A stretch of DNA of 64,000 bases from Candidatus Methanoperedenaceae archaeon (GTDB lineage: Archaea; Halobacteriota; Methanosarcinia; Methanosarcinales; Methanoperedenaceae): the NCBI GenBank assembly GCA_963753595.1, contig CAVWCX010000019.1, positions 29,492-93,491 on the forward strand. The letters are read 5' to 3'. Both the position numbers and the translations under genes were made by a program. This document shows, in pieces, positions 1-64,000 of the stretch. Every line of letters starts with the position of its first letter. Position 1 is the first letter of the stretch. Below the pieces are notes generated by a model. The model was not told the DNA's origin. It did not search any database and saw only the letters and a list, made by a program, of their open reading frames with translations.

Positions 1-547
1 CCCCTTTGATAGTACCTGGTACATAAATCGTATACTTATCCTTTTTGGCAATGCCATCGCCTTTGCTTCCTACGGCATCAATTCTGACATCATAGGATTC
101 GCCTTCAACAAGCGCTTCTTCTTTGGCTATTAATGTAGCACGCCGTTTCGTTATCGGCCTATGTGCGCCGCAGGCATCACAACGTAATGTAAGGACCCTT
201 TCTGTTTTCAGGAGGTGGGTATCGGGACGTCCGCATTCTGAGCAGGTTACATATTCCTTTACATATGCATTGATGAGTTCTGAAATCATGCCTGAAGTTA
301 TTCTTCTCTGGAATATAGCTCTTGAACCATCGATCTTGCCGGCTGTTCCAAGTTCCCGCAACAGGAATTTGAATATATGCGAAGACTCACGGTTCAATTT
401 ATCCACTATCACAGCAAAATTTTCAAGTACTGTTGTCTTTCCTTCGGTTAAAAGTTTAGGCTCTGGGATAACAAAACGTTCTCCTGAGCTTTTTACTTCA
501 GGCAAATGCTGTAATGCCCTGTCCAGATTTGACAAATAATCATTCAT
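1..547 (-). CDS. eif2b: Translation initiation factor aIF-2 beta subunit with C-terminal TRAM domain (runs off window edge)
   Basis: Manual translation (not in ORF track): MNDYLSNLDRALQHLP...ERFVIPEPK, Zn ribbon CSECGRPDT...CDACGA, TRAM-like YDVRIDAVGSKGDGIAK. Confidence 0.9.
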   Translation of the reverse strand, partial: MNDYLSNLDRALQHLPEVKSSGERFVIPEPKLLTEGKTTVLENFAVIVDKLNRESSHIFKFLLRELGTAGKIDGSRAIFQRRITSGMISELINAYVKEYVTCSECGRPDTHLLKTERVLTLRCDACGAHRPITKRRATLIAKEEALVEGESYDVRIDAVGSKGDGIAKKDKYTIYVPGTIKG

Positions 548-552
548 TGGGA

Positions 553-1074
553 TCAAGTAAGGACCAGTTCCTGGCCTTTTTCCACTACCAGCCTTATCGG
601 AGTCGGTAATTTATATCCAGCTGAGATCAATGATTTCTTTGCAAGTTTGAAATTGGCGGGAGTAACAAATACGCTCATGATCTCCTGGCCCCTTCTTACT
701 CTTGCCGCTGTTCCGATAGCTTTTCCGAATGCCAGCCGCATTCCCTGCGATACACGGTCTGCACCTGCTCCTGTGGCCTGTTTATTCTCTCGGAGTACCT
801 CATGCGGGTATACCCTGATCTTTAAATGATAATTAGGCTGTCCTAAACTATCAAGCAATAGCCTGTTCGCTGCAATACGAGCTGATTCGAGAGCATTGTG
901 CCTGATCTGGCATTCTTCTTTTGTCACAAGTGTCAGCTGGATCGGAAAATCCTCTGTTAAATTGCCCATGTCATAAGTCACTAATTTGCTACCCGGAACA
1001 CCGCCCATGTATTCTCGTCTCGTATATGAGCGCTGGGTTATTTTCTTGTACATTCTTCCTGGTTTTCTTGCCAT
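553..1074 (-). CDS. rpl10e: 50S ribosomal protein L10e (uL16)
   Basis: MARKPGRMY start; [24 protein letters not shown] signature. Confidence 0.97.
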
Positions 1075-1208
1075 TGAATAATCCTCCAATAATTATAATG
1101 TGCGTATTAAAATATATCACACGATTTCAGTTCCAGATGACTTTTTAGTTAATAAGCTTTATTGAAATAACAAAATTTGAATAGTAACATTCATTATTAA
1201 TGAATACT

Positions 1209-1234
1209 AATATAACTCAACGAATATAACTCAA
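1209..1234. repeat. 12-bp direct repeat AATATAACTCAA x2 in divergent promoter region
   Basis: Copies at 1209-1220 and 1223-1234. Confidence 0.6.
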
Positions 1235-1334
1235 GAAATGATAGAAGGTAAATTAATATATTTATATTAATTGTCATTATCAATAAATATAAATATATCA
1301 AACGAAAATAAAGATTAGGGAGAGTTTACAATTT

Positions 1335-2210
1335 ATGGAACTTACACCAATACAAAAAGAGATATTAACAGCATTAATAAATTTATATAGGACAAAAAAA
1401 CATGCAATAAAAGGGGAAGATATAGCAGAAGTCATCCAACGAAATCCGGGTACGGTCAGGAATCAAATGCAGTCATTGAAAGCACTTGGATTAGTTGAGG
1501 GTGTGCCCGGGCCCAAAGGAGGGTATAAGGCTACAGGGAACACGTATCGGGCGCTCAGCTTATCAGAAATGGATAAAGAGACGAATGTTCCTTTAAGACG
1601 GAATGATGAATTAGTAGAGAATGCTACTGCAGCTGAAATAAGTTTCACGACCGTAAGGCATCCCGACCTGTGCAATGCCACAGTACATGTTATAGGAGAT
1701 ATTAGAAAATTCGAAGTTGGAGATAATCTTGTAATAGGGCCGACACCAGTAAATAAATTAGTGATACGAGGATCTGTGATCGGCAGGGATGATACCCAGA
1801 ATACGGTATTATTTGTCATACAGGAAATGATATCTCTCCCCAAAAAACCCGTTAAGCACTATATAATTGAAAATCCCATCACAATTCCACCCGCAGCAAC
1901 GATCCAGGAAGCCTCACGGATACTTGTTAAGAACAATATTCATGGCGCTCCGGTGAAAGACAAGGACGGGATCGTTGGTATAGTTACCCTGACAGATATC
2001 GGGAAAACGCTTGCAGATGGAAAAACAAGCCTGAAAATAAAAGACATTATGACAAAGGATATAATCTCCGTTGACGGTGATCTGCCCCTGTATGAGGTTG
2101 TTAAAGTATTTAACAAAGAAAAGGTAGGGCGGCTGATGGTTAAAGTCAATGGGGAGCTTATAGGGCTTATCTCAAAAACAGACATACTAAGCAAACTTGC
2201 ATTGTATTAG
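1335..2210 (+). CDS. HTH transcriptional regulator with C-terminal CBS pair
   Basis: N-terminal wHTH (IAEVIQRNPGTVRNQMQSLKALGLVEGVPGPKGGY) and two CBS domains. Confidence 0.85.
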   Translation: MELTPIQKEILTALINLYRTKKHAIKGEDIAEVIQRNPGTVRNQMQSLKALGLVEGVPGPKGGYKATGNTYRALSLSEMDKETNVPLRRNDELVENATAAEISFTTVRHPDLCNATVHVIGDIRKFEVGDNLVIGPTPVNKLVIRGSVIGRDDTQNTVLFVIQEMISLPKKPVKHYIIENPITIPPAATIQEASRILVKNNIHGAPVKDKDGIVGIVTLTDIGKTLADGKTSLKIKDIMTKDIISVDGDLPLYEVVKVFNKEKVGRLMVKVNGELIGLISKTDILSKLALY

Positions 2211-2219
2211 AGGAAACAG

Positions 2220-2258
2220 CATCATTTACGGGTGGAAATGCAAAAAGTAAATGATGGT
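2220..2258. terminator. Hairpin between convergent genes
   Basis: CATCATTTAC ... GTAAATGATG inverted repeat. Confidence 0.45.
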
Positions 2259-2260
2259 GT

Positions 2261-3076
2261 TCATTGATGGACATGTGACATCCCATTTTCATCATCTTTT
2301 TTAAGCCTTTTTGTGATCTCAATGAGAGGATGTTTGGCATAATCAAGTATTTTTATGTCAGACAGCGTATGAAGACCTGATGACATAGCGGTTTTTTCCA
2401 TACCAAGATGAATATCATCACTTACCGGGATGACATAAGCATCCATGCTATTTATCCCGAGTTTTTTAGCTGCAATTACCCTGTGATGACCATCTACAAG
2501 AATCAATTTATTCGTCTTTTTTATTACAACTATTGGCTCTGCCAGCCCTTTTTTTAATTCGTATATCCTTCCGTCAAGTTCATCTGCATATACTTTGGGC
2601 TGTGTGGGGACAAGTTCATCGATATTTACCGATTCACGGATAACATCGACATGGATATTGTGGATGGCCTCAAGGGTCTTCTTGAGTGTCCAGACCTTTT
2701 GAGGGCTTGTCCTTTCAATATGCGAACGAATAACATCTGAATTTGTAATAATGCCACGAAGATGCCCGCTTGTATCAACAACAGGTAATTTTGATTTACC
2801 AGACCTGAATATGACACGCGCCACGTCCCCCATATCCATTTCCGTATCTGCAACAAGAACATCCCGGCTCATTATACCGGAGATCTTTTCACCAAGCGCT
2901 TTTTCAAGGAGGCCAGACGCTGATACATATCCTGTTACCTTTCCATTTTCGACCACAGGAAATCCGTCATGCCCTGTTCTCCTTATAAGTTCGATAACTT
3001 CCTTGACCGTATTTTCAGGGGATACCGTATCTACTTCCGTTGTCATGTAGTTTTTAACTTTGGGGTGGTCTGTCAT
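2261..3076 (-). CDS. CBS pair plus ParB/Srx-like domain protein
   Basis: Two CBS domains, then LVPTQPKV...PIVV...LVDGHHRV. Confidence 0.85.
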   Translation of the reverse strand: MTDHPKVKNYMTTEVDTVSPENTVKEVIELIRRTGHDGFPVVENGKVTGYVSASGLLEKALGEKISGIMSRDVLVADTEMDMGDVARVIFRSGKSKLPVVDTSGHLRGIITNSDVIRSHIERTSPQKVWTLKKTLEAIHNIHVDVIRESVNIDELVPTQPKVYADELDGRIYELKKGLAEPIVVIKKTNKLILVDGHHRVIAAKKLGINSMDAYVIPVSDDIHLGMEKTAMSSGLHTLSDIKILDYAKHPLIEITKRLKKDDENGMSHVHQ

Positions 3077-3111
3077 GGATTTATTAGTTAAATGGCTTCT
3101 TCCTTTTTATA

Positions 3112-3141
3112 AATTTACATACTAATAATTTACATACTAAT
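3112..3141. repeat. Perfect 15-bp tandem duplication AATTTACATACTAAT in divergent promoter region
   Basis: Copies at 3112-3126 and 3127-3141. Confidence 0.75.
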
Positions 3142-3173
3142 CTTTATTACCCATTGAAATCAACCTTTACGGG

Positions 3174-3689
3174 GTGAATTATATGAATGAACAAGACCGG
3201 GAGATTCTAAATATACTCAAAGAAGCGATTTCTATTGAAATCTATGGCAGGGAATATTATTCGATATTCAGTGAGCTGGTCGAAGATGAGAATGCAAAAT
3301 CATTATTCAGGGGATTGTCAAGGGATGAGGGGGAACACAGGCAACTTCTTGAAAAACAATTCATGAAGGTCGCAGGCAAGTCTTTTGATATCAGTACGGT
3401 TGATGACATAAACAAAGAAAAAGCAAAGCGCATATTCCCGGAATCCCTTGAACCCCTGGGCATACAAGAAACAAAAGATATACTCAAGCTTGGTATCAGG
3501 ACTGAAGAAAGGTCAATTGAACTATATTCAAAAAGTGTAGAAAAAACCGATGATAAATCCAGCAAAGACCTTTTCTCAAGACTTGTACTTTTTGAAACTG
3601 AGCATAAGAAAACACTCAAGGATGCATTGTATTACCTTGAACAGGACGGGTCATGGTATGGATATTCCCCTCCCACAATTGAGGGTTAA
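3174..3689 (+). CDS. Ferritin-like / rubrerythrin-family protein
   Basis: Duplicated E...ExxH di-iron motifs (DEGEH, FETEH). Confidence 0.85.
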   Translation: MNYMNEQDREILNILKEAISIEIYGREYYSIFSELVEDENAKSLFRGLSRDEGEHRQLLEKQFMKVAGKSFDISTVDDINKEKAKRIFPESLEPLGIQETKDILKLGIRTEERSIELYSKSVEKTDDKSSKDLFSRLVLFETEHKKTLKDALYYLEQDGSWYGYSPPTIEG

Positions 3690-4523
3690 ATGGAAAAGTT
3701 ACTCTTTGGTACTGCCGGCACTCCAAAAAGCTCGAATGGAACTGATAGTCTGTCAGGTATAAAGCGTGTTCATGAGCTTGGTCTTGGCTGTATGGAACTT
3801 GAGTTCGTCCATGGAGTAAAGATGGGCGAAGAGACTGCCCGGAAGGTAAGCGTCCTGGCAAAGAACCTAGATATAATATTAAGCGTCCATGCCCCTTATT
3901 ACATAAATCTAAATGGTGAAGGTGAAACCCGGATAAAAAGCAGGGAACGAATACTGAATTCTGCGCGGATCGGACACATATGTGGTGCAAAAAACGTGGT
4001 TATTCATGCAGGTTTTATACAGAAAGATTCGCGCCATGACGCATATGAAAAAATTAAAAATGAACTTATCCAGATCAGGGAACAAATGGATAATGAAAGT
4101 ATAAACATTACACTTCGTATTGAAACAATGGGACGGATTTCACAATTCGGTAGCCTTGATGAAGTTCTTGCGATCACAGAAGTTGCAGGCGTATTTCCCT
4201 GTATTGATTTTTCACATCTCCATGCCGTGAATGGAAAAAATAATTCGAAGGAAGAATTTGCAGGTATCCTCACTTCCATTGAGAATAAACTTGGGCGGGA
4301 TGGCCTGAACAACATGCATATACATGTTTCAGGGATAGAATATACTTCAAAAGGTGAGAAAAACCATCTTGAATTCGAAGCGTCTGATTTTAGATATAAA
4401 GAATTAGCTCAGGCTTTTTTTGAATTCAATATTAAAGGAATGGTAATATGCGAAAGTCCCAATCTGGAAATAGATGCCTTGAAATTGAAAAAAGAATTTG
4501 AAGATTTAACCTGTTGTAAATAG
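3690..4523 (+). CDS. nfo: Endonuclease IV-like (AP endonuclease 2) TIM barrel
   Basis: SVHAPYYINLN, IETMGRISQFGS, PCIDFSHLHA, HIHVSGI motifs. Confidence 0.85.
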   Translation: MEKLLFGTAGTPKSSNGTDSLSGIKRVHELGLGCMELEFVHGVKMGEETARKVSVLAKNLDIILSVHAPYYINLNGEGETRIKSRERILNSARIGHICGAKNVVIHAGFIQKDSRHDAYEKIKNELIQIREQMDNESINITLRIETMGRISQFGSLDEVLAITEVAGVFPCIDFSHLHAVNGKNNSKEEFAGILTSIENKLGRDGLNNMHIHVSGIEYTSKGEKNHLEFEASDFRYKELAQAFFEFNIKGMVICESPNLEIDALKLKKEFEDLTCCK

Positions 4524-4655
4524 GTCATGCATCGAATAAGGATTCAAAGGAACCCCTGTTATTTCTTCAATCGGTTTTTCTTTACAGCCACGTAATGTCA
4601 GGACTCTCTGGCATACGGGGCGAGTACAGTCCGGACAACGTTTTATTTTTTTCAT
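4506..4655 (-). CDS. 49-aa Cys-rich small protein
   Basis: Manual translation MKKIKRCPDCTRPVCQRVLTLRGCKEKPIEEITGVPLNPYSMHDLFTTG; starts 6 nt after the stop of 4662..4853. Confidence 0.45.
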   Translation of the reverse strand: MKKIKRCPDCTRPVCQRVLTLRGCKEKPIEEITGVPLNPYSMHDLFTTG

Positions 4656-4661
4656 AAAAAA

Positions 4662-4853
4662 TTATAATTTTATAATTCCTGCGTTGCCGCTGCCTTTTAG
4701 TATTGCCTCATATTCGTCAATGAACAGGTCGCGCATATTTTCGAGGAGGAACATATTCCTTGTGCATAACATTACTTTATTTGATGCAAGCCGCTCAGGT
4801 GCGCAACTTTCCATCCACAAAATTACTTCGTTTGATTCGCTCATTCTCTTCAT
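4662..4853 (-). CDS. Small hypothetical protein
   Basis: 63-aa ORF with AGGAG immediately before the ATG. Confidence 0.5.
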   Translation of the reverse strand: MKRMSESNEVILWMESCAPERLASNKVMLCTRNMFLLENMRDLFIDEYEAILKGSGNAGIIKL

Positions 4854-4928
4854 CTCCTTGCATGATAATGATGTTTATTATCATAATAATCATTTCAATT
4901 ATTAGTATAAATATTTTGTGGTTAAATG

Positions 4929-8786
<3,858 letters not shown>

Positions 8787-8936
8787 TTAAATGCCGGTAA
8801 AAATTTGAGTTCAATCACGAATCATTAACGAATATTAGTTATTATACGGCAATGGCCATAAAATCGGCGCAGGTGACAAGGTTCAAAGCACCCAATAAAA
8901 TAATAAGCGTACACCGCTATTCTGTATATTACAAAT

Positions 8937-9767
8937 ATGGTTCATCTTGGTAAAATTGCCTTTGCTAATTGTGATTTTCCCTATTATGCAATGGAACATG
9001 GAAAGATAAGAACAGATGATATTGATATTATTGAAGCGCATCCGGTTGAACTTGCACGAAGGTTGCAGGCAGGTGAACTTGATATAAGCCCCATATCATC
9101 GATCATGTATGCAAAACAGGATGACCTTCTCATATTACCTGGACTTTCCATTACTTCAAACGACTTTACAAAGAGTGTCCTGATCTGCTCAAATGGAGAA
9201 ATCGAAATGTCTGGTTTTGAAGGAAAAACACTATGCATCCCCGAAACTACTGCCAGTTCGGCAACTCTTGTTAAAATTATTTTGTGGTTAAAAGGGGTGA
9301 ATGTCAATATCAGGCAATGCAATGGAACGGATATCGAAAAGATGCTAAAACAGGGTGATGCTGCCCTTTTGATCGGGGATAGCGCCATTCATGCTATTGG
9401 AAAATACCATATAATCGCTGACCTTGGAAATGAATGGAAAAAGCTTACAGGGAAGAAAATGGTCTATGCGCTGTGGGCTGTGAGGGGGGATTTCGCACGA
9501 AAATATCCCGGTAAAGTAAAATATGTCCACGACATACTCCTTAAATCCAAGGATTTTGCATATGAAAACATTAACGAGATCGCTGGTAATATAGGACGGC
9601 AGAAAAACATTGATTGTAATTTCATGAAGGAATACCTTCACACTTTGAATTATGATTTTGATGAAGAAACTGTGGAAAGCCTCACGCTCTTTTTTGAATA
9701 TGCCAGGGAATGCGGAATCATTGGAGAAGCGAAGCTTCGATTTTTCGATAATTTGATTAAGGATTAA
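8937..9767 (+). CDS. mqnA: Chorismate dehydratase MqnA (futalosine menaquinone pathway)
   Basis: LGKIAFANC, GELDISPISS, AALLIGDSA, DLGNEWKKLTG...VYALWAVR. Confidence 0.85.
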   Translation: MVHLGKIAFANCDFPYYAMEHGKIRTDDIDIIEAHPVELARRLQAGELDISPISSIMYAKQDDLLILPGLSITSNDFTKSVLICSNGEIEMSGFEGKTLCIPETTASSATLVKIILWLKGVNVNIRQCNGTDIEKMLKQGDAALLIGDSAIHAIGKYHIIADLGNEWKKLTGKKMVYALWAVRGDFARKYPGKVKYVHDILLKSKDFAYENINEIAGNIGRQKNIDCNFMKEYLHTLNYDFDEETVESLTLFFEYARECGIIGEAKLRFFDNLIKD

Positions 9768-9849
9768 ACCAGAGGTAAAATCAATGGATAAACGAGAGAT
9801 TGTCAAAAAGTTTGGTTTGGGGGGTTATCATGAAATATTTGAAAATAAG

Positions 9850-10001
9850 AAACCGCAGATTCCGAGTCGCGCCTCGGAAGGACGCAGACACGTATGCCTG
9901 CGTGGCATACGTGGATTCCCGCTCCCGAAGGGTAATCGGGACGCCGATAAACGCGGATTTGTGATAGCGTATCTGCGTTCATTTGCGTTTATCTGCGGTT
10001 T
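9850..10001. repeat. REP/MITE-like palindrome with nested hairpins
   Basis: AAACCGCAGAT ... ATCTGCGGTTT ends; internal perfect stem CACGTATGCC/GGCATACGTG at 9889-9913. Confidence 0.75.
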
Positions 10002-10050
10002 TATTGATTCCAACAAACACCAACAGATTTTACATCCAGCTCGACGATTT

Positions 10051-10434
10051 ATGCTTATATTCGTGATATTAGTGATCTTTGCTATATCGGGTTGTATTGA
10101 TGAAAATCCCGTTACCAACGCGAACCAGACAATAATAACAACACCAACAGCCACTCCAACCCCGGCGTTTGGAGTTACTGAGCCAAAGACTGTTTACGTT
10201 AAGATCAAAGGCAGCCAGTTCGATCCTCCTGAATTAAAAATTGTGAACGGAACGAGTGTAAAATGGACAAATGGTGATAGTGCTACTTATATTTTGAATG
10301 TGGATGGAGTGCAATCCCCCCTTATTAACTACAGGGATTCATGGTATCATACGTTCAATAAAACCGGGGTCTTTGAATATAATTGTTCCAATCATCCGGC
10401 GATGCCTCATGGAAAAATAATAGTTGAAAAATAA
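10051..10434 (+). CDS. Cupredoxin (plastocyanin/azurin-like) lipoprotein
   Basis: Lipobox ISGC, Thr/Pro linker, FDPPELKI...YNCSNHPAM; the ORF track extends the start to 9784 through the repeat. Confidence 0.8.
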   Translation: MLIFVILVIFAISGCIDENPVTNANQTIITTPTATPTPAFGVTEPKTVYVKIKGSQFDPPELKIVNGTSVKWTNGDSATYILNVDGVQSPLINYRDSWYHTFNKTGVFEYNCSNHPAMPHGKIIVEK

Positions 10435-10444
10435 AAAATATTAA

Positions 10445-11266
10445 TTGACTTACATTATGCCAGAAAGCAACAGGACATTCAAAATAATTATTTTTATCCT
10501 TTCAATATTATTGATAGGATCATCTGCATTTTTATTTGTAAGTCTTGAAGAAATAAAACAAAAAGATGCATCCATCACAGCTTTGTCTGTTGAAATAACA
10601 TCGCAAAAACAACAAATTTCAGAACTTGGATCTAACATATCAAACCTGGAAGGAAATCTATCCAGGACAAAATTGCTCCTGAAAAATGAAACGCAAACAC
10701 GAGAGAAGCTTGAAGAGGAGATCATAAATCTTACGACGGTGACCAAAAGTGACTACGGAGTACTTGGTGTCGATGAAAATAATATCGGCCATGTGATACC
10801 TCTTGAAGTGATCCTTAAAGAGGGAACGAGCAACTTATTTCTCAATGTTGCAAATGTTCTTGTAGATGAATCAATGCAATCTTCTGCGCAGACCGCAATA
10901 CAGGTAGCCCGGCAAGTGACACGGACAAGCCTTACTGATAAGGATGTCCTGATCAATATCAAAGCGCCCGCACAGGAGGGAAGGTTGATTATTTCAGGCG
11001 GCAGCGCCGGCGGGGCTATCACAATTGCAGCTATTGCCGCAATGAAGGGAATACAGCCGCGAAAGGATGTTCTGATGACAGGAACGATCAATGAAGACCA
11101 TTCCATAGGCAAGATCGGCGCCCTGAGGGAAAAAGGCATGGCTGCGCGTGAGTATGGCGCAAAGCTGTTCCTTGTGCCGCCGGGCCAGAAGAGTGAAGTG
11201 GGAGAGATCGGAATTGAGGTGATGGAAGTCAGGACTATTGAAGAGGCTGTGAAATATGCGATATGA
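10445..11266 (+). CDS. Membrane-anchored Lon-like S16 protease domain protein (no ATPase domain)
   Basis: TM helix, coiled coil, SGGSAG catalytic Ser motif, MTGTI...IGALREK. Confidence 0.85.
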   Translation: MTYIMPESNRTFKIIIFILSILLIGSSAFLFVSLEEIKQKDASITALSVEITSQKQQISELGSNISNLEGNLSRTKLLLKNETQTREKLEEEIINLTTVTKSDYGVLGVDENNIGHVIPLEVILKEGTSNLFLNVANVLVDESMQSSAQTAIQVARQVTRTSLTDKDVLINIKAPAQEGRLIISGGSAGGAITIAAIAAMKGIQPRKDVLMTGTINEDHSIGKIGALREKGMAAREYGAKLFLVPPGQKSEVGEIGIEVMEVRTIEEAVKYAI

Positions 11267-11397
11267 TCGAGGGTTTTGATTTGGATTAGTAAAACGGGGC
11301 TGTCAAAAAGTTTGGGGTGAAGACGTCATCGGGTTTTGAAAATTAAAAACAGAAATGTTAGATATTTAGATTAATTCAATGAATCAAGTAAAACAGT

Positions 11398-11880
<483 letters not shown>

Positions 11881-11903
11881 ATTATATATTTTATTTTTGA
11901 ACA

Positions 11904-12838
11904 TTATTCGACTTTGAACACTTTTTCCCATTCTATACTAACTCTTGGAGTATGCTTAATTTCATTTAACGCTAAGCCAATTAAATCGCCCCAATTAGTT
12001 ATTCCTTCATCTATACCGCCTACTTGGGCAGGTGTCATACCTTCTAAGTAGTCATGCTCTTTAAAGAAATTATAGTGTGTCATATATCCATCCATAACGA
12101 TTCTTGCGCTATTCTTTTCTTTTAAATCCCTCATTACTTTTGTTCTCTGTTTAACTGTACTATGAAATCTCTCAATGAGATTAGTGTTAATTGGTGATTC
12201 AAAGCCTTCTGATTCTTAAGATGAACTACTCTATTCTCTTTGAGATTAGAGTAAAAAACACTATTGAAAGCTTTATTATACTGTCCTAACTTATCAGTGA
12301 TTATTACCTTTGGTCTTGTCTTGGATCGCAATTTTGCCATAGTAAATAGTTTCTCTGCATCTTTCTCAGTTCTCGTACTGGATAAATGAGAGGCTATCAG
12401 GAATCTTGTTTCACTGTCAATAATATCCCAAAACCAATAGTGTTTACCCCATAGGTCAATAACAGTCTCATCTGCTACACAGACATCTGATAATTCAGGT
12501 CTTAGGGTTAGAACATAGTTATTTACTATCTTTGAAAATGCAACTACCCAACGCCATAAGGTCATTTTAGATAATTTTATATTGTTTAGAGTCATTGAAT
12601 GTTTGATTGATGTTTTTATAACTCATTCCATTATAGTAAAACGTTAGCGTTTCAATGATAAGCTCTTTCGGATACTTCATTTTAGGATAACAATCATTAC
12701 CTGCAAACTTACTATTGCAGAATTTACAAAGATAATATTGAGTATCTTTATAAAATCCGTTTTACTGACATTATTTGAACCGCAAACCCGACAGGTTATA
12801 GGTCGTTCAATTGTAGTTGTTTCTTGATGTAGTGCCAT
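11904..12838 (-). pseudogene. IS6-family DDE transposase with N-terminal Zn ribbon, frameshifted
   Basis: CRVCGS...CKFC N-terminus; VADET...WDIIDSETRFLIA...PKVIITDK core; split across frames. Confidence 0.8.
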
Positions 12839-13107
12839 AGCTTCACTCTGTTAACCAAATACTATTTTCTAAATCTCTAATTGTTTTTTTTATTTTAATT
12901 TCATGCTCTTTTTTAATTTCTTCAAATAATTCATTCATATTTCTTAAAGTTAACACTTTCAACAACTATATTAAAAAATTCCATAATTGTTTTTTGAATT
13001 TCATCTATTTCTTTCTCGTTATCACTTGCAATTAGTGTATCCACTAAAATCAATTTCCATCTACTCATTCCATCTTTATAATTTGGTTTCTGTAAACAGA
13101 GAGGGTA

Positions 13108-13491
13108 TTATAGTTTACCATAGTGTTTTTCATTATAGAATCTAACACGTTGACTAATATTAGAAAGGAATTTAGTTTGATATCTCAATGGTTCTGGTGG
13201 TTCCATTATGTCCCATTTAGTTGATATTTTATTTCCAACGAATGTTACTATTTTTAAATTTAATTCAGTTATAAGAGCTTCTGCTTGGCTATTATATAGT
13301 TTAATTTTCTCATTTAAAGCTTTATTATTTTTAATATCATCAGAAAGAATTAGATATTTTTCATCAATACAGAAATTACATTTATCGGTATCATCTGTAT
13401 AATTAATATCTGCAATTGAAGGTAACAAACGTATGCGGGCAAGCTTATTTGAGCAGGTATAACTAATCATACGATGCAATAAGCAAAGCAA
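13108..13491 (-). CDS. Hypothetical protein (AT-rich, possibly a fragment)
   Basis: 127-aa ORF, no recognised motif, uncertain start. Confidence 0.35.
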   Translation of the reverse strand: MLCLLHRMISYTCSNKLARIRLLPSIADINYTDDTDKCNFCIDEKYLILSDDIKNNKALNEKIKLYNSQAEALITELNLKIVTFVGNKISTKWDIMEPPEPLRYQTKFLSNISQRVRFYNEKHYGKL

Positions 13492-14464
13492 GAATAAAAC
13501 TACCTATTATTAACGATACCCATAGTTTGATACAATAGGGTATTTGAGGAATTAAATCAAACATAAACACCATCGCAGAAAGAATACCTACTAAACATTC
13601 GCTCAATTTTAGATTTATGAGAATACCTTAAAATATTCTTAAATCATAAGGATTATAATAAGATGTGAAGTAAACGATAACAATAAAAGATTATATAATA
13701 ATATTAAAATAATAATTTTAAGGGAAAAAGGAGTTAAGAATATAGATGAATGTGAAGATGGAAATGATTATAAATAGAAGATAAAAAAGAATTATGTTTA
13801 TGAGACTAAAATAAGAAAGGATAAAGAAAAAGAGTATTATGGAAATAAGGTTTTTGTTTATTTTTTAAAGTTACTAGAAATAAAATAAAAGATGTATGTA
13901 GAATTTGGAATGAGTTTAAAGAGTGAAAAAGAAGATTTAGATAGAGATATGGAAATGATAAAGAAGATTGATATATAAATAGATAGAATTAGGTTTGATA
14001 AATATTATAGTTTTTATTCTTATGTAGATAAATTTGGAGAAGAGAAAGTATATGTCATTATAAGAAAAAATGATACAGTAAGAGGTTCGTGGAAATGGAA
14101 GATTAAGATGGAAGATTTTGTAAATAATAAGTTCTCATATATTGGACAGTATTTTAGTAGAAACAATTCTGAATCAGGATTTTCAGCAGATAAAAGAATG
14201 TTTGAATGGACGATGAGACAAAAAAGGGATGATAGGATTGATAAAGATTTGAATTGCACAAGGGTATGACATAATCTCATGAAACTGTACATAAATTAAT
14301 TCTGTCTCACAGCACAGTAGAACAATAAATATAAATAAAACTTCTTATAGTTTTATAATTGGGGAGTGCTATGGCAATATGTAATTGGGAAATTAATCTT
14401 GACCGAAAAAAAAAATTGGAAATATCCGGGTGGATTTCCAATTATGCAGAAGTGGTGAACAGAA

Positions 14465-16351
14465 ATGAAACGATTCCAATCTTCGAAATATATGCTCATT
14501 GCATTGATTTCAGCATTGTTGTTAACAGGTGGTGCGGTAGCGCAGGAATGCGACGTACCCAATGCATTGCTTAAGGCACAGTTGTATGATGATGCCCTGA
14601 CTAATTATACTGATTTGCTGAATCAAAATCCAAACAGTTCCTGCGCGCAGAAAGGAATCCAGGATGCACAGCGTTTTTTGACAATAAAATCCTATGAGAT
14701 AGGTCAAGCTTATGAAAATGCCAGTCAATTTAATGAGGCTCGAATAGCGTATATAGAGACTCTGAAAACGTACCCAAACTACATCCCTGCTCAAGAGGCT
14801 CTTGAAAAAGTAAGCGATGATAAGTTCGCTGCGGTGCAAACATTGGCAAATCTTGGTTATTATACTGAGGCCACAGCCAGACTCAAGAAAGTCGTAGAAG
14901 ATAATCCGGGCGCTAAAGTGCCCAAAGACCTTGAATATCTCCCTGGAAGGTCTATATTTTTATGGGGATACATACGAAACTGGATAGAGATATGGGGACA
15001 ACCTCTGGCAGAGATTGTAATTTTCCTGCTTGGATTATATGTCCTGAGATACCGGATTGGGCCCTGGATGTTGGGATTATTCAAACTTAAATGGGATATC
15101 AAGGAATTCAACACGGCATCAGACCTCGATATAGGCAAAGGAATGATGGCGATGGTGGAAGGATCTTTTATGCAAATAGGAAAGGAATCAGGGCATGAGC
15201 ATTTGCATTTAGTATCTGAGGAGTATCAAGATCTCAATAAAATTCCTGCCGATATTAAAGCTGGGTCGCCGCATATAATGTGGGCGTCAAATTTGATTGA
15301 GTGGATATTTCCTTCGAAAGTTATAATGATATCAGGTTATCTGGAGAAGCCAGGGATCGACGGAGTTGGACTGACATTGTCCACTGTGAATAGTCTGACC
15401 GGGGAAATCCTGGGAAATATTACGTTATGGCAGAAAGACTATGATACAGAGATAAAGCCGGCAGAGTCTACAGCGGGGGACAAAAATCTGGCGTCTTCAT
15501 ATTATTACCTTGTAGAGCCGGCAGCAATATGGGTATTTTTCCAGTTGAATGAACAGAGAAAGGCTGCAAAAGAAGAAAAATTTGCCCTTCTAGGCACCGA
15601 TGACTGGAAGAGTTATGCACACTTCCAAGCTGGCGTCCGCTGGCAGCTTGAAGGCAAGAAGGATAAAGCGCGACAGCAATATGTGATGGCTCAGAATCAA
15701 GACATGAATAATTATGGGGCTTTAATTAACCTTGGATATTTGGACATTGAAGATAAAAATTATAATCGTGCTATAGAGCGATTATCGAAGGGGATAGAGA
15801 TGGCGGAGAAATCTAAGAATTATCCTAGAGAGAGGGCGTGGTTTGTGGCGATGTACCAGCTGGCGGCCGCCTACCATTACAAGGGCCATCTGTTGCGAAA
15901 AAAACCGGTTTGTGCACATGAATGCATAGAAAAAGCAAAAGAACATTGTCAAAATTTGCTAAAAGCAATTAATAAGGAAAAGTTCTTGGAGTCGATTGAG
16001 CCGAATGCAATTATCATGCATGCGTCAATCCTGATAGATTTGGCATATCAAGGAGAAACAGATCAAAACAAGATAGAAGAAGCAAAGTCAAAAATAAAGA
16101 ACATTGAAACTGTGTACACTAAACTTGCCCCACGGGTCCGGTATAATTTGGCCTGCTACTACTCGATTGTTGGAGATAAGACAAGTGATCCCAAGGATTA
16201 TAAAAAGGCATTAGAGAACCTTGAATATGCTATCGAAGGAGGGGGCGAAATCATCCAATGGGCGAAGATCGATCCTTCTTTGGAAGGAGTCCGTGAGGTT
16301 AATAACAAAGATTTTGCTAATTTGATCAAAAAGTATTCACCCCAGGAATAA
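14465..16351 (+). CDS. Signal-peptide and single-TM TPR-repeat protein
   Basis: Signal peptide, N-terminal TPRs, TM near aa 185, C-terminal TPRs ending YNLACYYS...AKIDPSLEGVR. Confidence 0.8.
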   Translation: MKRFQSSKYMLIALISALLLTGGAVAQECDVPNALLKAQLYDDALTNYTDLLNQNPNSSCAQKGIQDAQRFLTIKSYEIGQAYENASQFNEARIAYIETLKTYPNYIPAQEALEKVSDDKFAAVQTLANLGYYTEATARLKKVVEDNPGAKVPKDLEYLPGRSIFLWGYIRNWIEIWGQPLAEIVIFLLGLYVLRYRIGPWMLGLFKLKWDIKEFNTASDLDIGKGMMAMVEGSFMQIGKESGHEHLHLVSEEYQDLNKIPADIKAGSPHIMWASNLIEWIFPSKVIMISGYLEKPGIDGVGLTLSTVNSLTGEILGNITLWQKDYDTEIKPAESTAGDKNLASSYYYLVEPAAIWVFFQLNEQRKAAKEEKFALLGTDDWKSYAHFQAGVRWQLEGKKDKARQQYVMAQNQDMNNYGALINLGYLDIEDKNYNRAIERLSKGIEMAEKSKNYPRERAWFVAMYQLAAAYHYKGHLLRKKPVCAHECIEKAKEHCQNLLKAINKEKFLESIEPNAIIMHASILIDLAYQGETDQNKIEEAKSKIKNIETVYTKLAPRVRYNLACYYSIVGDKTSDPKDYKKALENLEYAIEGGGEIIQWAKIDPSLEGVREVNNKDFANLIKKYSPQE

Positions 16352-16517
16352 TCGGATTCATCCGACCTGCCCATCTGATTCTGAAAGCTGATACGCTCCA
16401 TGAAACACTTGCGAAAAAGCTTGGCATCAGCGCCAAGCTACTGCGGCGCTGGGCGCTTTTGGCTGACCTGATGCGCATCGTAGGAAATAAAGATTAAGGT
16501 CCAGTAGATATTGATAG

Positions 16518-19500
16518 CTATTTCCTCCTCCCTATTCCCATCTTCATCTTAACATCCTCTACATCCCAATCCTTCACAAGCTCACCCTCTGCCTCAACCT
16601 CAGGGCCTATCGCCAATGATTTCGCGCGCACCTCACTTGCAATGAAATCCTTCATTTCAAGAACAAGTACAGCAACCCTCTCATCTTTGATCTCCACGGC
16701 TGCCCTTATCTCCTCTTCCACGGCAAGGTCTAACTCCTTTCGCATATCCTGAATCCTGCGTATGACTTCGCGTGAATAGCCTTCGGATTCAATTTCCCGC
16801 GTGAGCTCTGTATCAACATACACATCGCCTGCTGAAAATCCCGCGGCGGCAATGGCAGGCGGAATCAGGTCTTTAAAAGTCACCATTTCTGCGGTGATCG
16901 TCCCGGCTTTCAATTCGAAACTTCCGGTTTCCAGAATGGATTTTTTTATGGCTCTGCCGTCTGCCGTCTTCAATTCAGCAATGACTTTTCCTGCTTCTTT
17001 CTTAAAAGCAGGACCAAGAGCCGCATGATTGGGCAGGACTTCAACTCCAAGCTCACTGAAAGTTTCACCAATATTTAATAATACGATCTCTTTGGCATTT
17101 GTCTGTTCCTTCAAAACAGTTTCAAGGTCCAAAACCGCTTCATTTACGATCTCATTTTTTGGCGCAACAACAATTTTCTTGACCGGCCATCTCAATTTGC
17201 GTTTGAGTTTCTGCCTTGCATTTGAGGAGGCTTCAACAATTTCCCTGATGATATCCATCCTCTTTTCAAGCTCAAGGTCAATAAATTTCTCATTTGGCCC
17301 CTGCCAATCGCACATGTGAACACTTTCGGGCGCAGCCGGATGGATATTTCGCACAAGGTTCCCATACATCTCCTCGGAAATATGGGGCGCAAAAGGCGCC
17401 AGCACTTTTGTCAATGTGACAAGAACTTCATATAAAGTATAATATGCTGCCAGTTTGTCAGGATCGTTCGCCTCTGTCCATGTCCTTGGTCTTATAAGCT
17501 GTATATACCAGCGGGAGAGATCTTCAAGAATAAATTCCGATATTGGACGCGTGGCTTTATGAAGATTGTACTCAGACATTGCAATTTCAACCTTCTTGAT
17601 CAGGCTTTGCACTCTTGACAATATCCACCTGTCCTCAACTCGAAGCGGCAGTGTGGCAAGACGCTCTTTTGTATCAACCGGATTGAAATTATCAAGGATC
17701 ATATAAGGCAGCGGGAACCTATACACATTCCAGAGGATGTTGAGCATCCTGTTAATTGTCCCGACTTCTTCCCATATAAATTTCAGGTCATCCCATGGCG
17801 CATTCTGCGAAAGCACATATAAACGAAGGGATTCTGCCCCATATTTGTTAATAACATCATCAGGAGAAACCACATTGCCAAGACTCTTTGACATCTTCTT
17901 TCCTTCAGTGTCCAGGGTAAAACCATGCATCAGGACGCTCTTATAAGGCGCTTTCCCGAAAGAGACCATGCTTGCTCCCATCTGTGAATAGAACCAGCCG
18001 CGTGTCTGGTCATGGCCTTCAGTGATAAAATCAGCAGGCCACCATTCCTTATACGTTTGAGCATCGCGCGGGAAATTCAATGTGGCCCATGATGCCACTG
18101 CTGAGTCAAACCAGACATCGAACACATCAGGAACGCGGCTCATTCTCTTTTCGCATTTACTGCATTTGATATGGATATTATCTACATAGGGCCGGTGAAG
18201 GTCTGTAAGATTTTTCACACCAGACCTGTTCTTCAATTCTTCCATTGTTCCCATTACTTCTACTTCGCCGCAAAAATCGCATATCCATACAGGGATCGGG
18301 ATACCCCAGTACCTCTGGCGGGAAATGCACCAGTCACGAGATCCTTTTACCCAGTCGGCAAAACGGGCAGAACCCGCCCATTCAGGGTACCATTTCACTT
18401 TCTTTATCTCCTCAAGCATTTTATCCTTAATGTCCGTGATCCTCAGGAACCACTGCTCTGTGGCAAGATATATTATCGGGGTCTTGCATCTCCAGCAATT
18501 TCCATACCTGTGGGAGATCTTCCCGCTTGCCAGCAGGAGACCTTTTTCAGAAAGGTCATCAAGCACTACTTTATTTGCTTCCCTGACATGCATTCCTTTG
18601 TACTCACCTGCTTCCTCGGTGTATTTTCCATCAGGCCCGACAGGACAGAAAATTGGAAGTTTGTGTTTCATTCCCAGTTCAAAATCGTCAATACCGTGAC
18701 CGGGGGCAATGTGAACACAGCCTGTATTTTCAGCAGTAACAAAGTCTGCAAGGTAAACATTATGAGGGAACGTATTCTGTTTGGGCACCTTGTGGCCAAG
18801 AGGGGCTTTGTATTCTATCTTAAGATCTTCACCCAGAATCGTCTCAAGGATCTCAGATTTCTGGTATCTTCCCTGTTTCAGGACATTTTTCAGGAGCTCT
18901 TTTGCCAATATCAGTATCTCTTCCTTTTCGTTCTTGAACACTCTTACTTTTACGTATTCAAACGAAGGATGGACCGCCACAGCGATATTGGCGGGAATTG
19001 TCCAGGGAGTTGTTGTCCATATTACGATAAAGGTATTCTCTTCATTTACGACCGGGAACTTGATATAGACCGAAGGGTCGGAAACATCCGAATATTCAAC
19101 CTCGGAGTCAGCTATGGCCGTTTCACATCTGGGACACCAGTTTACGACCCTTAAGCCTCTTTCAAGAAGGTTCTTTTCATTCGCTTTTTTTAGCGTCCAC
19201 CAGGCAGCTTCAATATATTCATCGCGCAGTGTCATGTATGGGTCTTTCCAGTTGAGCCAGACACCCAGATTCTGGAACTGGAGAGTCATTTCATCACGAT
19301 GTGAAAGGGCAAATTCCTTGCATTTTGCCACGAAATTCCCCACACCGTATTTCTCAATGTCTTTTTTTGATTTGAATCCAAGAACCCCTTCGACTTTTAC
19401 TTCTATGGGAAGGCCGTGCATATCCCATCCTGCCCTGTCAAGTACATGGAAACCGTTCATGGATTTATAACGCAGGATCGAATCCTTTATAATTTTGTTC

Positions 19501-19676
19501 CAGGCAGTTCCAAGGTGTATACGTCCTGTAGTATAAGGTGGACCATCAACGAAAAAGAATTTCTTCCCATTTGCCCTTTGTTCTCTCACCCTGGAATAGG
19601 CATCAATTTCATCCCATAAATTATGGATTTTCTGTTCAAGTGATTTAGCATCATATTGCCCGGCTTCTTTTAGCAT
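16518..19676 (-). CDS. ileS: Isoleucyl-tRNA synthetase
   Basis: [37 protein letters not shown]. Confidence 0.98.
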
Positions 19677-19777
19677 ATAAATAATCTCCAAGGTAATGAG
19701 TGGTTAGTAAGGCGATGAAGCAATTAAAACCTTATGGTACTGTAAGCTTTAATATGTTTAACGTCTAAAAATAATAC

Positions 19778-20176
19778 ATGACAAAAGTTGAAGTTCTTCT
19801 TGCAACAGATGGTTCCGAATCCGCGAAAAAAGCAGAAATTGCAGCTTTAAAAATCACACAATCATATAACATCCGAATGGCGGCTCTCTATGTGGTGAAT
19901 GTTCCTTCCACACCCGAACAGGCTGAATTGATAAAATTCGGTGAAAAAGTCCTGGACGAAGTGGCCGAAGATGGAAAAAAGATGGGGATAGAAATCCAAA
20001 AAATATTAAAACTTGGAAGCCCGGCTGAAACTATCCTTAATGTGGCAAAAAGCCTCAACGTCCATACAATCGTGATGGGCTCCGAAGGGAAAAAAGGAAT
20101 TAAGAGAGTATTCCTAGGAAGCGTAGCCGAGAACGTGGTAAGAAATGCACAATGCAGCGTCCTTGTTGCAAGATGA
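19778..20176 (+). CDS. Universal stress protein (UspA family)
   Basis: LLATDGSES, IVMGSEG...FLGSVAENVVRNAQCSVLV. Confidence 0.92.
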   Translation: MTKVEVLLATDGSESAKKAEIAALKITQSYNIRMAALYVVNVPSTPEQAELIKFGEKVLDEVAEDGKKMGIEIQKILKLGSPAETILNVAKSLNVHTIVMGSEGKKGIKRVFLGSVAENVVRNAQCSVLVAR

Positions 20177-20212
20177 CATATTTATATGAATCATATGAAT
20201 TGAAGGAGTAAC

Positions 20213-20620
20213 ATGAAATATACAAATATCCAGATCTCAGCAGATTCAAGTGCAAAAGATATTGCCCCCTTTGCACTGGCAATTCATGAACTTCTGGGGC
20301 TTCCGGTCACTATGAGAAGCCTGAATAAAAAAGGGGTCAGGATCGAAAAAGGAAAGATCCTTGATAATGATTATTCCGGTCCCATTCTTGAAACCGTCCT
20401 GAAAGAAAACAAGACATCACGAACAATTCCCACCAGCGGCAAATACGCCGGAATTCCTGTTATTGTGACACCAATAAGAAACCAGGAAGGTTATGGCATT
20501 GCTGCCATCGGGGTTGTTGATGTTGTAGGTACGGTAGACCTTGGTTTCATATTTGGCGATTATCCTGAAGTGGTAAAACAGGTACAGGAATGCGTGAGGG
20601 CGCGCGTGACTGTTCCTTGA
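20213..20620 (+). CDS. DUF2111-like conserved methanogen protein
   Basis: LPVTMRS...GVRIEKG...GIPVIVTPI...AAIGVVD. Confidence 0.7.
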   Translation: MKYTNIQISADSSAKDIAPFALAIHELLGLPVTMRSLNKKGVRIEKGKILDNDYSGPILETVLKENKTSRTIPTSGKYAGIPVIVTPIRNQEGYGIAAIGVVDVVGTVDLGFIFGDYPEVVKQVQECVRARVTVP

Positions 20621-21063
20621 AGCAGCGGATCCGCTTGGCAACAAAAGAGGACATTGATGCCCTTTTGAGTCTTGAAAATATATGTTTCAAGGAAGAAACA
20701 TTTCATAGAAGGCAACTAAAATACCTGTTGCAGAAAGCAAGATCGATAGTATTGGTCGCAGAAATTGACCGCAATATTATCGGGTCAATGATAATCCTGT
20801 TAAGAACAAAAATCTTAAATGCAAGGATATATTCTTTCAATGTACATCCGGAACACAGGCGCAGAGGGGTAGCCAGTTCGCTCATGGAAACTGCCTTTGA
20901 TATATTAAAGGAAAAAGGATATAAAAATATCACACTTGAGGTAGGGATCACCAACAAGGTCGCCCAGAATCTATACCAGTCAAGGGGTTTTATTGTTGAT
21001 AAAAAATTATTTAATTACTATACTAACGGCGATAATGCGCTGCATCTTACAAGAAAATTATAG
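20617..21063 (+). CDS. RimI-like GNAT acetyltransferase
   Basis: VHPEHRRRGVAS, LEV...N..AQNLY...GF, YYTNGDNAL; probable TTG start overlapping the upstream stop. Confidence 0.88.
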   Translation: MKQRIRLATKEDIDALLSLENICFKEETFHRRQLKYLLQKARSIVLVAEIDRNIIGSMIILLRTKILNARIYSFNVHPEHRRRGVASSLMETAFDILKEKGYKNITLEVGITNKVAQNLYQSRGFIVDKKLFNYYTNGDNALHLTRKL

Positions 21064-21116
21064 TATAAAAATATCAGGATAAAAAAATCATGATCAAGAA
21101 ATCACGATCATGAAAA

Positions 21117-22004
21117 TTACGAAATAAGTGCCTTTATGATCTTTCCATAAATATCCCTGTCAACAGTATCCTCATAGCCGTCATATATACTTGGATTATC
21201 ATTTATTTCGATGACCTTATATCCATCCTTTGTTTCTTTTACATCAAGACCATAAAGACCGTTGCCTACGCATTTTGACAGCGTTATGGATATTTCTTTC
21301 AATTCCGGTGAAATAGAATCCCTTGATAATGCAATAGTATCTCCCCATACGTTTTTTCCGTCGATCTTTGATTTTACCTTCCAGCCACCTTTTGGCATGC
21401 AATATTTGCATAAATAAAGGACTTCATTCCTGAGTATCCCAACGCGCCAGTCAAAGTCTGATTGGATATATTCCTGAAGTACAAGGACTTTAGCTTTCAT
21501 CAGCAAATGTTTTGATACTTCAACAAATTCTGTTTCATCCCTGGCTTTTTCGACATGGGACGAAAAACGAGTATATGGTGTTTTAATTATCACAGGCAAT
21601 CCAAGTGTCTTGAATATTTTATCAAGAGTTTCCCTTGAATAATCACCATGAAATAAAATAGACTTTGGCGAAGGAATATTATTTTTCTGGAAAAGGTCAT
21701 GCAGGATCGCCTTGTTGGAGCATGTCCTGATAGAGTGAGGGTCATCGATGACTTTCAATCCTGATTGTTCTGCAAGTCTTGAAACAATGTATGCAGAGCT
21801 GCTCGGATCAGTTGTGGCTCTTATGAAAAGGGCATCATAATCCGGGATTTTCGAAATATCGTCTTTATAGATAAATTCAAACGCATGCCCCATCGATTCT
21901 GCGGTGGACTTGAATTTATTCAGGGCGCTGCGTTCAGATTTAAGATTAAAGTTATAGGCTTCGACAAAACAGGCTATTTTCATTTTTTTCTCATGTTTTA
22001 GCAC
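21117..22004 (-). CDS. RimK-like ATP-grasp ligase
   Basis: DALFIRATT, QEYIQSDFDWRVG, GLYGLDVK...IEINDNPSI. Confidence 0.9.
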   Translation of the reverse strand: MLKHEKKMKIACFVEAYNFNLKSERSALNKFKSTAESMGHAFEFIYKDDISKIPDYDALFIRATTDPSSSAYIVSRLAEQSGLKVIDDPHSIRTCSNKAILHDLFQKNNIPSPKSILFHGDYSRETLDKIFKTLGLPVIIKTPYTRFSSHVEKARDETEFVEVSKHLLMKAKVLVLQEYIQSDFDWRVGILRNEVLYLCKYCMPKGGWKVKSKIDGKNVWGDTIALSRDSISPELKEISITLSKCVGNGLYGLDVKETKDGYKVIEINDNPSIYDGYEDTVDRDIYGKIIKALIS

Positions 22005-22010
22005 CTGTAT

Positions 22011-22673
22011 TTATCGGCTCTTGATAGTTCCTGCACCTATTATCTCGTGCAGTTTATCATGAACGATATCCCACTTCACTTCTTTTTTTGTCGCAGGTTC
22101 GCAATGGTTCAGAACGACTCCGCCATCGTCTATCTGAACAACCAATTTACAAATGGGGATATTGAATACTTCAAAGAATTTTTTAGCAAATTCTGAGGTT
22201 TCTTCGTTGGTTGATTCCCCGAACATTTGTATTATTTCCACCACTTCTCCTGTAAGAGGATGTAACGAGACAGGAAATCTTGCACCCATACTCATTCTCT
22301 TTATCATTCCAGGAAGTTTTGAGCTGGAATCCACCACTTTCATTGAGTTATTGGTAAAAGGATTTACGGCAAACATTACGACCGGAGCATCAATTTCGCT
22401 TCGCCCAGATGTTACAAGCCTGTAATCGCTGGTGCGAAGGCCATGTCTTTTTGCTTTTTCGATCAAAAGCGGGTTCCTGTATGCATCCATTATTTCGGTA
22501 CAATTCGGTGTGACTTCTACTCCAAAGGTTTCAGCATGTGCAGATACATAATAACCCATCCTCAAATAACGGTAGTCATGGTTGATATTAAGTACGCTGT
22601 CGTGTACTGGTTGCCCTAAAAAATTAAACGGATTAGAGTCGCTATCATCTTCGTCTTCACTGACTATAATCAT
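22011..22673 (-). CDS. RLAN (RimK-like ATP-grasp N-terminal) domain protein
   Basis: VLNINHDYRYLRMGYYVSAHAE motif. Confidence 0.75.
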   Translation of the reverse strand: MIIVSEDEDDSDSNPFNFLGQPVHDSVLNINHDYRYLRMGYYVSAHAETFGVEVTPNCTEIMDAYRNPLLIEKAKRHGLRTSDYRLVTSGRSEIDAPVVMFAVNPFTNNSMKVVDSSSKLPGMIKRMSMGARFPVSLHPLTGEVVEIIQMFGESTNEETSEFAKKFFEVFNIPICKLVVQIDDGGVVLNHCEPATKKEVKWDIVHDKLHEIIGAGTIKSR

Positions 22674-22765
22674 TTTTGATATCAGTCCGTTACCATATCA
22701 TTATAATCTGAGTATAAATAAGTAACGGCTTGCAACTCTGGTTTCCAGTGAAATCACCTAAATAA

Positions 22766-22824
22766 AACCAACACGAACAAACTCCGATAGCGGGAGTTCG
22801 TATCAGTTCGTTCGGGTTAGTTGT
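22766..22824. repeat. REP-like palindrome family A, copy 1
   Basis: GAGTTCGTATCAGTTCGTTCGGGTTAGTTGT arm, overlapping the ccmF stop. Confidence 0.75.
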
Positions 22825-25186
22825 TCTTTGACTTTGTTCTCACTGCCATTATCAGGATTATTCCTATTGCAAAAAGTACAACGCCGATCCATGCAAAATT
22901 CACAGCAGGAATTATTTTCAAAGTGAGGGGAACAACTCCGCCGCCAAGACCCTGGAATATTACATATATGTCGGTCCCTGTAATGCTGCTGTCAACGAGC
23001 GGGAATGTCCCGCTTCCGCTCTGTGATTCAAGGTATTCAGCGACTCCGCCCCCTATTTTCTTGTTATCCTGGTAAACTTCAAGCTGGACGCTCTGGACAT
23101 TATAATTGCCCGAAGCTGTCCCCTCTGTGATCTGTTCCGGGTTTGAGAAAACAATGAGGGCGCAGGGATTTACTGTTGTGCAGGGTGAACCTGTAGAATT
23201 ACTTGAGAAATCTTTCATGAGGAAACCTTCTACTGTAAGTTCCATTCCTTCCTGGAATTCAATTGGCGTATCTGCCTGTGCAGCAGCCCATAGGCTTCCT
23301 GTCCCGTCATTTATCTGCAAATACTTATAATTAATAGAAGGCGGGGATACGACTTTTACCAATTTTCCGCTGATTTTTACATTATTATTGGCATATTCGT
23401 CGGGACTCCCGTATATTTTCGATATGCTTATTGTTCCTGCCGGAAGATCCGTGGTTTGCACCAGGCTTCGGGTTGAAAAATCAATTATTTTTATACCATA
23501 ACCATTTCCGATATCCGCTAATTGTCCTTTTGACGCCAGCGGTATATTGGCATTTTCGATGGTCTGGGTAAAATTTGAGCTTATGATGGCGCCAAATAAA
23601 ATAAATACTACCCCAAAATGCACTACCGCTATGCCAATACCTTTGATTTTGGGTCTTATGCTTTCGATCCGAAGATATTCCCTGAGGCGCCGGATGGTTG
23701 ACCATGCCGCATATATCATGGATGGGAAAATAGATATTACTGAAATATTACCAATTATCTTATAAAGAGCAGGCTCTCTTGCCCAGAAAGGGCTATAATG
23801 ATCAAGCACATAAAAGTTCTCTGTTCTAAGGAACATGGTTATTATTGACAAACCAGTTACTATGAAAAGTATTTTTTTCTGCTCTTCTTTCTCCTTCTCA
23901 TTATAGTTTAAGCAAAAGCCAAGTGCAAGCATCAATATTATTGTGAATGGATAGCTCCAGATATTGAAGAAATTCTTGGTATCAGAGGCGACTCCCACTT
24001 TGAGCCCCTGCGTGATCTGTATGAACGCGGGGAAGGAAATGCCCCAGAATGAGATAAATGCCAGAACCACGAACAACAACAGTGTAACATAGAAAATATT
24101 CGTCTTGTTCCAGAATCCGCGGTCTTCCTCCAATTTGTCCGGTTCCTCAAAATAACGCCGCAGACCCAGTATGATGGATACAAGCGTTGTGATCCCTATA
24201 AAAACCAAAAGCAAAGTACCTGTTGAACTGTCACCAAAAGCATGGACCGAATTAAAAATACCGCTCCTGACAACTATTGCGGCATAAAGTACAAGAATGA
24301 ATGAAACAACCGCAAGTATTGGCGCAGCTATTGAAAATGTCGCCTTGTTCTTCCTGTGAAGAGCCGCAGCATGCATAAAAGCCGTAAGCGTTAACCATGG
24401 GATAAAAGATGCAGTCTCAACAGGATCCCATGCCCAGAATCCGCCCCAGCCCAGTACAAGGTATGCCCAGACGCCCCCTACAGCTATACCCATTCCCAGG
24501 AACAACCAGGTAAACCGCGCCCACTGCCTGCCAAGTTCTTCCCAGCCGTCTTCTTTTGTGAACAGGTAAACGATTGCTGCTGCAAATGGTATTGTCATAG
24601 TCGCATAGCCGATGAACATAAGAGGTGGATGGACCGTCATCCAGAAATTTACAAGGAGGGCATTAAGGCCATTGCCAACTTCAGGAACAAAATCAGGTGG
24701 CAGAGTCCCTTTTGCGATCATGTCAACTACTTCAGGCCGCTCGATTATAAGCTTAAAAGGTGATTGCACAAGGGTTATTATAATAAGATACATTCCCGAA
24801 AGAAGAGTAATTATCTGGGTCCTTCGTGCAAGGGCAGTTTTATGGTTTGTTGTCACAGCGAGCCATGCAGCAGACAGGTACACTACCCAGACCCATAGGA
24901 GGTATGTGCCTTGCTGGCCAGCCCATGTACCGGATATTTTATAAATAAGAGGAAGATCGGCACTTGAGTATTGCCACACATAATCGTAAGCGAAGTCACT
25001 GTATACAAAATAATATGTAAGGAGAATGTATGAAAACGTGAGAAGCCCTGCCCCCGCTATTATTGCGGGCGTTATAAGCTTATTTAACAATTCGATATTT
25101 TTTATTTCCCGGGATATTAATCCCACAAGTGCAATAACGCTAACTGCAAGACTTGCATAAAGTAATGTGTCACCTAATGGTATCAT
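22817..25186 (-). CDS. ccmF: Cytochrome c biogenesis heme lyase CcmF with OB-fold insertion
   Basis: WAGQQG, HPP, WGGFWAWDPVET (WWD domain), SVHAF; many TM helices. Confidence 0.92.
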   Translation of the reverse strand: MIPLGDTLLYASLAVSVIALVGLISREIKNIELLNKLITPAIIAGAGLLTFSYILLTYYFVYSDFAYDYVWQYSSADLPLIYKISGTWAGQQGTYLLWVWVVYLSAAWLAVTTNHKTALARRTQIITLLSGMYLIIITLVQSPFKLIIERPEVVDMIAKGTLPPDFVPEVGNGLNALLVNFWMTVHPPLMFIGYATMTIPFAAAIVYLFTKEDGWEELGRQWARFTWLFLGMGIAVGGVWAYLVLGWGGFWAWDPVETASFIPWLTLTAFMHAAALHRKNKATFSIAAPILAVVSFILVLYAAIVVRSGIFNSVHAFGDSSTGTLLLVFIGITTLVSIILGLRRYFEEPDKLEEDRGFWNKTNIFYVTLLLFVVLAFISFWGISFPAFIQITQGLKVGVASDTKNFFNIWSYPFTIILMLALGFCLNYNEKEKEEQKKILFIVTGLSIITMFLRTENFYVLDHYSPFWAREPALYKIIGNISVISIFPSMIYAAWSTIRRLREYLRIESIRPKIKGIGIAVVHFGVVFILFGAIISSNFTQTIENANIPLASKGQLADIGNGYGIKIIDFSTRSLVQTTDLPAGTISISKIYGSPDEYANNNVKISGKLVKVVSPPSINYKYLQINDGTGSLWAAAQADTPIEFQEGMELTVEGFLMKDFSSNSTGSPCTTVNPCALIVFSNPEQITEGTASGNYNVQSVQLEVYQDNKKIGGGVAEYLESQSGSGTFPLVDSSITGTDIYVIFQGLGGGVVPLTLKIIPAVNFAWIGVVLFAIGIILIMAVRTKSKNN

Positions 25187-25189
25187 GTT

Positions 25190-25669
25190 TTATCTCCTAA
25201 CGTCATCCCTTATTTTCGTAACAATCGGAAGTAAATAATTTGCATCAACCGATCCCGGTACCCTCTGCAGTATATTACCCTTCGGGTCCATGAAAATAAG
25301 ATAGGGAGGATAGCTTACCCCATATTGCCGGGCGACCTCCCTGTCGATATCAAGGTCCATTGATACAAGAACATAGTCTTCCTCAAGGATCTTCTTTACC
25401 TGGGGATTTCCCAGTGTATTTATCTGGAATCCGGCGCAATACTGGCACCATATAGCCCAGAAATACACCATGACAGGTTTATTTTCCTGCTGTGCGATCT
25501 GGAAACCTTCTTCAAGCCCGGAAGCTGCGCGGTGAAATTTTATGCCGCCAAGATAACTATTCTTATCATCGCTGAAAGTAAAATTTTTAAGCGCAGTAGT
25601 ATAAGTTAAATATGCAAATAACAAAAGTAATACCAATACAATTATCGACACGAGTTTTTTGGTTCTCAT
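25190..25669 (-). CDS. Membrane-anchored thioredoxin-family protein
   Basis: N-terminal TM, WCQYC. Confidence 0.88.
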   Translation of the reverse strand: MRTKKLVSIIVLVLLLLFAYLTYTTALKNFTFSDDKNSYLGGIKFHRAASGLEEGFQIAQQENKPVMVYFWAIWCQYCAGFQINTLGNPQVKKILEEDYVLVSMDLDIDREVARQYGVSYPPYLIFMDPKGNILQRVPGSVDANYLLPIVTKIRDDVRR

Positions 25670-25788
25670 ATGTTCTTTCCTATTGTTTTGAATCGAATAT
25701 AAGTATATATGTTTTTAGTGGGTGTAAACTCTGATTTTATCCCGTTTTTTTTCTTGTGAGTCCCGAAAAAATTTCCCGCTGCCCTTGG

Positions 25789-27198
25789 TTATATTATTGG
25801 TAAAGTCAAAATCTTAAATCCAATTATCAAATAAACGATAGCAGTAAATCCTACAGCTATCATACTTTGCTGCAATTCGTTTTCATCGTGTGAATCCCTT
25901 TTGCTGATGAGATACCCGGCCCACAATGTAAATATAAAACCGCAAACCAGGAAGACTAACTGCAACCTGTTGATCGTATCAAAATCTGGTGAAAATTCCC
26001 ATATTTTCCCGAAAAAACTTCCAATACTGGCCGCTATAAAAAACAATCCTTTCAAAAGGCGGAATGTGTTTTCAGCAAGATATACCGACAAGCTCAGGGG
26101 GATGAACGCATAGGATAATTCAATAAATTTTTGCTTTGCGTTTTTTCCAAAAGTCGCCCTTGAGGAAAGATACATTAATCCTGCCGCGCCAAGTGTTAAA
26201 AGGAAAAATATAATGATAGCCCACATATTTCTCCAGTACATGTCAAGGAAAGCGATCGAATCAACAGGAAGAGTCGATTTGACAAAACTAATTATCACAT
26301 TCCTGAATTGCAGTCGCTCCATACCCAGTACAAATAAAAATATAATGATTATCCCATGTACAAGAAATGCTTCATCAAGATGAGGTTTCTTTGAATGGAT
26401 GAGATCCGCTCCCGGAAGCCTGGGGCTTATACGGATATTGCCCTTTGAACATGATTTCACACATTCCATGCACATGATGCACTGGTTATTCCTCTCCATT
26501 GTCGGGGGAACCTCACCTACAGGGCATCCTTTTCCTGCCTTGTTTCCGATTATGCATTCTTTGATGTCATGATCATGGCATATTTTTTTGGACTTGCATC
26601 GAAGTTCAATTGCCGAAAGCATTGAGAATAAACCAAGCACAAGCCCGATCGGGCAGATGTAACGGCAGAAACTTCGTTTTTCATACACCGCTCCCATCAC
26701 TATGGCAAGTCCCGTAAAGAAAAGAAGAAGATATGCGGTATTGGGTGGATTTCTTGTAAACTGGAACAGGTGGCGCTCGGCTGCAAAAATAATAAGGAAA
26801 AGTATTACTGCTATCCAGAGATTCCGGTACTTTTCAGGATATTTCCTGTTAAGGCTGAAAACAGACTGCGTCCATTCTCCGATCGCCCCTATTGGACATG
26901 CAAAGCACCACAGCCTTCCCACAATTAATATGGTAAAAGCAAGCAATGGATGCCACAGATCCCATATCATTGTAGTTGCAAATGGTATTCCCCCATGGAA
27001 TCTCAGGTCGGGTTCACTCGAAAGACCAAAATAAATTATAATCAAAAGAAAAATAAACAGGAAAAAGTTGACCAATGGTTTAAAGAACCTGTTCTTCACA
27101 AGATCTTTGAAAAAATAAACATCAAGCAGGTCATATTTTTCTGTGTTCCCGTGATTGTCTGGATTTTCGTTTTTTCCAGTCTCTTTTTTATTTACCAT
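25789..27198 (-). CDS. Membrane 4Fe-4S polyferredoxin (NapH/CcoG-like)
   Basis: GRLWCFACPIG, RSFCRYICPIG, CIMCMECVKSC. Confidence 0.85.
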   Translation of the reverse strand: MVNKKETGKNENPDNHGNTEKYDLLDVYFFKDLVKNRFFKPLVNFFLFIFLLIIIYFGLSSEPDLRFHGGIPFATTMIWDLWHPLLAFTILIVGRLWCFACPIGAIGEWTQSVFSLNRKYPEKYRNLWIAVILFLIIFAAERHLFQFTRNPPNTAYLLLFFTGLAIVMGAVYEKRSFCRYICPIGLVLGLFSMLSAIELRCKSKKICHDHDIKECIIGNKAGKGCPVGEVPPTMERNNQCIMCMECVKSCSKGNIRISPRLPGADLIHSKKPHLDEAFLVHGIIIIFLFVLGMERLQFRNVIISFVKSTLPVDSIAFLDMYWRNMWAIIIFFLLTLGAAGLMYLSSRATFGKNAKQKFIELSYAFIPLSLSVYLAENTFRLLKGLFFIAASIGSFFGKIWEFSPDFDTINRLQLVFLVCGFIFTLWAGYLISKRDSHDENELQQSMIAVGFTAIVYLIIGFKILTLPII

Positions 27199-27200
27199 AA

Positions 27201-27965
27201 TTAACCAAAGAATTGTTCATAAAGGCTTGAAATTTGAGTGTCAATATTGACCGAATAAGGAAGGAAAATGATCTTTAGATATTTGTCGATGCCAAAAAGC
27301 ATCATCAATCCCACAAGTATCAGGACCAGGCCTGAAAGCTTTTTAAAGAAATGGCTTCTTTTTGAGAACCATTTGACACGGCCTGAAACACTTTTTCCCG
27401 AATATGCTATTATAAGCATCGGGATGCTGACACCCAGGGAATAAGCAAGAAGAAGAATTACGCCATACGAAATATTTCCTGAGCCTGCTGAACTTTCAGC
27501 GACCACAGTGAACACCGAACCAAGTATTGGGCCCACGCATGGTATCCACAGGATCCCAAGAGACATTCCCAGGAATAGCCCGCCCAGAAGTCCTTCAGGA
27601 TTGGCTTTTGAGGTTATTTTCCCAATAAAAGTCACATGCTCACGTAAATAATTCAAGATCGAACTTGAAAAATTCGTATAAATTTCATTTATATCATCAT
27701 CAAACAGCACCGCACCCATTCCGATAATTACAAATATCGAGAACCAGCGCAGGTAATCTGTAAAAAAGCTGAATGATGCCACTGTAAAAACAAGAAGCCC
27801 CATCAGTGTGAAGCTCAATGTCATTCCAGTGACTATTGCAAGCGGACGAAGCCTGCTCCCCACAGAACCCGATAATACCGCAGGAAGGATTGGAAGAACG
27901 CACGGCGTTGCAACTGTTGCCATTCCGGCAAGGAATACCAGTAATATGGGGGGAGCTACAGACAT
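27201..27965 (-). CDS. ccdA: CcdA/DsbD-type thiol-disulfide transmembrane transporter
   Basis: TPCVLPILP and WIPCVGPILG. Confidence 0.9.
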   Translation of the reverse strand: MSVAPPILLVFLAGMATVATPCVLPILPAVLSGSVGSRLRPLAIVTGMTLSFTLMGLLVFTVASFSFFTDYLRWFSIFVIIGMGAVLFDDDINEIYTNFSSSILNYLREHVTFIGKITSKANPEGLLGGLFLGMSLGILWIPCVGPILGSVFTVVAESSAGSGNISYGVILLLAYSLGVSIPMLIIAYSGKSVSGRVKWFSKRSHFFKKLSGLVLILVGLMMLFGIDKYLKIIFLPYSVNIDTQISSLYEQFFG

Positions 27966-27966
27966 T

Positions 27967-29235
27967 TTATGTTTTAGCTACCGCATCGATATTATCATTT
28001 TCGGCCTGTACCGTAAAAATGTCTCCTGTCATTTTGATCACGAGAATATTACCTTTTGTTTCGGGATTATATTTGGCAAGACCTGCAGGAACAGACTTTG
28101 TATCCGTTATGCGAAATGCCCTGACAAGTTCTACATTACCTCCGGCAGAAGTCAAACTCTCATAATTCATATCTGAAAAACCAGTCTTTTCCGAGATTAC
28201 AAGTGCATACGCAGCATTCTGGTAATCCACTGCATCAAGCAGGGGTTTATAATCCGAATATGAAGTAGCCATACTATTCGGATCATTTATCAATTTTGCA
28301 ACATTATCCACATTCTGGCTATGTCCGTATATTAACGGTCTTGTCATTACAATATTTTTCATTTCCGGCTGGATCTTTGCTTTAATAGAAGCATCATTTG
28401 TACTGTCATAACCCAGGTCACGAAGTTCTATCCATGAATTCGGGCTGAAATCAGCGCTGTACAAACCTATTTCATTCTTACCATAGAAACCATCCGGCTC
28501 TACCTGCTTTAATATCTGCGCTTGCATTTGGGTTCCAGCTATCATCTTTCTATTTACAAAATATGCGCGGTTCACACCGGCAGGCGTGAGTTTCAAGCCA
28601 TCGGCAAGGGATTTGAAATTGCCTGGCAGTGACAGCGTTGACAGGTCAATTGAGGGAGCAGGCGTGACAGCAGATAATCCAGTAACAGGAATTCCTGTTG
28701 GGAAGTAACTCTGGGTTTTTGTTGCTATCCCGACACAGACATCACAGAATGAAGCATGGTCGTCATAAACCCCATCATTAGAAATGAAGCAATCTCTTAC
28801 AGACATATGAGGTTTTCCCCCGGATGTTATACTTCCATGGTCTCCGCAACCGCAGTAACATGGTATCTGCTCCAGCACCTCCGGGTGCTCAGTCGCATAT
28901 TTATATGCTTTTAATGTCATCGCGTTTGTAACGGCAAAATCCGGAAGTTTGCCTGCAGGTCTTGGTGTAAGTATCGGTAAATAATTATCCACAACAGGTG
29001 GCGTGTTTGTCCCTGAACCCCCTCTGTTTCCATATTCTTTATCGATCAATGCCCTTACTTCCTTAAGGGTCATTTTCTGTTTTGTATCTGTTTTCTGAGA
29101 ATCACCAGGCAGCAGGAAGAATACTCCGATGAGAATAATTGCTGCGACTGCAATTATTACAATATTATTATTTCCTTTCTTTTTCGGTATCTTTTTGCTT
29201 TTCTTTGCATCATCTAATTTTTTTTCAGGCTTCAT
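27967..29235 (-). CDS. Membrane-anchored PCYCGC-motif protein
   Basis: LEQIPCYCGC...DCF...DDHASFCDVC plus an extra C-terminal domain. Confidence 0.85.
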   Translation of the reverse strand: MKPEKKLDDAKKSKKIPKKKGNNNIVIIAVAAIILIGVFFLLPGDSQKTDTKQKMTLKEVRALIDKEYGNRGGSGTNTPPVVDNYLPILTPRPAGKLPDFAVTNAMTLKAYKYATEHPEVLEQIPCYCGCGDHGSITSGGKPHMSVRDCFISNDGVYDDHASFCDVCVGIATKTQSYFPTGIPVTGLSAVTPAPSIDLSTLSLPGNFKSLADGLKLTPAGVNRAYFVNRKMIAGTQMQAQILKQVEPDGFYGKNEIGLYSADFSPNSWIELRDLGYDSTNDASIKAKIQPEMKNIVMTRPLIYGHSQNVDNVAKLINDPNSMATSYSDYKPLLDAVDYQNAAYALVISEKTGFSDMNYESLTSAGGNVELVRAFRITDTKSVPAGLAKYNPETKGNILVIKMTGDIFTVQAENDNIDAVAKT

Positions 29236-29248
29236 TTTAATGCCTCCT

Positions 29249-29716
29249 TTATTTTATAATTTTATTTATTTCATCAAGGAACGTTTGATTTGTCCTGTAT
29301 CCAAGTAATCTTTTTATTTCAGTCCCATTTGAATCGAGGAATATTTCAGTTGGAGTAGCCCGTATTTTAAAATTCCTGGTTTCAGTTTTTTGATTGTCCA
29401 CATCTATAGAGACCAGTATGAAATTCTTATTCAATTTTTCGATCACAGTCTCGTTAGTAAAGGTCTCAGATTCGAATAGTTTGCATGCTCCGCAATACTC
29501 AGACCTTGCGTATACAAATAACGGCTTTCCCTGTGTTTTTGCTAAAAGAAGGGCTGGTCCAACTTCTGTGTTGAAGGTCAATCCCTGTAACGTTATCTGT
29601 TTTGGTCCAGGAATCTTTTCATTTGAAATATTACCTGCCTTATCACCCGATTTGGCGCTCAAACATCCTGAAAGCAGGACAAAGAGAATAATTAATACGA
29701 ATATACATTTCTTCAA
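29249..29716 (-). CDS. Thioredoxin-family lipoprotein
   Basis: Lipobox LSGC; YCGAC; ATPT cis-Pro loop. Confidence 0.88.
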   Translation of the reverse strand: MKKCIFVLIILFVLLSGCLSAKSGDKAGNISNEKIPGPKQITLQGLTFNTEVGPALLLAKTQGKPLFVYARSEYCGACKLFESETFTNETVIEKLNKNFILVSIDVDNQKTETRNFKIRATPTEIFLDSNGTEIKRLLGYRTNQTFLDEINKIIK

Positions 29717-29842
29717 GGTCTATCCGATTTTACAATGAGTGTAAAGTTATATAAGGATTGTGGTTCATAAGAATTGTAGTTCTCATTGTGAGCAGGCAGG
29801 GTTTTATTATTATTGCAAGACAATACAGTAATGGTGATTTGA

Positions 29843-30052
29843 ATGCCTTTTGTAAAAATAATTGATACTGTGGGCTCATCGTCCGAAAGCTGGGAGCAGG
29901 CTGCAAAAAATGCAATTGAGGATGCCTCAAAACTACCGATATTCAAACAAAAAGGTAAGATCACAAAGGCTACTATCAAGGATTTTGATGTAAAGATCGA
30001 GGATAATAAGATAGCTGCTTACCTTTGCAGGGTAGAGATGTTCCTTGAGTGA
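29843..30052 (+). CDS. Dodecin family flavin-binding protein
   Basis: KIIDTVGSSSESWEQAAKNAI. Confidence 0.85.
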   Translation: MPFVKIIDTVGSSSESWEQAAKNAIEDASKLPIFKQKGKITKATIKDFDVKIEDNKIAAYLCRVEMFLE

Positions 30053-30363
30053 TCATGCCAGAAATAAGTGATGACGATCTGGAAGCAATGCTTGAGCGTC
30101 AGCCTACATTGCGTGAAGCAAAAGTAGATGACCATGCCCTCATGGTAAAGGTGCTTGAACATCCTGTCAGGCGAAAGATGATAAAAACCATAGGAGTATT
30201 CGGGAAAACTAAGGCCGGATTGAAAAAAGAAGTCGGCGTGGATGATGCCATGTTAAATTTCCAGATCGATTTCTTTATTAAAGGAAATTATCTCACAGTT
30301 GATGGAGATAATTACAGGTTGAATGACAGGGGACTTGTTTTGTTATCGAATATCCCGAAATGA
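30049..30363 (+). CDS. Winged-helix (ArsR-like) protein
   Basis: VLEHPVRRKMI...YRLNDRG. Confidence 0.65.
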   Translation: MIMPEISDDDLEAMLERQPTLREAKVDDHALMVKVLEHPVRRKMIKTIGVFGKTKAGLKKEVGVDDAMLNFQIDFFIKGNYLTVDGDNYRLNDRGLVLLSNIPK

Positions 30364-30366
30364 GGG

Positions 30367-31281
30367 CTATGAAATTTCCCGGAATAAGTTAAGTATATTT
30401 TTTGCCAGGAATTCGCTTTTTTCAATTGAGGTCATGATCGTATCAAACCGCACTGTTTTTACCCCAATATCCGAATCCTTTGCAGTATCCCTATCGTCAA
30501 TGACCATAATATCAAGAATATCCCCATAACATCGGGAAACCCCAATTGATGACACGGGATACCCTTTTGCACCCATCAATTTCCCGGCAGGACCACTAAC
30601 AGGTGAATCACCGATTATAGGGCTTACAGCAATAACTTTTTTCTTCTTTAAGACTTCCTTTATCCCTTTTATGGCAAGTATTGGTCCGATGCTTGTTATG
30701 GGATTGCTGGGTCCGATAATTATATTCTCCTCAAGTTTCAGGGCATCCAATACCTCTTTTGTAAGCCTGGCTTTTTTGATCCCTGTAATGTCAACATCAA
30801 GAACCTCCGGATTTCCACGGGAACCGACCCAGAAATCCTGGAAATGCAGGACACATTCCGGCGTTTTTATCATCGTATCCACTTTTTCATTACACATGGG
30901 CAGTATCTTTGCTTTTATTCCAAGCGCTAAAGACAGGGAACGTGTAGCTTCGGTCAAACTGGCCCCATTCTGCATAAGCACCTCCCGATAAATACAGGTG
31001 GCACGGTCAGCATCCCCAAGCATGAGCTTTTCATTGATACCCAATTTTTTTAATGCATTATTAGTATGGAATGTGTCATTCCTGATGCCCCACCACTTTG
31101 AGACATCAAGTGATCCCGAAAAAAGATACAGGATCGTATCCACATCAGGTGAAACAAAGCTGCCTGAAACCATTATATCTTCCGCTGTGTTTACAATTAC
31201 AGTGATCTCCTCATCAGGAATGATCTTCCTGAGGCCAGACAAAAGCTTTGGCGTACCTGTTCCGCCAGAGAGGACGATCAT
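30367..31281 (-). CDS. cofD: 2-phospho-L-lactate transferase (F420 biosynthesis)
   Basis: LSGGTGTPKLL, VSPDVDT, HFQDFWV, GPSNPITSIGP, VSGPAGKLM. Confidence 0.95.
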   Translation of the reverse strand: MIVLSGGTGTPKLLSGLRKIIPDEEITVIVNTAEDIMVSGSFVSPDVDTILYLFSGSLDVSKWWGIRNDTFHTNNALKKLGINEKLMLGDADRATCIYREVLMQNGASLTEATRSLSLALGIKAKILPMCNEKVDTMIKTPECVLHFQDFWVGSRGNPEVLDVDITGIKKARLTKEVLDALKLEENIIIGPSNPITSIGPILAIKGIKEVLKKKKVIAVSPIIGDSPVSGPAGKLMGAKGYPVSSIGVSRCYGDILDIMVIDDRDTAKDSDIGVKTVRFDTIMTSIEKSEFLAKNILNLFREIS

Positions 31282-31282
31282 A

Positions 31283-32056
31283 TCATGCCCTCATCTTCCC
31301 GAACAATTTCCCGCCAAGAGCTATCATTGCGAGAGAAAATATTACAAGTACCGCGATGCTTTGCCATATAGGAATTATGGAATTGCCAAGAAGGCAATAA
31401 CGCAGGGCTTCAACTCCATAAGTCAGGGGATTCAGGTAAACAAGCGTTTTTAACCAGGCAGGAAGGTTTGAGATCGGGAAAAAAGCCCCGCTTAATAGAA
31501 CAAGAGGCATAGTCAGGAAACTCATCACCATCTGGAAACCTTCATGGCTTTCGATCTTTGAAGCGATCGCGATCCCCAGACCTATGAAACCTATGCCTGA
31601 TATGAACATAACTGCAATACCTGCCAGGACTCCCCATAATGATACATAATGGACACCGATCAGCCTGGCAATGATCATTATCAAAATGCCCTGTATCATC
31701 GCTGTCGTGACGCCACCTATTGCTTTCCCTAATGAGACATAAAAGCGGCTTACAGGGGCGATCAATATTTCTTTCAGGAATCCGAATTCACGATCCCAGA
31801 TAATGGACACACCTCCCATTAATGAAGCAAAAAGTACAGACATCCCGATAAGACCCGGAGCCAGATAGCTCTTATCAAATGTTCCACCACCCCTGACCTG
31901 GAAAGCTGAACTGAAACCTGCGCCAAGTATTACCAGGAAAAAAAGAGGTGTTGCAAGCGCCCCTATTATCCGTGATTTTGAGCGGGAGAATCGTAGCATC
32001 TCGCGCAGCCACATTGTATATACTGTCTGGGCCGCCCGATCAATAGTGGTCATCAT
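31283..32056 (-). CDS. ABC-2 type exporter permease
   Basis: DREFGFLKEILIAPVSR, LSGAFFP, NPLTYGV. Confidence 0.92.
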   Translation of the reverse strand: MMTTIDRAAQTVYTMWLREMLRFSRSKSRIIGALATPLFFLVILGAGFSSAFQVRGGGTFDKSYLAPGLIGMSVLFASLMGGVSIIWDREFGFLKEILIAPVSRFYVSLGKAIGGVTTAMIQGILIMIIARLIGVHYVSLWGVLAGIAVMFISGIGFIGLGIAIASKIESHEGFQMVMSFLTMPLVLLSGAFFPISNLPAWLKTLVYLNPLTYGVEALRYCLLGNSIIPIWQSIAVLVIFSLAMIALGGKLFGKMRA

Positions 32057-33051
32057 TTCCTCCTTGATCTCATTTTATACCCGACTTTTTCAATTTCACT
32101 TACTTCCTTATCCCTTATTGCCTGGCCGGTATAGTGGATAAATACATCGTCAAGCGTGGGTTTCCTGAGACTCACTGAAGTTATGGGTATTCCTGCCTGT
32201 GAAGCAAGCAATAGTATATGAGGGATCTGGCGCTCACCATTATTGACTGTAATAAAAACCTCGCTTTGTTTTTTTGTAACTATATTGGCACATCCGTCTT
32301 TCTGGTAAGAACTGCATAACTTATCGACATCAGCAGGATTTCCAAGCCCGAGTGTTATTACATCCCCCCCAAGCATGTTTTTAAGATCCTGCGGAGTATC
32401 AAGAGCAACGATCTGGCCATTGTCGATTATTGCTATCCGGTCGCACAATTTATCAGCTTCTTCCATATAATGCGTTGTAAGCAATATGGTTACGCCTTCT
32501 TCTTTATTTAATTTCTTTATATAATCCCATATATGCATGCGCGTCTGCGGATCAAGCCCAAGGGTGGGTTCATCAAGGAACAGGACATGAGGATGATGCA
32601 TCAGGCCGCGTGCGATCTCAAGGCGCCTCATCATGCCGCCTGAATAAGTTTTGACAATGGCATCAGCTCTTTCTGCAAGCTCGACAAGAGAAAGCACTTC
32701 TTTGATGCGTTCTTTCCTCGTCTTTCCATCAAGCCCATAGAGCCTGCCGTGAAGGTCAAGGTTCTCCCGGCCTGTAAGCCTGTCATCAAGTGTAGTATCC
32801 TGGAAAACAACCCCGATATTTTGCCGCACAGAATCCGCATCTTTCATTACATTATGACCCCAGACAAGAGCGCTTCCCCCGGATGGTTCTATCATCGTTG
32901 AAAGCATGCTTATCAATGTGGTTTTCCCGGCCCCGTTCGGACCGAGGAGCCCGAATAATTCCCCGGGTTTTACAGAGATACTGATCTTATTTACTGCAGT
33001 CACATCATCAAAGCGCTTTGTTATTCCTGAGGTTTCAATAGCGTAAAGCAT
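32053..33051 (-). CDS. ABC exporter ATP-binding protein (DrrA-like)
   Basis: GPNGAGKT, YSGGMMRR, LFLDEPT. Confidence 0.95.
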   Translation of the reverse strand: MLYAIETSGITKRFDDVTAVNKISISVKPGELFGLLGPNGAGKTTLISMLSTMIEPSGGSALVWGHNVMKDADSVRQNIGVVFQDTTLDDRLTGRENLDLHGRLYGLDGKTRKERIKEVLSLVELAERADAIVKTYSGGMMRRLEIARGLMHHPHVLFLDEPTLGLDPQTRMHIWDYIKKLNKEEGVTILLTTHYMEEADKLCDRIAIIDNGQIVALDTPQDLKNMLGGDVITLGLGNPADVDKLCSSYQKDGCANIVTKKQSEVFITVNNGERQIPHILLLASQAGIPITSVSLRKPTLDDVFIHYTGQAIRDKEVSEIEKVGYKMRSRRK

Positions 33052-33138
33052 AGTTTATAAGTTTAATTAATTTGAATGATAATAGAATTTGCCTTAATAT
33101 TCTGAAATCAATCAGTTTTTTTAATTATTCGGAAACAA

Positions 33139-33208
33139 ACAACTAACTGAACGAACTGATACGAACTCACGCGGACAGAGTTCGTACGTGTTCGTCTTAG
33201 TTCGTTGT
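33139..33208. repeat. REP-like palindrome family A, copy 2 (inverted relative to copy 1)
   Basis: ACAACTAACTGAACGAACTGATACGAACTC ... GAGTTCGTACGTGTTCGT. Confidence 0.8.
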
Positions 33209-33242
33209 TAATTTATTTCATACCCGACTGAAGTATATAATT

Positions 33243-34400
33243 TTATTCACTCACAGCTACCCTGATACAATCTTCCGTCCTTGCCAGTATACTTTTTACT
33301 CCGCAAAGGTTGGGTACATATTTATGCGCTTTCCCTGAGTTAACCATCATGCATTTGAACTTTTCACTTGCAGGCGACACCACCATGCATGTATCACAAA
33401 AAACCTTTGCACCGCTTTTCTCAATGCGTTTTATCAATTCGGGATTCCTGTTCTTCAAGGCGCGCGAGGTGCAAATCCATACTTCCTTTTTCACTTTTTT
33501 CCCATCAAGGAGTCGTGCCAATTTTTCAAGTTCATCAACGCTGCTGTGAGGGCATCCGAAAGCTATGAGGTCAGGTTCGCCAACTTTATAAACTTCTTTT
33601 ATCTGTTTCTCTTCAATGGTTATTTTTTCAGATGGTAATTCATATCTGCCTGATTCCATCGTAACCCCGCGAACGTGATACATCGCCACAGAACCGGAAG
33701 CTGCCATTGCAGCCCCGAGAGATCTGAGTTCATCTTTTGTAGGGATGGTATTCAGGTCAAAAACAGGGACTTTATCACCGATCATCTCACCCACGATGTA
33801 TCCAAGCGCACCATAATCCGAATCATAAAGCTCTGGCTCTACTTCAATGAGAATGACCGGGCGCCTGTTCTCATCCAGATGGAAGCCGTAATTCGGCGTT
33901 TTCCCGATAAGGGCAGCCGAAAGAGCGCTTGGCCCCCCTTCCCTGTTAGTTCGCGCGCCGATCACAGAGTTGGCGTAAGAAATTGCTGATGACTCACTCC
34001 ATGCCACATGGTCGCCGAAACCTGCCAGGTCATCATAGATATTATATGGGGTGCAGGAGCATTCGGTTTTGACACCGAGAGCCTCATACGCTTTGATTAT
34101 TTCCTGCTGCTTATACGCAAATTCCTCGCTAATTCCCATTTCTCTCCAGCATTCCATGTCCATGCCTGCGGGATTGAGGATCGACGGCACTACCACTTTT
34201 CCTTTCAGGTCAGATATCCACTCAAGACCCGCATCTCCTATCGTTTTATACGAAACCCCTGCGATCTGGGCGCTCTTTATAGGGATCAGCCGGTCGGCGC
34301 CGTATATGTCGCCAAGGGCGGCGAGTATCTCGATGGCTTTCTGGTATGTGGGGCCGCTTTCTCCGTTAAAGAGCTTTTCTTCATCGGGGGTGAGGTACAT
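33243..34400 (-). CDS. Aconitase X catalytic subunit (probable phosphomevalonate dehydratase large subunit)
   Basis: GVSYKTIG, CSCTPY, WSESSA, ARTNREGG, GCPHSS, DTCMVVSP, NSGKA. Confidence 0.9.
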   Translation of the reverse strand: MYLTPDEEKLFNGESGPTYQKAIEILAALGDIYGADRLIPIKSAQIAGVSYKTIGDAGLEWISDLKGKVVVPSILNPAGMDMECWREMGISEEFAYKQQEIIKAYEALGVKTECSCTPYNIYDDLAGFGDHVAWSESSAISYANSVIGARTNREGGPSALSAALIGKTPNYGFHLDENRRPVILIEVEPELYDSDYGALGYIVGEMIGDKVPVFDLNTIPTKDELRSLGAAMAASGSVAMYHVRGVTMESGRYELPSEKITIEEKQIKEVYKVGEPDLIAFGCPHSSVDELEKLARLLDGKKVKKEVWICTSRALKNRNPELIKRIEKSGAKVFCDTCMVVSPASEKFKCMMVNSGKAHKYVPNLCGVKSILARTEDCIRVAVSE

Positions 34401-34667
34401 TCAGGCCTCCTGTTTATTGGCGTTGTGCTTTCCCATAATATCACTCAAGAGAGTTGTGTAGCTTGAGTATTATTCTTATTGTTGAAATAATCTGTGCAAA
34501 ACTATCTGCGGCATGAACTACTTATTCCCGAATTCCCAACTATCGCATCCACTCAGGGCTCGATCTCCTGTCCGTTATATGTGTAGTATGATTATTATGA
34601 TAATACGTATCATATAGAAAAATTTATATCCTTATAAATATAATCAGATATAAAGATCAATCAACAG

Positions 34668-36050
34668 GTGAAAAAAACGAAATCCATCACGCTATTCAGC
34701 AATAAAAAGAGCCCTGATCAGGCAGCATATGATATAATTGAACAGGCGGATGAGAAGCTGGATTTTAAGCCCGATCTCGCTTTATTTTATGCAACTTTAA
34801 AGTATCACGGCAAATACCAGTCGATGCTGGATATATTTAATGATGAATATGGCGACATCCCGCAAATAGGCGCCTCCGTGGATGGCATGATTTACCCCGA
34901 TGACATGAGGGCTGATGGTGCGGCGCTGGTGCTATGTGAAGACGCTGGTGCCAGGATACAAGTGGATGGAATTAAAGGAAAGGGCATAATTGAGTCTGCA
35001 AAGAAACTTGCAAAAAAGGTAAAATGTGAACATGGGGCTATTATGTTGCATTTTCCAATGATACATGTACCAAGTGCTATCAGGTTCGCCAGGTTTTTTG
35101 CAAACGGATTTTATTATAGTAAAAAATCTGGAAAAGCTAATTTAGAAATGCAGAAAGAATATGCAGGTAAATTTTCTGAATACTGCGATAAAGAAAATAT
35201 TTTCTACCAATCCGCCCCGATCTTGAACCTGTTCGCAAAGCAAACCAATTATAAAGTTCCAATTATAGGTATGAATGTAATGCATACACAGGTTAGATTC
35301 AATTCTCCTAATATCTTTTCTAACTTCGAGGATTTAGGTGGCGGTATTGCCGCACTGACTATAGAGAAAAAGAATATAAATGCTGTTTATGATGATATTT
35401 TTCCCCAGAAAGGGAAAAATTTTGAAGAAACTAAAAATATTGTAAGTAACGAATTTAAAATTATCAAGAAATTTAAAGCAAAGTTTGAAAAAAACATCTT
35501 AATCTCCCTGGACAGCAAGCCGCCTGTAGAGGCTGTAAAAAATTTAATATATATTTCAGGTGAAAAAGAAAAAGAATTACATGAACATCTCGATAAAGGA
35601 GATTTTAAAGTTCAAATGCCCTATGGGCTATTATTTATAAATAAACAGACAAATGGAGCGTTTCTTCTTGGAATAGGATCTTATTTTCCTTTTGAATTGT
35701 TTCCTTTTTTCATGGATATTTCAGATTATTCGGAAGATGTTGCCCTTGTATATGAAAATATTGATGATAAATTTGATGCTTTCATTTCATGTTTGAATAA
35801 CTTGAAATATGATGATGGCAGATTTATTTATTTCTCAATGGATGTTGGAGCTGCTGCAGCATTCGGGAAGAAAACTTTCGAATACAAAGATAAAGTAAAT
35901 AAATTATTAGGTAATAACTATTTTGGAATTATGTCAGCGCCTTCTTCAGCTTATATTCCACCTGAATTCAGGTTAAGAAATTACTTATCGGAAACCCACA
36001 ATAATACTTTTTTCATGGGCACAGGGACAAGTAGTTGCCTGGAAATTTAA
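34668..36050 (+). CDS. FIST-domain (small-ligand sensory) protein
   Basis: KPDLALFYAT...IPQIGASVDGMIY...GAALVL resembles FIST_N; ILISLDSKPP resembles the FIST_C ELDGRPA motif; no TM helix; AT-rich. Confidence 0.65.
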   Translation: MKKTKSITLFSNKKSPDQAAYDIIEQADEKLDFKPDLALFYATLKYHGKYQSMLDIFNDEYGDIPQIGASVDGMIYPDDMRADGAALVLCEDAGARIQVDGIKGKGIIESAKKLAKKVKCEHGAIMLHFPMIHVPSAIRFARFFANGFYYSKKSGKANLEMQKEYAGKFSEYCDKENIFYQSAPILNLFAKQTNYKVPIIGMNVMHTQVRFNSPNIFSNFEDLGGGIAALTIEKKNINAVYDDIFPQKGKNFEETKNIVSNEFKIIKKFKAKFEKNILISLDSKPPVEAVKNLIYISGEKEKELHEHLDKGDFKVQMPYGLLFINKQTNGAFLLGIGSYFPFELFPFFMDISDYSEDVALVYENIDDKFDAFISCLNNLKYDDGRFIYFSMDVGAAAAFGKKTFEYKDKVNKLLGNNYFGIMSAPSSAYIPPEFRLRNYLSETHNNTFFMGTGTSSCLEI

Positions 36051-36949
36051 ATAAAGGCACTAAGCCCCAAAAAAATAAAGGATGCATATATCGAATTACC
36101 CATATGTTTAAGTGCTTGAAAATCTCCAGATCCTAAAGCCCAGTCTTTTTTATACATAGGAATAAATGTATTTTTTAAAAAATAAACAAACGGGATCATA
36201 ATAACCAGAATACCATAGGAGCTTAGAGTAATTAGATTCAATAGAGCCAAATAATATAACATCATAAAGTAACAGGAGTACTGAACAAGTTGAGATGGAA
36301 GGAAAACAACTCCGAAAGTTTTCAGACCAGCTTTCATATCTCCGGATATATCTTTTAAATCCTTTAATAGCAACGTTGATACGCTGAAGAAAAAGACTGC
36401 TAAAGTAATTAACAGTCCTTTTAAATTTAAATCCGAATATACAAGCCAGATGCTCAAAGTGTACATGGGCATCGCGATACTATAAGCAGCCAACTCACCC
36501 AGATAATGGTCTTTCAATCTGAAACCAATCACTTTTTTAAGGATCAAATTGTCTGAATACCACCATGTAATAATAACCCAGATTGAAGCATACAGATAAA
36601 TTGGCCGTTTAAATTCATAAGACAAATAATAAACAAAGAGCAGGGAGCAAGCATAAAGCAGTACTGAGATAAAAAGAGCTTTCTTTTGCATCGAGATATC
36701 CTGGGTTAAGATAGTTTTTTTCCCGCCTGCTGTATCTTCTTTTAAATCATTGCAATGGTTCCATAAATTAGAAGGAAAGGCTAAAAGCCATGAAACGACA
36801 ATTCCGGCAAACAAAACCGGAAAGTCATAAATTGATAACTCTTTGTGCGATATTAAGAAAAGCGATATGGCAAACAGAGGAAAGGGGGAATATATTGTAG
36901 CTGGAGTGTTGCATAACTTCAATAATGCAACAGGTTTACTCCAGTACAT
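36047..36949 (-). CDS. UbiA-superfamily membrane prenyltransferase
   Basis: NHCNDLKED (NxxxDxxxD) and KDLKDISGD (DxxDxxGD) motifs; multi-TM. Confidence 0.88.
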   Translation of the reverse strand: MYWSKPVALLKLCNTPATIYSPFPLFAISLFLISHKELSIYDFPVLFAGIVVSWLLAFPSNLWNHCNDLKEDTAGGKKTILTQDISMQKKALFISVLLYACSLLFVYYLSYEFKRPIYLYASIWVIITWWYSDNLILKKVIGFRLKDHYLGELAAYSIAMPMYTLSIWLVYSDLNLKGLLITLAVFFFSVSTLLLKDLKDISGDMKAGLKTFGVVFLPSQLVQYSCYFMMLYYLALLNLITLSSYGILVIMIPFVYFLKNTFIPMYKKDWALGSGDFQALKHMGNSIYASFIFLGLSAFI

Positions 36950-36961
36950 ATTAATTTCTAA

Positions 36962-37054
36962 TTACCAGATCCACAAACGTGCTTTCTTAAACATCTCTTC
37001 TGCTGCTTTTTGTTCTTCATCTTTTTTTGGGTTAATCTTTTTTTCGGTTTTCAT
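36962..37054 (-). CDS. 30-aa peptide ending in LWIW; candidate precursor for the adjacent prenyltransferase
   Basis: Manual translation MKTEKKINPKKDEEQKAAEEMFKKARLWIW*; AGGAG RBS upstream; stop 12 nt before the UbiA ATG. Confidence 0.7.
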   Translation of the reverse strand: MKTEKKINPKKDEEQKAAEEMFKKARLWIW

Positions 37055-37284
37055 TTATATTCTCTCCTGTTTTTTGCCCTTGAAGGGCAATATTCAATCA
37101 CAACTCTTTGATTTATATATATATTCAATTAAAAAAATGATTATAGTTATAATAATAATTATTGAATAGTAATGGGATCAGGATTTTCATTTAAAATTTT
37201 AAAACAGGTGAATTATCTATTGGCGCAAATAGCATTATTTAGAAGTTCGAAAATACACACAAAACCTGGGATGGACGGCGCCAG

Positions 37285-38562
37285 TTAATCATCTTTCTTT
37301 AATTTGGGTCTCTTCGCCCTCTCAAACTTCCATCTCTTGCTCAGATCCATCGTCGCATCAATCCCCACCTTCGTTCCTATACCATTCTCAGAGCGCGGAT
37401 CAAGCGTGCTGCCCCTCACATTCGGGTATATGTAAATGTCCTCATCACCTTTCACCCTCGTGGCAATTGCGAACTCGATATCGTTCGGGTCAAAAATATT
37501 GATATCATCATCCACTATCACCACATGCTTGCAGCTCTTATGCGCTGCAAATGTAGCATCAATGGCCTTCTTTGCCTCATCATCGTTTGTTTTATTGATC
37601 TGAACAACAGCATGGAAATAATAACATCCGCCAGGAGTCATAACAACATTTTTTACATCCGCCACTTTCCTGACTTCATTGAAGATAAGGGGCTCATAGG
37701 GTATCCCCATCATTATATTGTGCTCGCTGCCGGCAGGTATCAGGGCGTGATAAATGGGGTCGCGCCTGTGCAATATTTTCGTGATATAGATCACAGGCTG
37801 CTTCCTCACAATGTCATAAGTGCCGCTTATATCCACGAACGGGCCTTCATCAACAAGTTCTGTGGGATGAATATATCCCTCAAGCACGATTTCAGCATGC
37901 GGGACCTTTATTCCGTTTTCCAGTTCAAACACCTCAAGAGGCTCGCCAGCAAGCGCCGCGGCATAATTGTATTCCTTTCCCTCAGGCACACGGGTCGAAA
38001 TCGCAAAAAGCGCCACGGGATCTATTCCGATGACTATCGCAATCGGTAGTGGCTCTCCTTTTCCAGAGGCTTTTTTATACAGGTTGTAAGTGTGCCGGAA
38101 CTCAACAAGCCGCACAGCCAGCCGGTCTTTCCCTATGACCCTTAGCCTGTGGATAGAGGCGTTCATCAAGCCTTCATATTCAGAAACCACAACACCCGCA
38201 GTAATATACGGGGCGCCGTCACCTTCAAAATGTGTAAGGATCGGCAGCCTGTACAGGTCAGGTTTTTCGATCACTTCTCTTGTTGGCGAATCTTTAACAA
38301 GCTTTACCTCACCATCCGGCGGACAGGATGAAAGATGTTCTATGATTTTATCAGGCTTAACGCCAAGAGCCCTGGCAAGAAGTTCCCTTGATGACAGGAG
38401 GTTCATGAAAAGTTTTGACCCGTTGACATTTGTATAAAGCGCAGGCTCTTTCCCGGCAGTGGCAGAAACCTCATAAACCGGAGATAAGAGTGTTTTTATC
38501 TCAGTGAGTTTGCCCTCTGATCTTAATTGTTCAATAAATCCCCGAAAACTCATTCTCTCCAC
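37285..38562 (-). CDS. ubiD: UbiD-family decarboxylase (probable anhydromevalonate phosphate decarboxylase)
   Basis: DGAPYITAG, NASIHR, EIVLEG, EGPFVDISGTY, GSTLDP. Confidence 0.9.
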   Translation of the reverse strand: MERMSFRGFIEQLRSEGKLTEIKTLLSPVYEVSATAGKEPALYTNVNGSKLFMNLLSSRELLARALGVKPDKIIEHLSSCPPDGEVKLVKDSPTREVIEKPDLYRLPILTHFEGDGAPYITAGVVVSEYEGLMNASIHRLRVIGKDRLAVRLVEFRHTYNLYKKASGKGEPLPIAIVIGIDPVALFAISTRVPEGKEYNYAAALAGEPLEVFELENGIKVPHAEIVLEGYIHPTELVDEGPFVDISGTYDIVRKQPVIYITKILHRRDPIYHALIPAGSEHNIMMGIPYEPLIFNEVRKVADVKNVVMTPGGCYYFHAVVQINKTNDDEAKKAIDATFAAHKSCKHVVIVDDDINIFDPNDIEFAIATRVKGDEDIYIYPNVRGSTLDPRSENGIGTKVGIDATMDLSKRWKFERAKRPKLKKDD

Positions 38563-39113
38563 CGCTTGTATAAATTATGTTCGATATCAAGTAAATCAAG
38601 AGCTCTCCCTGCCATAAAATCAATAATATCGTCAATGGTTTTGGGTCTGGGATAAAAAGCAGGGCAGGCAGGAAGGATGGATGCGCCGGCTTCCATTGCT
38701 TTTTTCATATTTTCGATATGGATTAGATTCAGGGGAGTTTCCCTGGCCATCATAACAAGGGGGCGCTTTTCTTTCAGGCAGCAGTCAGAAGCCCTGGAAA
38801 TCAATGTATCAGACATCCCCGAGGCGATCGATGCAAGTGTTTTCATGCTGCATGGCGCAATTATCATTCCCTTTGACCTGTGAGAGCCGCTTGCAATCGG
38901 CGCTGTAAAATCGTGATCATCATAAACGTTATCACCCAGATCTTCCACATCCTTGACCGAATAATCAGTCTCAATTTTTATAAGTTGCTTTGCGGATTCG
39001 GAAATGACAAGATCAGTTTCAAAACCTTTCATTTGTTTTATGGCTTCGAGTATCCGTATTCCATACTGGATACCTGAGGCTCCACTCATACCTATAATAA
39101 TCTCATTCTTCAT
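38550..39113 (-). CDS. ubiX: Flavin prenyltransferase UbiX
   Basis: GMSGASG, APIASGS, PCSMKTL, RETPL, PAFYPRP. Confidence 0.95.
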   Translation of the reverse strand: MKNEIIIGMSGASGIQYGIRILEAIKQMKGFETDLVISESAKQLIKIETDYSVKDVEDLGDNVYDDHDFTAPIASGSHRSKGMIIAPCSMKTLASIASGMSDTLISRASDCCLKEKRPLVMMARETPLNLIHIENMKKAMEAGASILPACPAFYPRPKTIDDIIDFMAGRALDLLDIEHNLYKRWRE

Positions 39114-39194
39114 ATCCTATACTTGTTTTGCCATGTTTGAATAGTTTTTGTTAAGAATAAGATTATATTAAATACAAGCGTTTTCGCACCTGTT

Positions 39195-39395
39195 ATGATC
39201 CAGATCTTGTATGACATTGCACTGCGCCTCGGTCTTGGCCTGATACTTGGCGTATTGCTGATGATTTTGATTACAATAATTGAAACTGCGTTTTATAATT
39301 ATCATAGACAGATACATTTATTCATAATCGCAGTTCTCATATCCCTGATAATCTACGCATTGGGGGATATCGGAATTGACATCCTCCATTTTTGA
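39195..39395 (+). CDS. Small two-TM membrane protein
   Basis: Two hydrophobic helices, 66 aa. Confidence 0.55.
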   Translation: MIQILYDIALRLGLGLILGVLLMILITIIETAFYNYHRQIHLFIIAVLISLIIYALGDIGIDILHF

Positions 39396-39397
39396 TA

Positions 39398-39601
39398 TTA
39401 AGGAACGGACTTTTTTCGTCTTAATTTCCCGATCAATGTTCTAAGCCGGTTCTTGCTTGCATTCTTTATTTTTAACCGGAGATACCCCCTTTTTGAATTA
39501 ATAACCATCTTAAATACCGTATCCTCAGGACATGAATCCAGATAATTCTTGATCTCTCCTGCTACAGTCTCTTTATTAATTCCTGTGTATTCTATACTCA
39601 T
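39398..39601 (-). CDS. Small hypothetical protein
   Basis: 67-aa ORF with GGTG upstream. Confidence 0.55.
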   Translation of the reverse strand: MSIEYTGINKETVAGEIKNYLDSCPEDTVFKMVINSKRGYLRLKIKNASKNRLRTLIGKLRRKKSVP

Positions 39602-39709
39602 ACACCATCTGTAACAATCGGAATTATTATATATCTATCCTATTAATCATGCAATACTTTAACTAAAATAAAAGGCTTAATACGATAATCTTCAAAATGG
39701 AAAGGAAAC

Positions 39710-41035
39710 ATGGTACTGGATAAACTTGGCGGCTCGCTTCAGGACGCCCTTAAGAAATTGGTCGGCGCAGGCCGGATCGATGAAAAGTTAGTGGACGATG
39801 TAGTAAGGGATATTCAGCGGGCTATGCTGCAGGCGGATGTAAATGTAAAGCATGTGATGGCACTGTCGCAGAAAATAAAACAGCGCTCACTCAAGGAAGA
39901 ACCGCCAAGCGGCATGAATCCAAGAGAGCATGTAATACGAATTGTTTACCAGGAATTGATAAATATCCTGGGAAAAAGCGCGAACATCAAGCTTGCATCC
40001 CAGACCATAATGATGGTGGGGCTGCAGGGAAGCGGAAAAACCACAACGACTGCTAAACTTGCGCGCTATTTCCAGAGAAAAGGACTGAAAACGGCTGTCA
40101 TATGTGCAGATAATTTCAGGCTCGGAGCTTATGACCAGTTAAAGACCCTGTGCGAAAGGAGCGGCGTTTTTTTCTATGGTGAAAAGGATGTGAAAGATGC
40201 TGTAGGTATTGTGCAGCGCGGCCTCAAGGCAATTGAAAAATTCGATGTAAAAATAATAGATACTGCCGGAAGGCATGCCCTTGAAACAGATCTTATCATA
40301 GAAATGGAAAATATTCACCAGGCTGCAAAACCCGATCACAAGTTCCTTGTTCTTGACGCAGCTATGGGACAACTTGCAAGCGACCAGGCAAAAGCTTTCA
40401 ATTCATCTATCGGGATAACTGCTGTTATAATAACAAAACTTGACGGGACGGCAAAAGGTGGAGGCGCCCTGTCAGCTGTTTCTGATACAGATTCATCTAT
40501 CGCTTTTATCGGGGTTGGCGAAACTCCTGATGACCTTGAGAGATTCGAAGCTGACAGGTTCATTTCACGCCTCCTTGGAATGGGGGATATTAAATCCCTG
40601 CTTGAAAAAGCCGAGGAGACCTTCAAAGTTGAAGATTTTGATGTGGAATCAATGCTCAGCGGGAAATTTACTCTTAAAGATATGTACAAACAGATGGAAG
40701 CTGTGAACAAAATGGGGCCTCTTAAGCAGGTCATGTCCATGATACCGCTCGGGAAACTGGGAATGAAGGTCTCGGATGATATGTTCGCAGTTACCCAGGA
40801 AAAAATGAAAAAATACAAGTACATTATGGATTCCATGACCGATAATGAGCTTGAAGACCCGAAACATATCAACAGCCCCAGGATCACACGGATAGCGCGC
40901 GGGTCGGGAACGAAATACGACGATGTACGGGAACTCCTGAAATACCATAAAATGATGCAAAAGACCATGAAAGGTATGAGTGGCGGCGGCGGAAAGTTCA
41001 ACATGCAGAAAATGATGAAGAAATTTGGAATGTAA
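39710..41035 (+). CDS. srp54: Signal recognition particle protein SRP54
   Basis: [29 protein letters not shown], Met-rich M domain. Confidence 0.98.
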
Positions 41036-41105
41036 GGCCGCAATTTCGATTATGATGATATGATTATGGAAAATATTTATAAGTAAAGAGATTTATAATA
41101 GTAAT

Positions 41106-41157
41106 GGGGCAGCGGCATCGCATCCATCCCCTCCGATGTTTCCGCAACGCCCCCTTT
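41106..41157 (+). ncRNA. Candidate sRNA hairpin with anti-Shine-Dalgarno-like loop
   Basis: GGGGC-GCGG-CATCG / CGATG-CCGC-GCCCC stem, loop CATCCATCCCCTC; BRE/TATA AAAATATTTATAAG about 25 nt upstream. Confidence 0.55.
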
Positions 41158-41356
41158 AATTCAGACAACAGGAAATTCTTCCTGAATTTTCTTATTTGCT
41201 TTATATCTTTTTCAGTTTTCTTGACCTCTATTGCTATCAGTTCATCATTATCCGGAAATTTAATTACATCCTGATGTTATAAAATTTGACTTTTTATGAC
41301 ATTGCGATGTTATTGTTTTGGAGTTTTAAAACTTTTCATTATCTTCTGGTTTGAAA

Positions 41357-41425
41357 AACCACAGAGAGCACAGAGTACACAGAGAAAAGCGTCAAAGCTC
41401 TGTACTCTCTGCGTACTCTTTGGTT
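41357..41425. repeat. REP-like palindrome built from CACAGAG units
   Basis: AACCACAGAGAGCACAGAGTACACAGAG ... CTCTGTACTCTCTGCGTACTCTTTGGTT. Confidence 0.75.
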
Positions 41426-41462
41426 GATGATCCTCTTAGCGGAAAACTATAATCCAAATTTT

Positions 41463-43484
41463 TTACCTTACCCTCGTCCCTTCCTTCACCTCTTTCTCAG
41501 GCATCAGCAGCACCGCACCCTCAACATCAGCCGCCAGCACCATCCCGCGCGATTCAACCCCAAAAAGTTTTGCCGGCTTCATATTTGCCATAACAACGAC
41601 CAGCTTTCCCACAAGTTCGGAAGGATCATGGGATTTTGCTATCCCTGCAACTATCTGGCGCTTCTCGCCAATATCCACTTCCAGTTTCAGGAGTTTATCA
41701 GAACCTTTGATGACCTGTGCCGACAATACTTTCCCGATCCTGATATCAAGTTTCTGGAATTCTTCGTATGTTATCTCAGTCTTCTCTTCCTTTGCTTCTT
41801 CCTCGTGCTTTTTCTCTTTTGACATTGCTATCTTTACCCTTTTATCAAGGATGGCTTCCATTTCCTTGATCTTCTTATCCTCAATCTTTGTGAATAATAT
41901 CTCAGGTATTTTTAATTCCCCGGCAGGTATCTCAATGAGGGCATCCTCAAACCGCGCGCTGTGAACATCCCCTGAAAGTCCAAGCTGTTTCCATGCCTTT
42001 TCCATATTTCCGGGAAGGATAGGCTCAAACAACAATATTAGCGCCTTTCCTATCTGGAGGCAGTTCTTAACAACACGGGCACATGCATCTCTATCTGTTT
42101 TTATGAGCGACCAGGGCTCTTTGGACTGGAAATACGAATTACCGTACGCAGCAAGTTCCATCATTGCATCCGTAGCCTTCTTGAACTCATATTCATCAAA
42201 AGCCAGAATTACGGTTTCAATAGTCGCTCGTATTTTTTCAAGAATTTCTTTATCGATTTTGCCATCCGGGACCGCGCTGAAATTCTTATGGGTAAAATGC
42301 TGCGTCCTGTGCAGGAAATTTCCAAGCGCTCCCACGAGTTCACTGTTAACCTTATCCTGGAACACTTTCCAGGAGAAATTCAATTCTTTTGTATGTGAAG
42401 TGTAATTCGCGATATAATACCGCAAAAGATCGGGATGGAAACCATGGTCAAGATAATCCTCATCCACCCATACCACATACCCGCGGCTCTTTGAGAACTT
42501 CTTATCATCGATTTTCAGCATCCCTGACGCAACAACAGCCCACGGCGGGGTGTAACCTGCACCTTTTAGCATGGCAGGCCAGAAGATGCAGTGATGATAT
42601 GTGATATCCTCGCCTATGAAATGAATGATGCGGGAATCGCGCCGCCAGTATTTCTCCCAGTCGCCTCCTGTTTTTTTAGCCCATTCTTCTGTGAACGATA
42701 TGTAACCTATGGGCGCATCCACCCAGACATAAACGACAAGGTCGTCATGGCCAGGGAACCGGACGCCCCATTCGAGATTTCTCGTGATGCACCAGTCCTT
42801 CAATTCCTTTGCCCATATTTTTGCATAGTTGATGGCATTGGATGTGCCCCCGAGTGTTTTAAGGTAATCCGAAAGGAAGCCCCCGAAAGACGAAAGCTTG
42901 AAAAAGAAATGCTCCTGCTCACGATACTCGGCGGGATTTCCGCATATGCGGCATTTTGCGTTCTTGATCTCACCGGGTTCAAGATGTTTTCCGCATCCCT
43001 GGTCGCACTCATCCCCGCGTGCAGGTTTTCCGCAATAAGGGCATATCCCCTCAACATACCTGTCCGGAAGGAATCGCTCATCATGAGGACAGTACGCTAG
43101 TCTTATGACCTGGGGATAGACATATCCCCTGTCGATCAGCGCTTCCACAATGCTGTTCGTTCTTGCATGGTTCGTGGGTGAGTCAGTATTACCGAAGATA
43201 CTGAATTCCACTTCCATCGCTTTGAAAATACTCTCAAAATGTTTGTGGTATTTATTAACAAGTTCTGTTGGGGTAGTCTTTAGCTCCTCAGCATTTACCA
43301 CGATCGGAGTACCGTGGGCATCAGAACCGCAAACAAATACTGCCTCTTGCCCCTGTTTCCTGAGTGACCGTACAAAAATATCTCCCGGCACATAAGTACG
43401 CAGGTGCCCGATATGGCATTTACCATTAGCATAAGGAAGACCGCATGTAACAAGAACAGGTTTATCAGATGGAAAGTTTGACAT
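41463..43484 (-). CDS. metG: Methionyl-tRNA synthetase with C-terminal tRNA-binding domain
   Basis: [12 protein letters not shown], Zn knuckles, [17 protein letters not shown]. Confidence 0.98.
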
Positions 43485-43557
43485 GGGTGCTACATGGGAT
43501 TTCTTTATAAAATACGTTTCTGTGAAGTGCACCCATTCAATATATTTAAGGCACTCG

Positions 43558-44382
43558 TTATTTCAGCCCCTGTACCTTGATACTAACAATAGAATCAGCA
43601 ATACTTCTTAGCTCATCCTCGGGGATATTGAAATTCTCAATAATTGCCTTTGCTGTCGGGTCATTTACCATAAATTCGATCGGATATTTTGTCTCATCGA
43701 TTATCCTGACATCTTTGAATCCTGCACCTTTTATTGCTTTTAAATATTCGTCCTTTTTTATGGCACCTGAAATACAGCCTATATACGATTCAACTGAATT
43801 TTTTATTGCATCAGGAAGCTCTTTTAATAATACAATATCAGAAACCATTAGTCTTCCGCCTGGTCTTAAAATCCTGTAGGCCTCTTTAAAAACCCGCTTT
43901 TTATCTGGTGAAAGATTGATGACACAATTTGATATGATAGCATCAACCGAATTATCCGCAGCAGGCAGATTTTCGATCTCACCGAGCCTGAATTCAACAT
44001 TATCGTAATTCCCTTTCGTGGCATTTTCCCTTGCTTTTTCTAACATCTCATGTGTCATGTCAACACCTATAACTTTACCAGTGGATCCTACCTTTTTTGC
44101 TGCAAGGAAGCAATCAAACCCGGCGCCTGAACCCAGGTCAAGAACAGTTTCACCGCTCTTTAGCGAAGCCATAGCTACCGGATTCCCGCATCCAAGCCCA
44201 AGATTTGCGCCTTCAGGAACCGCTTCAATTTCATCTTCACCATAGCCTATACTTTTGCTAATTTCTACCACTCGCCCTTTACTCCCGCAGCAGGATGTTA
44301 CAGGTGAACAGCATGATGTCCCTTTCGTGGCAATTTTCGCATAGCCTTCCCGCACATTCTTTTTTATATCTTCTTCTTTCAT
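43558..44382 (-). CDS. arsM: Arsenite S-adenosylmethionine methyltransferase
   Basis: [32 protein letters not shown]; N-terminal CC pairs. Confidence 0.93.
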
Positions 44383-44403
44383 TTTGATCTCTCCCGTTTC
44401 ATT

Positions 44404-44688
44404 TTAGAGTACATCTTTTATCAATGGCCCAAGCATGTCTTTCACTATTCCCGCAAGTTCTTCTGCCTTGATCAAAGTAATACAGCAAATCTTGCCGTCC
44501 TTTTCCCAGCTCACAACTGCCAGTTTATCGCCCGCATGGATATTTGCCCTTTCCCTTATCTCTTTCGGAAGCACCATTTGCCCGCGCTCATCCACGCTTA
44601 TCATGGATTCTACTTTACAGCAGCTTGACCTGGCCTCAGATCCGCAGCATGATTCGTTTTTTTCTTTTTGGGTCATTTTCATCCTCAT
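44404..44688 (-). CDS. AbrB-like protein of the HgcAB-associated (HgcC-like) type
   Basis: CC...CCKVESMISVDERGQMVLPKEIR...GDKL...CC. Confidence 0.8.
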   Translation of the reverse strand: MRMKMTQKEKNESCCGSEARSSCCKVESMISVDERGQMVLPKEIRERANIHAGDKLAVVSWEKDGKICCITLIKAEELAGIVKDMLGPLIKDVL

Positions 44689-44719
44689 TTTAAGAGGGTT
44701 TCCTGAATATTTATACTTT

Positions 44720-44733
44720 TCTGATTAATCAGA
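44720..44733. promoter_or_regulatory. Perfect 14-bp palindrome, candidate operator for the AbrB-like/arsM operon
   Basis: TCTGATTAATCAGA next to a TATA-like element. Confidence 0.5.
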
Positions 44734-44913
44734 CAAATCTGAATTAGTTGAAAATACCTATTTATTCCACGCTAATTTCTGTAGAGAGTTCCAAGAAGCC
44801 CTGTTGCCTCAAGCAGGACGTTATGGTATCCTCTGCAGTTAGACACAATAGAAAAATATATACATGAGTATGTATATGAGCATGTGTTGCATTATATTAA
44901 TGGAGGTGAAAAA

Positions 44914-45177
44914 ATGTCAGGATGTAATCCAGTAACGTATAATAACATTCCACCAGATGTATTTACATGTATGAAAAAAAAGCTTGAGGCCGCTGGAATT
45001 CATGTTCCACCCGGAAATAGTGGCGACATGGAAGGCAGTGGCGTTAAGGCACATTTTGAATGGGATGGAAAAACAAATCTAACAATAACGATAAAAGACA
45101 AACCATTTATAGTAACTTGCGGCTATGTAATTGGAAAAATAACCGATTTTGTGCATGAATGTCACGGTAACGCATAA
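44914..45177 (+). CDS. Small hypothetical protein with 4 Cys
   Basis: GGAGGTGA RBS before MSGCNPVTY. Confidence 0.7.
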   Translation: MSGCNPVTYNNIPPDVFTCMKKKLEAAGIHVPPGNSGDMEGSGVKAHFEWDGKTNLTITIKDKPFIVTCGYVIGKITDFVHECHGNA

Positions 45178-45182
45178 AATTG

Positions 45183-45246
45183 ACTAATACGAACTGAAAC
45201 GAACTTCGGTAGCGTGAGTTTGTAACAGTTCGTACGAGTTAGTTGT
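45183..45246. repeat. REP-like palindrome family A, copy 3
   Basis: ACGAACTGAAACGAACT ... GAGTTTGTAACAGTTCGTACGAGTTAGTTGT. Confidence 0.75.
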
Positions 45247-45285
45247 TAATTTTTTTCATACCAGATCGCAATAAATGAAAAAAGA

Positions 45286-45357
45286 AGCCAAGGTCCGGAG
45301 TCGAACCGGATTGGAATCGCTCTGCAGGCGATTGCGTGGCCGTTCCGCCACCTTGGC
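45286..45357 (-). tRNA. tRNA-Cys (GCA)
   Basis: GCCAAGG/CCTTGGC acceptor stem, anticodon loop CTGCAGA, GGTTCGACTCC T arm; CCA not encoded. Confidence 0.96.
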
Positions 45358-45455
45358 AGGGGGAGTAACGCTACATAAACATAATAGATAATAAGATTAT
45401 CGCAATAGGCAATACTCATATATCCCATCCGATAATATGTTATTAAAAGGATAAA

Positions 45456-46184
45456 ATGGAACTCAAGAAAACTGAAAATTGCATGATATGCGGGGATGAA
45501 CTTGAATATTTGACAGCCGCTGTTCCAGTGTCATGCATTTACTGCGGGAAAAAAGAATCCGCTAATATACATTGCCCATCGGGACATTATGTTTGCAATG
45601 AATGCCATGCCAGCGATTCTATCAAAATAATCACACAATTCTGCCTTTCTTCAAACTCAAAAAATCCTATGGAAATGGCAAAGACCATAATGAGACATCC
45701 TGTCATGCCAATGCATGGGCCTGAACACCATGCCATGATAGCCGCAGTACTTGTAACAGCATATAAGAACATGACAGGAAAAGCGACGGATGAAGACATA
45801 AAGGAAGCTATACGCCGTGGCGCCACTGTTCCTGGCGGATATTGCGGCCTTTACGGGGCAGACGCGGCAGCAATAGCAACAGGGATCGCTCTTTCAACGA
45901 TATTGAAAGCAACACCTCTTTCGGATTACGAACGCAGGACAGCCAATATGATGACCTCGCGCGCCCTTGCCGCCATAGCCGTGAACAGCGGTGTAAGGTG
46001 CTGCAAACGAAGCACCTATGCATCGATCGAGTCGGCGCTCCAGTATTTCAAAGAAGTCCTGGGAGTAGAGCTTGAACACATCCCTGTTTCGAGGCTCAAA
46101 TGCGAGCACAGCCACAGGAATAAGCAATGTTCTTATGCTGATTGCAGGTATTTTGCAGGAAAGACGAATTCAAAATATACTTGA
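45456..46184 (+). CDS. Cys-rich DUF5714-like protein
   Basis: CMICG, CIYCG, HYVCNECH, MHGPEHH, VPGGYCG, RCCKR. Confidence 0.75.
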   Translation: MELKKTENCMICGDELEYLTAAVPVSCIYCGKKESANIHCPSGHYVCNECHASDSIKIITQFCLSSNSKNPMEMAKTIMRHPVMPMHGPEHHAMIAAVLVTAYKNMTGKATDEDIKEAIRRGATVPGGYCGLYGADAAAIATGIALSTILKATPLSDYERRTANMMTSRALAAIAVNSGVRCCKRSTYASIESALQYFKEVLGVELEHIPVSRLKCEHSHRNKQCSYADCRYFAGKTNSKYT

Positions 46185-47339
46185 TACCCCAAGAGCTCTC
46201 ATGAACCTTTCCTTTATCTCATTAGCCGAAAAGGGGATTTCTTTACACTTCGCATTCACTGGTTTTACAATTAAATGAATGAATTGTATTTTGCGCCTCA
46301 GTGCTTCTCTTAATTCATCAATGGAATGTGCTTTTACTGTTTCAGTTATCCCGCTTGCTTTTGCCAGCAGCTCAAGGTCGATCAGGCTTTGCGTACATGT
46401 CTCCTGGTTCCCGGTTGAACCGTAAGCTGCATTATCAATTCCAATGATCGTGAGGTTAGCTGGTTCATAATCACCAATACTGATCAGCACATTCGGATTC
46501 ATAAGCAGGCTGCCATCACCGTCAATCACATAAACATGCTTTTTTTGAATGATCGAAAGACCTAAGCCTATCGATGAAACAAGACCCATAGAACCAAGCA
46601 TGTAAAAATTAAGTTCCCTGTCCCGTACCTCAAATAATTCCTTTGATGGGATACCCAGGTTGGAGACGATTATATCGTCATTTTCATTAATAGTTTCCAC
46701 AATGGTCTTGATAGCTTCGTATCTTGTTAAAACCGGTTTTTGTATTGTTCCACTGAACAACAGATCAATGTTCCTGCTGCATATCTCAGACGGTTCGGGA
46801 ATTTCGCATGTTGAACCCTCCCATACAGCAGGAGAAATCAAGATAACATGAGGATGAAAGTTACTGAAGGATTCTTTGATCGCTTCATCTAATCGCCCTA
46901 TTTCTTTTAACGATTCTATGATCGTACACTTAATTCCTGAGGCTGCCATTATCTCAGGTAACTTCCTTCCAAGTTGCCACTGCGCTTCTATAGATTCGTT
47001 ATAAACACCGCGCCAGCTTGCAATTATAGGAAGCGGGATGTTGTAGGTAAGATTGAGTGAAAGAAGCGCATTTATCATGTTCCCAATGCCTGTGCTCTGG
47101 ATAACCATAACCGGACGCCCCCCGCCAAGATAAACACCAGCGCATATCCCCACGCCATTCTCCTCACGGGTGAGTGGGATGGTCTTTATGTTCATTTCGA
47201 TAAGAGGAAGTAACGCCTTTATCCTATCACAGGGAAGTGTCGCTGCAATATCGATCCTGTTTTGTTTAAGTATATCGATGATTTTGTGTTCCGGAGTATC
47301 TTCATTCATTTGCTTTCTGCGGTTTTTTACTTCAATCAA
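46170..47339 (-). CDS. comDE: Fused sulfopyruvate decarboxylase ComDE (CoM biosynthesis)
   Basis: REENGVGICAG, QSTGIGN; NFYMLGSMG, GDGSLLMN ThDP motif; start may be at 47309. Confidence 0.92.
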   Translation of the reverse strand: MIEVKNRRKQMNEDTPEHKIIDILKQNRIDIAATLPCDRIKALLPLIEMNIKTIPLTREENGVGICAGVYLGGGRPVMVIQSTGIGNMINALLSLNLTYNIPLPIIASWRGVYNESIEAQWQLGRKLPEIMAASGIKCTIIESLKEIGRLDEAIKESFSNFHPHVILISPAVWEGSTCEIPEPSEICSRNIDLLFSGTIQKPVLTRYEAIKTIVETINENDDIIVSNLGIPSKELFEVRDRELNFYMLGSMGLVSSIGLGLSIIQKKHVYVIDGDGSLLMNPNVLISIGDYEPANLTIIGIDNAAYGSTGNQETCTQSLIDLELLAKASGITETVKAHSIDELREALRRKIQFIHLIVKPVNAKCKEIPFSANEIKERFMRALGVSSIF

Positions 47340-47342
47340 ATA

Positions 47343-48653
47343 TTAGATTATATCTTCCAGGGGAACATTCGCATTCTCGGCATGTGCAGTTGGTTCTATC
47401 CTGCGCAGGTCATAATCCTGCTCAACGCGTTTTACTCCACCGCCAGTGATATTTAATACGATATATTCATCTTTTTTCACTTTTCCGGCCTCCACCGCTT
47501 CGACCAATGAGGCGACAGCAACTCCTGCCGGCGGGAAGATATCAATACCTTCAAGCTCTTCAAATAAAGTTACACCTTTCTTCGCGTCGTTGTTGGAAAT
47601 CGCATACATGCTTCCATTCGTTGCACACAACGCATCATAGACCCCCCCTGGTACTGAATACGGGGGTTCCCTGTTGGAAAGGATATCGGCATACATCTCA
47701 TGAATTTGTTTTTTTGGCTCAGGCATATCAATATCTTTGATGATATCGCGCCTTGCGGCTTCCCATGCATTGTACATTGGTACAAAAGGCAGGTTCTGTG
47801 AAAGGTGAAGTTCCGGAAGCGCCTTGCCAAATCGTCCATCCTCAAGCAACCGCAGTGATGCTTCCCATGCTGCTATTCCTCCTGTTCCGCTTCCTATTGC
47901 CTGGAAATAATGATCCGGTATCCTTTTCATAAAAACCGATGCATCAAGCATCACCGTTCCCATACCATCCCTACGTGCAACGTTCCTTGCTCCGCCTTCA
48001 GCCTGCATGCCGGGCGCTGCAGAAAGCCTTTCAGCAAGATGAATAGAATCGGTATAGTCGCAGTTATTACCCATTTGTATATAATGAATTGAATCTGTTG
48101 GCTCTTCAGGCAGCCACATCCTTGATATTCCACTTCCAGGCACAACAATGTAAACATTCACCCCGGTCATCGCAGACACATGGGCAAATGCCCGCGCCGT
48201 ATTCCCGGCGGAAGCAAGAACAAGGGATTTACCCGAGTTCTTGAATTTCGAAAGCGTTGGAAAAGCCTCCAGCTCCTTGAAACTGCATGTTTTTATATTT
48301 GCTCCCCTTTCTGGCCAGTAGCCATTAAAACCGATAAAAAGGTTCTTAAGTCCCAGATATTGCCCAAGTTCAGTGCTCCTGTATGTGACCGGGCCTGAAT
48401 CGGTTGTAATAAGCTCATCAACCGGCAGCCAGTCATGGAATTTCCCTATTCCGGGAACATCTTTTAATTCAAGTTTTTTGTTCCTGTAATTTGCGCGCAA
48501 AAGTCCATTGTCAGAATCGCATTTCAGGCGGTCGTTAAAATAAGCAGTATTGCAGCCTGTGCATACAAGATCGTATTTCTGGTGATCAGGTATCGAAATA
48601 GCAGGAGGATGATCGGAAATGCGCCCACAGCATGCGGATTCACTTATTGTCAT
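47343..48653 (-). CDS. Cysteate synthase (PLP, threonine-synthase-like)
   Basis: TCSFKELEA, ASAGNT, EGGARNVARRDG, QAIGSGTG; adjacent to comDE. Confidence 0.92.
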   Translation of the reverse strand: MTISESACCGRISDHPPAISIPDHQKYDLVCTGCNTAYFNDRLKCDSDNGLLRANYRNKKLELKDVPGIGKFHDWLPVDELITTDSGPVTYRSTELGQYLGLKNLFIGFNGYWPERGANIKTCSFKELEAFPTLSKFKNSGKSLVLASAGNTARAFAHVSAMTGVNVYIVVPGSGISRMWLPEEPTDSIHYIQMGNNCDYTDSIHLAERLSAAPGMQAEGGARNVARRDGMGTVMLDASVFMKRIPDHYFQAIGSGTGGIAAWEASLRLLEDGRFGKALPELHLSQNLPFVPMYNAWEAARRDIIKDIDMPEPKKQIHEMYADILSNREPPYSVPGGVYDALCATNGSMYAISNNDAKKGVTLFEELEGIDIFPPAGVAVASLVEAVEAGKVKKDEYIVLNITGGGVKRVEQDYDLRRIEPTAHAENANVPLEDII

Positions 48654-48860
48654 AATTAATAGTTCCAGTAAATTAGTATATAGGCTTATCCATTAGAGGT
48701 AAGAAATTGTCCGCATGAGGACATTATTTTTTGTAAAAAATACGATCGTCCAAAAAATTAGATACTTATGCCAATTATGCCGTCTACAATGCCTGAACCA
48801 CTTAATTTGTAAAATGCGACCGCGATAACTTTCGGGGATGAATAGCTGGATATTAGCTCT

Positions 48861-50207
48861 CTATCTTGATTTATATTTATTGCATTGGCGCAGGAACTCA
48901 TCGAATGAATTCGAAGCAGGATGCGTATGCATGTAACTTGCCATTGTATTATGCTCCATTAAACCATCACTTCTTTCAAAAATCCCTTTTCCCCGTCTTA
49001 ATTTATATACAAAACGCGCATCTGTGTCGCATTCCGTTACTGAATAATGGAACTCATGTCCCCTTATTAATTTGCCTTTTTTCGCGATCGGAGAATCCAT
49101 AACAGCTTCAGCTTCGGTATAACCTAACGCCTGGAGCTTTCCGGTCATTCTTCCGCTTGCTCCAAGGACTCCTGCCATTTTATAAGTCTTATCGGTTTTG
49201 AGGCTGTTACAAAGATACAAAAGCGCGCCGCATTCGCCATATATGGGCATTCCATCTTCTGCTACTTTTTTTATCTCATGCCTGGTGTTTGAGGCTTCAA
49301 GTTCTTTCGCATAAAGTTCCGGATATCCTCCTCCGAGATATATTCCATCGACTTCTGGCAATGCATCACTCATCGGACTGAAAAAGACAAGCTCTGCTCC
49401 TGACCTTTTCAGGGCATCAAAAGTATCCTGGTAATAGAAACAGAATGCGCTGTCATTGGCAATGCCTATTTTCACATTGAATTGCTCTTCATGTACCTCA
49501 AAATCGAGATCAAACGGGTTAAAATTCTCTGCAATTTTCTTCACCGAATCCATATCGATATGCTGTTCAATAAAATTGGCAAGTTCTGTATTTTTCGGAT
49601 CATTTTCACCGGCCATATGAAGACCAAGATGCCGTGATGGAATTGACAATTCTTTGTTTCTCGAAAGTGCGCCGACAACAGGTATTTTTATTCCTGCGCT
49701 ATGCAACGAATCCCTGATGATTTTAATGTGCCTGTCGCTTCCAGTATTATTGAGTGTTATACCCTGGATGTTGACACCACTGTCAAATTCAGAAAAACCT
49801 TTAACAATAGCTGCTATACTTCGCGATACCCCATGTGCATTCATAACAAGCAGAACAGGGATGTTCAGGATCTTTGCGATATGGGCTGAACTTGCGACCT
49901 CGGTTGAATCAAGACCGTCAAATAAGCCCATGACACCTTCAATTATGCAATAATCAGCGCCATCCGATGCTCGTGCGAATGTTTCCAGCACTCCTTTTTC
50001 ACCCATAATGAAGCTGTCAAGATTCCTGGATGGCCGGCCGCAAATCTGAGTATGGTGACCCGGGTCGATAAAATCAGGACCAACCTTGAAAGGCTGGACT
50101 TTATATTTCCTGCTTAGGGCGGCCATAAGACCAGTAGCAACCGTGGTTTTCCCCACACCGCTAGCAGTCCCTGCGATCAAAAGCGCCCTGGTTTTAGTAA
50201 TGGGCAT
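48861..50207 (-). CDS. Cobyrinate or Ni-sirohydrochlorin a,c-diamide synthase (CbiA/CfbB)
   Basis: SGVGKTT, FKVGPDFIDP, EGVMGLFDG, GGYPE, ECG, GHEFHYS; paralog not resolvable by eye. Confidence 0.9.
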   Translation of the reverse strand: MPITKTRALLIAGTASGVGKTTVATGLMAALSRKYKVQPFKVGPDFIDPGHHTQICGRPSRNLDSFIMGEKGVLETFARASDGADYCIIEGVMGLFDGLDSTEVASSAHIAKILNIPVLLVMNAHGVSRSIAAIVKGFSEFDSGVNIQGITLNNTGSDRHIKIIRDSLHSAGIKIPVVGALSRNKELSIPSRHLGLHMAGENDPKNTELANFIEQHIDMDSVKKIAENFNPFDLDFEVHEEQFNVKIGIANDSAFCFYYQDTFDALKRSGAELVFFSPMSDALPEVDGIYLGGGYPELYAKELEASNTRHEIKKVAEDGMPIYGECGALLYLCNSLKTDKTYKMAGVLGASGRMTGKLQALGYTEAEAVMDSPIAKKGKLIRGHEFHYSVTECDTDARFVYKLRRGKGIFERSDGLMEHNTMASYMHTHPASNSFDEFLRQCNKYKSR

Positions 50208-50368
50208 GATTTTCTAAGGATATGAGCTAAAAGAATATAAAGTTCATTGGATATTCCACAGCATATAAATATCCGGCAAAACAATATTAATTAACAAAGG
50301 AGTTCTCATGTTTGGCGCCAATGAAGCTGTAAAGATTGTATCTAAAGATCTTGGAATTAATGAAGATG

Positions 50369-51915
50369 CATTGGTCATCGGTTAAGGAATTCTGCTCAAT
50401 GAATTATCTCAAAAAAGATTGCAGAATTACTCGTTTTTAGTCAATAGCTTTGGGTTTCCAGTTGAAATAATCGTTATATAGCGAAGCATTTATCGTCTTA
50501 GCATGCATATATTACTTAAAAATTCTAATTTTACTGTATTAAAATTAGAAAGAGGATCAGTAGCATGAAAAAGCCCAAAGAACCAAACACAAAAATCCCA
50601 TCTTATGACCCCGATATAATTGAAAAAGACCTCTACACACTATTCCCTCCAGAATGGCTGAAACAAGCAGCAAAAGAAACCGGCCTCATAGAAAGAGAGA
50701 GAAAAGTGACAGCCGTAGAAATGTTTTGGGTTCTTGTCAATAGTTATGGTGTTCGCCTTGCAAGAAATCTAGCCTTTGTCAAACGGAATTATGAAAAGTT
50801 TTCCAATAAAAAACTGAGCGACAGCAGCTGGTATGAAAGATTCACACCTGAACTTGTTGCATTCCTGAGGCTATGTGTAACTCATGGAATTGAACAGCTT
50901 GCTAAGGAACAAACCAAAGTTCTCAATGAAAAAATAGCTAAATTCCAGGATGTAATGATACAGGACAGCACAATTATCAGATTGCATAAGTCTCTTGCTA
51001 AAAAATTCCCGGCAGCACGTTCCAGAACGGTAGCAGCTGGCGTTAAAGTGAGTTTGTTGGTAAGTGCCGTGGCAAACAGCCCAAAAAGCATCACTATTCA
51101 TCCTGAAAGTACAAATGAATTGAAGACTCTGCGAATAGGTCCATGGATAAAAGATAGAATTCTTCTTATCGATCTTGGTTTCTACAAACATCTACTCTTT
51201 GCTAAAATCAAGGAGAATGGCGGTTACTTCGTGTCCAGATTGAAAGGAAGTGCGGATCCTCTTATTGTTGATGTGCATAATACGTGTCGGGGGAATAGTA
51301 TTGATGTGAAAGGGAAATATATCAGTGAAATTCTCCCCAAGTTAAAAAGACAAGTACTCGATGTTGAAGTTGAGGTCTCATTCAAGAAACCGAATTATAA
51401 TGGGAAAAGTAAGACAAGAATGGATACTGAACAGTTCCGATTGGTAGCGGTTTTTAATGAAGATGAAGAAAAGTATCATGTCTATCTTACTAATATTGCA
51501 AAAGATGTTTTGGAGGCTGAGGATGTTGCGAAACTCTATGGAGCAAGATGGGATATTGAACTGATCTTTAAAGAACTGAAAAGCAGATACGCTCTTGATG
51601 TTGTGAATACAAAGAACACACAAATTATCGAAGCCTTTATCTGGATATCGATTCTTACCCTTTTAGTAAGCAGGAGAATATATTCGTTAGTTCGGAAGTA
51701 TAATCCAAAAGATATTGGTTCTCGTTTTACACAATTGCGATGGAGTACGATTTTTGCCGAAAATGCTGATAAACAGCTTACTCTGATACTTCGGTATTAT
51801 GGGATTGAAAGAACTATTCTGACTGTTATGAATGTCTATTCAAGTCAGGCACTTGATCCCCATGTCAGTAGACATCGGTTCAGGGATGACTGGTGGGCTT
51901 AACCGATGACCAATG
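50369..51915 (+). mobile_element. IS4-family (ISH8-type) insertion sequence, 1547 bp
   Basis: Perfect 18-bp IR CATTGGTCATCGGTTAAG; 10-bp TSD AATGAAGATG (50359-50368, 51916-51925). Confidence 0.95.
50565..51902 (+). CDS. IS4-family DDE transposase
   Basis: IQDST, LIDLGF, YGARWDIELIFKELK (YREK signature). Confidence 0.95.
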   Translation: MKKPKEPNTKIPSYDPDIIEKDLYTLFPPEWLKQAAKETGLIERERKVTAVEMFWVLVNSYGVRLARNLAFVKRNYEKFSNKKLSDSSWYERFTPELVAFLRLCVTHGIEQLAKEQTKVLNEKIAKFQDVMIQDSTIIRLHKSLAKKFPAARSRTVAAGVKVSLLVSAVANSPKSITIHPESTNELKTLRIGPWIKDRILLIDLGFYKHLLFAKIKENGGYFVSRLKGSADPLIVDVHNTCRGNSIDVKGKYISEILPKLKRQVLDVEVEVSFKKPNYNGKSKTRMDTEQFRLVAVFNEDEEKYHVYLTNIAKDVLEAEDVAKLYGARWDIELIFKELKSRYALDVVNTKNTQIIEAFIWISILTLLVSRRIYSLVRKYNPKDIGSRFTQLRWSTIFAENADKQLTLILRYYGIERTILTVMNVYSSQALDPHVSRHRFRDDWWA

Positions 51916-52144
51916 AATGAAGATGCACTTATACAGGAAGGTATTGTTGAGTATATAAAGAAAAGGATTAAAGCATGTATGAGGGACAGGCTGGAGATAC
52001 TTTCCAGATATAATATTTCTTCAATAGGTGAATTTGAAACTAAAGTTCATGAAGGAATTATTCCGGAACATCCTGGCTGGGAAGATCTTATAACTCTTGA
52101 AAATCTTGAAAATTCTATCGCAAAACTGAAACGAGAACTTACGA

Positions 52145-52267
52145 ATGTTAAAAACATATCTCTTTCTTGAATCGATTGCTAGAGAATATATAGAAATTGT
52201 TCTGGAAACAAGGATACTTCAACTACCCTCAGGTGAGCCTTCAAAATTGAGGATTGAATTAAAATGA
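52145..52267 (+). pseudogene. Truncated partner (toxin-like, possibly DUF6516-type) fragment
   Basis: MLKTYLFLESIAREY...GEPSKLRIELK* overlaps the upstream ORF end and stops at the hemD 3' end. Confidence 0.4.
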
Positions 52268-52939
52268 AGAAAGACAATCTTCAAGCGTCCCGTTTCCCAC
52301 AAAATCCGGATGGATCCCGCTTTTCCTCATTGCATCAGCAGTTTTTGGCCCGATAGCTATTGACTTGATTTTTTTTGCATCTTCCTTCCTGAATCCTGAA
52401 AGCTCAAAGGATTTAGAACTCGTAAAGATCACCGCATCAATATCATTTATTACTTCGAGAATGCTGCTTCCGGATGGCTCTAACCGATAAGCTGATGCTT
52501 CTATAACCAATGCGCCTTTTGATCCTAAGGATCCGGTCAATTCAGGATTAGGAACTTGCGCACGTGCGACGCCTATAGTCTTTCCTGAAATATCACCAAG
52601 ATAATCCGCAAAATTCTCGGATGAGAATTTTTCAATGACTTCACTTTTCAACCCATATTCTTCCACTTTCTTTGCGGTTTTTGGCCCCACGCTCACGATC
52701 CTTATTTTTTTTCCTGGCTTTACCTTATCAAGAAGTTTTTCAGCTCCAAGTGAACTTGTGAAAATAAGAATATCTATCTTTTGTTTTAAGATCATTTGGC
52801 ATAACCTTAACAGCGGCTCCGGGTCAGATGGGTCAGCAGAACGCATCGTGGATACTATTACTGCTTCATGGCCATAGCGCCTGAAAAGTTCATGAACGCC
52901 TTCGGATTTTTCTTCAAGTTTTGTTACTGCGATTTTCAC
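52259..52939 (-). CDS. hemD: Uroporphyrinogen-III synthase
   Basis: IFTSSLG, SVGPKTA, IFTSSKS, AIGPKTA duplicated motifs. Confidence 0.88.
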   Translation of the reverse strand: MKIAVTKLEEKSEGVHELFRRYGHEAVIVSTMRSADPSDPEPLLRLCQMILKQKIDILIFTSSLGAEKLLDKVKPGKKIRIVSVGPKTAKKVEEYGLKSEVIEKFSSENFADYLGDISGKTIGVARAQVPNPELTGSLGSKGALVIEASAYRLEPSGSSILEVINDIDAVIFTSSKSFELSGFRKEDAKKIKSIAIGPKTADAMRKSGIHPDFVGNGTLEDCLSSF

Positions 52940-53002
52940 AAAGCTAAAATCACACTTGTAAACATAACCCTTTTGTTTATGAGATGCTTTCAGGAGAAAT
53001 CC

Positions 53003-54301
53003 ATGGACATATCCCTGACAATACTAATCATCTCAATAATGTTTGGCTTCCTGCTTGGCATCATTTCAGGTCTTACTCCGGGCATCCATGTAAATAATTT
53101 CGCCCTCATACTTGTTGCGGTCTCACCATATCTTTCAAGCATGGGTTTTGCGCCGTTCTATATCGCTGTAATAATTCTTTCAAATTCGATAGCGCACACA
53201 TTCCTTGACATCATTCCCTCAATTTTCCTTGGGGCTCCGGAAGCGGATACTGCCCTCGCGGTCCTTCCGGGTCATGTGCTTCTGATGGAAGGAAGAGGCG
53301 CTGAGGCAATACGCCTTTCTGCTATCGGAAGCGCCGGGGCGGTCATTGTATCTTTGATAATGGCGATCCCTATGGCTTATTTCTTTTTGAAAATATATGG
53401 AATGATTAATATTTACATCGGATGGATCCTGATTTTGATCGTCATTTTGATGATAGCCACTGAAAACGGGGAATATGTGGAGGGGCAGGGATCGCTTGTG
53501 CATCTTAAATTCAAGTTTTATGCAATTCTCCTCTTTTTTATTTCCGGGTTCCTTGGTATATTTGCATTTGACAACACAGTATTAATGCAGCCCCTCCTTA
53601 AATTTGGCGAGCCCTCTATTCTATTGCCCCTTCTTTCGGGATTGTTCGGCGCTTCCATGCTCGTAATCAGTCTTATGACAAAATCCGAATTGCCGCCGCA
53701 GAAAAAGAACTGTATGTTCGTGCTTCCAAAAAAGAGAATTATCAGGGGAATGGTGACAGGCACCGCGGCAGGTTCTTTCGTGGCATGGCTTCCCGGTGTA
53801 TCTTCAGCGGTCGGCACGCTTCTAGCCAGGCTCTTTGTCCGTGAAGAAAAAGATAGCATGTCATCCAAGGAATTCATGGTTTCAATAAGCAGTGCTAATA
53901 CAGCCAATGCGATATTTAGCCTGATCGCCCTATTCATTATTGGAAAAGCAAGAAGCGGCGCAATGGTAGCTATCGACCAGCTGGTGAAGGTCAGCGAATG
54001 GGATTATTCGATCATTATTCTCCTGTTGATCGTCATAATCTTTGTTTCTGCAATTTCCTATTTTACTACGATCTATCTTGGTGACAGGATTTCGGGATTC
54101 CTTTCAAGAATAAATTATTCTAAATTGTGTGCGACTGTGCTGGCAGGACTATCAATTATGGTCTTTATGTTCACAGGCTGGTTCGGCTTTATCATATTTT
54201 TTATATCCACGCCTGTTGGAATGATAGCGTCTTATGCAAAGATCAGGAAAATAAACGCAATGGGAGTTATAATGCTTCCTGTGATATTGTATTTTTTGTG
54301 A
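53003..54301 (+). CDS. Archaeal TctA-family membrane protein
   Basis: GLTPGIHVN, FLDIIPSIFLGAP, LPGH, LPLLSGLFG. Confidence 0.85.
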   Translation: MDISLTILIISIMFGFLLGIISGLTPGIHVNNFALILVAVSPYLSSMGFAPFYIAVIILSNSIAHTFLDIIPSIFLGAPEADTALAVLPGHVLLMEGRGAEAIRLSAIGSAGAVIVSLIMAIPMAYFFLKIYGMINIYIGWILILIVILMIATENGEYVEGQGSLVHLKFKFYAILLFFISGFLGIFAFDNTVLMQPLLKFGEPSILLPLLSGLFGASMLVISLMTKSELPPQKKNCMFVLPKKRIIRGMVTGTAAGSFVAWLPGVSSAVGTLLARLFVREEKDSMSSKEFMVSISSANTANAIFSLIALFIIGKARSGAMVAIDQLVKVSEWDYSIIILLLIVIIFVSAISYFTTIYLGDRISGFLSRINYSKLCATVLAGLSIMVFMFTGWFGFIIFFISTPVGMIASYAKIRKINAMGVIMLPVILYFL

Positions 54302-54355
54302 AACAACCAAAAAGATTTATATCTATCCCTTACCTATAGTCCTATAGGTGAAAAA

Positions 54356-54556
54356 ATGGTAACCACCATTCAGATGCATGAAGATATCATAAAGGAATTG
54401 AACGCCTTGAAGAAGGAATTGAACCTTAAATCATATGAAGAGGTTATCAGGGCACTTATGCGATCAGAGAAGATGCTTAAAAAATCATATTTTGGGACGT
54501 TCACTGAGCTACATGAATTCAAAAGGGATGAGGAAGAGGATGACCGTCTTGGTTGA
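54356..54556 (+). CDS. vapB: VapB-type antitoxin
   Basis: MVTTIQM...LKSYEEVI; overlaps the PIN gene. Confidence 0.8.
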   Translation: MVTTIQMHEDIIKELNALKKELNLKSYEEVIRALMRSEKMLKKSYFGTFTELHEFKRDEEEDDRLG

Positions 54557-54932
54557 TTCCTGGGCATGGATTGAGTACTTTAAAGGAACTTGTGCTGGTG
54601 AGAAGGTCAAAGAATTATTAGAAAAGTCACAGGATAAGATAATTGTAAGTACGATAAATATTGCAGAAGTATACAATTCGTTTCTGAGGGATTATTCTCA
54701 TCCAGATAACGATCGCTATGCAGAGGCTTCAAGGAAGGCCATGGAACAAAGGTCATATGTTTGTGAAGTTGATGAAAAGATCGCTGTTGATTCTGCAAAG
54801 ATAAAGCATGAAAAGAAATGGGGTCTTGGTGATTCTATAATATATGCAACGGCAAAAAGAGAAGATGCAAAGGTACTGACTGGAGACCCGCATTTCAGGG
54901 GCTTAAATGATGTCATATTCCTGGAAAGATGA
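54540..54932 (+). CDS. vapC: VapC PIN-domain toxin
   Basis: VLVDSWAWIE, NIAEV, DSIIYATA, LTGDPHF. Confidence 0.92.
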   Translation: MTVLVDSWAWIEYFKGTCAGEKVKELLEKSQDKIIVSTINIAEVYNSFLRDYSHPDNDRYAEASRKAMEQRSYVCEVDEKIAVDSAKIKHEKKWGLGDSIIYATAKREDAKVLTGDPHFRGLNDVIFLER

Positions 54933-55002
54933 AAAGTCACAGTAAACCCGCATGAGGTCTGTATATGGCGCATGAAAATAATTTATAAATGAGGTATTCT
55001 GA

Positions 55003-55974
55003 ATGTGGAATTCAAATGAAGAACTTGATATCGAAAAAGCAGGGGATGATGCAAATAAGCTTGTGCTGCTTGGTTCTGCCCTGCAAGCAGGAATATTCCT
55101 GGCTCTTGATACGGAAAAGGATATCATCACACTTAAGGAAGAACTCAAAGCGGATGAAAGAGCGCTTTATATAATTCTTGAAGCGCTGTGTTCATTGGGA
55201 TATGTTGTTAAATCGCATGACAGGTATGTAATAGCAGATAAAGCCCGTCCACTTTTCCTTTTGCATGGTGAAGAATACGTCGGCGGTTATTTGCCGCACC
55301 TGATGAACATATTGGGATCATGGCTTGAGCTTCCTGATATCATAAAAGGGGAAAGGCCGGAAAGAGAACCCGTCCGCCGCGATATCCCTGTTTTCATGCA
55401 TGCAATGGCATCACGACCGGATAAGATAGCAGAGGAGGCAGTGAGCGATATCCTGAAAAAGAAAAAGGATGCAAAAAATGTGCTTGACCTTGGCGGTGGG
55501 CCTGGAAAATACTCAAAAGCTTTTATTAACAAGGGGTTAAAAGCAGTTCTTTTTGATACAGGTGAAGTAATAGATTATGTCAGTACCGCCTTCAACCTGA
55601 ATCGGATAAAGGATCTTACCCTTGTAAAAGGTGATTTCACACAAAACATTGAAACTGATATCCACGAAAAATTTGATGTTGTTTTCATGGGAAATATCTG
55701 CCATATTTATTCTGAAAACAATAACATGAAACTTATAAAGCAGGTTCATAATTTACTGAATAACCAAGGAATGATAGCAATTGAGGATTTCGTTCGCGGA
55801 CGAAGCCCGCACGCTGAGCTATTTGCTGTAAATATGCTTGCGAATTCAGAAGAAGGAAATACCTGGTCTGAGGCGGAATTTCGAGAATGGCTAAAGGATG
55901 GGGGATTCCATGGGGTCGAGGTTATTGACCTTGCAAAGAAGGGCAAACAGCTTATTCTGGGATTCAAAGGTTGA
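55003..55974 (+). CDS. SAM-dependent O-methyltransferase-type protein
   Basis: Dimerisation wHTH, VLDLGGGPG, GDF, GNICH. Confidence 0.85.
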   Translation: MWNSNEELDIEKAGDDANKLVLLGSALQAGIFLALDTEKDIITLKEELKADERALYIILEALCSLGYVVKSHDRYVIADKARPLFLLHGEEYVGGYLPHLMNILGSWLELPDIIKGERPEREPVRRDIPVFMHAMASRPDKIAEEAVSDILKKKKDAKNVLDLGGGPGKYSKAFINKGLKAVLFDTGEVIDYVSTAFNLNRIKDLTLVKGDFTQNIETDIHEKFDVVFMGNICHIYSENNNMKLIKQVHNLLNNQGMIAIEDFVRGRSPHAELFAVNMLANSEEGNTWSEAEFREWLKDGGFHGVEVIDLAKKGKQLILGFKG

Positions 55975-56037
55975 AAAATCACGAGATGTCAGACATATTA
56001 ATTAAAACAGTCGGAGAACCTGATTAAAGGTTTTGGA

Positions 56038-57228
56038 ATGCATGATTTTTTATATATGAATTCCATTATAGAATATTACATGGAAAAAACGGCAAAAAAC
56101 GAAATACTCTTCTCAAGGGACTTTGTCCTTACAAGCCTTTCAACGTTTACCCTGTTCGCAAGTTTCTATTTCCTCCTTATCACGCTTCCGATTTACATTC
56201 AGAAAATTGGCGGCACAGAATCTGAAATCGGGTTGATAATAGGTGTTTTTACCATCTCGGCGGTGGCACTTCGCCCGTTCATAGGACACGAGGTTGACAG
56301 ACGCGGCAGGAAAATCATCCTCATATTAGGAATCCTTGTGTTCCTGATATCCATGCTGCTTTATGATTATACAAAGAGCGTTACTTCTTTGCTTCTCCTC
56401 AGGGTGCTTCATGGGGTAGGCTGGGGAGCTGCAACCACAGCAGCAACCACACTGATAGCAGATATAGCGCCGCCTAACAGAAGGGGTGAGGCTATGGGCG
56501 TATTCGGGATGGCATCCAATGTTGCGATGGCAATAGGCCCTGCATTGAGTATGATACTCCTTCTAAAATATGATTTTTCCATTCTATTTTCAATAAGCGC
56601 AGGCATTGCACTGGTAGCTTTGCTTCTTGCACTTCCTATTTCCGAAACAGTGGTAGTGCGTCCGAAAACACCACTATTTAGCAAAGAAGCATTATTTCCC
56701 TCAGCCCTTATGTTCACAGTCTCATTAACGTATGGTTCAATTGTGTCATTTCTTTCCCTTTTTGCCCAGAAACAGGGAATAACAAACCCCGGAGTATTTT
56801 TTTCGGTATTTGCCGTGACCCTTATTCTTGTCAGGGCGCTTGCAGGCAAACTCTCAGATATAAAAGGCAGGAAATTTGTAATAATACCAGGGATGATCAT
56901 TATTGCTGCGGGTCTTGGGGTTTTATCGACAGCAAGTGCCCTTGAGACTTTTATTGCAGCAGCGCTTCTTTACGGTCTTGGTTTTGGGCTTGTGCATCCA
57001 TCGCTTATGGCACTTCTTGTTGACAAAGTAAGTGACAGGGGCCGCGGCGCTGCCATGGGAACGTTTACAGCAGCTTTTGATCTTGGAATAGGGTCCGGTT
57101 CTATCCTTCTGGGTTTAGTACTGCAATACTATGGTTTCCAGGTTATGTACACACTCGGCGGCCTGATAGTGTTAACGGGTGCGATTATTTTAATAGCCAA
57201 TAATGGAAAGGCTTCGAGGCAGATGTAA
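56038..57228 (+). CDS. MFS transporter
   Basis: 12 TM pattern; GHEVDRRGRK and GKLSDIKGRK. Confidence 0.92.
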   Translation: MHDFLYMNSIIEYYMEKTAKNEILFSRDFVLTSLSTFTLFASFYFLLITLPIYIQKIGGTESEIGLIIGVFTISAVALRPFIGHEVDRRGRKIILILGILVFLISMLLYDYTKSVTSLLLLRVLHGVGWGAATTAATTLIADIAPPNRRGEAMGVFGMASNVAMAIGPALSMILLLKYDFSILFSISAGIALVALLLALPISETVVVRPKTPLFSKEALFPSALMFTVSLTYGSIVSFLSLFAQKQGITNPGVFFSVFAVTLILVRALAGKLSDIKGRKFVIIPGMIIIAAGLGVLSTASALETFIAAALLYGLGFGLVHPSLMALLVDKVSDRGRGAAMGTFTAAFDLGIGSGSILLGLVLQYYGFQVMYTLGGLIVLTGAIILIANNGKASRQM

Positions 57229-58208
57229 TGGACCTTTTCACTCATGCGTTATTTCCTTATTTGCTCGGGAATTACTTCAAAAAAAACAAAGAAAAGATCA
57301 CAGCTTTCGTTATCGGGGGAATAGCTCCGGATATTGATATTTTTCTTTTATTGATACAATACCTTTACCCTACTTTTTTCCTGATCACCCATCGGGGCAT
57401 AACACATTCGATTTTCTTCGGGTTTTTCACCGGTATTATTGTATTATATCTTGCATCCCGTGACGGAATTAAGAAGATAGTGCAAAAGCGTATTGATTTT
57501 GAACCTGTGTTCTCGAGCAAAAACATTTTATATGCTTTCGCAGGAGTTATCATCCACCTGATTCTTGATTATTCAACAACAAGAGGGGTACCGCTGTTAT
57601 ACCCCTTTGATGCTGCAAGATATTCTGCCGAATTGTTCTTTTATACGGATATATACCTGACAATAGTCAGCCTGATAATGGTAATATATTTAATTAAGAA
57701 GCCATTCCAGACCCGGACGATCACAAAATTCCTGATAATATTACTTCTCATTTCAGGCGGATTGGGAGCTTTGCGGTTTGCAGAAAAAAGCAATGCAGAG
57801 CAATTTTTTCATGATGGAAAGATACGATCATTTCCTACGATGAATCCCTTTGACTGGTTAGCACAGAAAGAAGAGGGCACTAAAATTGAAATATATGAAT
57901 ATAATAGTTTAGAAGGGAAACAAAAATATAATATTACATTCCTGCGCCTGAATGTTATTTCAAGTGGAGAAGGTCTTGATAATGCACTTCATCTTGCGGA
58001 TGACCTTCCGCAGCTAAAAATGTTCAAGTGGAGGGCGCATTCGGTGGCTGTTAATGCATCTTACGGCAATGAAACATGGTCGTTGGAATATTATGACCCT
58101 ATCCAGAGAGCAGAAATGAGGGATATTTCGGGAACTTTTATTAGAGCCGGGGGGCATTTCGGTTCACTTATGATAAACGTGACAGGGGATAAAGCGGTTG
58201 CAAAGTAA
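57228..58208 (+). CDS. YdjM-like membrane metal-dependent hydrolase
   Basis: MDLFTH, APDID, HRGITHS, HLILD. Confidence 0.85.
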   Translation: MDLFTHALFPYLLGNYFKKNKEKITAFVIGGIAPDIDIFLLLIQYLYPTFFLITHRGITHSIFFGFFTGIIVLYLASRDGIKKIVQKRIDFEPVFSSKNILYAFAGVIIHLILDYSTTRGVPLLYPFDAARYSAELFFYTDIYLTIVSLIMVIYLIKKPFQTRTITKFLIILLLISGGLGALRFAEKSNAEQFFHDGKIRSFPTMNPFDWLAQKEEGTKIEIYEYNSLEGKQKYNITFLRLNVISSGEGLDNALHLADDLPQLKMFKWRAHSVAVNASYGNETWSLEYYDPIQRAEMRDISGTFIRAGGHFGSLMINVTGDKAVAK

Positions 58209-58424
58209 ATGATTTAGCAAGCAATGTACAAGGCGAACTTATTGTTGGAACTATCCATCCCATTTTTCTGACCTCAAATTTTACCTATGGCTTATATATT
58301 ACTTATGTCATTCAAAGATTACATTAAATCCGGGGTTTTTCGTAAAAAGCGTTGCATTTTTACCGGACTACTTAGGTATGCCTTATAGATTTGATCGAAA
58401 AATAACATTTTCACGGAGGTTATT

Positions 58425-58502
58425 ATGTCAGGACAATTAGCAGGACAGCTAATCTATATTCTAAGGCAGCCAAAGAACAAAAGTAAGAGAAGCTCAGAAT
58501 AA
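58425..58502 (+). CDS. 25-aa small ORF
   Basis: MSGQLAGQLIYILRQPKNKSKRSSE with GGAGGT RBS. Confidence 0.35.
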   Translation: MSGQLAGQLIYILRQPKNKSKRSSE

Positions 58503-58556
58503 TAATCGTGTTTTACAATAAAAAGTTGTCTTATAAGGAATCGAAAAGAGGTTAAA

Positions 58557-58718
58557 ATGAATAAACATATACAAAAACTCAAAAAAGAAATATTTGATAG
58601 TGTGATGAACAATAAGGAAGAAAAGGACTTTGAGGCTATTATCGAAAGAAGCGTAACAATGACTTTAAAATATGTTGATACGCAAGTTTCCACACATAAA
58701 TTTTTCCCGAACGAATAA
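58557..58718 (+). CDS. 53-aa small ORF
   Basis: MNKHIQKLKKEIFDSVMNNKEEKDFEAIIERSVTMTLKYVDTQVSTHKFFPNE with GAGGT RBS. Confidence 0.5.
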   Translation: MNKHIQKLKKEIFDSVMNNKEEKDFEAIIERSVTMTLKYVDTQVSTHKFFPNE

Positions 58719-58808
58719 GTTGTAAGACCCGCTATGGCGATGTAGAGTAAGCCAAATAGTCACAATATTGGATAATCTCTCGATATTTCAAGATTAGAAG
58801 AAAAGGCA

Positions 58809-58945
58809 GCATAACGAGCAGGTTTAGTCAGAGTTTGTATTGTATGCTATTTATTAAAATCCCCGGCGCCGGGCAGAAACGGCAGGATTTCCTGAAAGTC
58901 TGGCGCTGGCGCGCCGGGATGTTCTGTGCCTGCGCCTGTTTGTGT
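58809..58945. repeat. GC-rich structured repeat, copy 1
   Basis: GCATAAC...GTCAG..TTTGTATTG.AT.CTA..TATTAAAATC.CCGGCGCCGGGCAG...CCTGAAAG; shared with 62135-62314. Confidence 0.75.
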
Positions 58946-59000
58946 GCGCGGGGGTCAGGCGGATGGAACACGGATCGAGCGGATGACGCGGATCGCGACG

Positions 59001-61194
59001 TTGCGACATGAAAGACGCATCACAAATTGCAGAATATGCTACCCCCTCCATTTGGGGCAATCCTACTGTAACATGCGTCGGCAGTAATGCCGGGGTCTGG
59101 AGCTTACAGGACAATATGGAAATGTCGGAAGTCTTACCCGACCAATCTGTTAGGATAAAAATACCATGAAGAAACATATGTTAAACCACTGTCAAGAGTC
59201 GTTACTGCGAATAAGCGAAACAAGACTGACTACGCTTAGACCAAAAGGTACAAAATCAGACTATGGTGGCTCGTGCGACATCATTGTAAATGGACATACG
59301 ATTTTCGGCTTACAGGTGGCTTCTAAAGTATTTGGAATTATTTGTGATGCGGAGCTTGGTAACCCCTACGCTCTCCAGGAAAATGGTAGAAACTCTGCAA
59401 AGAGCGACAATGGAGCGGAGGGCAGAGGAGAGAGTAAAAAGCAAATGGCAGTTTGCAATGAACTGTATAGAGGTTCTACCTTAATCCGAAAGGATGCTGA
59501 CTTACTCAATGGTGTCCAATTGCATGAATGGAGGCATTACTTGTGAACTCAAGAATTTCAATTACACCGCAAGGTGAGAAGCTTGAGAACATTCACTTTA
59601 AAGACCAGTGGAATAACATCAACTGGAAGAAAGTTGAGAAACATGTCAACAGGTTGCAAGCCAGAATTGCAAAAGCAGTTAAAGATGGTATATGGTACAT
59701 AGTAAAAAGGTTGCAGTATTTGCTAACTCACTCATTTTACGCAAAACTGTTAGCAATAAGGAAAGTAAATCAAAACCGTGGCAAAAGAACGGCTGGGATA
59801 GATGGTGAAACATGGTCATCACCACAATCCAAAATGAAAGCTGCTCTTTGTCTAACTGATAATAAGTATGTAGCTAAGCCGTTAAAAAGGGTTTTCATAG
59901 AAAAACCTGGAACAGAGAAGAAACGACCTTTAGGAATTCCTACAATGTATGACAGGTCTATGCAATCACTATATGCTCAGGCATTAGAACCAATTGCAGA
60001 AATAAAAGGTGACCGAACCTCATTTGGATTCCGAAAATTCAGGAGCCCACATGACGCTTGTGAATATGCCTTCCGCTATCTATGCACAGAAGAATTCACC
60101 TGTATGGGTACTGGAAGGCGATATAAAAGGCTGTTTTGACAACATCTCTCATCAATGGTTATTAGACAACATCCCAATGGATAAATCAGTTCTGAAACAA
60201 TTTCTTAAAGCCGGTTACATTTTTAACCGCCAACTATTCCCAACAGATGCAGGAACTCCTCAGGGAGGCATTATTTCGCCTATTCTGGCTAACATGACCT
60301 TGGATGGGATTGAAAAATTACTCTCTGAAAATTTCCCAAAGAACAAGTATGACCGAATAGAGGGAAAACGAACAGCAAAATACAAAGTTAATTTTGTGCG
60401 ATACGCTGATGACTTTATAGTCACTGCAAATACTGAAGAAATAGCCAAAGAAGTTAAAGAATTGATTAAAGACTTCCTGAAAGATAGAGGTTTGGAACTA
60501 TCAGATGAGAAAACATTGATAACCCACATCGACAACGGCTTTGACTTTCTTGGATGGAATTTTAGAAAATATAATGGTAAGCTTCTTGTCAAACCATCTA
60601 AGAAATCCATTGATAAATTCATAGAAAAAATCAGTGATACTATCAAGGATGGAAAAGCATGGGGACAAAAAGTGTTAATCGATACCCTCAACCCAATAAT
60701 AACAGGTTGGGCGAACTATCACCAACCTGTTGCTTCCAGCAAAATATTCCATAAACTCGACTCAAGAATATGGGGTATGCTCTGGCACTGGGCTAAGAGA
60801 AGACACCCTGAGAAATCCAAACATTGGATTGCTGACAAATACTGGCATCCAGTTGGAAATAAAAAATGGGTATTTTCGGATGGCACAAAACAATTATGCT
60901 TTCTTTTTAACACCAAGATAGTTAGGCATATTAAACTGAAATTAGACATGAACCCACACCTAGATAAAGAATACTTTCTCTCAAGAAAATTGAAATTGGG
61001 AATTAGGAAACTAACAAGCATAGCAAAGAATGTATTTGATGAAGTTAAGAATATCTGCAAACCTGAAACTACGACCATGATAAATAACTGTTGCCCAAAT
61101 AAAGGGTTATTGGAGGCTTGAGCCGTATGAAGGGAAACTTTCATGTACGGTTCTTAGAAGAGGAAGAGCGGGCAACCGCTCTTCTTTATTCGGC
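59001..61194 (+). mobile_element. Group II intron (chloroplast-like/IIB class)
   Basis: 5' TTGCGACATG; DI stem GCATCACAAAT/ATTTGTGATGC; DV GAGCCGTATGAAGGGAAACTTTCATGTACGGTTC (61120-61153); DVI GAAGAGCGG-GCAA-CCGCTCTTC with bulged A. Confidence 0.9.
59528..61121 (+). CDS. ltrA: Group II intron reverse transcriptase/maturase, one frameshift near 60085-60095, no HNH domain
   Basis: RVT_N WNNINWK...RLQARI, TAGIDG, RPLGIPT, GTPQGGIISP, RYADDF, FDFLG, maturase X domain. Confidence 0.92.
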
Positions 61195-61235
61195 AATAAT
61201 AAATCAGTTAAAACCGGATGAAAAGCAGATGTATA

Positions 61236-61655
61236 TCATCCTCGTTTAATCAAATACTGTGCTATATATTTACCAAATTGTTCAATATCTCCAATATTAT
61301 TCTGCAGGTAATAATGGAGCTTTCCGATATCTATTTTTGCGTACATGTGAACAAGCCTGTTCCTGAATCCTGCGGAAGGTGCAAATTTTATAGCAAAATT
61401 TTTTGGCAAAATTCCTTGCTCCCCAAGGATCAAAAATACCTCCTGGTAAGATTCGGGTCGTTTCAGTTTTTCTCGTGATATTATCATTTCACCAATGTCG
61501 ATCGTACATTCTAATGCGACCTCTAAATATCTCTCAATTGCTCCCTTAAGGGTGTGATCTGTCTGCATGTCCTCTATTTTATGATGTTGATAGCCTTTTA
61601 ATATGGTCACATATTCCCTTAGGTGTTCAAGTTTAGATGCAATTTCATCATTCAT
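61236..61655 (-). CDS. hepT: HEPN (DUF86) RNase toxin
   Basis: GFRNRLVHMY (RxxxxH). Confidence 0.9.
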   Translation of the reverse strand: MNDEIASKLEHLREYVTILKGYQHHKIEDMQTDHTLKGAIERYLEVALECTIDIGEMIISREKLKRPESYQEVFLILGEQGILPKNFAIKFAPSAGFRNRLVHMYAKIDIGKLHYYLQNNIGDIEQFGKYIAQYLIKRG

Positions 61656-62068
61656 GAAAAACCAACCTCAGCGATCATTTTCAAAGTTTCTTCCGTGTGC
61701 CTTTTTATGTAATATTTTTCATCCAGATACATAGAAAGGATCTTTGTTTCGAATCTTACTCTCTCTGTTTCACTGGATTTTAAAATAATTCCATCTTTAA
61801 TAATATTATATGCCAGAAGCAAAGGCGCTTCGTTTAAAACAATCAGATCAATTTTGTTTTTATTAATTAAAACGGCTATTTCACCCATCAATTTTAATTC
61901 CAGGTCGAAGCGGTCTTTTTTGGATAAATTTTCATCTACCAATACCCCAATATCAACATCGCTCAACCTGCCTGCATCGCCCCTGACTGTTGAACCGAAA
62001 AGATAAGCAAGTATTACGCTATCTTTGCTGCTGAAATATTCTGTCAGTTCTTTTTCGTAGGGTGTCAT
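61652..62068 (-). CDS. mntA: Minimal nucleotidyltransferase antitoxin
   Basis: YLFGSTVRG...SDVDIGV, IDLIVLN. Confidence 0.9.
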   Translation of the reverse strand: MTPYEKELTEYFSSKDSVILAYLFGSTVRGDAGRLSDVDIGVLVDENLSKKDRFDLELKLMGEIAVLINKNKIDLIVLNEAPLLLAYNIIKDGIILKSSETERVRFETKILSMYLDEKYYIKRHTEETLKMIAEVGFS

Positions 62069-62134
62069 ATATACTTTGTAATTTGTTTTTGATAATATAT
62101 GTTCTTCGCTTATGTGACGCATATTTAGATGGAA

Positions 62135-62314
62135 GCATAACAGGTGCAGATGTCGTCAGTGATTTGTATTGCATACTAAGTATTAAAATCTCCGGCGCCG
62201 GGCAGGAGCGGCGGGCTGCCCTGAAAGCCGGACGCAGGCGCCGGGTATCCGAAAGTGTGTGCCTGCTGAGTGTGTTTTGTAAGGATGTTCCCTGAAATGC
62301 TTGGATCGTTATTT
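62135..62314. repeat. GC-rich structured repeat, copy 2
   Basis: GCATAAC ... CCGGCGCC/GGCGCCGG stem with inner GGGCAG/CTGCCC stem ... GTTATTT. Confidence 0.75.
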
Positions 62315-62450
62315 TTTTAGCGATATAAGAATTCACTTTCGCCCCGCTCTCCCAATACTTTTAACCTTCTCTCTCTCTCTAAACCCGAACCCCGACACAC
62401 GCCCAACCCCCCACGCCGTCAGTATATTATGATCGAAGTTTGGCCTTTCG

Positions 62451-62515
62451 TAAATCCCAATTTTTGAGCCTCGATATTTTCCTAAGTTTTGCTATTTATA
62501 AATCCCAATTTTTGA
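62451..62515. repeat. 17-bp direct repeat TAAATCCCAATTTTTGA x2, 48-bp period
   Basis: Copies at 62451-62467 and 62499-62515. Confidence 0.7.
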
Positions 62516-62931
62516 ATTTCGATTATTATCCGAGCTATTGACGATGTTGGTTTCAATCTGAGCTTTCAGATATGCTCTGATACTATATTAAATTAATTTT
62601 TTTATATATAATATGCAGTGGCATTTTTATACATTCTAAAGTATTTTGTTATAAAGTCACTATATAGAATATACGTATAAAAAAAGCAAACTTTATAACA
62701 AATTTCTTTATAAAGTTGGCCGAAGCTTTCCAGTCGATTTTTGACCATCCGACTTATTGGCTTTAATCTCCATTTTAAAATTCCGACCGTTCCCATATTA
62801 TAATTTTTAATAAGTATTATAAATAGCTAGCGGCAGACCAATCTATTTATACTTTAAAATCAATCTGTATAATGCTGTAAATCTAAAAATAAGGATTTAT
62901 AATGCATATAAAATAAAACGGAGATGTAATA

Positions 62932-63265
62932 ATGAAAATAGTTGAAACAACTATCGAAGCAAGTGAAAAAGCTTCTGATAGTATAAATGAACTCGCACCC
63001 ACTGAAAAATGGCTCTTCGAGATTCAAAATGGAAATGTAAACTTGTTTACCCTTTTTGAAAATGAGAGCAGGTCAACAGGCAATTGTGGAGCTTGAAGAA
63101 TTTAAAAAATATGCCAGTGAATCAGAAATGAGATACGGCATAGCTCGATCATTGAACTGGACTTTCCTTCAAGGAAATCTACCATTAACCGCTCGTAATG
63201 AAAATGATAAAATTGTGATCAAAAAATCTGAGGAACATACCAAAGCAATAGTAATTTTTACGTAA
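62932..63265 (+). pseudogene. Hypothetical protein, frameshifted paralog of 63265..63678
   Basis: MKIVETTIEAS...ELAPTEKWLFE, frameshift near CCCTTTTTG (about 63055), then KMRAGQQAIVELEEFK...GNLPL. Confidence 0.7.
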
Positions 63266-63678
63266 TGGAGATGAATAAGATGAAAATAATAGACATAAAT
63301 ACAGAAGGCAATGGAAGAACTTCTGGCGGTAAAAAAGAATTGGGAGCCGCAGAAAAATGGCTCTTCGATACACAAGATTCGGAAGTCAGACTGGCAAGCC
63401 TGATGAAAATGTCAACAGGCCAACAGGGAATCGCAGAACTATCTGAATTCAAATCCTATGGAAGCGATGCAGAAAAAAGTTATGGCCTAGATATATCGCT
63501 AAATCGTGTTTTTATTCTTGGAAATTTGCCTTTGATTGCCAGAGGAAGAACTGATAGAGTCGTCATCAAAAAGCTCGCAGCATTTGATCTGGAGCAGTAC
63601 AATAAAGCTGATCAAAGGCCGCTAGGATTAAACCATCTCGAAACCGTGAAAACAAAGCTGGCGGAATTGCTGGCTTAA
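63265..63678 (+). CDS. Hypothetical protein
   Basis: 137-aa ORF with a tandem paralog upstream. Confidence 0.75.
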   Translation: MEMNKMKIIDINTEGNGRTSGGKKELGAAEKWLFDTQDSEVRLASLMKMSTGQQGIAELSEFKSYGSDAEKSYGLDISLNRVFILGNLPLIARGRTDRVVIKKLAAFDLEQYNKADQRPLGLNHLETVKTKLAELLA

Positions 63679-63705
63679 GCTAATAATTTTTTTTGAATTT
63701 TTTCA

Positions 63706-64000
63706 TTGACCGGAGGTCAGACCTTGACACCTAATAAAAAACTTGAGATTCAAAATATAGTAGAAAAAATACTTGCAAAATATAACATCGATCCATCAGC
63801 AGAGAGCTATTTTCTAAAACTCAGTAAGCCTCACTACGATGACCTTGTCATCGAAAGAAGGCTCCCAGGTTCTTGTGGGCCACTATTATCTTCAAAATGG
63901 GGATTTGATTAGTGACCCTGTCCTTGCATTCGATTATAATCAAGGATATTGGTTTCCTGAAAGAATCGAGCAATTTGTTGGCGACACTATTTGCAGTTCT
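63706..64000 (+). CDS. DUF6908-like mobile-element protein, apparent frameshift, runs off window
   Basis: DLVIE then (other frame) GSQVLVGHYYLQNGDLISDPVLAF...WFP. Confidence 0.55.

What the first reader, a model, noticed from the sequence alone, without database searches (positions are those of the whole stretch)
34668..37130. Candidate archaeal Trp-prenylated peptide signal: -LWIW peptide + UbiA prenyltransferase + FIST sensor
Seen: a 30-aa ORF below the track cutoff (36962-37054, minus; MKTEKKINPKKDEEQKAAEEMFKKARLWIW). It has an AGGAG RBS and a TATA-like run upstream, and ends 12 nt before the ATG of a UbiA-family prenyltransferase with both Asp-rich motifs. The peptide has a charged leader, a basic KKAR junction and a hydrophobic two-Trp tail, a RiPP-precursor-like layout. 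The pair converges (overlapping stops) on a soluble FIST-like protein. Known: Bacillus ComX pheromone is Trp-isoprenylated by ComQ (a different fold), and FIST domains are predicted small-ligand sensors. Inference: UbiA prenylates a Trp of the peptide, and the lipopeptide is sensed by FIST, giving a quorum-sensing-like or lipid-anchored RiPP module. I know of no such system described in methane-cycling archaea. No protease, exporter or output domain is in the island.
Basis: partly seen in the sequence, partly recalled or inferred. Interest (0 to 1): 0.88.

Follow-up and report, generated by a model that had tools for sequence, protein, structure and literature searches.

The report
Conserved micro-protein partner of archaeal prenyltransferase
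The 30-residue gene in front of this membrane prenyltransferase is real and conserved in several groups of archaea, but its tryptophans are not, so it is more likely a small partner of the enzyme inside a five-gene signalling module than a tryptophan-prenylated pheromone.

Summary
A 30-aa ORF (36962-37054, minus) has an AGGAG 9 nt upstream. It ends 12 nt before a 300-aa UbiA-family gene with both Asp-rich motifs. That gene's stop overlaps the stop of a convergent 460-aa FIST-like gene.

The small ORF is a real gene. It recurs upstream of nearly every homologue examined (65 distinct peptides). Its core shows purifying selection (pN/pS 0.26). It carries the operon's ribosome-binding site in 25 of 25 loci, against 2 of 25 for UbiA.

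Trp is not conserved. It occurs in 12 of 65 tails, and Phe is the commonest first tail residue (25 of 65). The conserved part is a charged helix; the 3-5-residue tail is only uncharged.

The trio belongs to a wider module: KaiC-like ATPase, Roadblock-like protein, FIST, then convergent UbiA and micro-protein. The module is found in Methanoperedenaceae, their relatives and a second family (49 of 64 genomes).

The enzyme forms its own clade, apart from this genome's DGGGP synthase and MqnP-like paralogues. A co-fold places the peptide helix on the loop carrying the second Asp-rich motif (score 0.64, best control 0.00).

Best reading: a small subunit or regulator of the enzyme. The Trp-prenylated pheromone reading is not supported.

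The parts
36962..37054 (-). Micro-protein gene (30 aa): a charged helical part followed by an uncharged 3-residue tail (WIW)
   Evidence: ORF. Conserved upstream of UbiA homologues. pN/pS 0.26 on a 16-codon core. Co-fold with UbiA scores 0.64 against 0.00 for controls.
37064..37068 (-). Shine-Dalgarno-like AGGAG, 9 nt before the micro-protein ATG
   Evidence: Sequence. An SD-like motif precedes the peptide start in 25 of 25 loci and the UbiA start in 2 of 25.
37074..37090 (-). Perfect 7-bp inverted repeat with a 3-nt loop, just 5' of the SD. It could be a 5'-UTR hairpin or an operator.
   Evidence: A hairpin at the same place folds better than shuffles in relatives: median z -2.39, against 0.38 for a control region. 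4 of 6 pairs show changes on both sides in 12 chosen sequences.
37111..37127 (-). A/T-rich TATA-like run, a candidate promoter of the peptide-UbiA operon
   Evidence: Sequence only. Not tested.
36047..36949 (-). Divergent UbiA-superfamily membrane prenyltransferase (300 aa). Both Asp-rich motifs are intact and it has no SD of its own.
   Evidence: Pfam score. No NCBIfam family reached its cut-off. Motifs invariant. Model pLDDT 86, TM-score 0.70-0.75 to DGGGP synthase structures. Forms its own clade with 100/95 support. A score gap of 124 to 88 bits separates the family from other UbiA proteins.
34668..36050 (+). FIST-like protein (460 aa; FIST_N plus Pfam PF27411 'AF0772_C'), convergent with UbiA
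   Evidence: Pfam FIST at the cut-off. PF27411 is precomputed on the family and named. The best Foldseek hit is the FIST protein FBXO22, E 1.7e-4, on a mediocre model. Adjacent and convergent in 26 of 26 loci holding a full-length UbiA homologue.
36047..36050 (.). Four-base overlap (TTAA) of the convergent FIST and UbiA ORFs, stop codons included
   Evidence: The same 4-nt overlap is seen in most Methanoperedenaceae loci (coordinates). In other families 7 of 10 large loci overlap by 11-41 nt, one by 4 nt and two not at all.

Best explanation
The 30-aa ORF encodes a real micro-protein and is the first cistron of a two-gene operon with a divergent but catalytically intact UbiA-superfamily prenyltransferase. 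Ribosomes load at the micro-protein's SD, and UbiA is probably translated by coupling across the 7-15-nt gap (inferred).

The micro-protein's conserved, highly charged amphipathic helix (window residues about 14-27; invariant A18 and F22, nearly invariant E14, K16, E19, K23 and L27) docks on two loops of the enzyme. One is the loop after the sixth helix, which carries the second Asp-rich motif. The other is the loop before the last helix. By recalled UbiA crystal structures both lie on the cytoplasmic face. This docking is predicted, not shown.

The short uncharged tail would then lie at the membrane interface or the mouth of the active site. In this reading the micro-protein is a small subunit or regulator (a lid) of the enzyme, not its prenyl acceptor.

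The pair is the membrane arm of a conserved module. Its cytoplasmic arm is the FIST-like protein, which in most loci is co-oriented with a Roadblock/LC7-like protein and a KaiC-like ATPase. The likely logic (inferred) is an intracellular signalling complex that controls, or is recruited by, a specialised prenyl-transfer step. The prenyl acceptor is unknown.
For: The gene is real.
- The peptide is conserved in 26 of 27 loci, 33 of 34 and 27 of 28. These give 65 distinct sequences.
- On the 16-codon core pS is 0.70 and pN 0.18. Third codon positions vary about twice as much as first and second.

Coupling. An SD-like motif precedes 25 of 25 peptide starts but only 2 of 25 UbiA starts. Gaps are mostly 7-15 nt.

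Binding. The co-fold score (ipSAE) is 0.61, 0.64 and 0.64, with a best of 0.00 among 3 controls.
- The mark was reached by 58 of 80 solved complexes and 2 of 110 mismatched pairs; these counts hold only roughly, because my own alignments were used.
- The three runs agree in at least 76% of contacts, and the partner's pLDDT is at least 61.
- The interface is UbiA 195, 198-202, 213, 217-219, 272-277, 280-281 and 284 with peptide 11 and 14-29.
- These UbiA residues map to the end of helix 176-199, the short helices after it, and the loop before the last helix. D197, D200 and D204 lie in that stretch.

Not an acceptor.
- No residue that could accept a prenyl group is conserved in the tail. The first tail residue is F in 25, Y in 12, W in 9, G in 9 and something else in 10 of 65.
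- The tail is 3-5 residues long and never holds an acidic residue, Lys or Arg (one His).

The enzyme is active and specialised.
- Both Asp motifs are invariant in the 11 aligned homologues and are readable in one printed sequence of family f9.
- The genome has a separate DGGGP synthase (342.9 bits against a cut-off of 296) and an MqnP-like enzyme (303.5 against 180.8).
- The family is one clade with 100/95 support.

Module.
- FIST is adjacent in 26 of 26 loci.
- Both KaiC-like and Roadblock-like genes lie within the fetched flank in 19 of 34 named loci and in 9 of 10 large loci from five families.
- KaiC Pfam score is 116.5 against 26.6.
- 12 of the first 13 PDB matches of the Roadblock-like profile are Roadblock/LC7 proteins, best E 1.7e-4.
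Against: - No experiment or transcript or proteome evidence was available. Binding rests on one predictor with my own shallow alignments (11 and 22 rows), and the peptide's pLDDT is only 61-64.
- A leader peptide bound by a modifying enzyme would give the same co-fold. The docking site next to the catalytic motif therefore fits a substrate as well as a lid.
- An aromatic first tail residue in 46 of 65 peptides could still mark a recognition or acceptor site in some clades.
- The window's own copy lacks KaiC-like and Roadblock-like genes anywhere in its 64 kb. The link of this copy to that arm is by homology with the paralogous module only.
- One genome (locus L117, the same place as L085) has UbiA and FIST but no recognisable peptide gene.
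- The cytoplasmic placement of the contacted loops is recalled from published UbiA structures. It was not computed here.
Confidence: 0.5

Rival explanations
1. The micro-protein is the enzyme's acceptor substrate. The conserved helix acts as a recognition leader. The UbiA enzyme attaches a prenyl chain to the C-terminal tail (an aromatic side chain where present, a Cys, or the terminal carboxylate). This would make a lipid-anchored peptide that could tether the FIST/Roadblock/KaiC proteins to the membrane.
For: - The layout is leader-like: a conserved N-terminal part and a variable C-terminal part.
- The co-fold puts the peptide beside the loop with the second Asp-rich motif.
- 46 of 65 tails begin with F, Y or W, and 8 of 65 contain Cys.
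- Tails differ between very close relatives (WIW, WAW and WFW at 95% enzyme identity) and between the two modules of one genome (WIW and GAG).
Against: - No acceptor is conserved. Phe, the commonest first tail residue (25 of 65), is by general chemistry a poor nucleophile for prenyl transfer. 9 of 65 have Gly there.
- Two literature searches found no UbiA-family enzyme modifying a peptide and no report of this enzyme in Methanoperedens. This is limited to the held library.
- No protease or exporter is conserved in the module.
Confidence: 0.17
2. The small ORF acts in cis as a regulatory upstream ORF or arrest peptide. Its translation, possibly together with the hairpin just upstream of its SD, sets how much UbiA is made. 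The peptide itself has no function in trans.
For: - UbiA lacks its own SD in 23 of 25 loci and starts 7-15 nt after the small ORF's stop.
- A hairpin lies directly 5' of the SD in most loci.
Against: - The co-fold with UbiA passes against all three controls.
- The last 3-5 residues, which would sit nearest the peptidyl-transferase centre at termination, are the variable part. The conserved part lies further back. By recall, known arrest peptides depend on residues at the C-terminal end.
- Amino-acid conservation holds across families whose enzymes are only about 30-45% identical.
Confidence: 0.1
3. One reading: UbiA isoprenylates a Trp of the peptide, as in ComX. The lipopeptide is a quorum-sensing-like signal sensed by the FIST protein.
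For: - The window's peptide ends in LWIW.
- Relatives whose enzyme is at least about 70% identical keep a Trp at the first tail position.
- The three genes are linked.
Against: - Trp is present in 12 of 65 tails. The same genome's second module has the tail GAG.
- There is no exporter, protease or signal sequence.
- FIST sits in an operon with a KaiC-like ATPase and a Roadblock-like protein.
- The module is commonest in a different family of the phylum, not only in methane-cycling lineages.
Confidence: 0.03

Closest known systems
ComX/ComQ pheromone system of Bacillus (recalled, not tested by any search)
   Same: A short ribosomal peptide is encoded next to an isoprenoid-handling enzyme. In the window's clade the tail carries Trp and varies between close relatives.
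   Different: By recall, ComQ has a soluble polyprenyl-synthase-like fold. This enzyme has a membrane UbiA fold. ComX keeps its Trp; here Trp is in 12 of 65 tails. There is no ComP-type receptor kinase and no evidence of export.
UbiA-family enzymes with protein partners: chlorophyll synthase ChlG with small one-helix proteins (recalled) and UBIAD1 with HMG-CoA reductase (PDB 8djk)
   Same: A UbiA-superfamily enzyme is bound or regulated by another protein. ChlG (9sas) is the nearest solved sequence, E 1.9e-4. UBIAD1 (8djk) is the top Foldseek hit, E 3.4e-5.
   Different: Those partners are membrane proteins or a large enzyme. Here the partner is an 18-35-residue, about 60% charged, probably soluble helix with a tiny hydrophobic tail, translationally coupled to the enzyme.
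Archaeal DGGGP synthase (PDB 6m31, 7bpu)
   Same: It is the best structural match (TM-score 0.70 on the query and 0.75 on the target). The second motif has the same style.
   Different: NCBIfam scores are 15.5 and 30.5 bits against cut-offs of 296 and 353. The genome has its own DGGGP synthase. The two lie in separate clades.
KaiC-like ATPases proposed as archaeal signal-transduction hubs (Makarova, Galperin and Koonin 2017; reference seen in the list of PMC6393860; the paper could not be read)
   Same: A single-domain KaiC-like ATPase sits in a conserved neighbourhood with putative sensor or adaptor proteins.
   Different: I could not check whether that paper lists this neighbourhood. Four searches of the held library did not find the FIST, Roadblock and UbiA combination or the micro-protein.
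Ragulator (LAMTOR) of eukaryotes (recalled analogy only)
   Same: Roadblock-domain proteins and an NTPase are held at a membrane by a small partner with a hydrophobic or lipid anchor.
   Different: There is no homology for the anchor and no GTPase. No lipidation has been shown here.

Membership tests
UbiA prenyltransferase superfamily (PF01040) | Pfam score above the gathering cut-off | tested here: met
   56.4 bits against 34.2. The paralogue and a member of family f9 also pass.
UbiA prenyltransferase superfamily (PF01040) | Two Asp-rich motifs on loops after the second and sixth helices | tested here: met
   N64/D68/D72 and D197/D200/D204 are invariant in 11 homologues. Helix positions come from the model.
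UbiA prenyltransferase superfamily (PF01040) | All-helical membrane fold of solved UbiA homologues | tested here: met
   Model pLDDT 86.4. Foldseek probability 1.00 to UBIAD1, DGGGP synthase, and the A. fulgidus and A. pernix UbiA homologues, with TM-scores 0.58-0.75.
DGGGP synthase (NCBIfam NF009521, NF009522) | Score above the equivalog cut-off, and the sole such enzyme in the genome | tested here: not met
   15.5 and 30.5 bits against 296 and 353. Another gene of the genome scores 342.9 against 296. The two lie in separate clades.
Quinone prenyltransferases MenA / MqnP / UbiA proper | Score above the family cut-offs | tested here: not met
   Best MenA model 23.7 bits against 264; no MqnP hit. 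The genome's MqnP-like gene scores 303.5 against 180.8 on TIGR01475.
ComX/ComQ-type Trp-isoprenylated pheromone | Invariant Trp in the mature peptide | tested here: not met
   Trp is in 12 of 65 distinct tails. The first tail residue is F 25, Y 12, W 9, G 9, other 10.
ComX/ComQ-type Trp-isoprenylated pheromone | ComQ-type soluble isoprenyl-synthase-like enzyme (definition recalled) | tested here: not met
   The enzyme has a membrane UbiA fold. Soluble polyprenyl synthases appear only as weak hits (TM-score below 0.5).
RiPP precursor with modifying enzyme | Conserved recognition part, plus a core with a conserved modifiable residue, plus processing or export genes | tested here: inconclusive
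   A conserved helix is present. No conserved acceptor residue was found. No protease or exporter is among the conserved neighbours. Modification itself cannot be tested with these tools.
FIST domain proteins (PF08495) | FIST_N match and FIST fold | tested here: met
   The score is 23.2 bits, exactly at the cut-off. PF08495 is precomputed on many family members, and PF27411 on all 120 listed proteins. The best Foldseek hits are the FIST protein FBXO22 (E 1.7e-4, TM-score only 0.19-0.25) on a model of pLDDT 67.5. The match is marginal.
Roadblock/LC7 (PF03259), for the ~118-aa protein of the paralogous modules (not in the window) | Pfam score above the cut-off | tested here: not met
   16.3 bits against 23; 5 of 12 members give sub-threshold hits. 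A family profile does find Roadblock/LC7 proteins as 12 of its first 13 PDB matches, best E 1.7e-4. The protein is therefore Roadblock-like but not a proven member.
KaiC-like ATPase (PF06745), in the paralogous modules (not in the window) | Pfam score above the cut-off | tested here: met
   116.5 and 123.4 bits against 26.6. No homologue of this subfamily lies in the 64-kb window.

The most novel reading that the evidence does not exclude
The micro-protein is lipidated by the UbiA enzyme at its C-terminal tail. It then serves as a membrane anchor that recruits the FIST/Roadblock/KaiC-like proteins. This would be the first peptide prenylation by a UbiA-superfamily enzyme and an archaeal counterpart of lipid-anchored Roadblock scaffolds such as Ragulator. 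In the Methanoperedens clade with W-x-W tails, the fast-changing middle residue could even define strain-specific variants.
Probability: 0.12. Interest if true: 0.85.

Novelty: new variant of a known kind. Interest (0 to 1): 0.6.

Why it matters
Micro-proteins under 35 residues are mostly missed by annotation, and few have a predicted partner. Here one is conserved across a phylum-level spread of archaea. It includes lineages named in the records as anaerobic methane oxidisers (Methanoperedens, ANME-2) and GoM-Arc1. It also includes a second family that holds several single-contig genomes.

The micro-protein is translationally coupled to an uncharacterised but catalytically intact membrane prenyltransferase. 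It is predicted to sit on that enzyme's catalytic loop. The pair is wired to a KaiC-like ATPase, a Roadblock-like protein and a FIST protein, whose roles in archaea are, as far as I recall, largely predicted rather than tested.

The module therefore offers a concrete way to study two things: how archaeal KaiC-like signalling reaches the membrane or lipid metabolism, and what FIST domains do. If the peptide proved to be a substrate, it would add a new enzyme class to peptide lipidation.

Tried and rejected
Housekeeping enzyme. Rejected.

Functional link to the flanking isoprenoid genes. AcnX (33243-34400), UbiD-family (37285-38562) and UbiX (38550-39113) flank the module. By recall these are the archaeal mevalonate-pathway dehydratase, decarboxylase and its cofactor synthase. 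The adjacency exists only in the three closest named relatives (L039-L041, 89-95% identity). It is absent at 83% identity (L042, L043) and in all other loci examined. I treat it as incidental.

Non-coding RNA instead of an ORF. No Rfam match at E up to 1 in 34300-37400. RNAalifold on a MAFFT alignment of the upstream regions predicted no pairs, because loop lengths differ.

Expression.
- No RNA holder was listed for the stretch.
- Laying four runs (all Logan contigs) gave only pieces from relatives.
- One 227-nt contig of an RNA-seq library covers 36748-36955 at about 85% identity, and one 151-nt contig lies in the FIST gene.
- A 1517-nt contig of a library only guessed to be RNA bridges the FIST and UbiA 3' ends.
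- None of this shows transcription of this locus.

Searches that gave nothing.
- The ESM Atlas gave no usable hit for the peptide.
- A profile of the FIST family found no solved structure by sequence.
- Literature: seven searches of the held library found no description of the module, the peptide, or peptide modification by a UbiA enzyme.
- The 2017 KaiC-hub paper is not held and may describe the neighbourhood. Supplements were not consulted.

Fused forms. Full-length members among the 38 family clusters are 281-318 aa and the rest are shorter fragments. None is long enough to be a fusion with another protein, though a fused micro-protein would add too few residues to show. The 'longer' option of the search for homologous proteins was not used.

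Not tested. Peptide-FIST and peptide-Roadblock binding, because the single complex job went to peptide-UbiA.


Full report
**What is there.**
- The window holds a 30-aa ORF at 36962-37054 (minus strand), exactly as described. AGGAG lies at 37064-37068, 9 nt before its ATG, and an A/T run lies further upstream.
- Twelve nucleotides after its stop begins a 300-aa ORF (36047-36949, minus). This matches Pfam UbiA at 56.4 bits against a cut-off of 34.2. No NCBIfam family reaches its cut-off: the best are a generic prenyltransferase model (33.7 against 288), DGGGP synthase (30.5 against 353) and ChlG (28.9 against 313).
- Both Asp-rich motifs are present and invariant among 11 homologues: N64/D68/D72 and D197/D200/D204.
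- The convergent 460-aa ORF (34668-36050, plus) matches Pfam FIST_N exactly at the cut-off of 23.2 bits. Its last four bases, stop codon included, are shared with the UbiA ORF.
- The organism is a Candidatus Methanoperedens, judging by the names that sources give to near-identical proteins and contigs.

**The small ORF is a gene.**
- I searched 61 related genomes with the enzyme. 29 had a match at E up to 1e-5. Of the 36 other genomes of the genus, 24 matched and 22 matched strongly (E up to 1e-40). Strong matches also occurred in 2 of 6 genomes of family f2 and 1 of 5 of f6. There were none in f3, f4 or f5 (0 of 6, 0 of 6 and 0 of 1).
- 26 loci held a full-length homologue and one a contig-end fragment. 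A small ORF with a related translation lies directly upstream in 26 of these 27. The exception has masked bases there.
- Among 34 named loci from a collection scan, the ORF is present in 33. In one of these (L065) it lies 944 nt upstream. The missing one is the same N-masked record.
- On a 16-codon core, all pairs of 25 sequences give pS 0.70 and pN 0.18 (ratio 0.26). Mean pairwise differences at codon positions 1, 2 and 3 are 0.21, 0.17 and 0.43.
- Every one of 25 peptide starts has an SD-like motif 4-16 nt upstream, but only 2 of 25 UbiA starts have one. The ribosome-binding site of the pair therefore belongs to the small ORF.

**Trp is not conserved.**
- Pooling all loci gives 65 distinct peptides of 18-35 residues.
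- The conserved part is the charged helix. In a 22-sequence alignment A18 and F22 are invariant, and E14, K16, E19, K23 and L27 are nearly so. About 61% of residues before the tail are charged.
- After the conserved hydrophobic position (L in 51 of 65) comes a tail of 3 residues (43 peptides), 4 residues (20) or 5 residues (2). No tail has an acidic residue, Lys or Arg; one has a His.
- The first tail residue is F in 25, Y in 12, W in 9, G in 9 and something else in 10. Trp occurs anywhere in the tail in 12 of 65 and Cys in 8 of 65. The last residue is mostly small (G 18, A 15, C 7, S 6).
- Trp at the first tail position is confined to relatives whose enzyme is at least about 70% identical to the window's. 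Three tails from other families hold a Trp further along.
- The same genome has a second module (G000 contig C7) whose peptide ends in GAG.

**The trio is part of a larger, older module.**
- In the second copy of this genome and in most other loci, the FIST gene is preceded on its own strand by two genes. One encodes a protein of about 118 aa. The other encodes a KaiC-like ATPase of about 290 aa (Pfam KaiC 116.5 against 26.6).
- The small protein is below Pfam's Roadblock/LC7 cut-off (16.3 against 23; 5 of 12 members give weak hits). A profile of 12 members does find Roadblock/LC7 proteins as 12 of its first 13 PDB matches (best E 1.7e-4).
- Both genes lie within the fetched 4-kb flank in 19 of 34 named loci. 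In 2 more only the Roadblock-like gene lies within the fetched stretch.
- A sample of 401 genomes of the phylum, the window's own included, gave 59 with a family member at E up to 1e-20. By family: f9 49 of 64, f33 3 of 3, f17 2 of 4, f4 0 of 52 and f16 0 of 54.
- In 28 new loci from these families, the small ORF is present in 27. The exception, L085 (the same place as L117), has a 73-aa ORF on the other strand instead.
- In 10 large loci from five families, UbiA and FIST are convergent neighbours in all 10. The Roadblock-like and KaiC-like genes are present in 9.
- Pfam's name for the C-terminal domain of the FIST protein is AF0772_C. By the usual locus-tag convention this suggests that f9 is Archaeoglobaceae. 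That is an inference I did not verify.
- The window's copy and its three closest named relatives instead sit between UbiX/UbiD-family genes and an AcnX gene. They have no KaiC-like or Roadblock-like gene nearby, and none lies in the 64-kb window.

**The enzyme.**
- The genome has nine UbiA-family matches. They include a true DGGGP synthase (342.9 bits against 296) and an MqnP-like polyprenyltransferase (303.5 against 180.8).
- A profile of the family, searched against 1.84 billion representative proteins, finds 38 clusters at E up to 1e-30 (124 bits or more). The next hit is at 88 bits and the rest are at 67 or below.
- Of the ten nearest outside hits scanned, nine resemble the DGGGP-synthase/ChlG branch without reaching any cut-off. 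The nearest one (P0279) matches no NCBIfam family at E up to 1e-10.
- In a maximum-likelihood tree the 16 family members form one clade (100/95, and in 98% of bootstrap trees). The clade excludes the genome's other paralogues.
- The AlphaFold model is good (pLDDT 86.4). It matches DGGGP synthase (TM-score 0.70 and 0.75), UBIAD1, and the A. fulgidus and A. pernix UbiA homologues.

**The FIST protein.** The model is mediocre (pLDDT 67.5 from 16 sequences). Its two significant Foldseek hits are FBXO22, a eukaryotic FIST protein, at E 1.7e-4 with low TM-scores. The FIST assignment is therefore reasonable but marginal.

**Peptide and enzyme.**
- A co-fold of the two chains, using my alignments of 11 and 22 rows, scored 0.61, 0.64 and 0.64. 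The best of three controls scored 0.00. The runs agreed in at least 76% of contacts, and the partner's pLDDT was at least 61.
- The mark was reached by 58 of 80 solved complexes and 2 of 110 mismatched pairs in the tool's calibration. That calibration holds only roughly for my own alignments.
- Peptide residues 11 and 14-29 touch enzyme residues 195, 198-202, 213, 217-219, 272-277, 280-281 and 284.
- On the model these are the end of the helix that carries D197, the short helices after it, and the loop before the last helix.
- From published UbiA structures (recalled), these loops form the cytoplasmic cap over the active site. That is the side on which a soluble peptide would be made.

**Reading.**
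- The most economical reading is that the micro-protein is a small subunit or regulator bound to the catalytic cap of a specialised prenyltransferase. The two are made together. The FIST, Roadblock-like and KaiC-like proteins form the cytoplasmic signalling arm.
- A substrate role is not excluded, because the docking site would suit one. The absence of any conserved acceptor, and the predominance of Phe, argue against a family-wide side-chain prenylation.
- A purely cis-acting upstream ORF is possible, given the coupling and the hairpin. It fits poorly with the variable C-terminal end and with the co-fold.

**Limits.**
- There is no direct evidence of expression. No RNA holder was listed, and only relatives' contigs could be laid on the stretch.
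- The family-wide statements rest on samples of genomes. Related genomes are not independent of one another.

Noticed in passing
window 37074-37090 (minus), and the same position in loci L001-L025: A GC-rich hairpin or palindrome lies directly 5' of the micro-protein's SD. In the window it is a 7-bp stem with a 3-nt loop. In relatives it sits at the same place with different stem sequences. Folding gave median z -2.39, with 13 of 25 below -2, against median 0.38 and 1 of 25 for a control region. 4 of 6 pairs show changes on both sides in 12 chosen sequences. It could be a 5'-end stem-loop or an operator.
   Followed up: partly
window 33243-34400 (-), 37285-38562 (-), 38550-39113 (-): An AcnX protein (Pfam 512 bits), a UbiD-family decarboxylase and a UbiX flavin prenyltransferase flank the module. 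By recall these are the dehydratase, the decarboxylase and the cofactor synthase of the archaeal modified mevalonate pathway. The adjacency to the prenyltransferase is seen only in the three closest named relatives.
   Followed up: partly
G000 contig C7, locus L031 8383-12030: The same genome holds a second, complete module. It comprises a peptide with tail GAG, a UbiA paralogue (62-63% identical), FIST, a Roadblock-like protein and a KaiC-like ATPase. Next to it lies a 662-aa protein with PAPS-reductase and 4Fe-4S domains. Six of the 37 genomes of this genus searched, the window's own included, carry two copies.
   Followed up: partly
window 36047-36050, and loci L110-L119: The convergent FIST and UbiA ORFs, stop codons included, overlap almost everywhere. 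The overlap is 4 nt in Methanoperedenaceae. In the 10 large loci of other families it is 11-41 nt in 7, 4 nt in 1 and absent in 2. Their transcripts would therefore overlap at the 3' ends, so antisense effects are possible.
   Followed up: no
L056 and L068: Two short contigs (2.5 and 2.1 kb) filed under Bacteroidota MAGs (Chitinophagaceae, Vicingaceae) carry the archaeal peptide, UbiA and FIST genes at 66% and 45% identity. They are probably mis-binned archaeal contigs rather than gene transfer.
   Followed up: no
L110, L113, L115, L116: A DUF502 membrane protein (Pfam 107-116 bits in the two scanned) lies near the module in 4 of 10 large loci, all of family f9. Its relevance is unknown.
   Followed up: no
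L065 2944-3057: In one Methanosarcinales MAG the micro-protein gene is separated from UbiA by about 940 nt of A/T-rich sequence, instead of 7-15 nt. This may be an insertion. What lies between was not examined.
   Followed up: no
L048 and L119: One locus has a second FIST-like gene beyond the Roadblock-like gene, and another has two KaiC-like genes in tandem. This suggests local duplication of the signalling arm.
   Followed up: no
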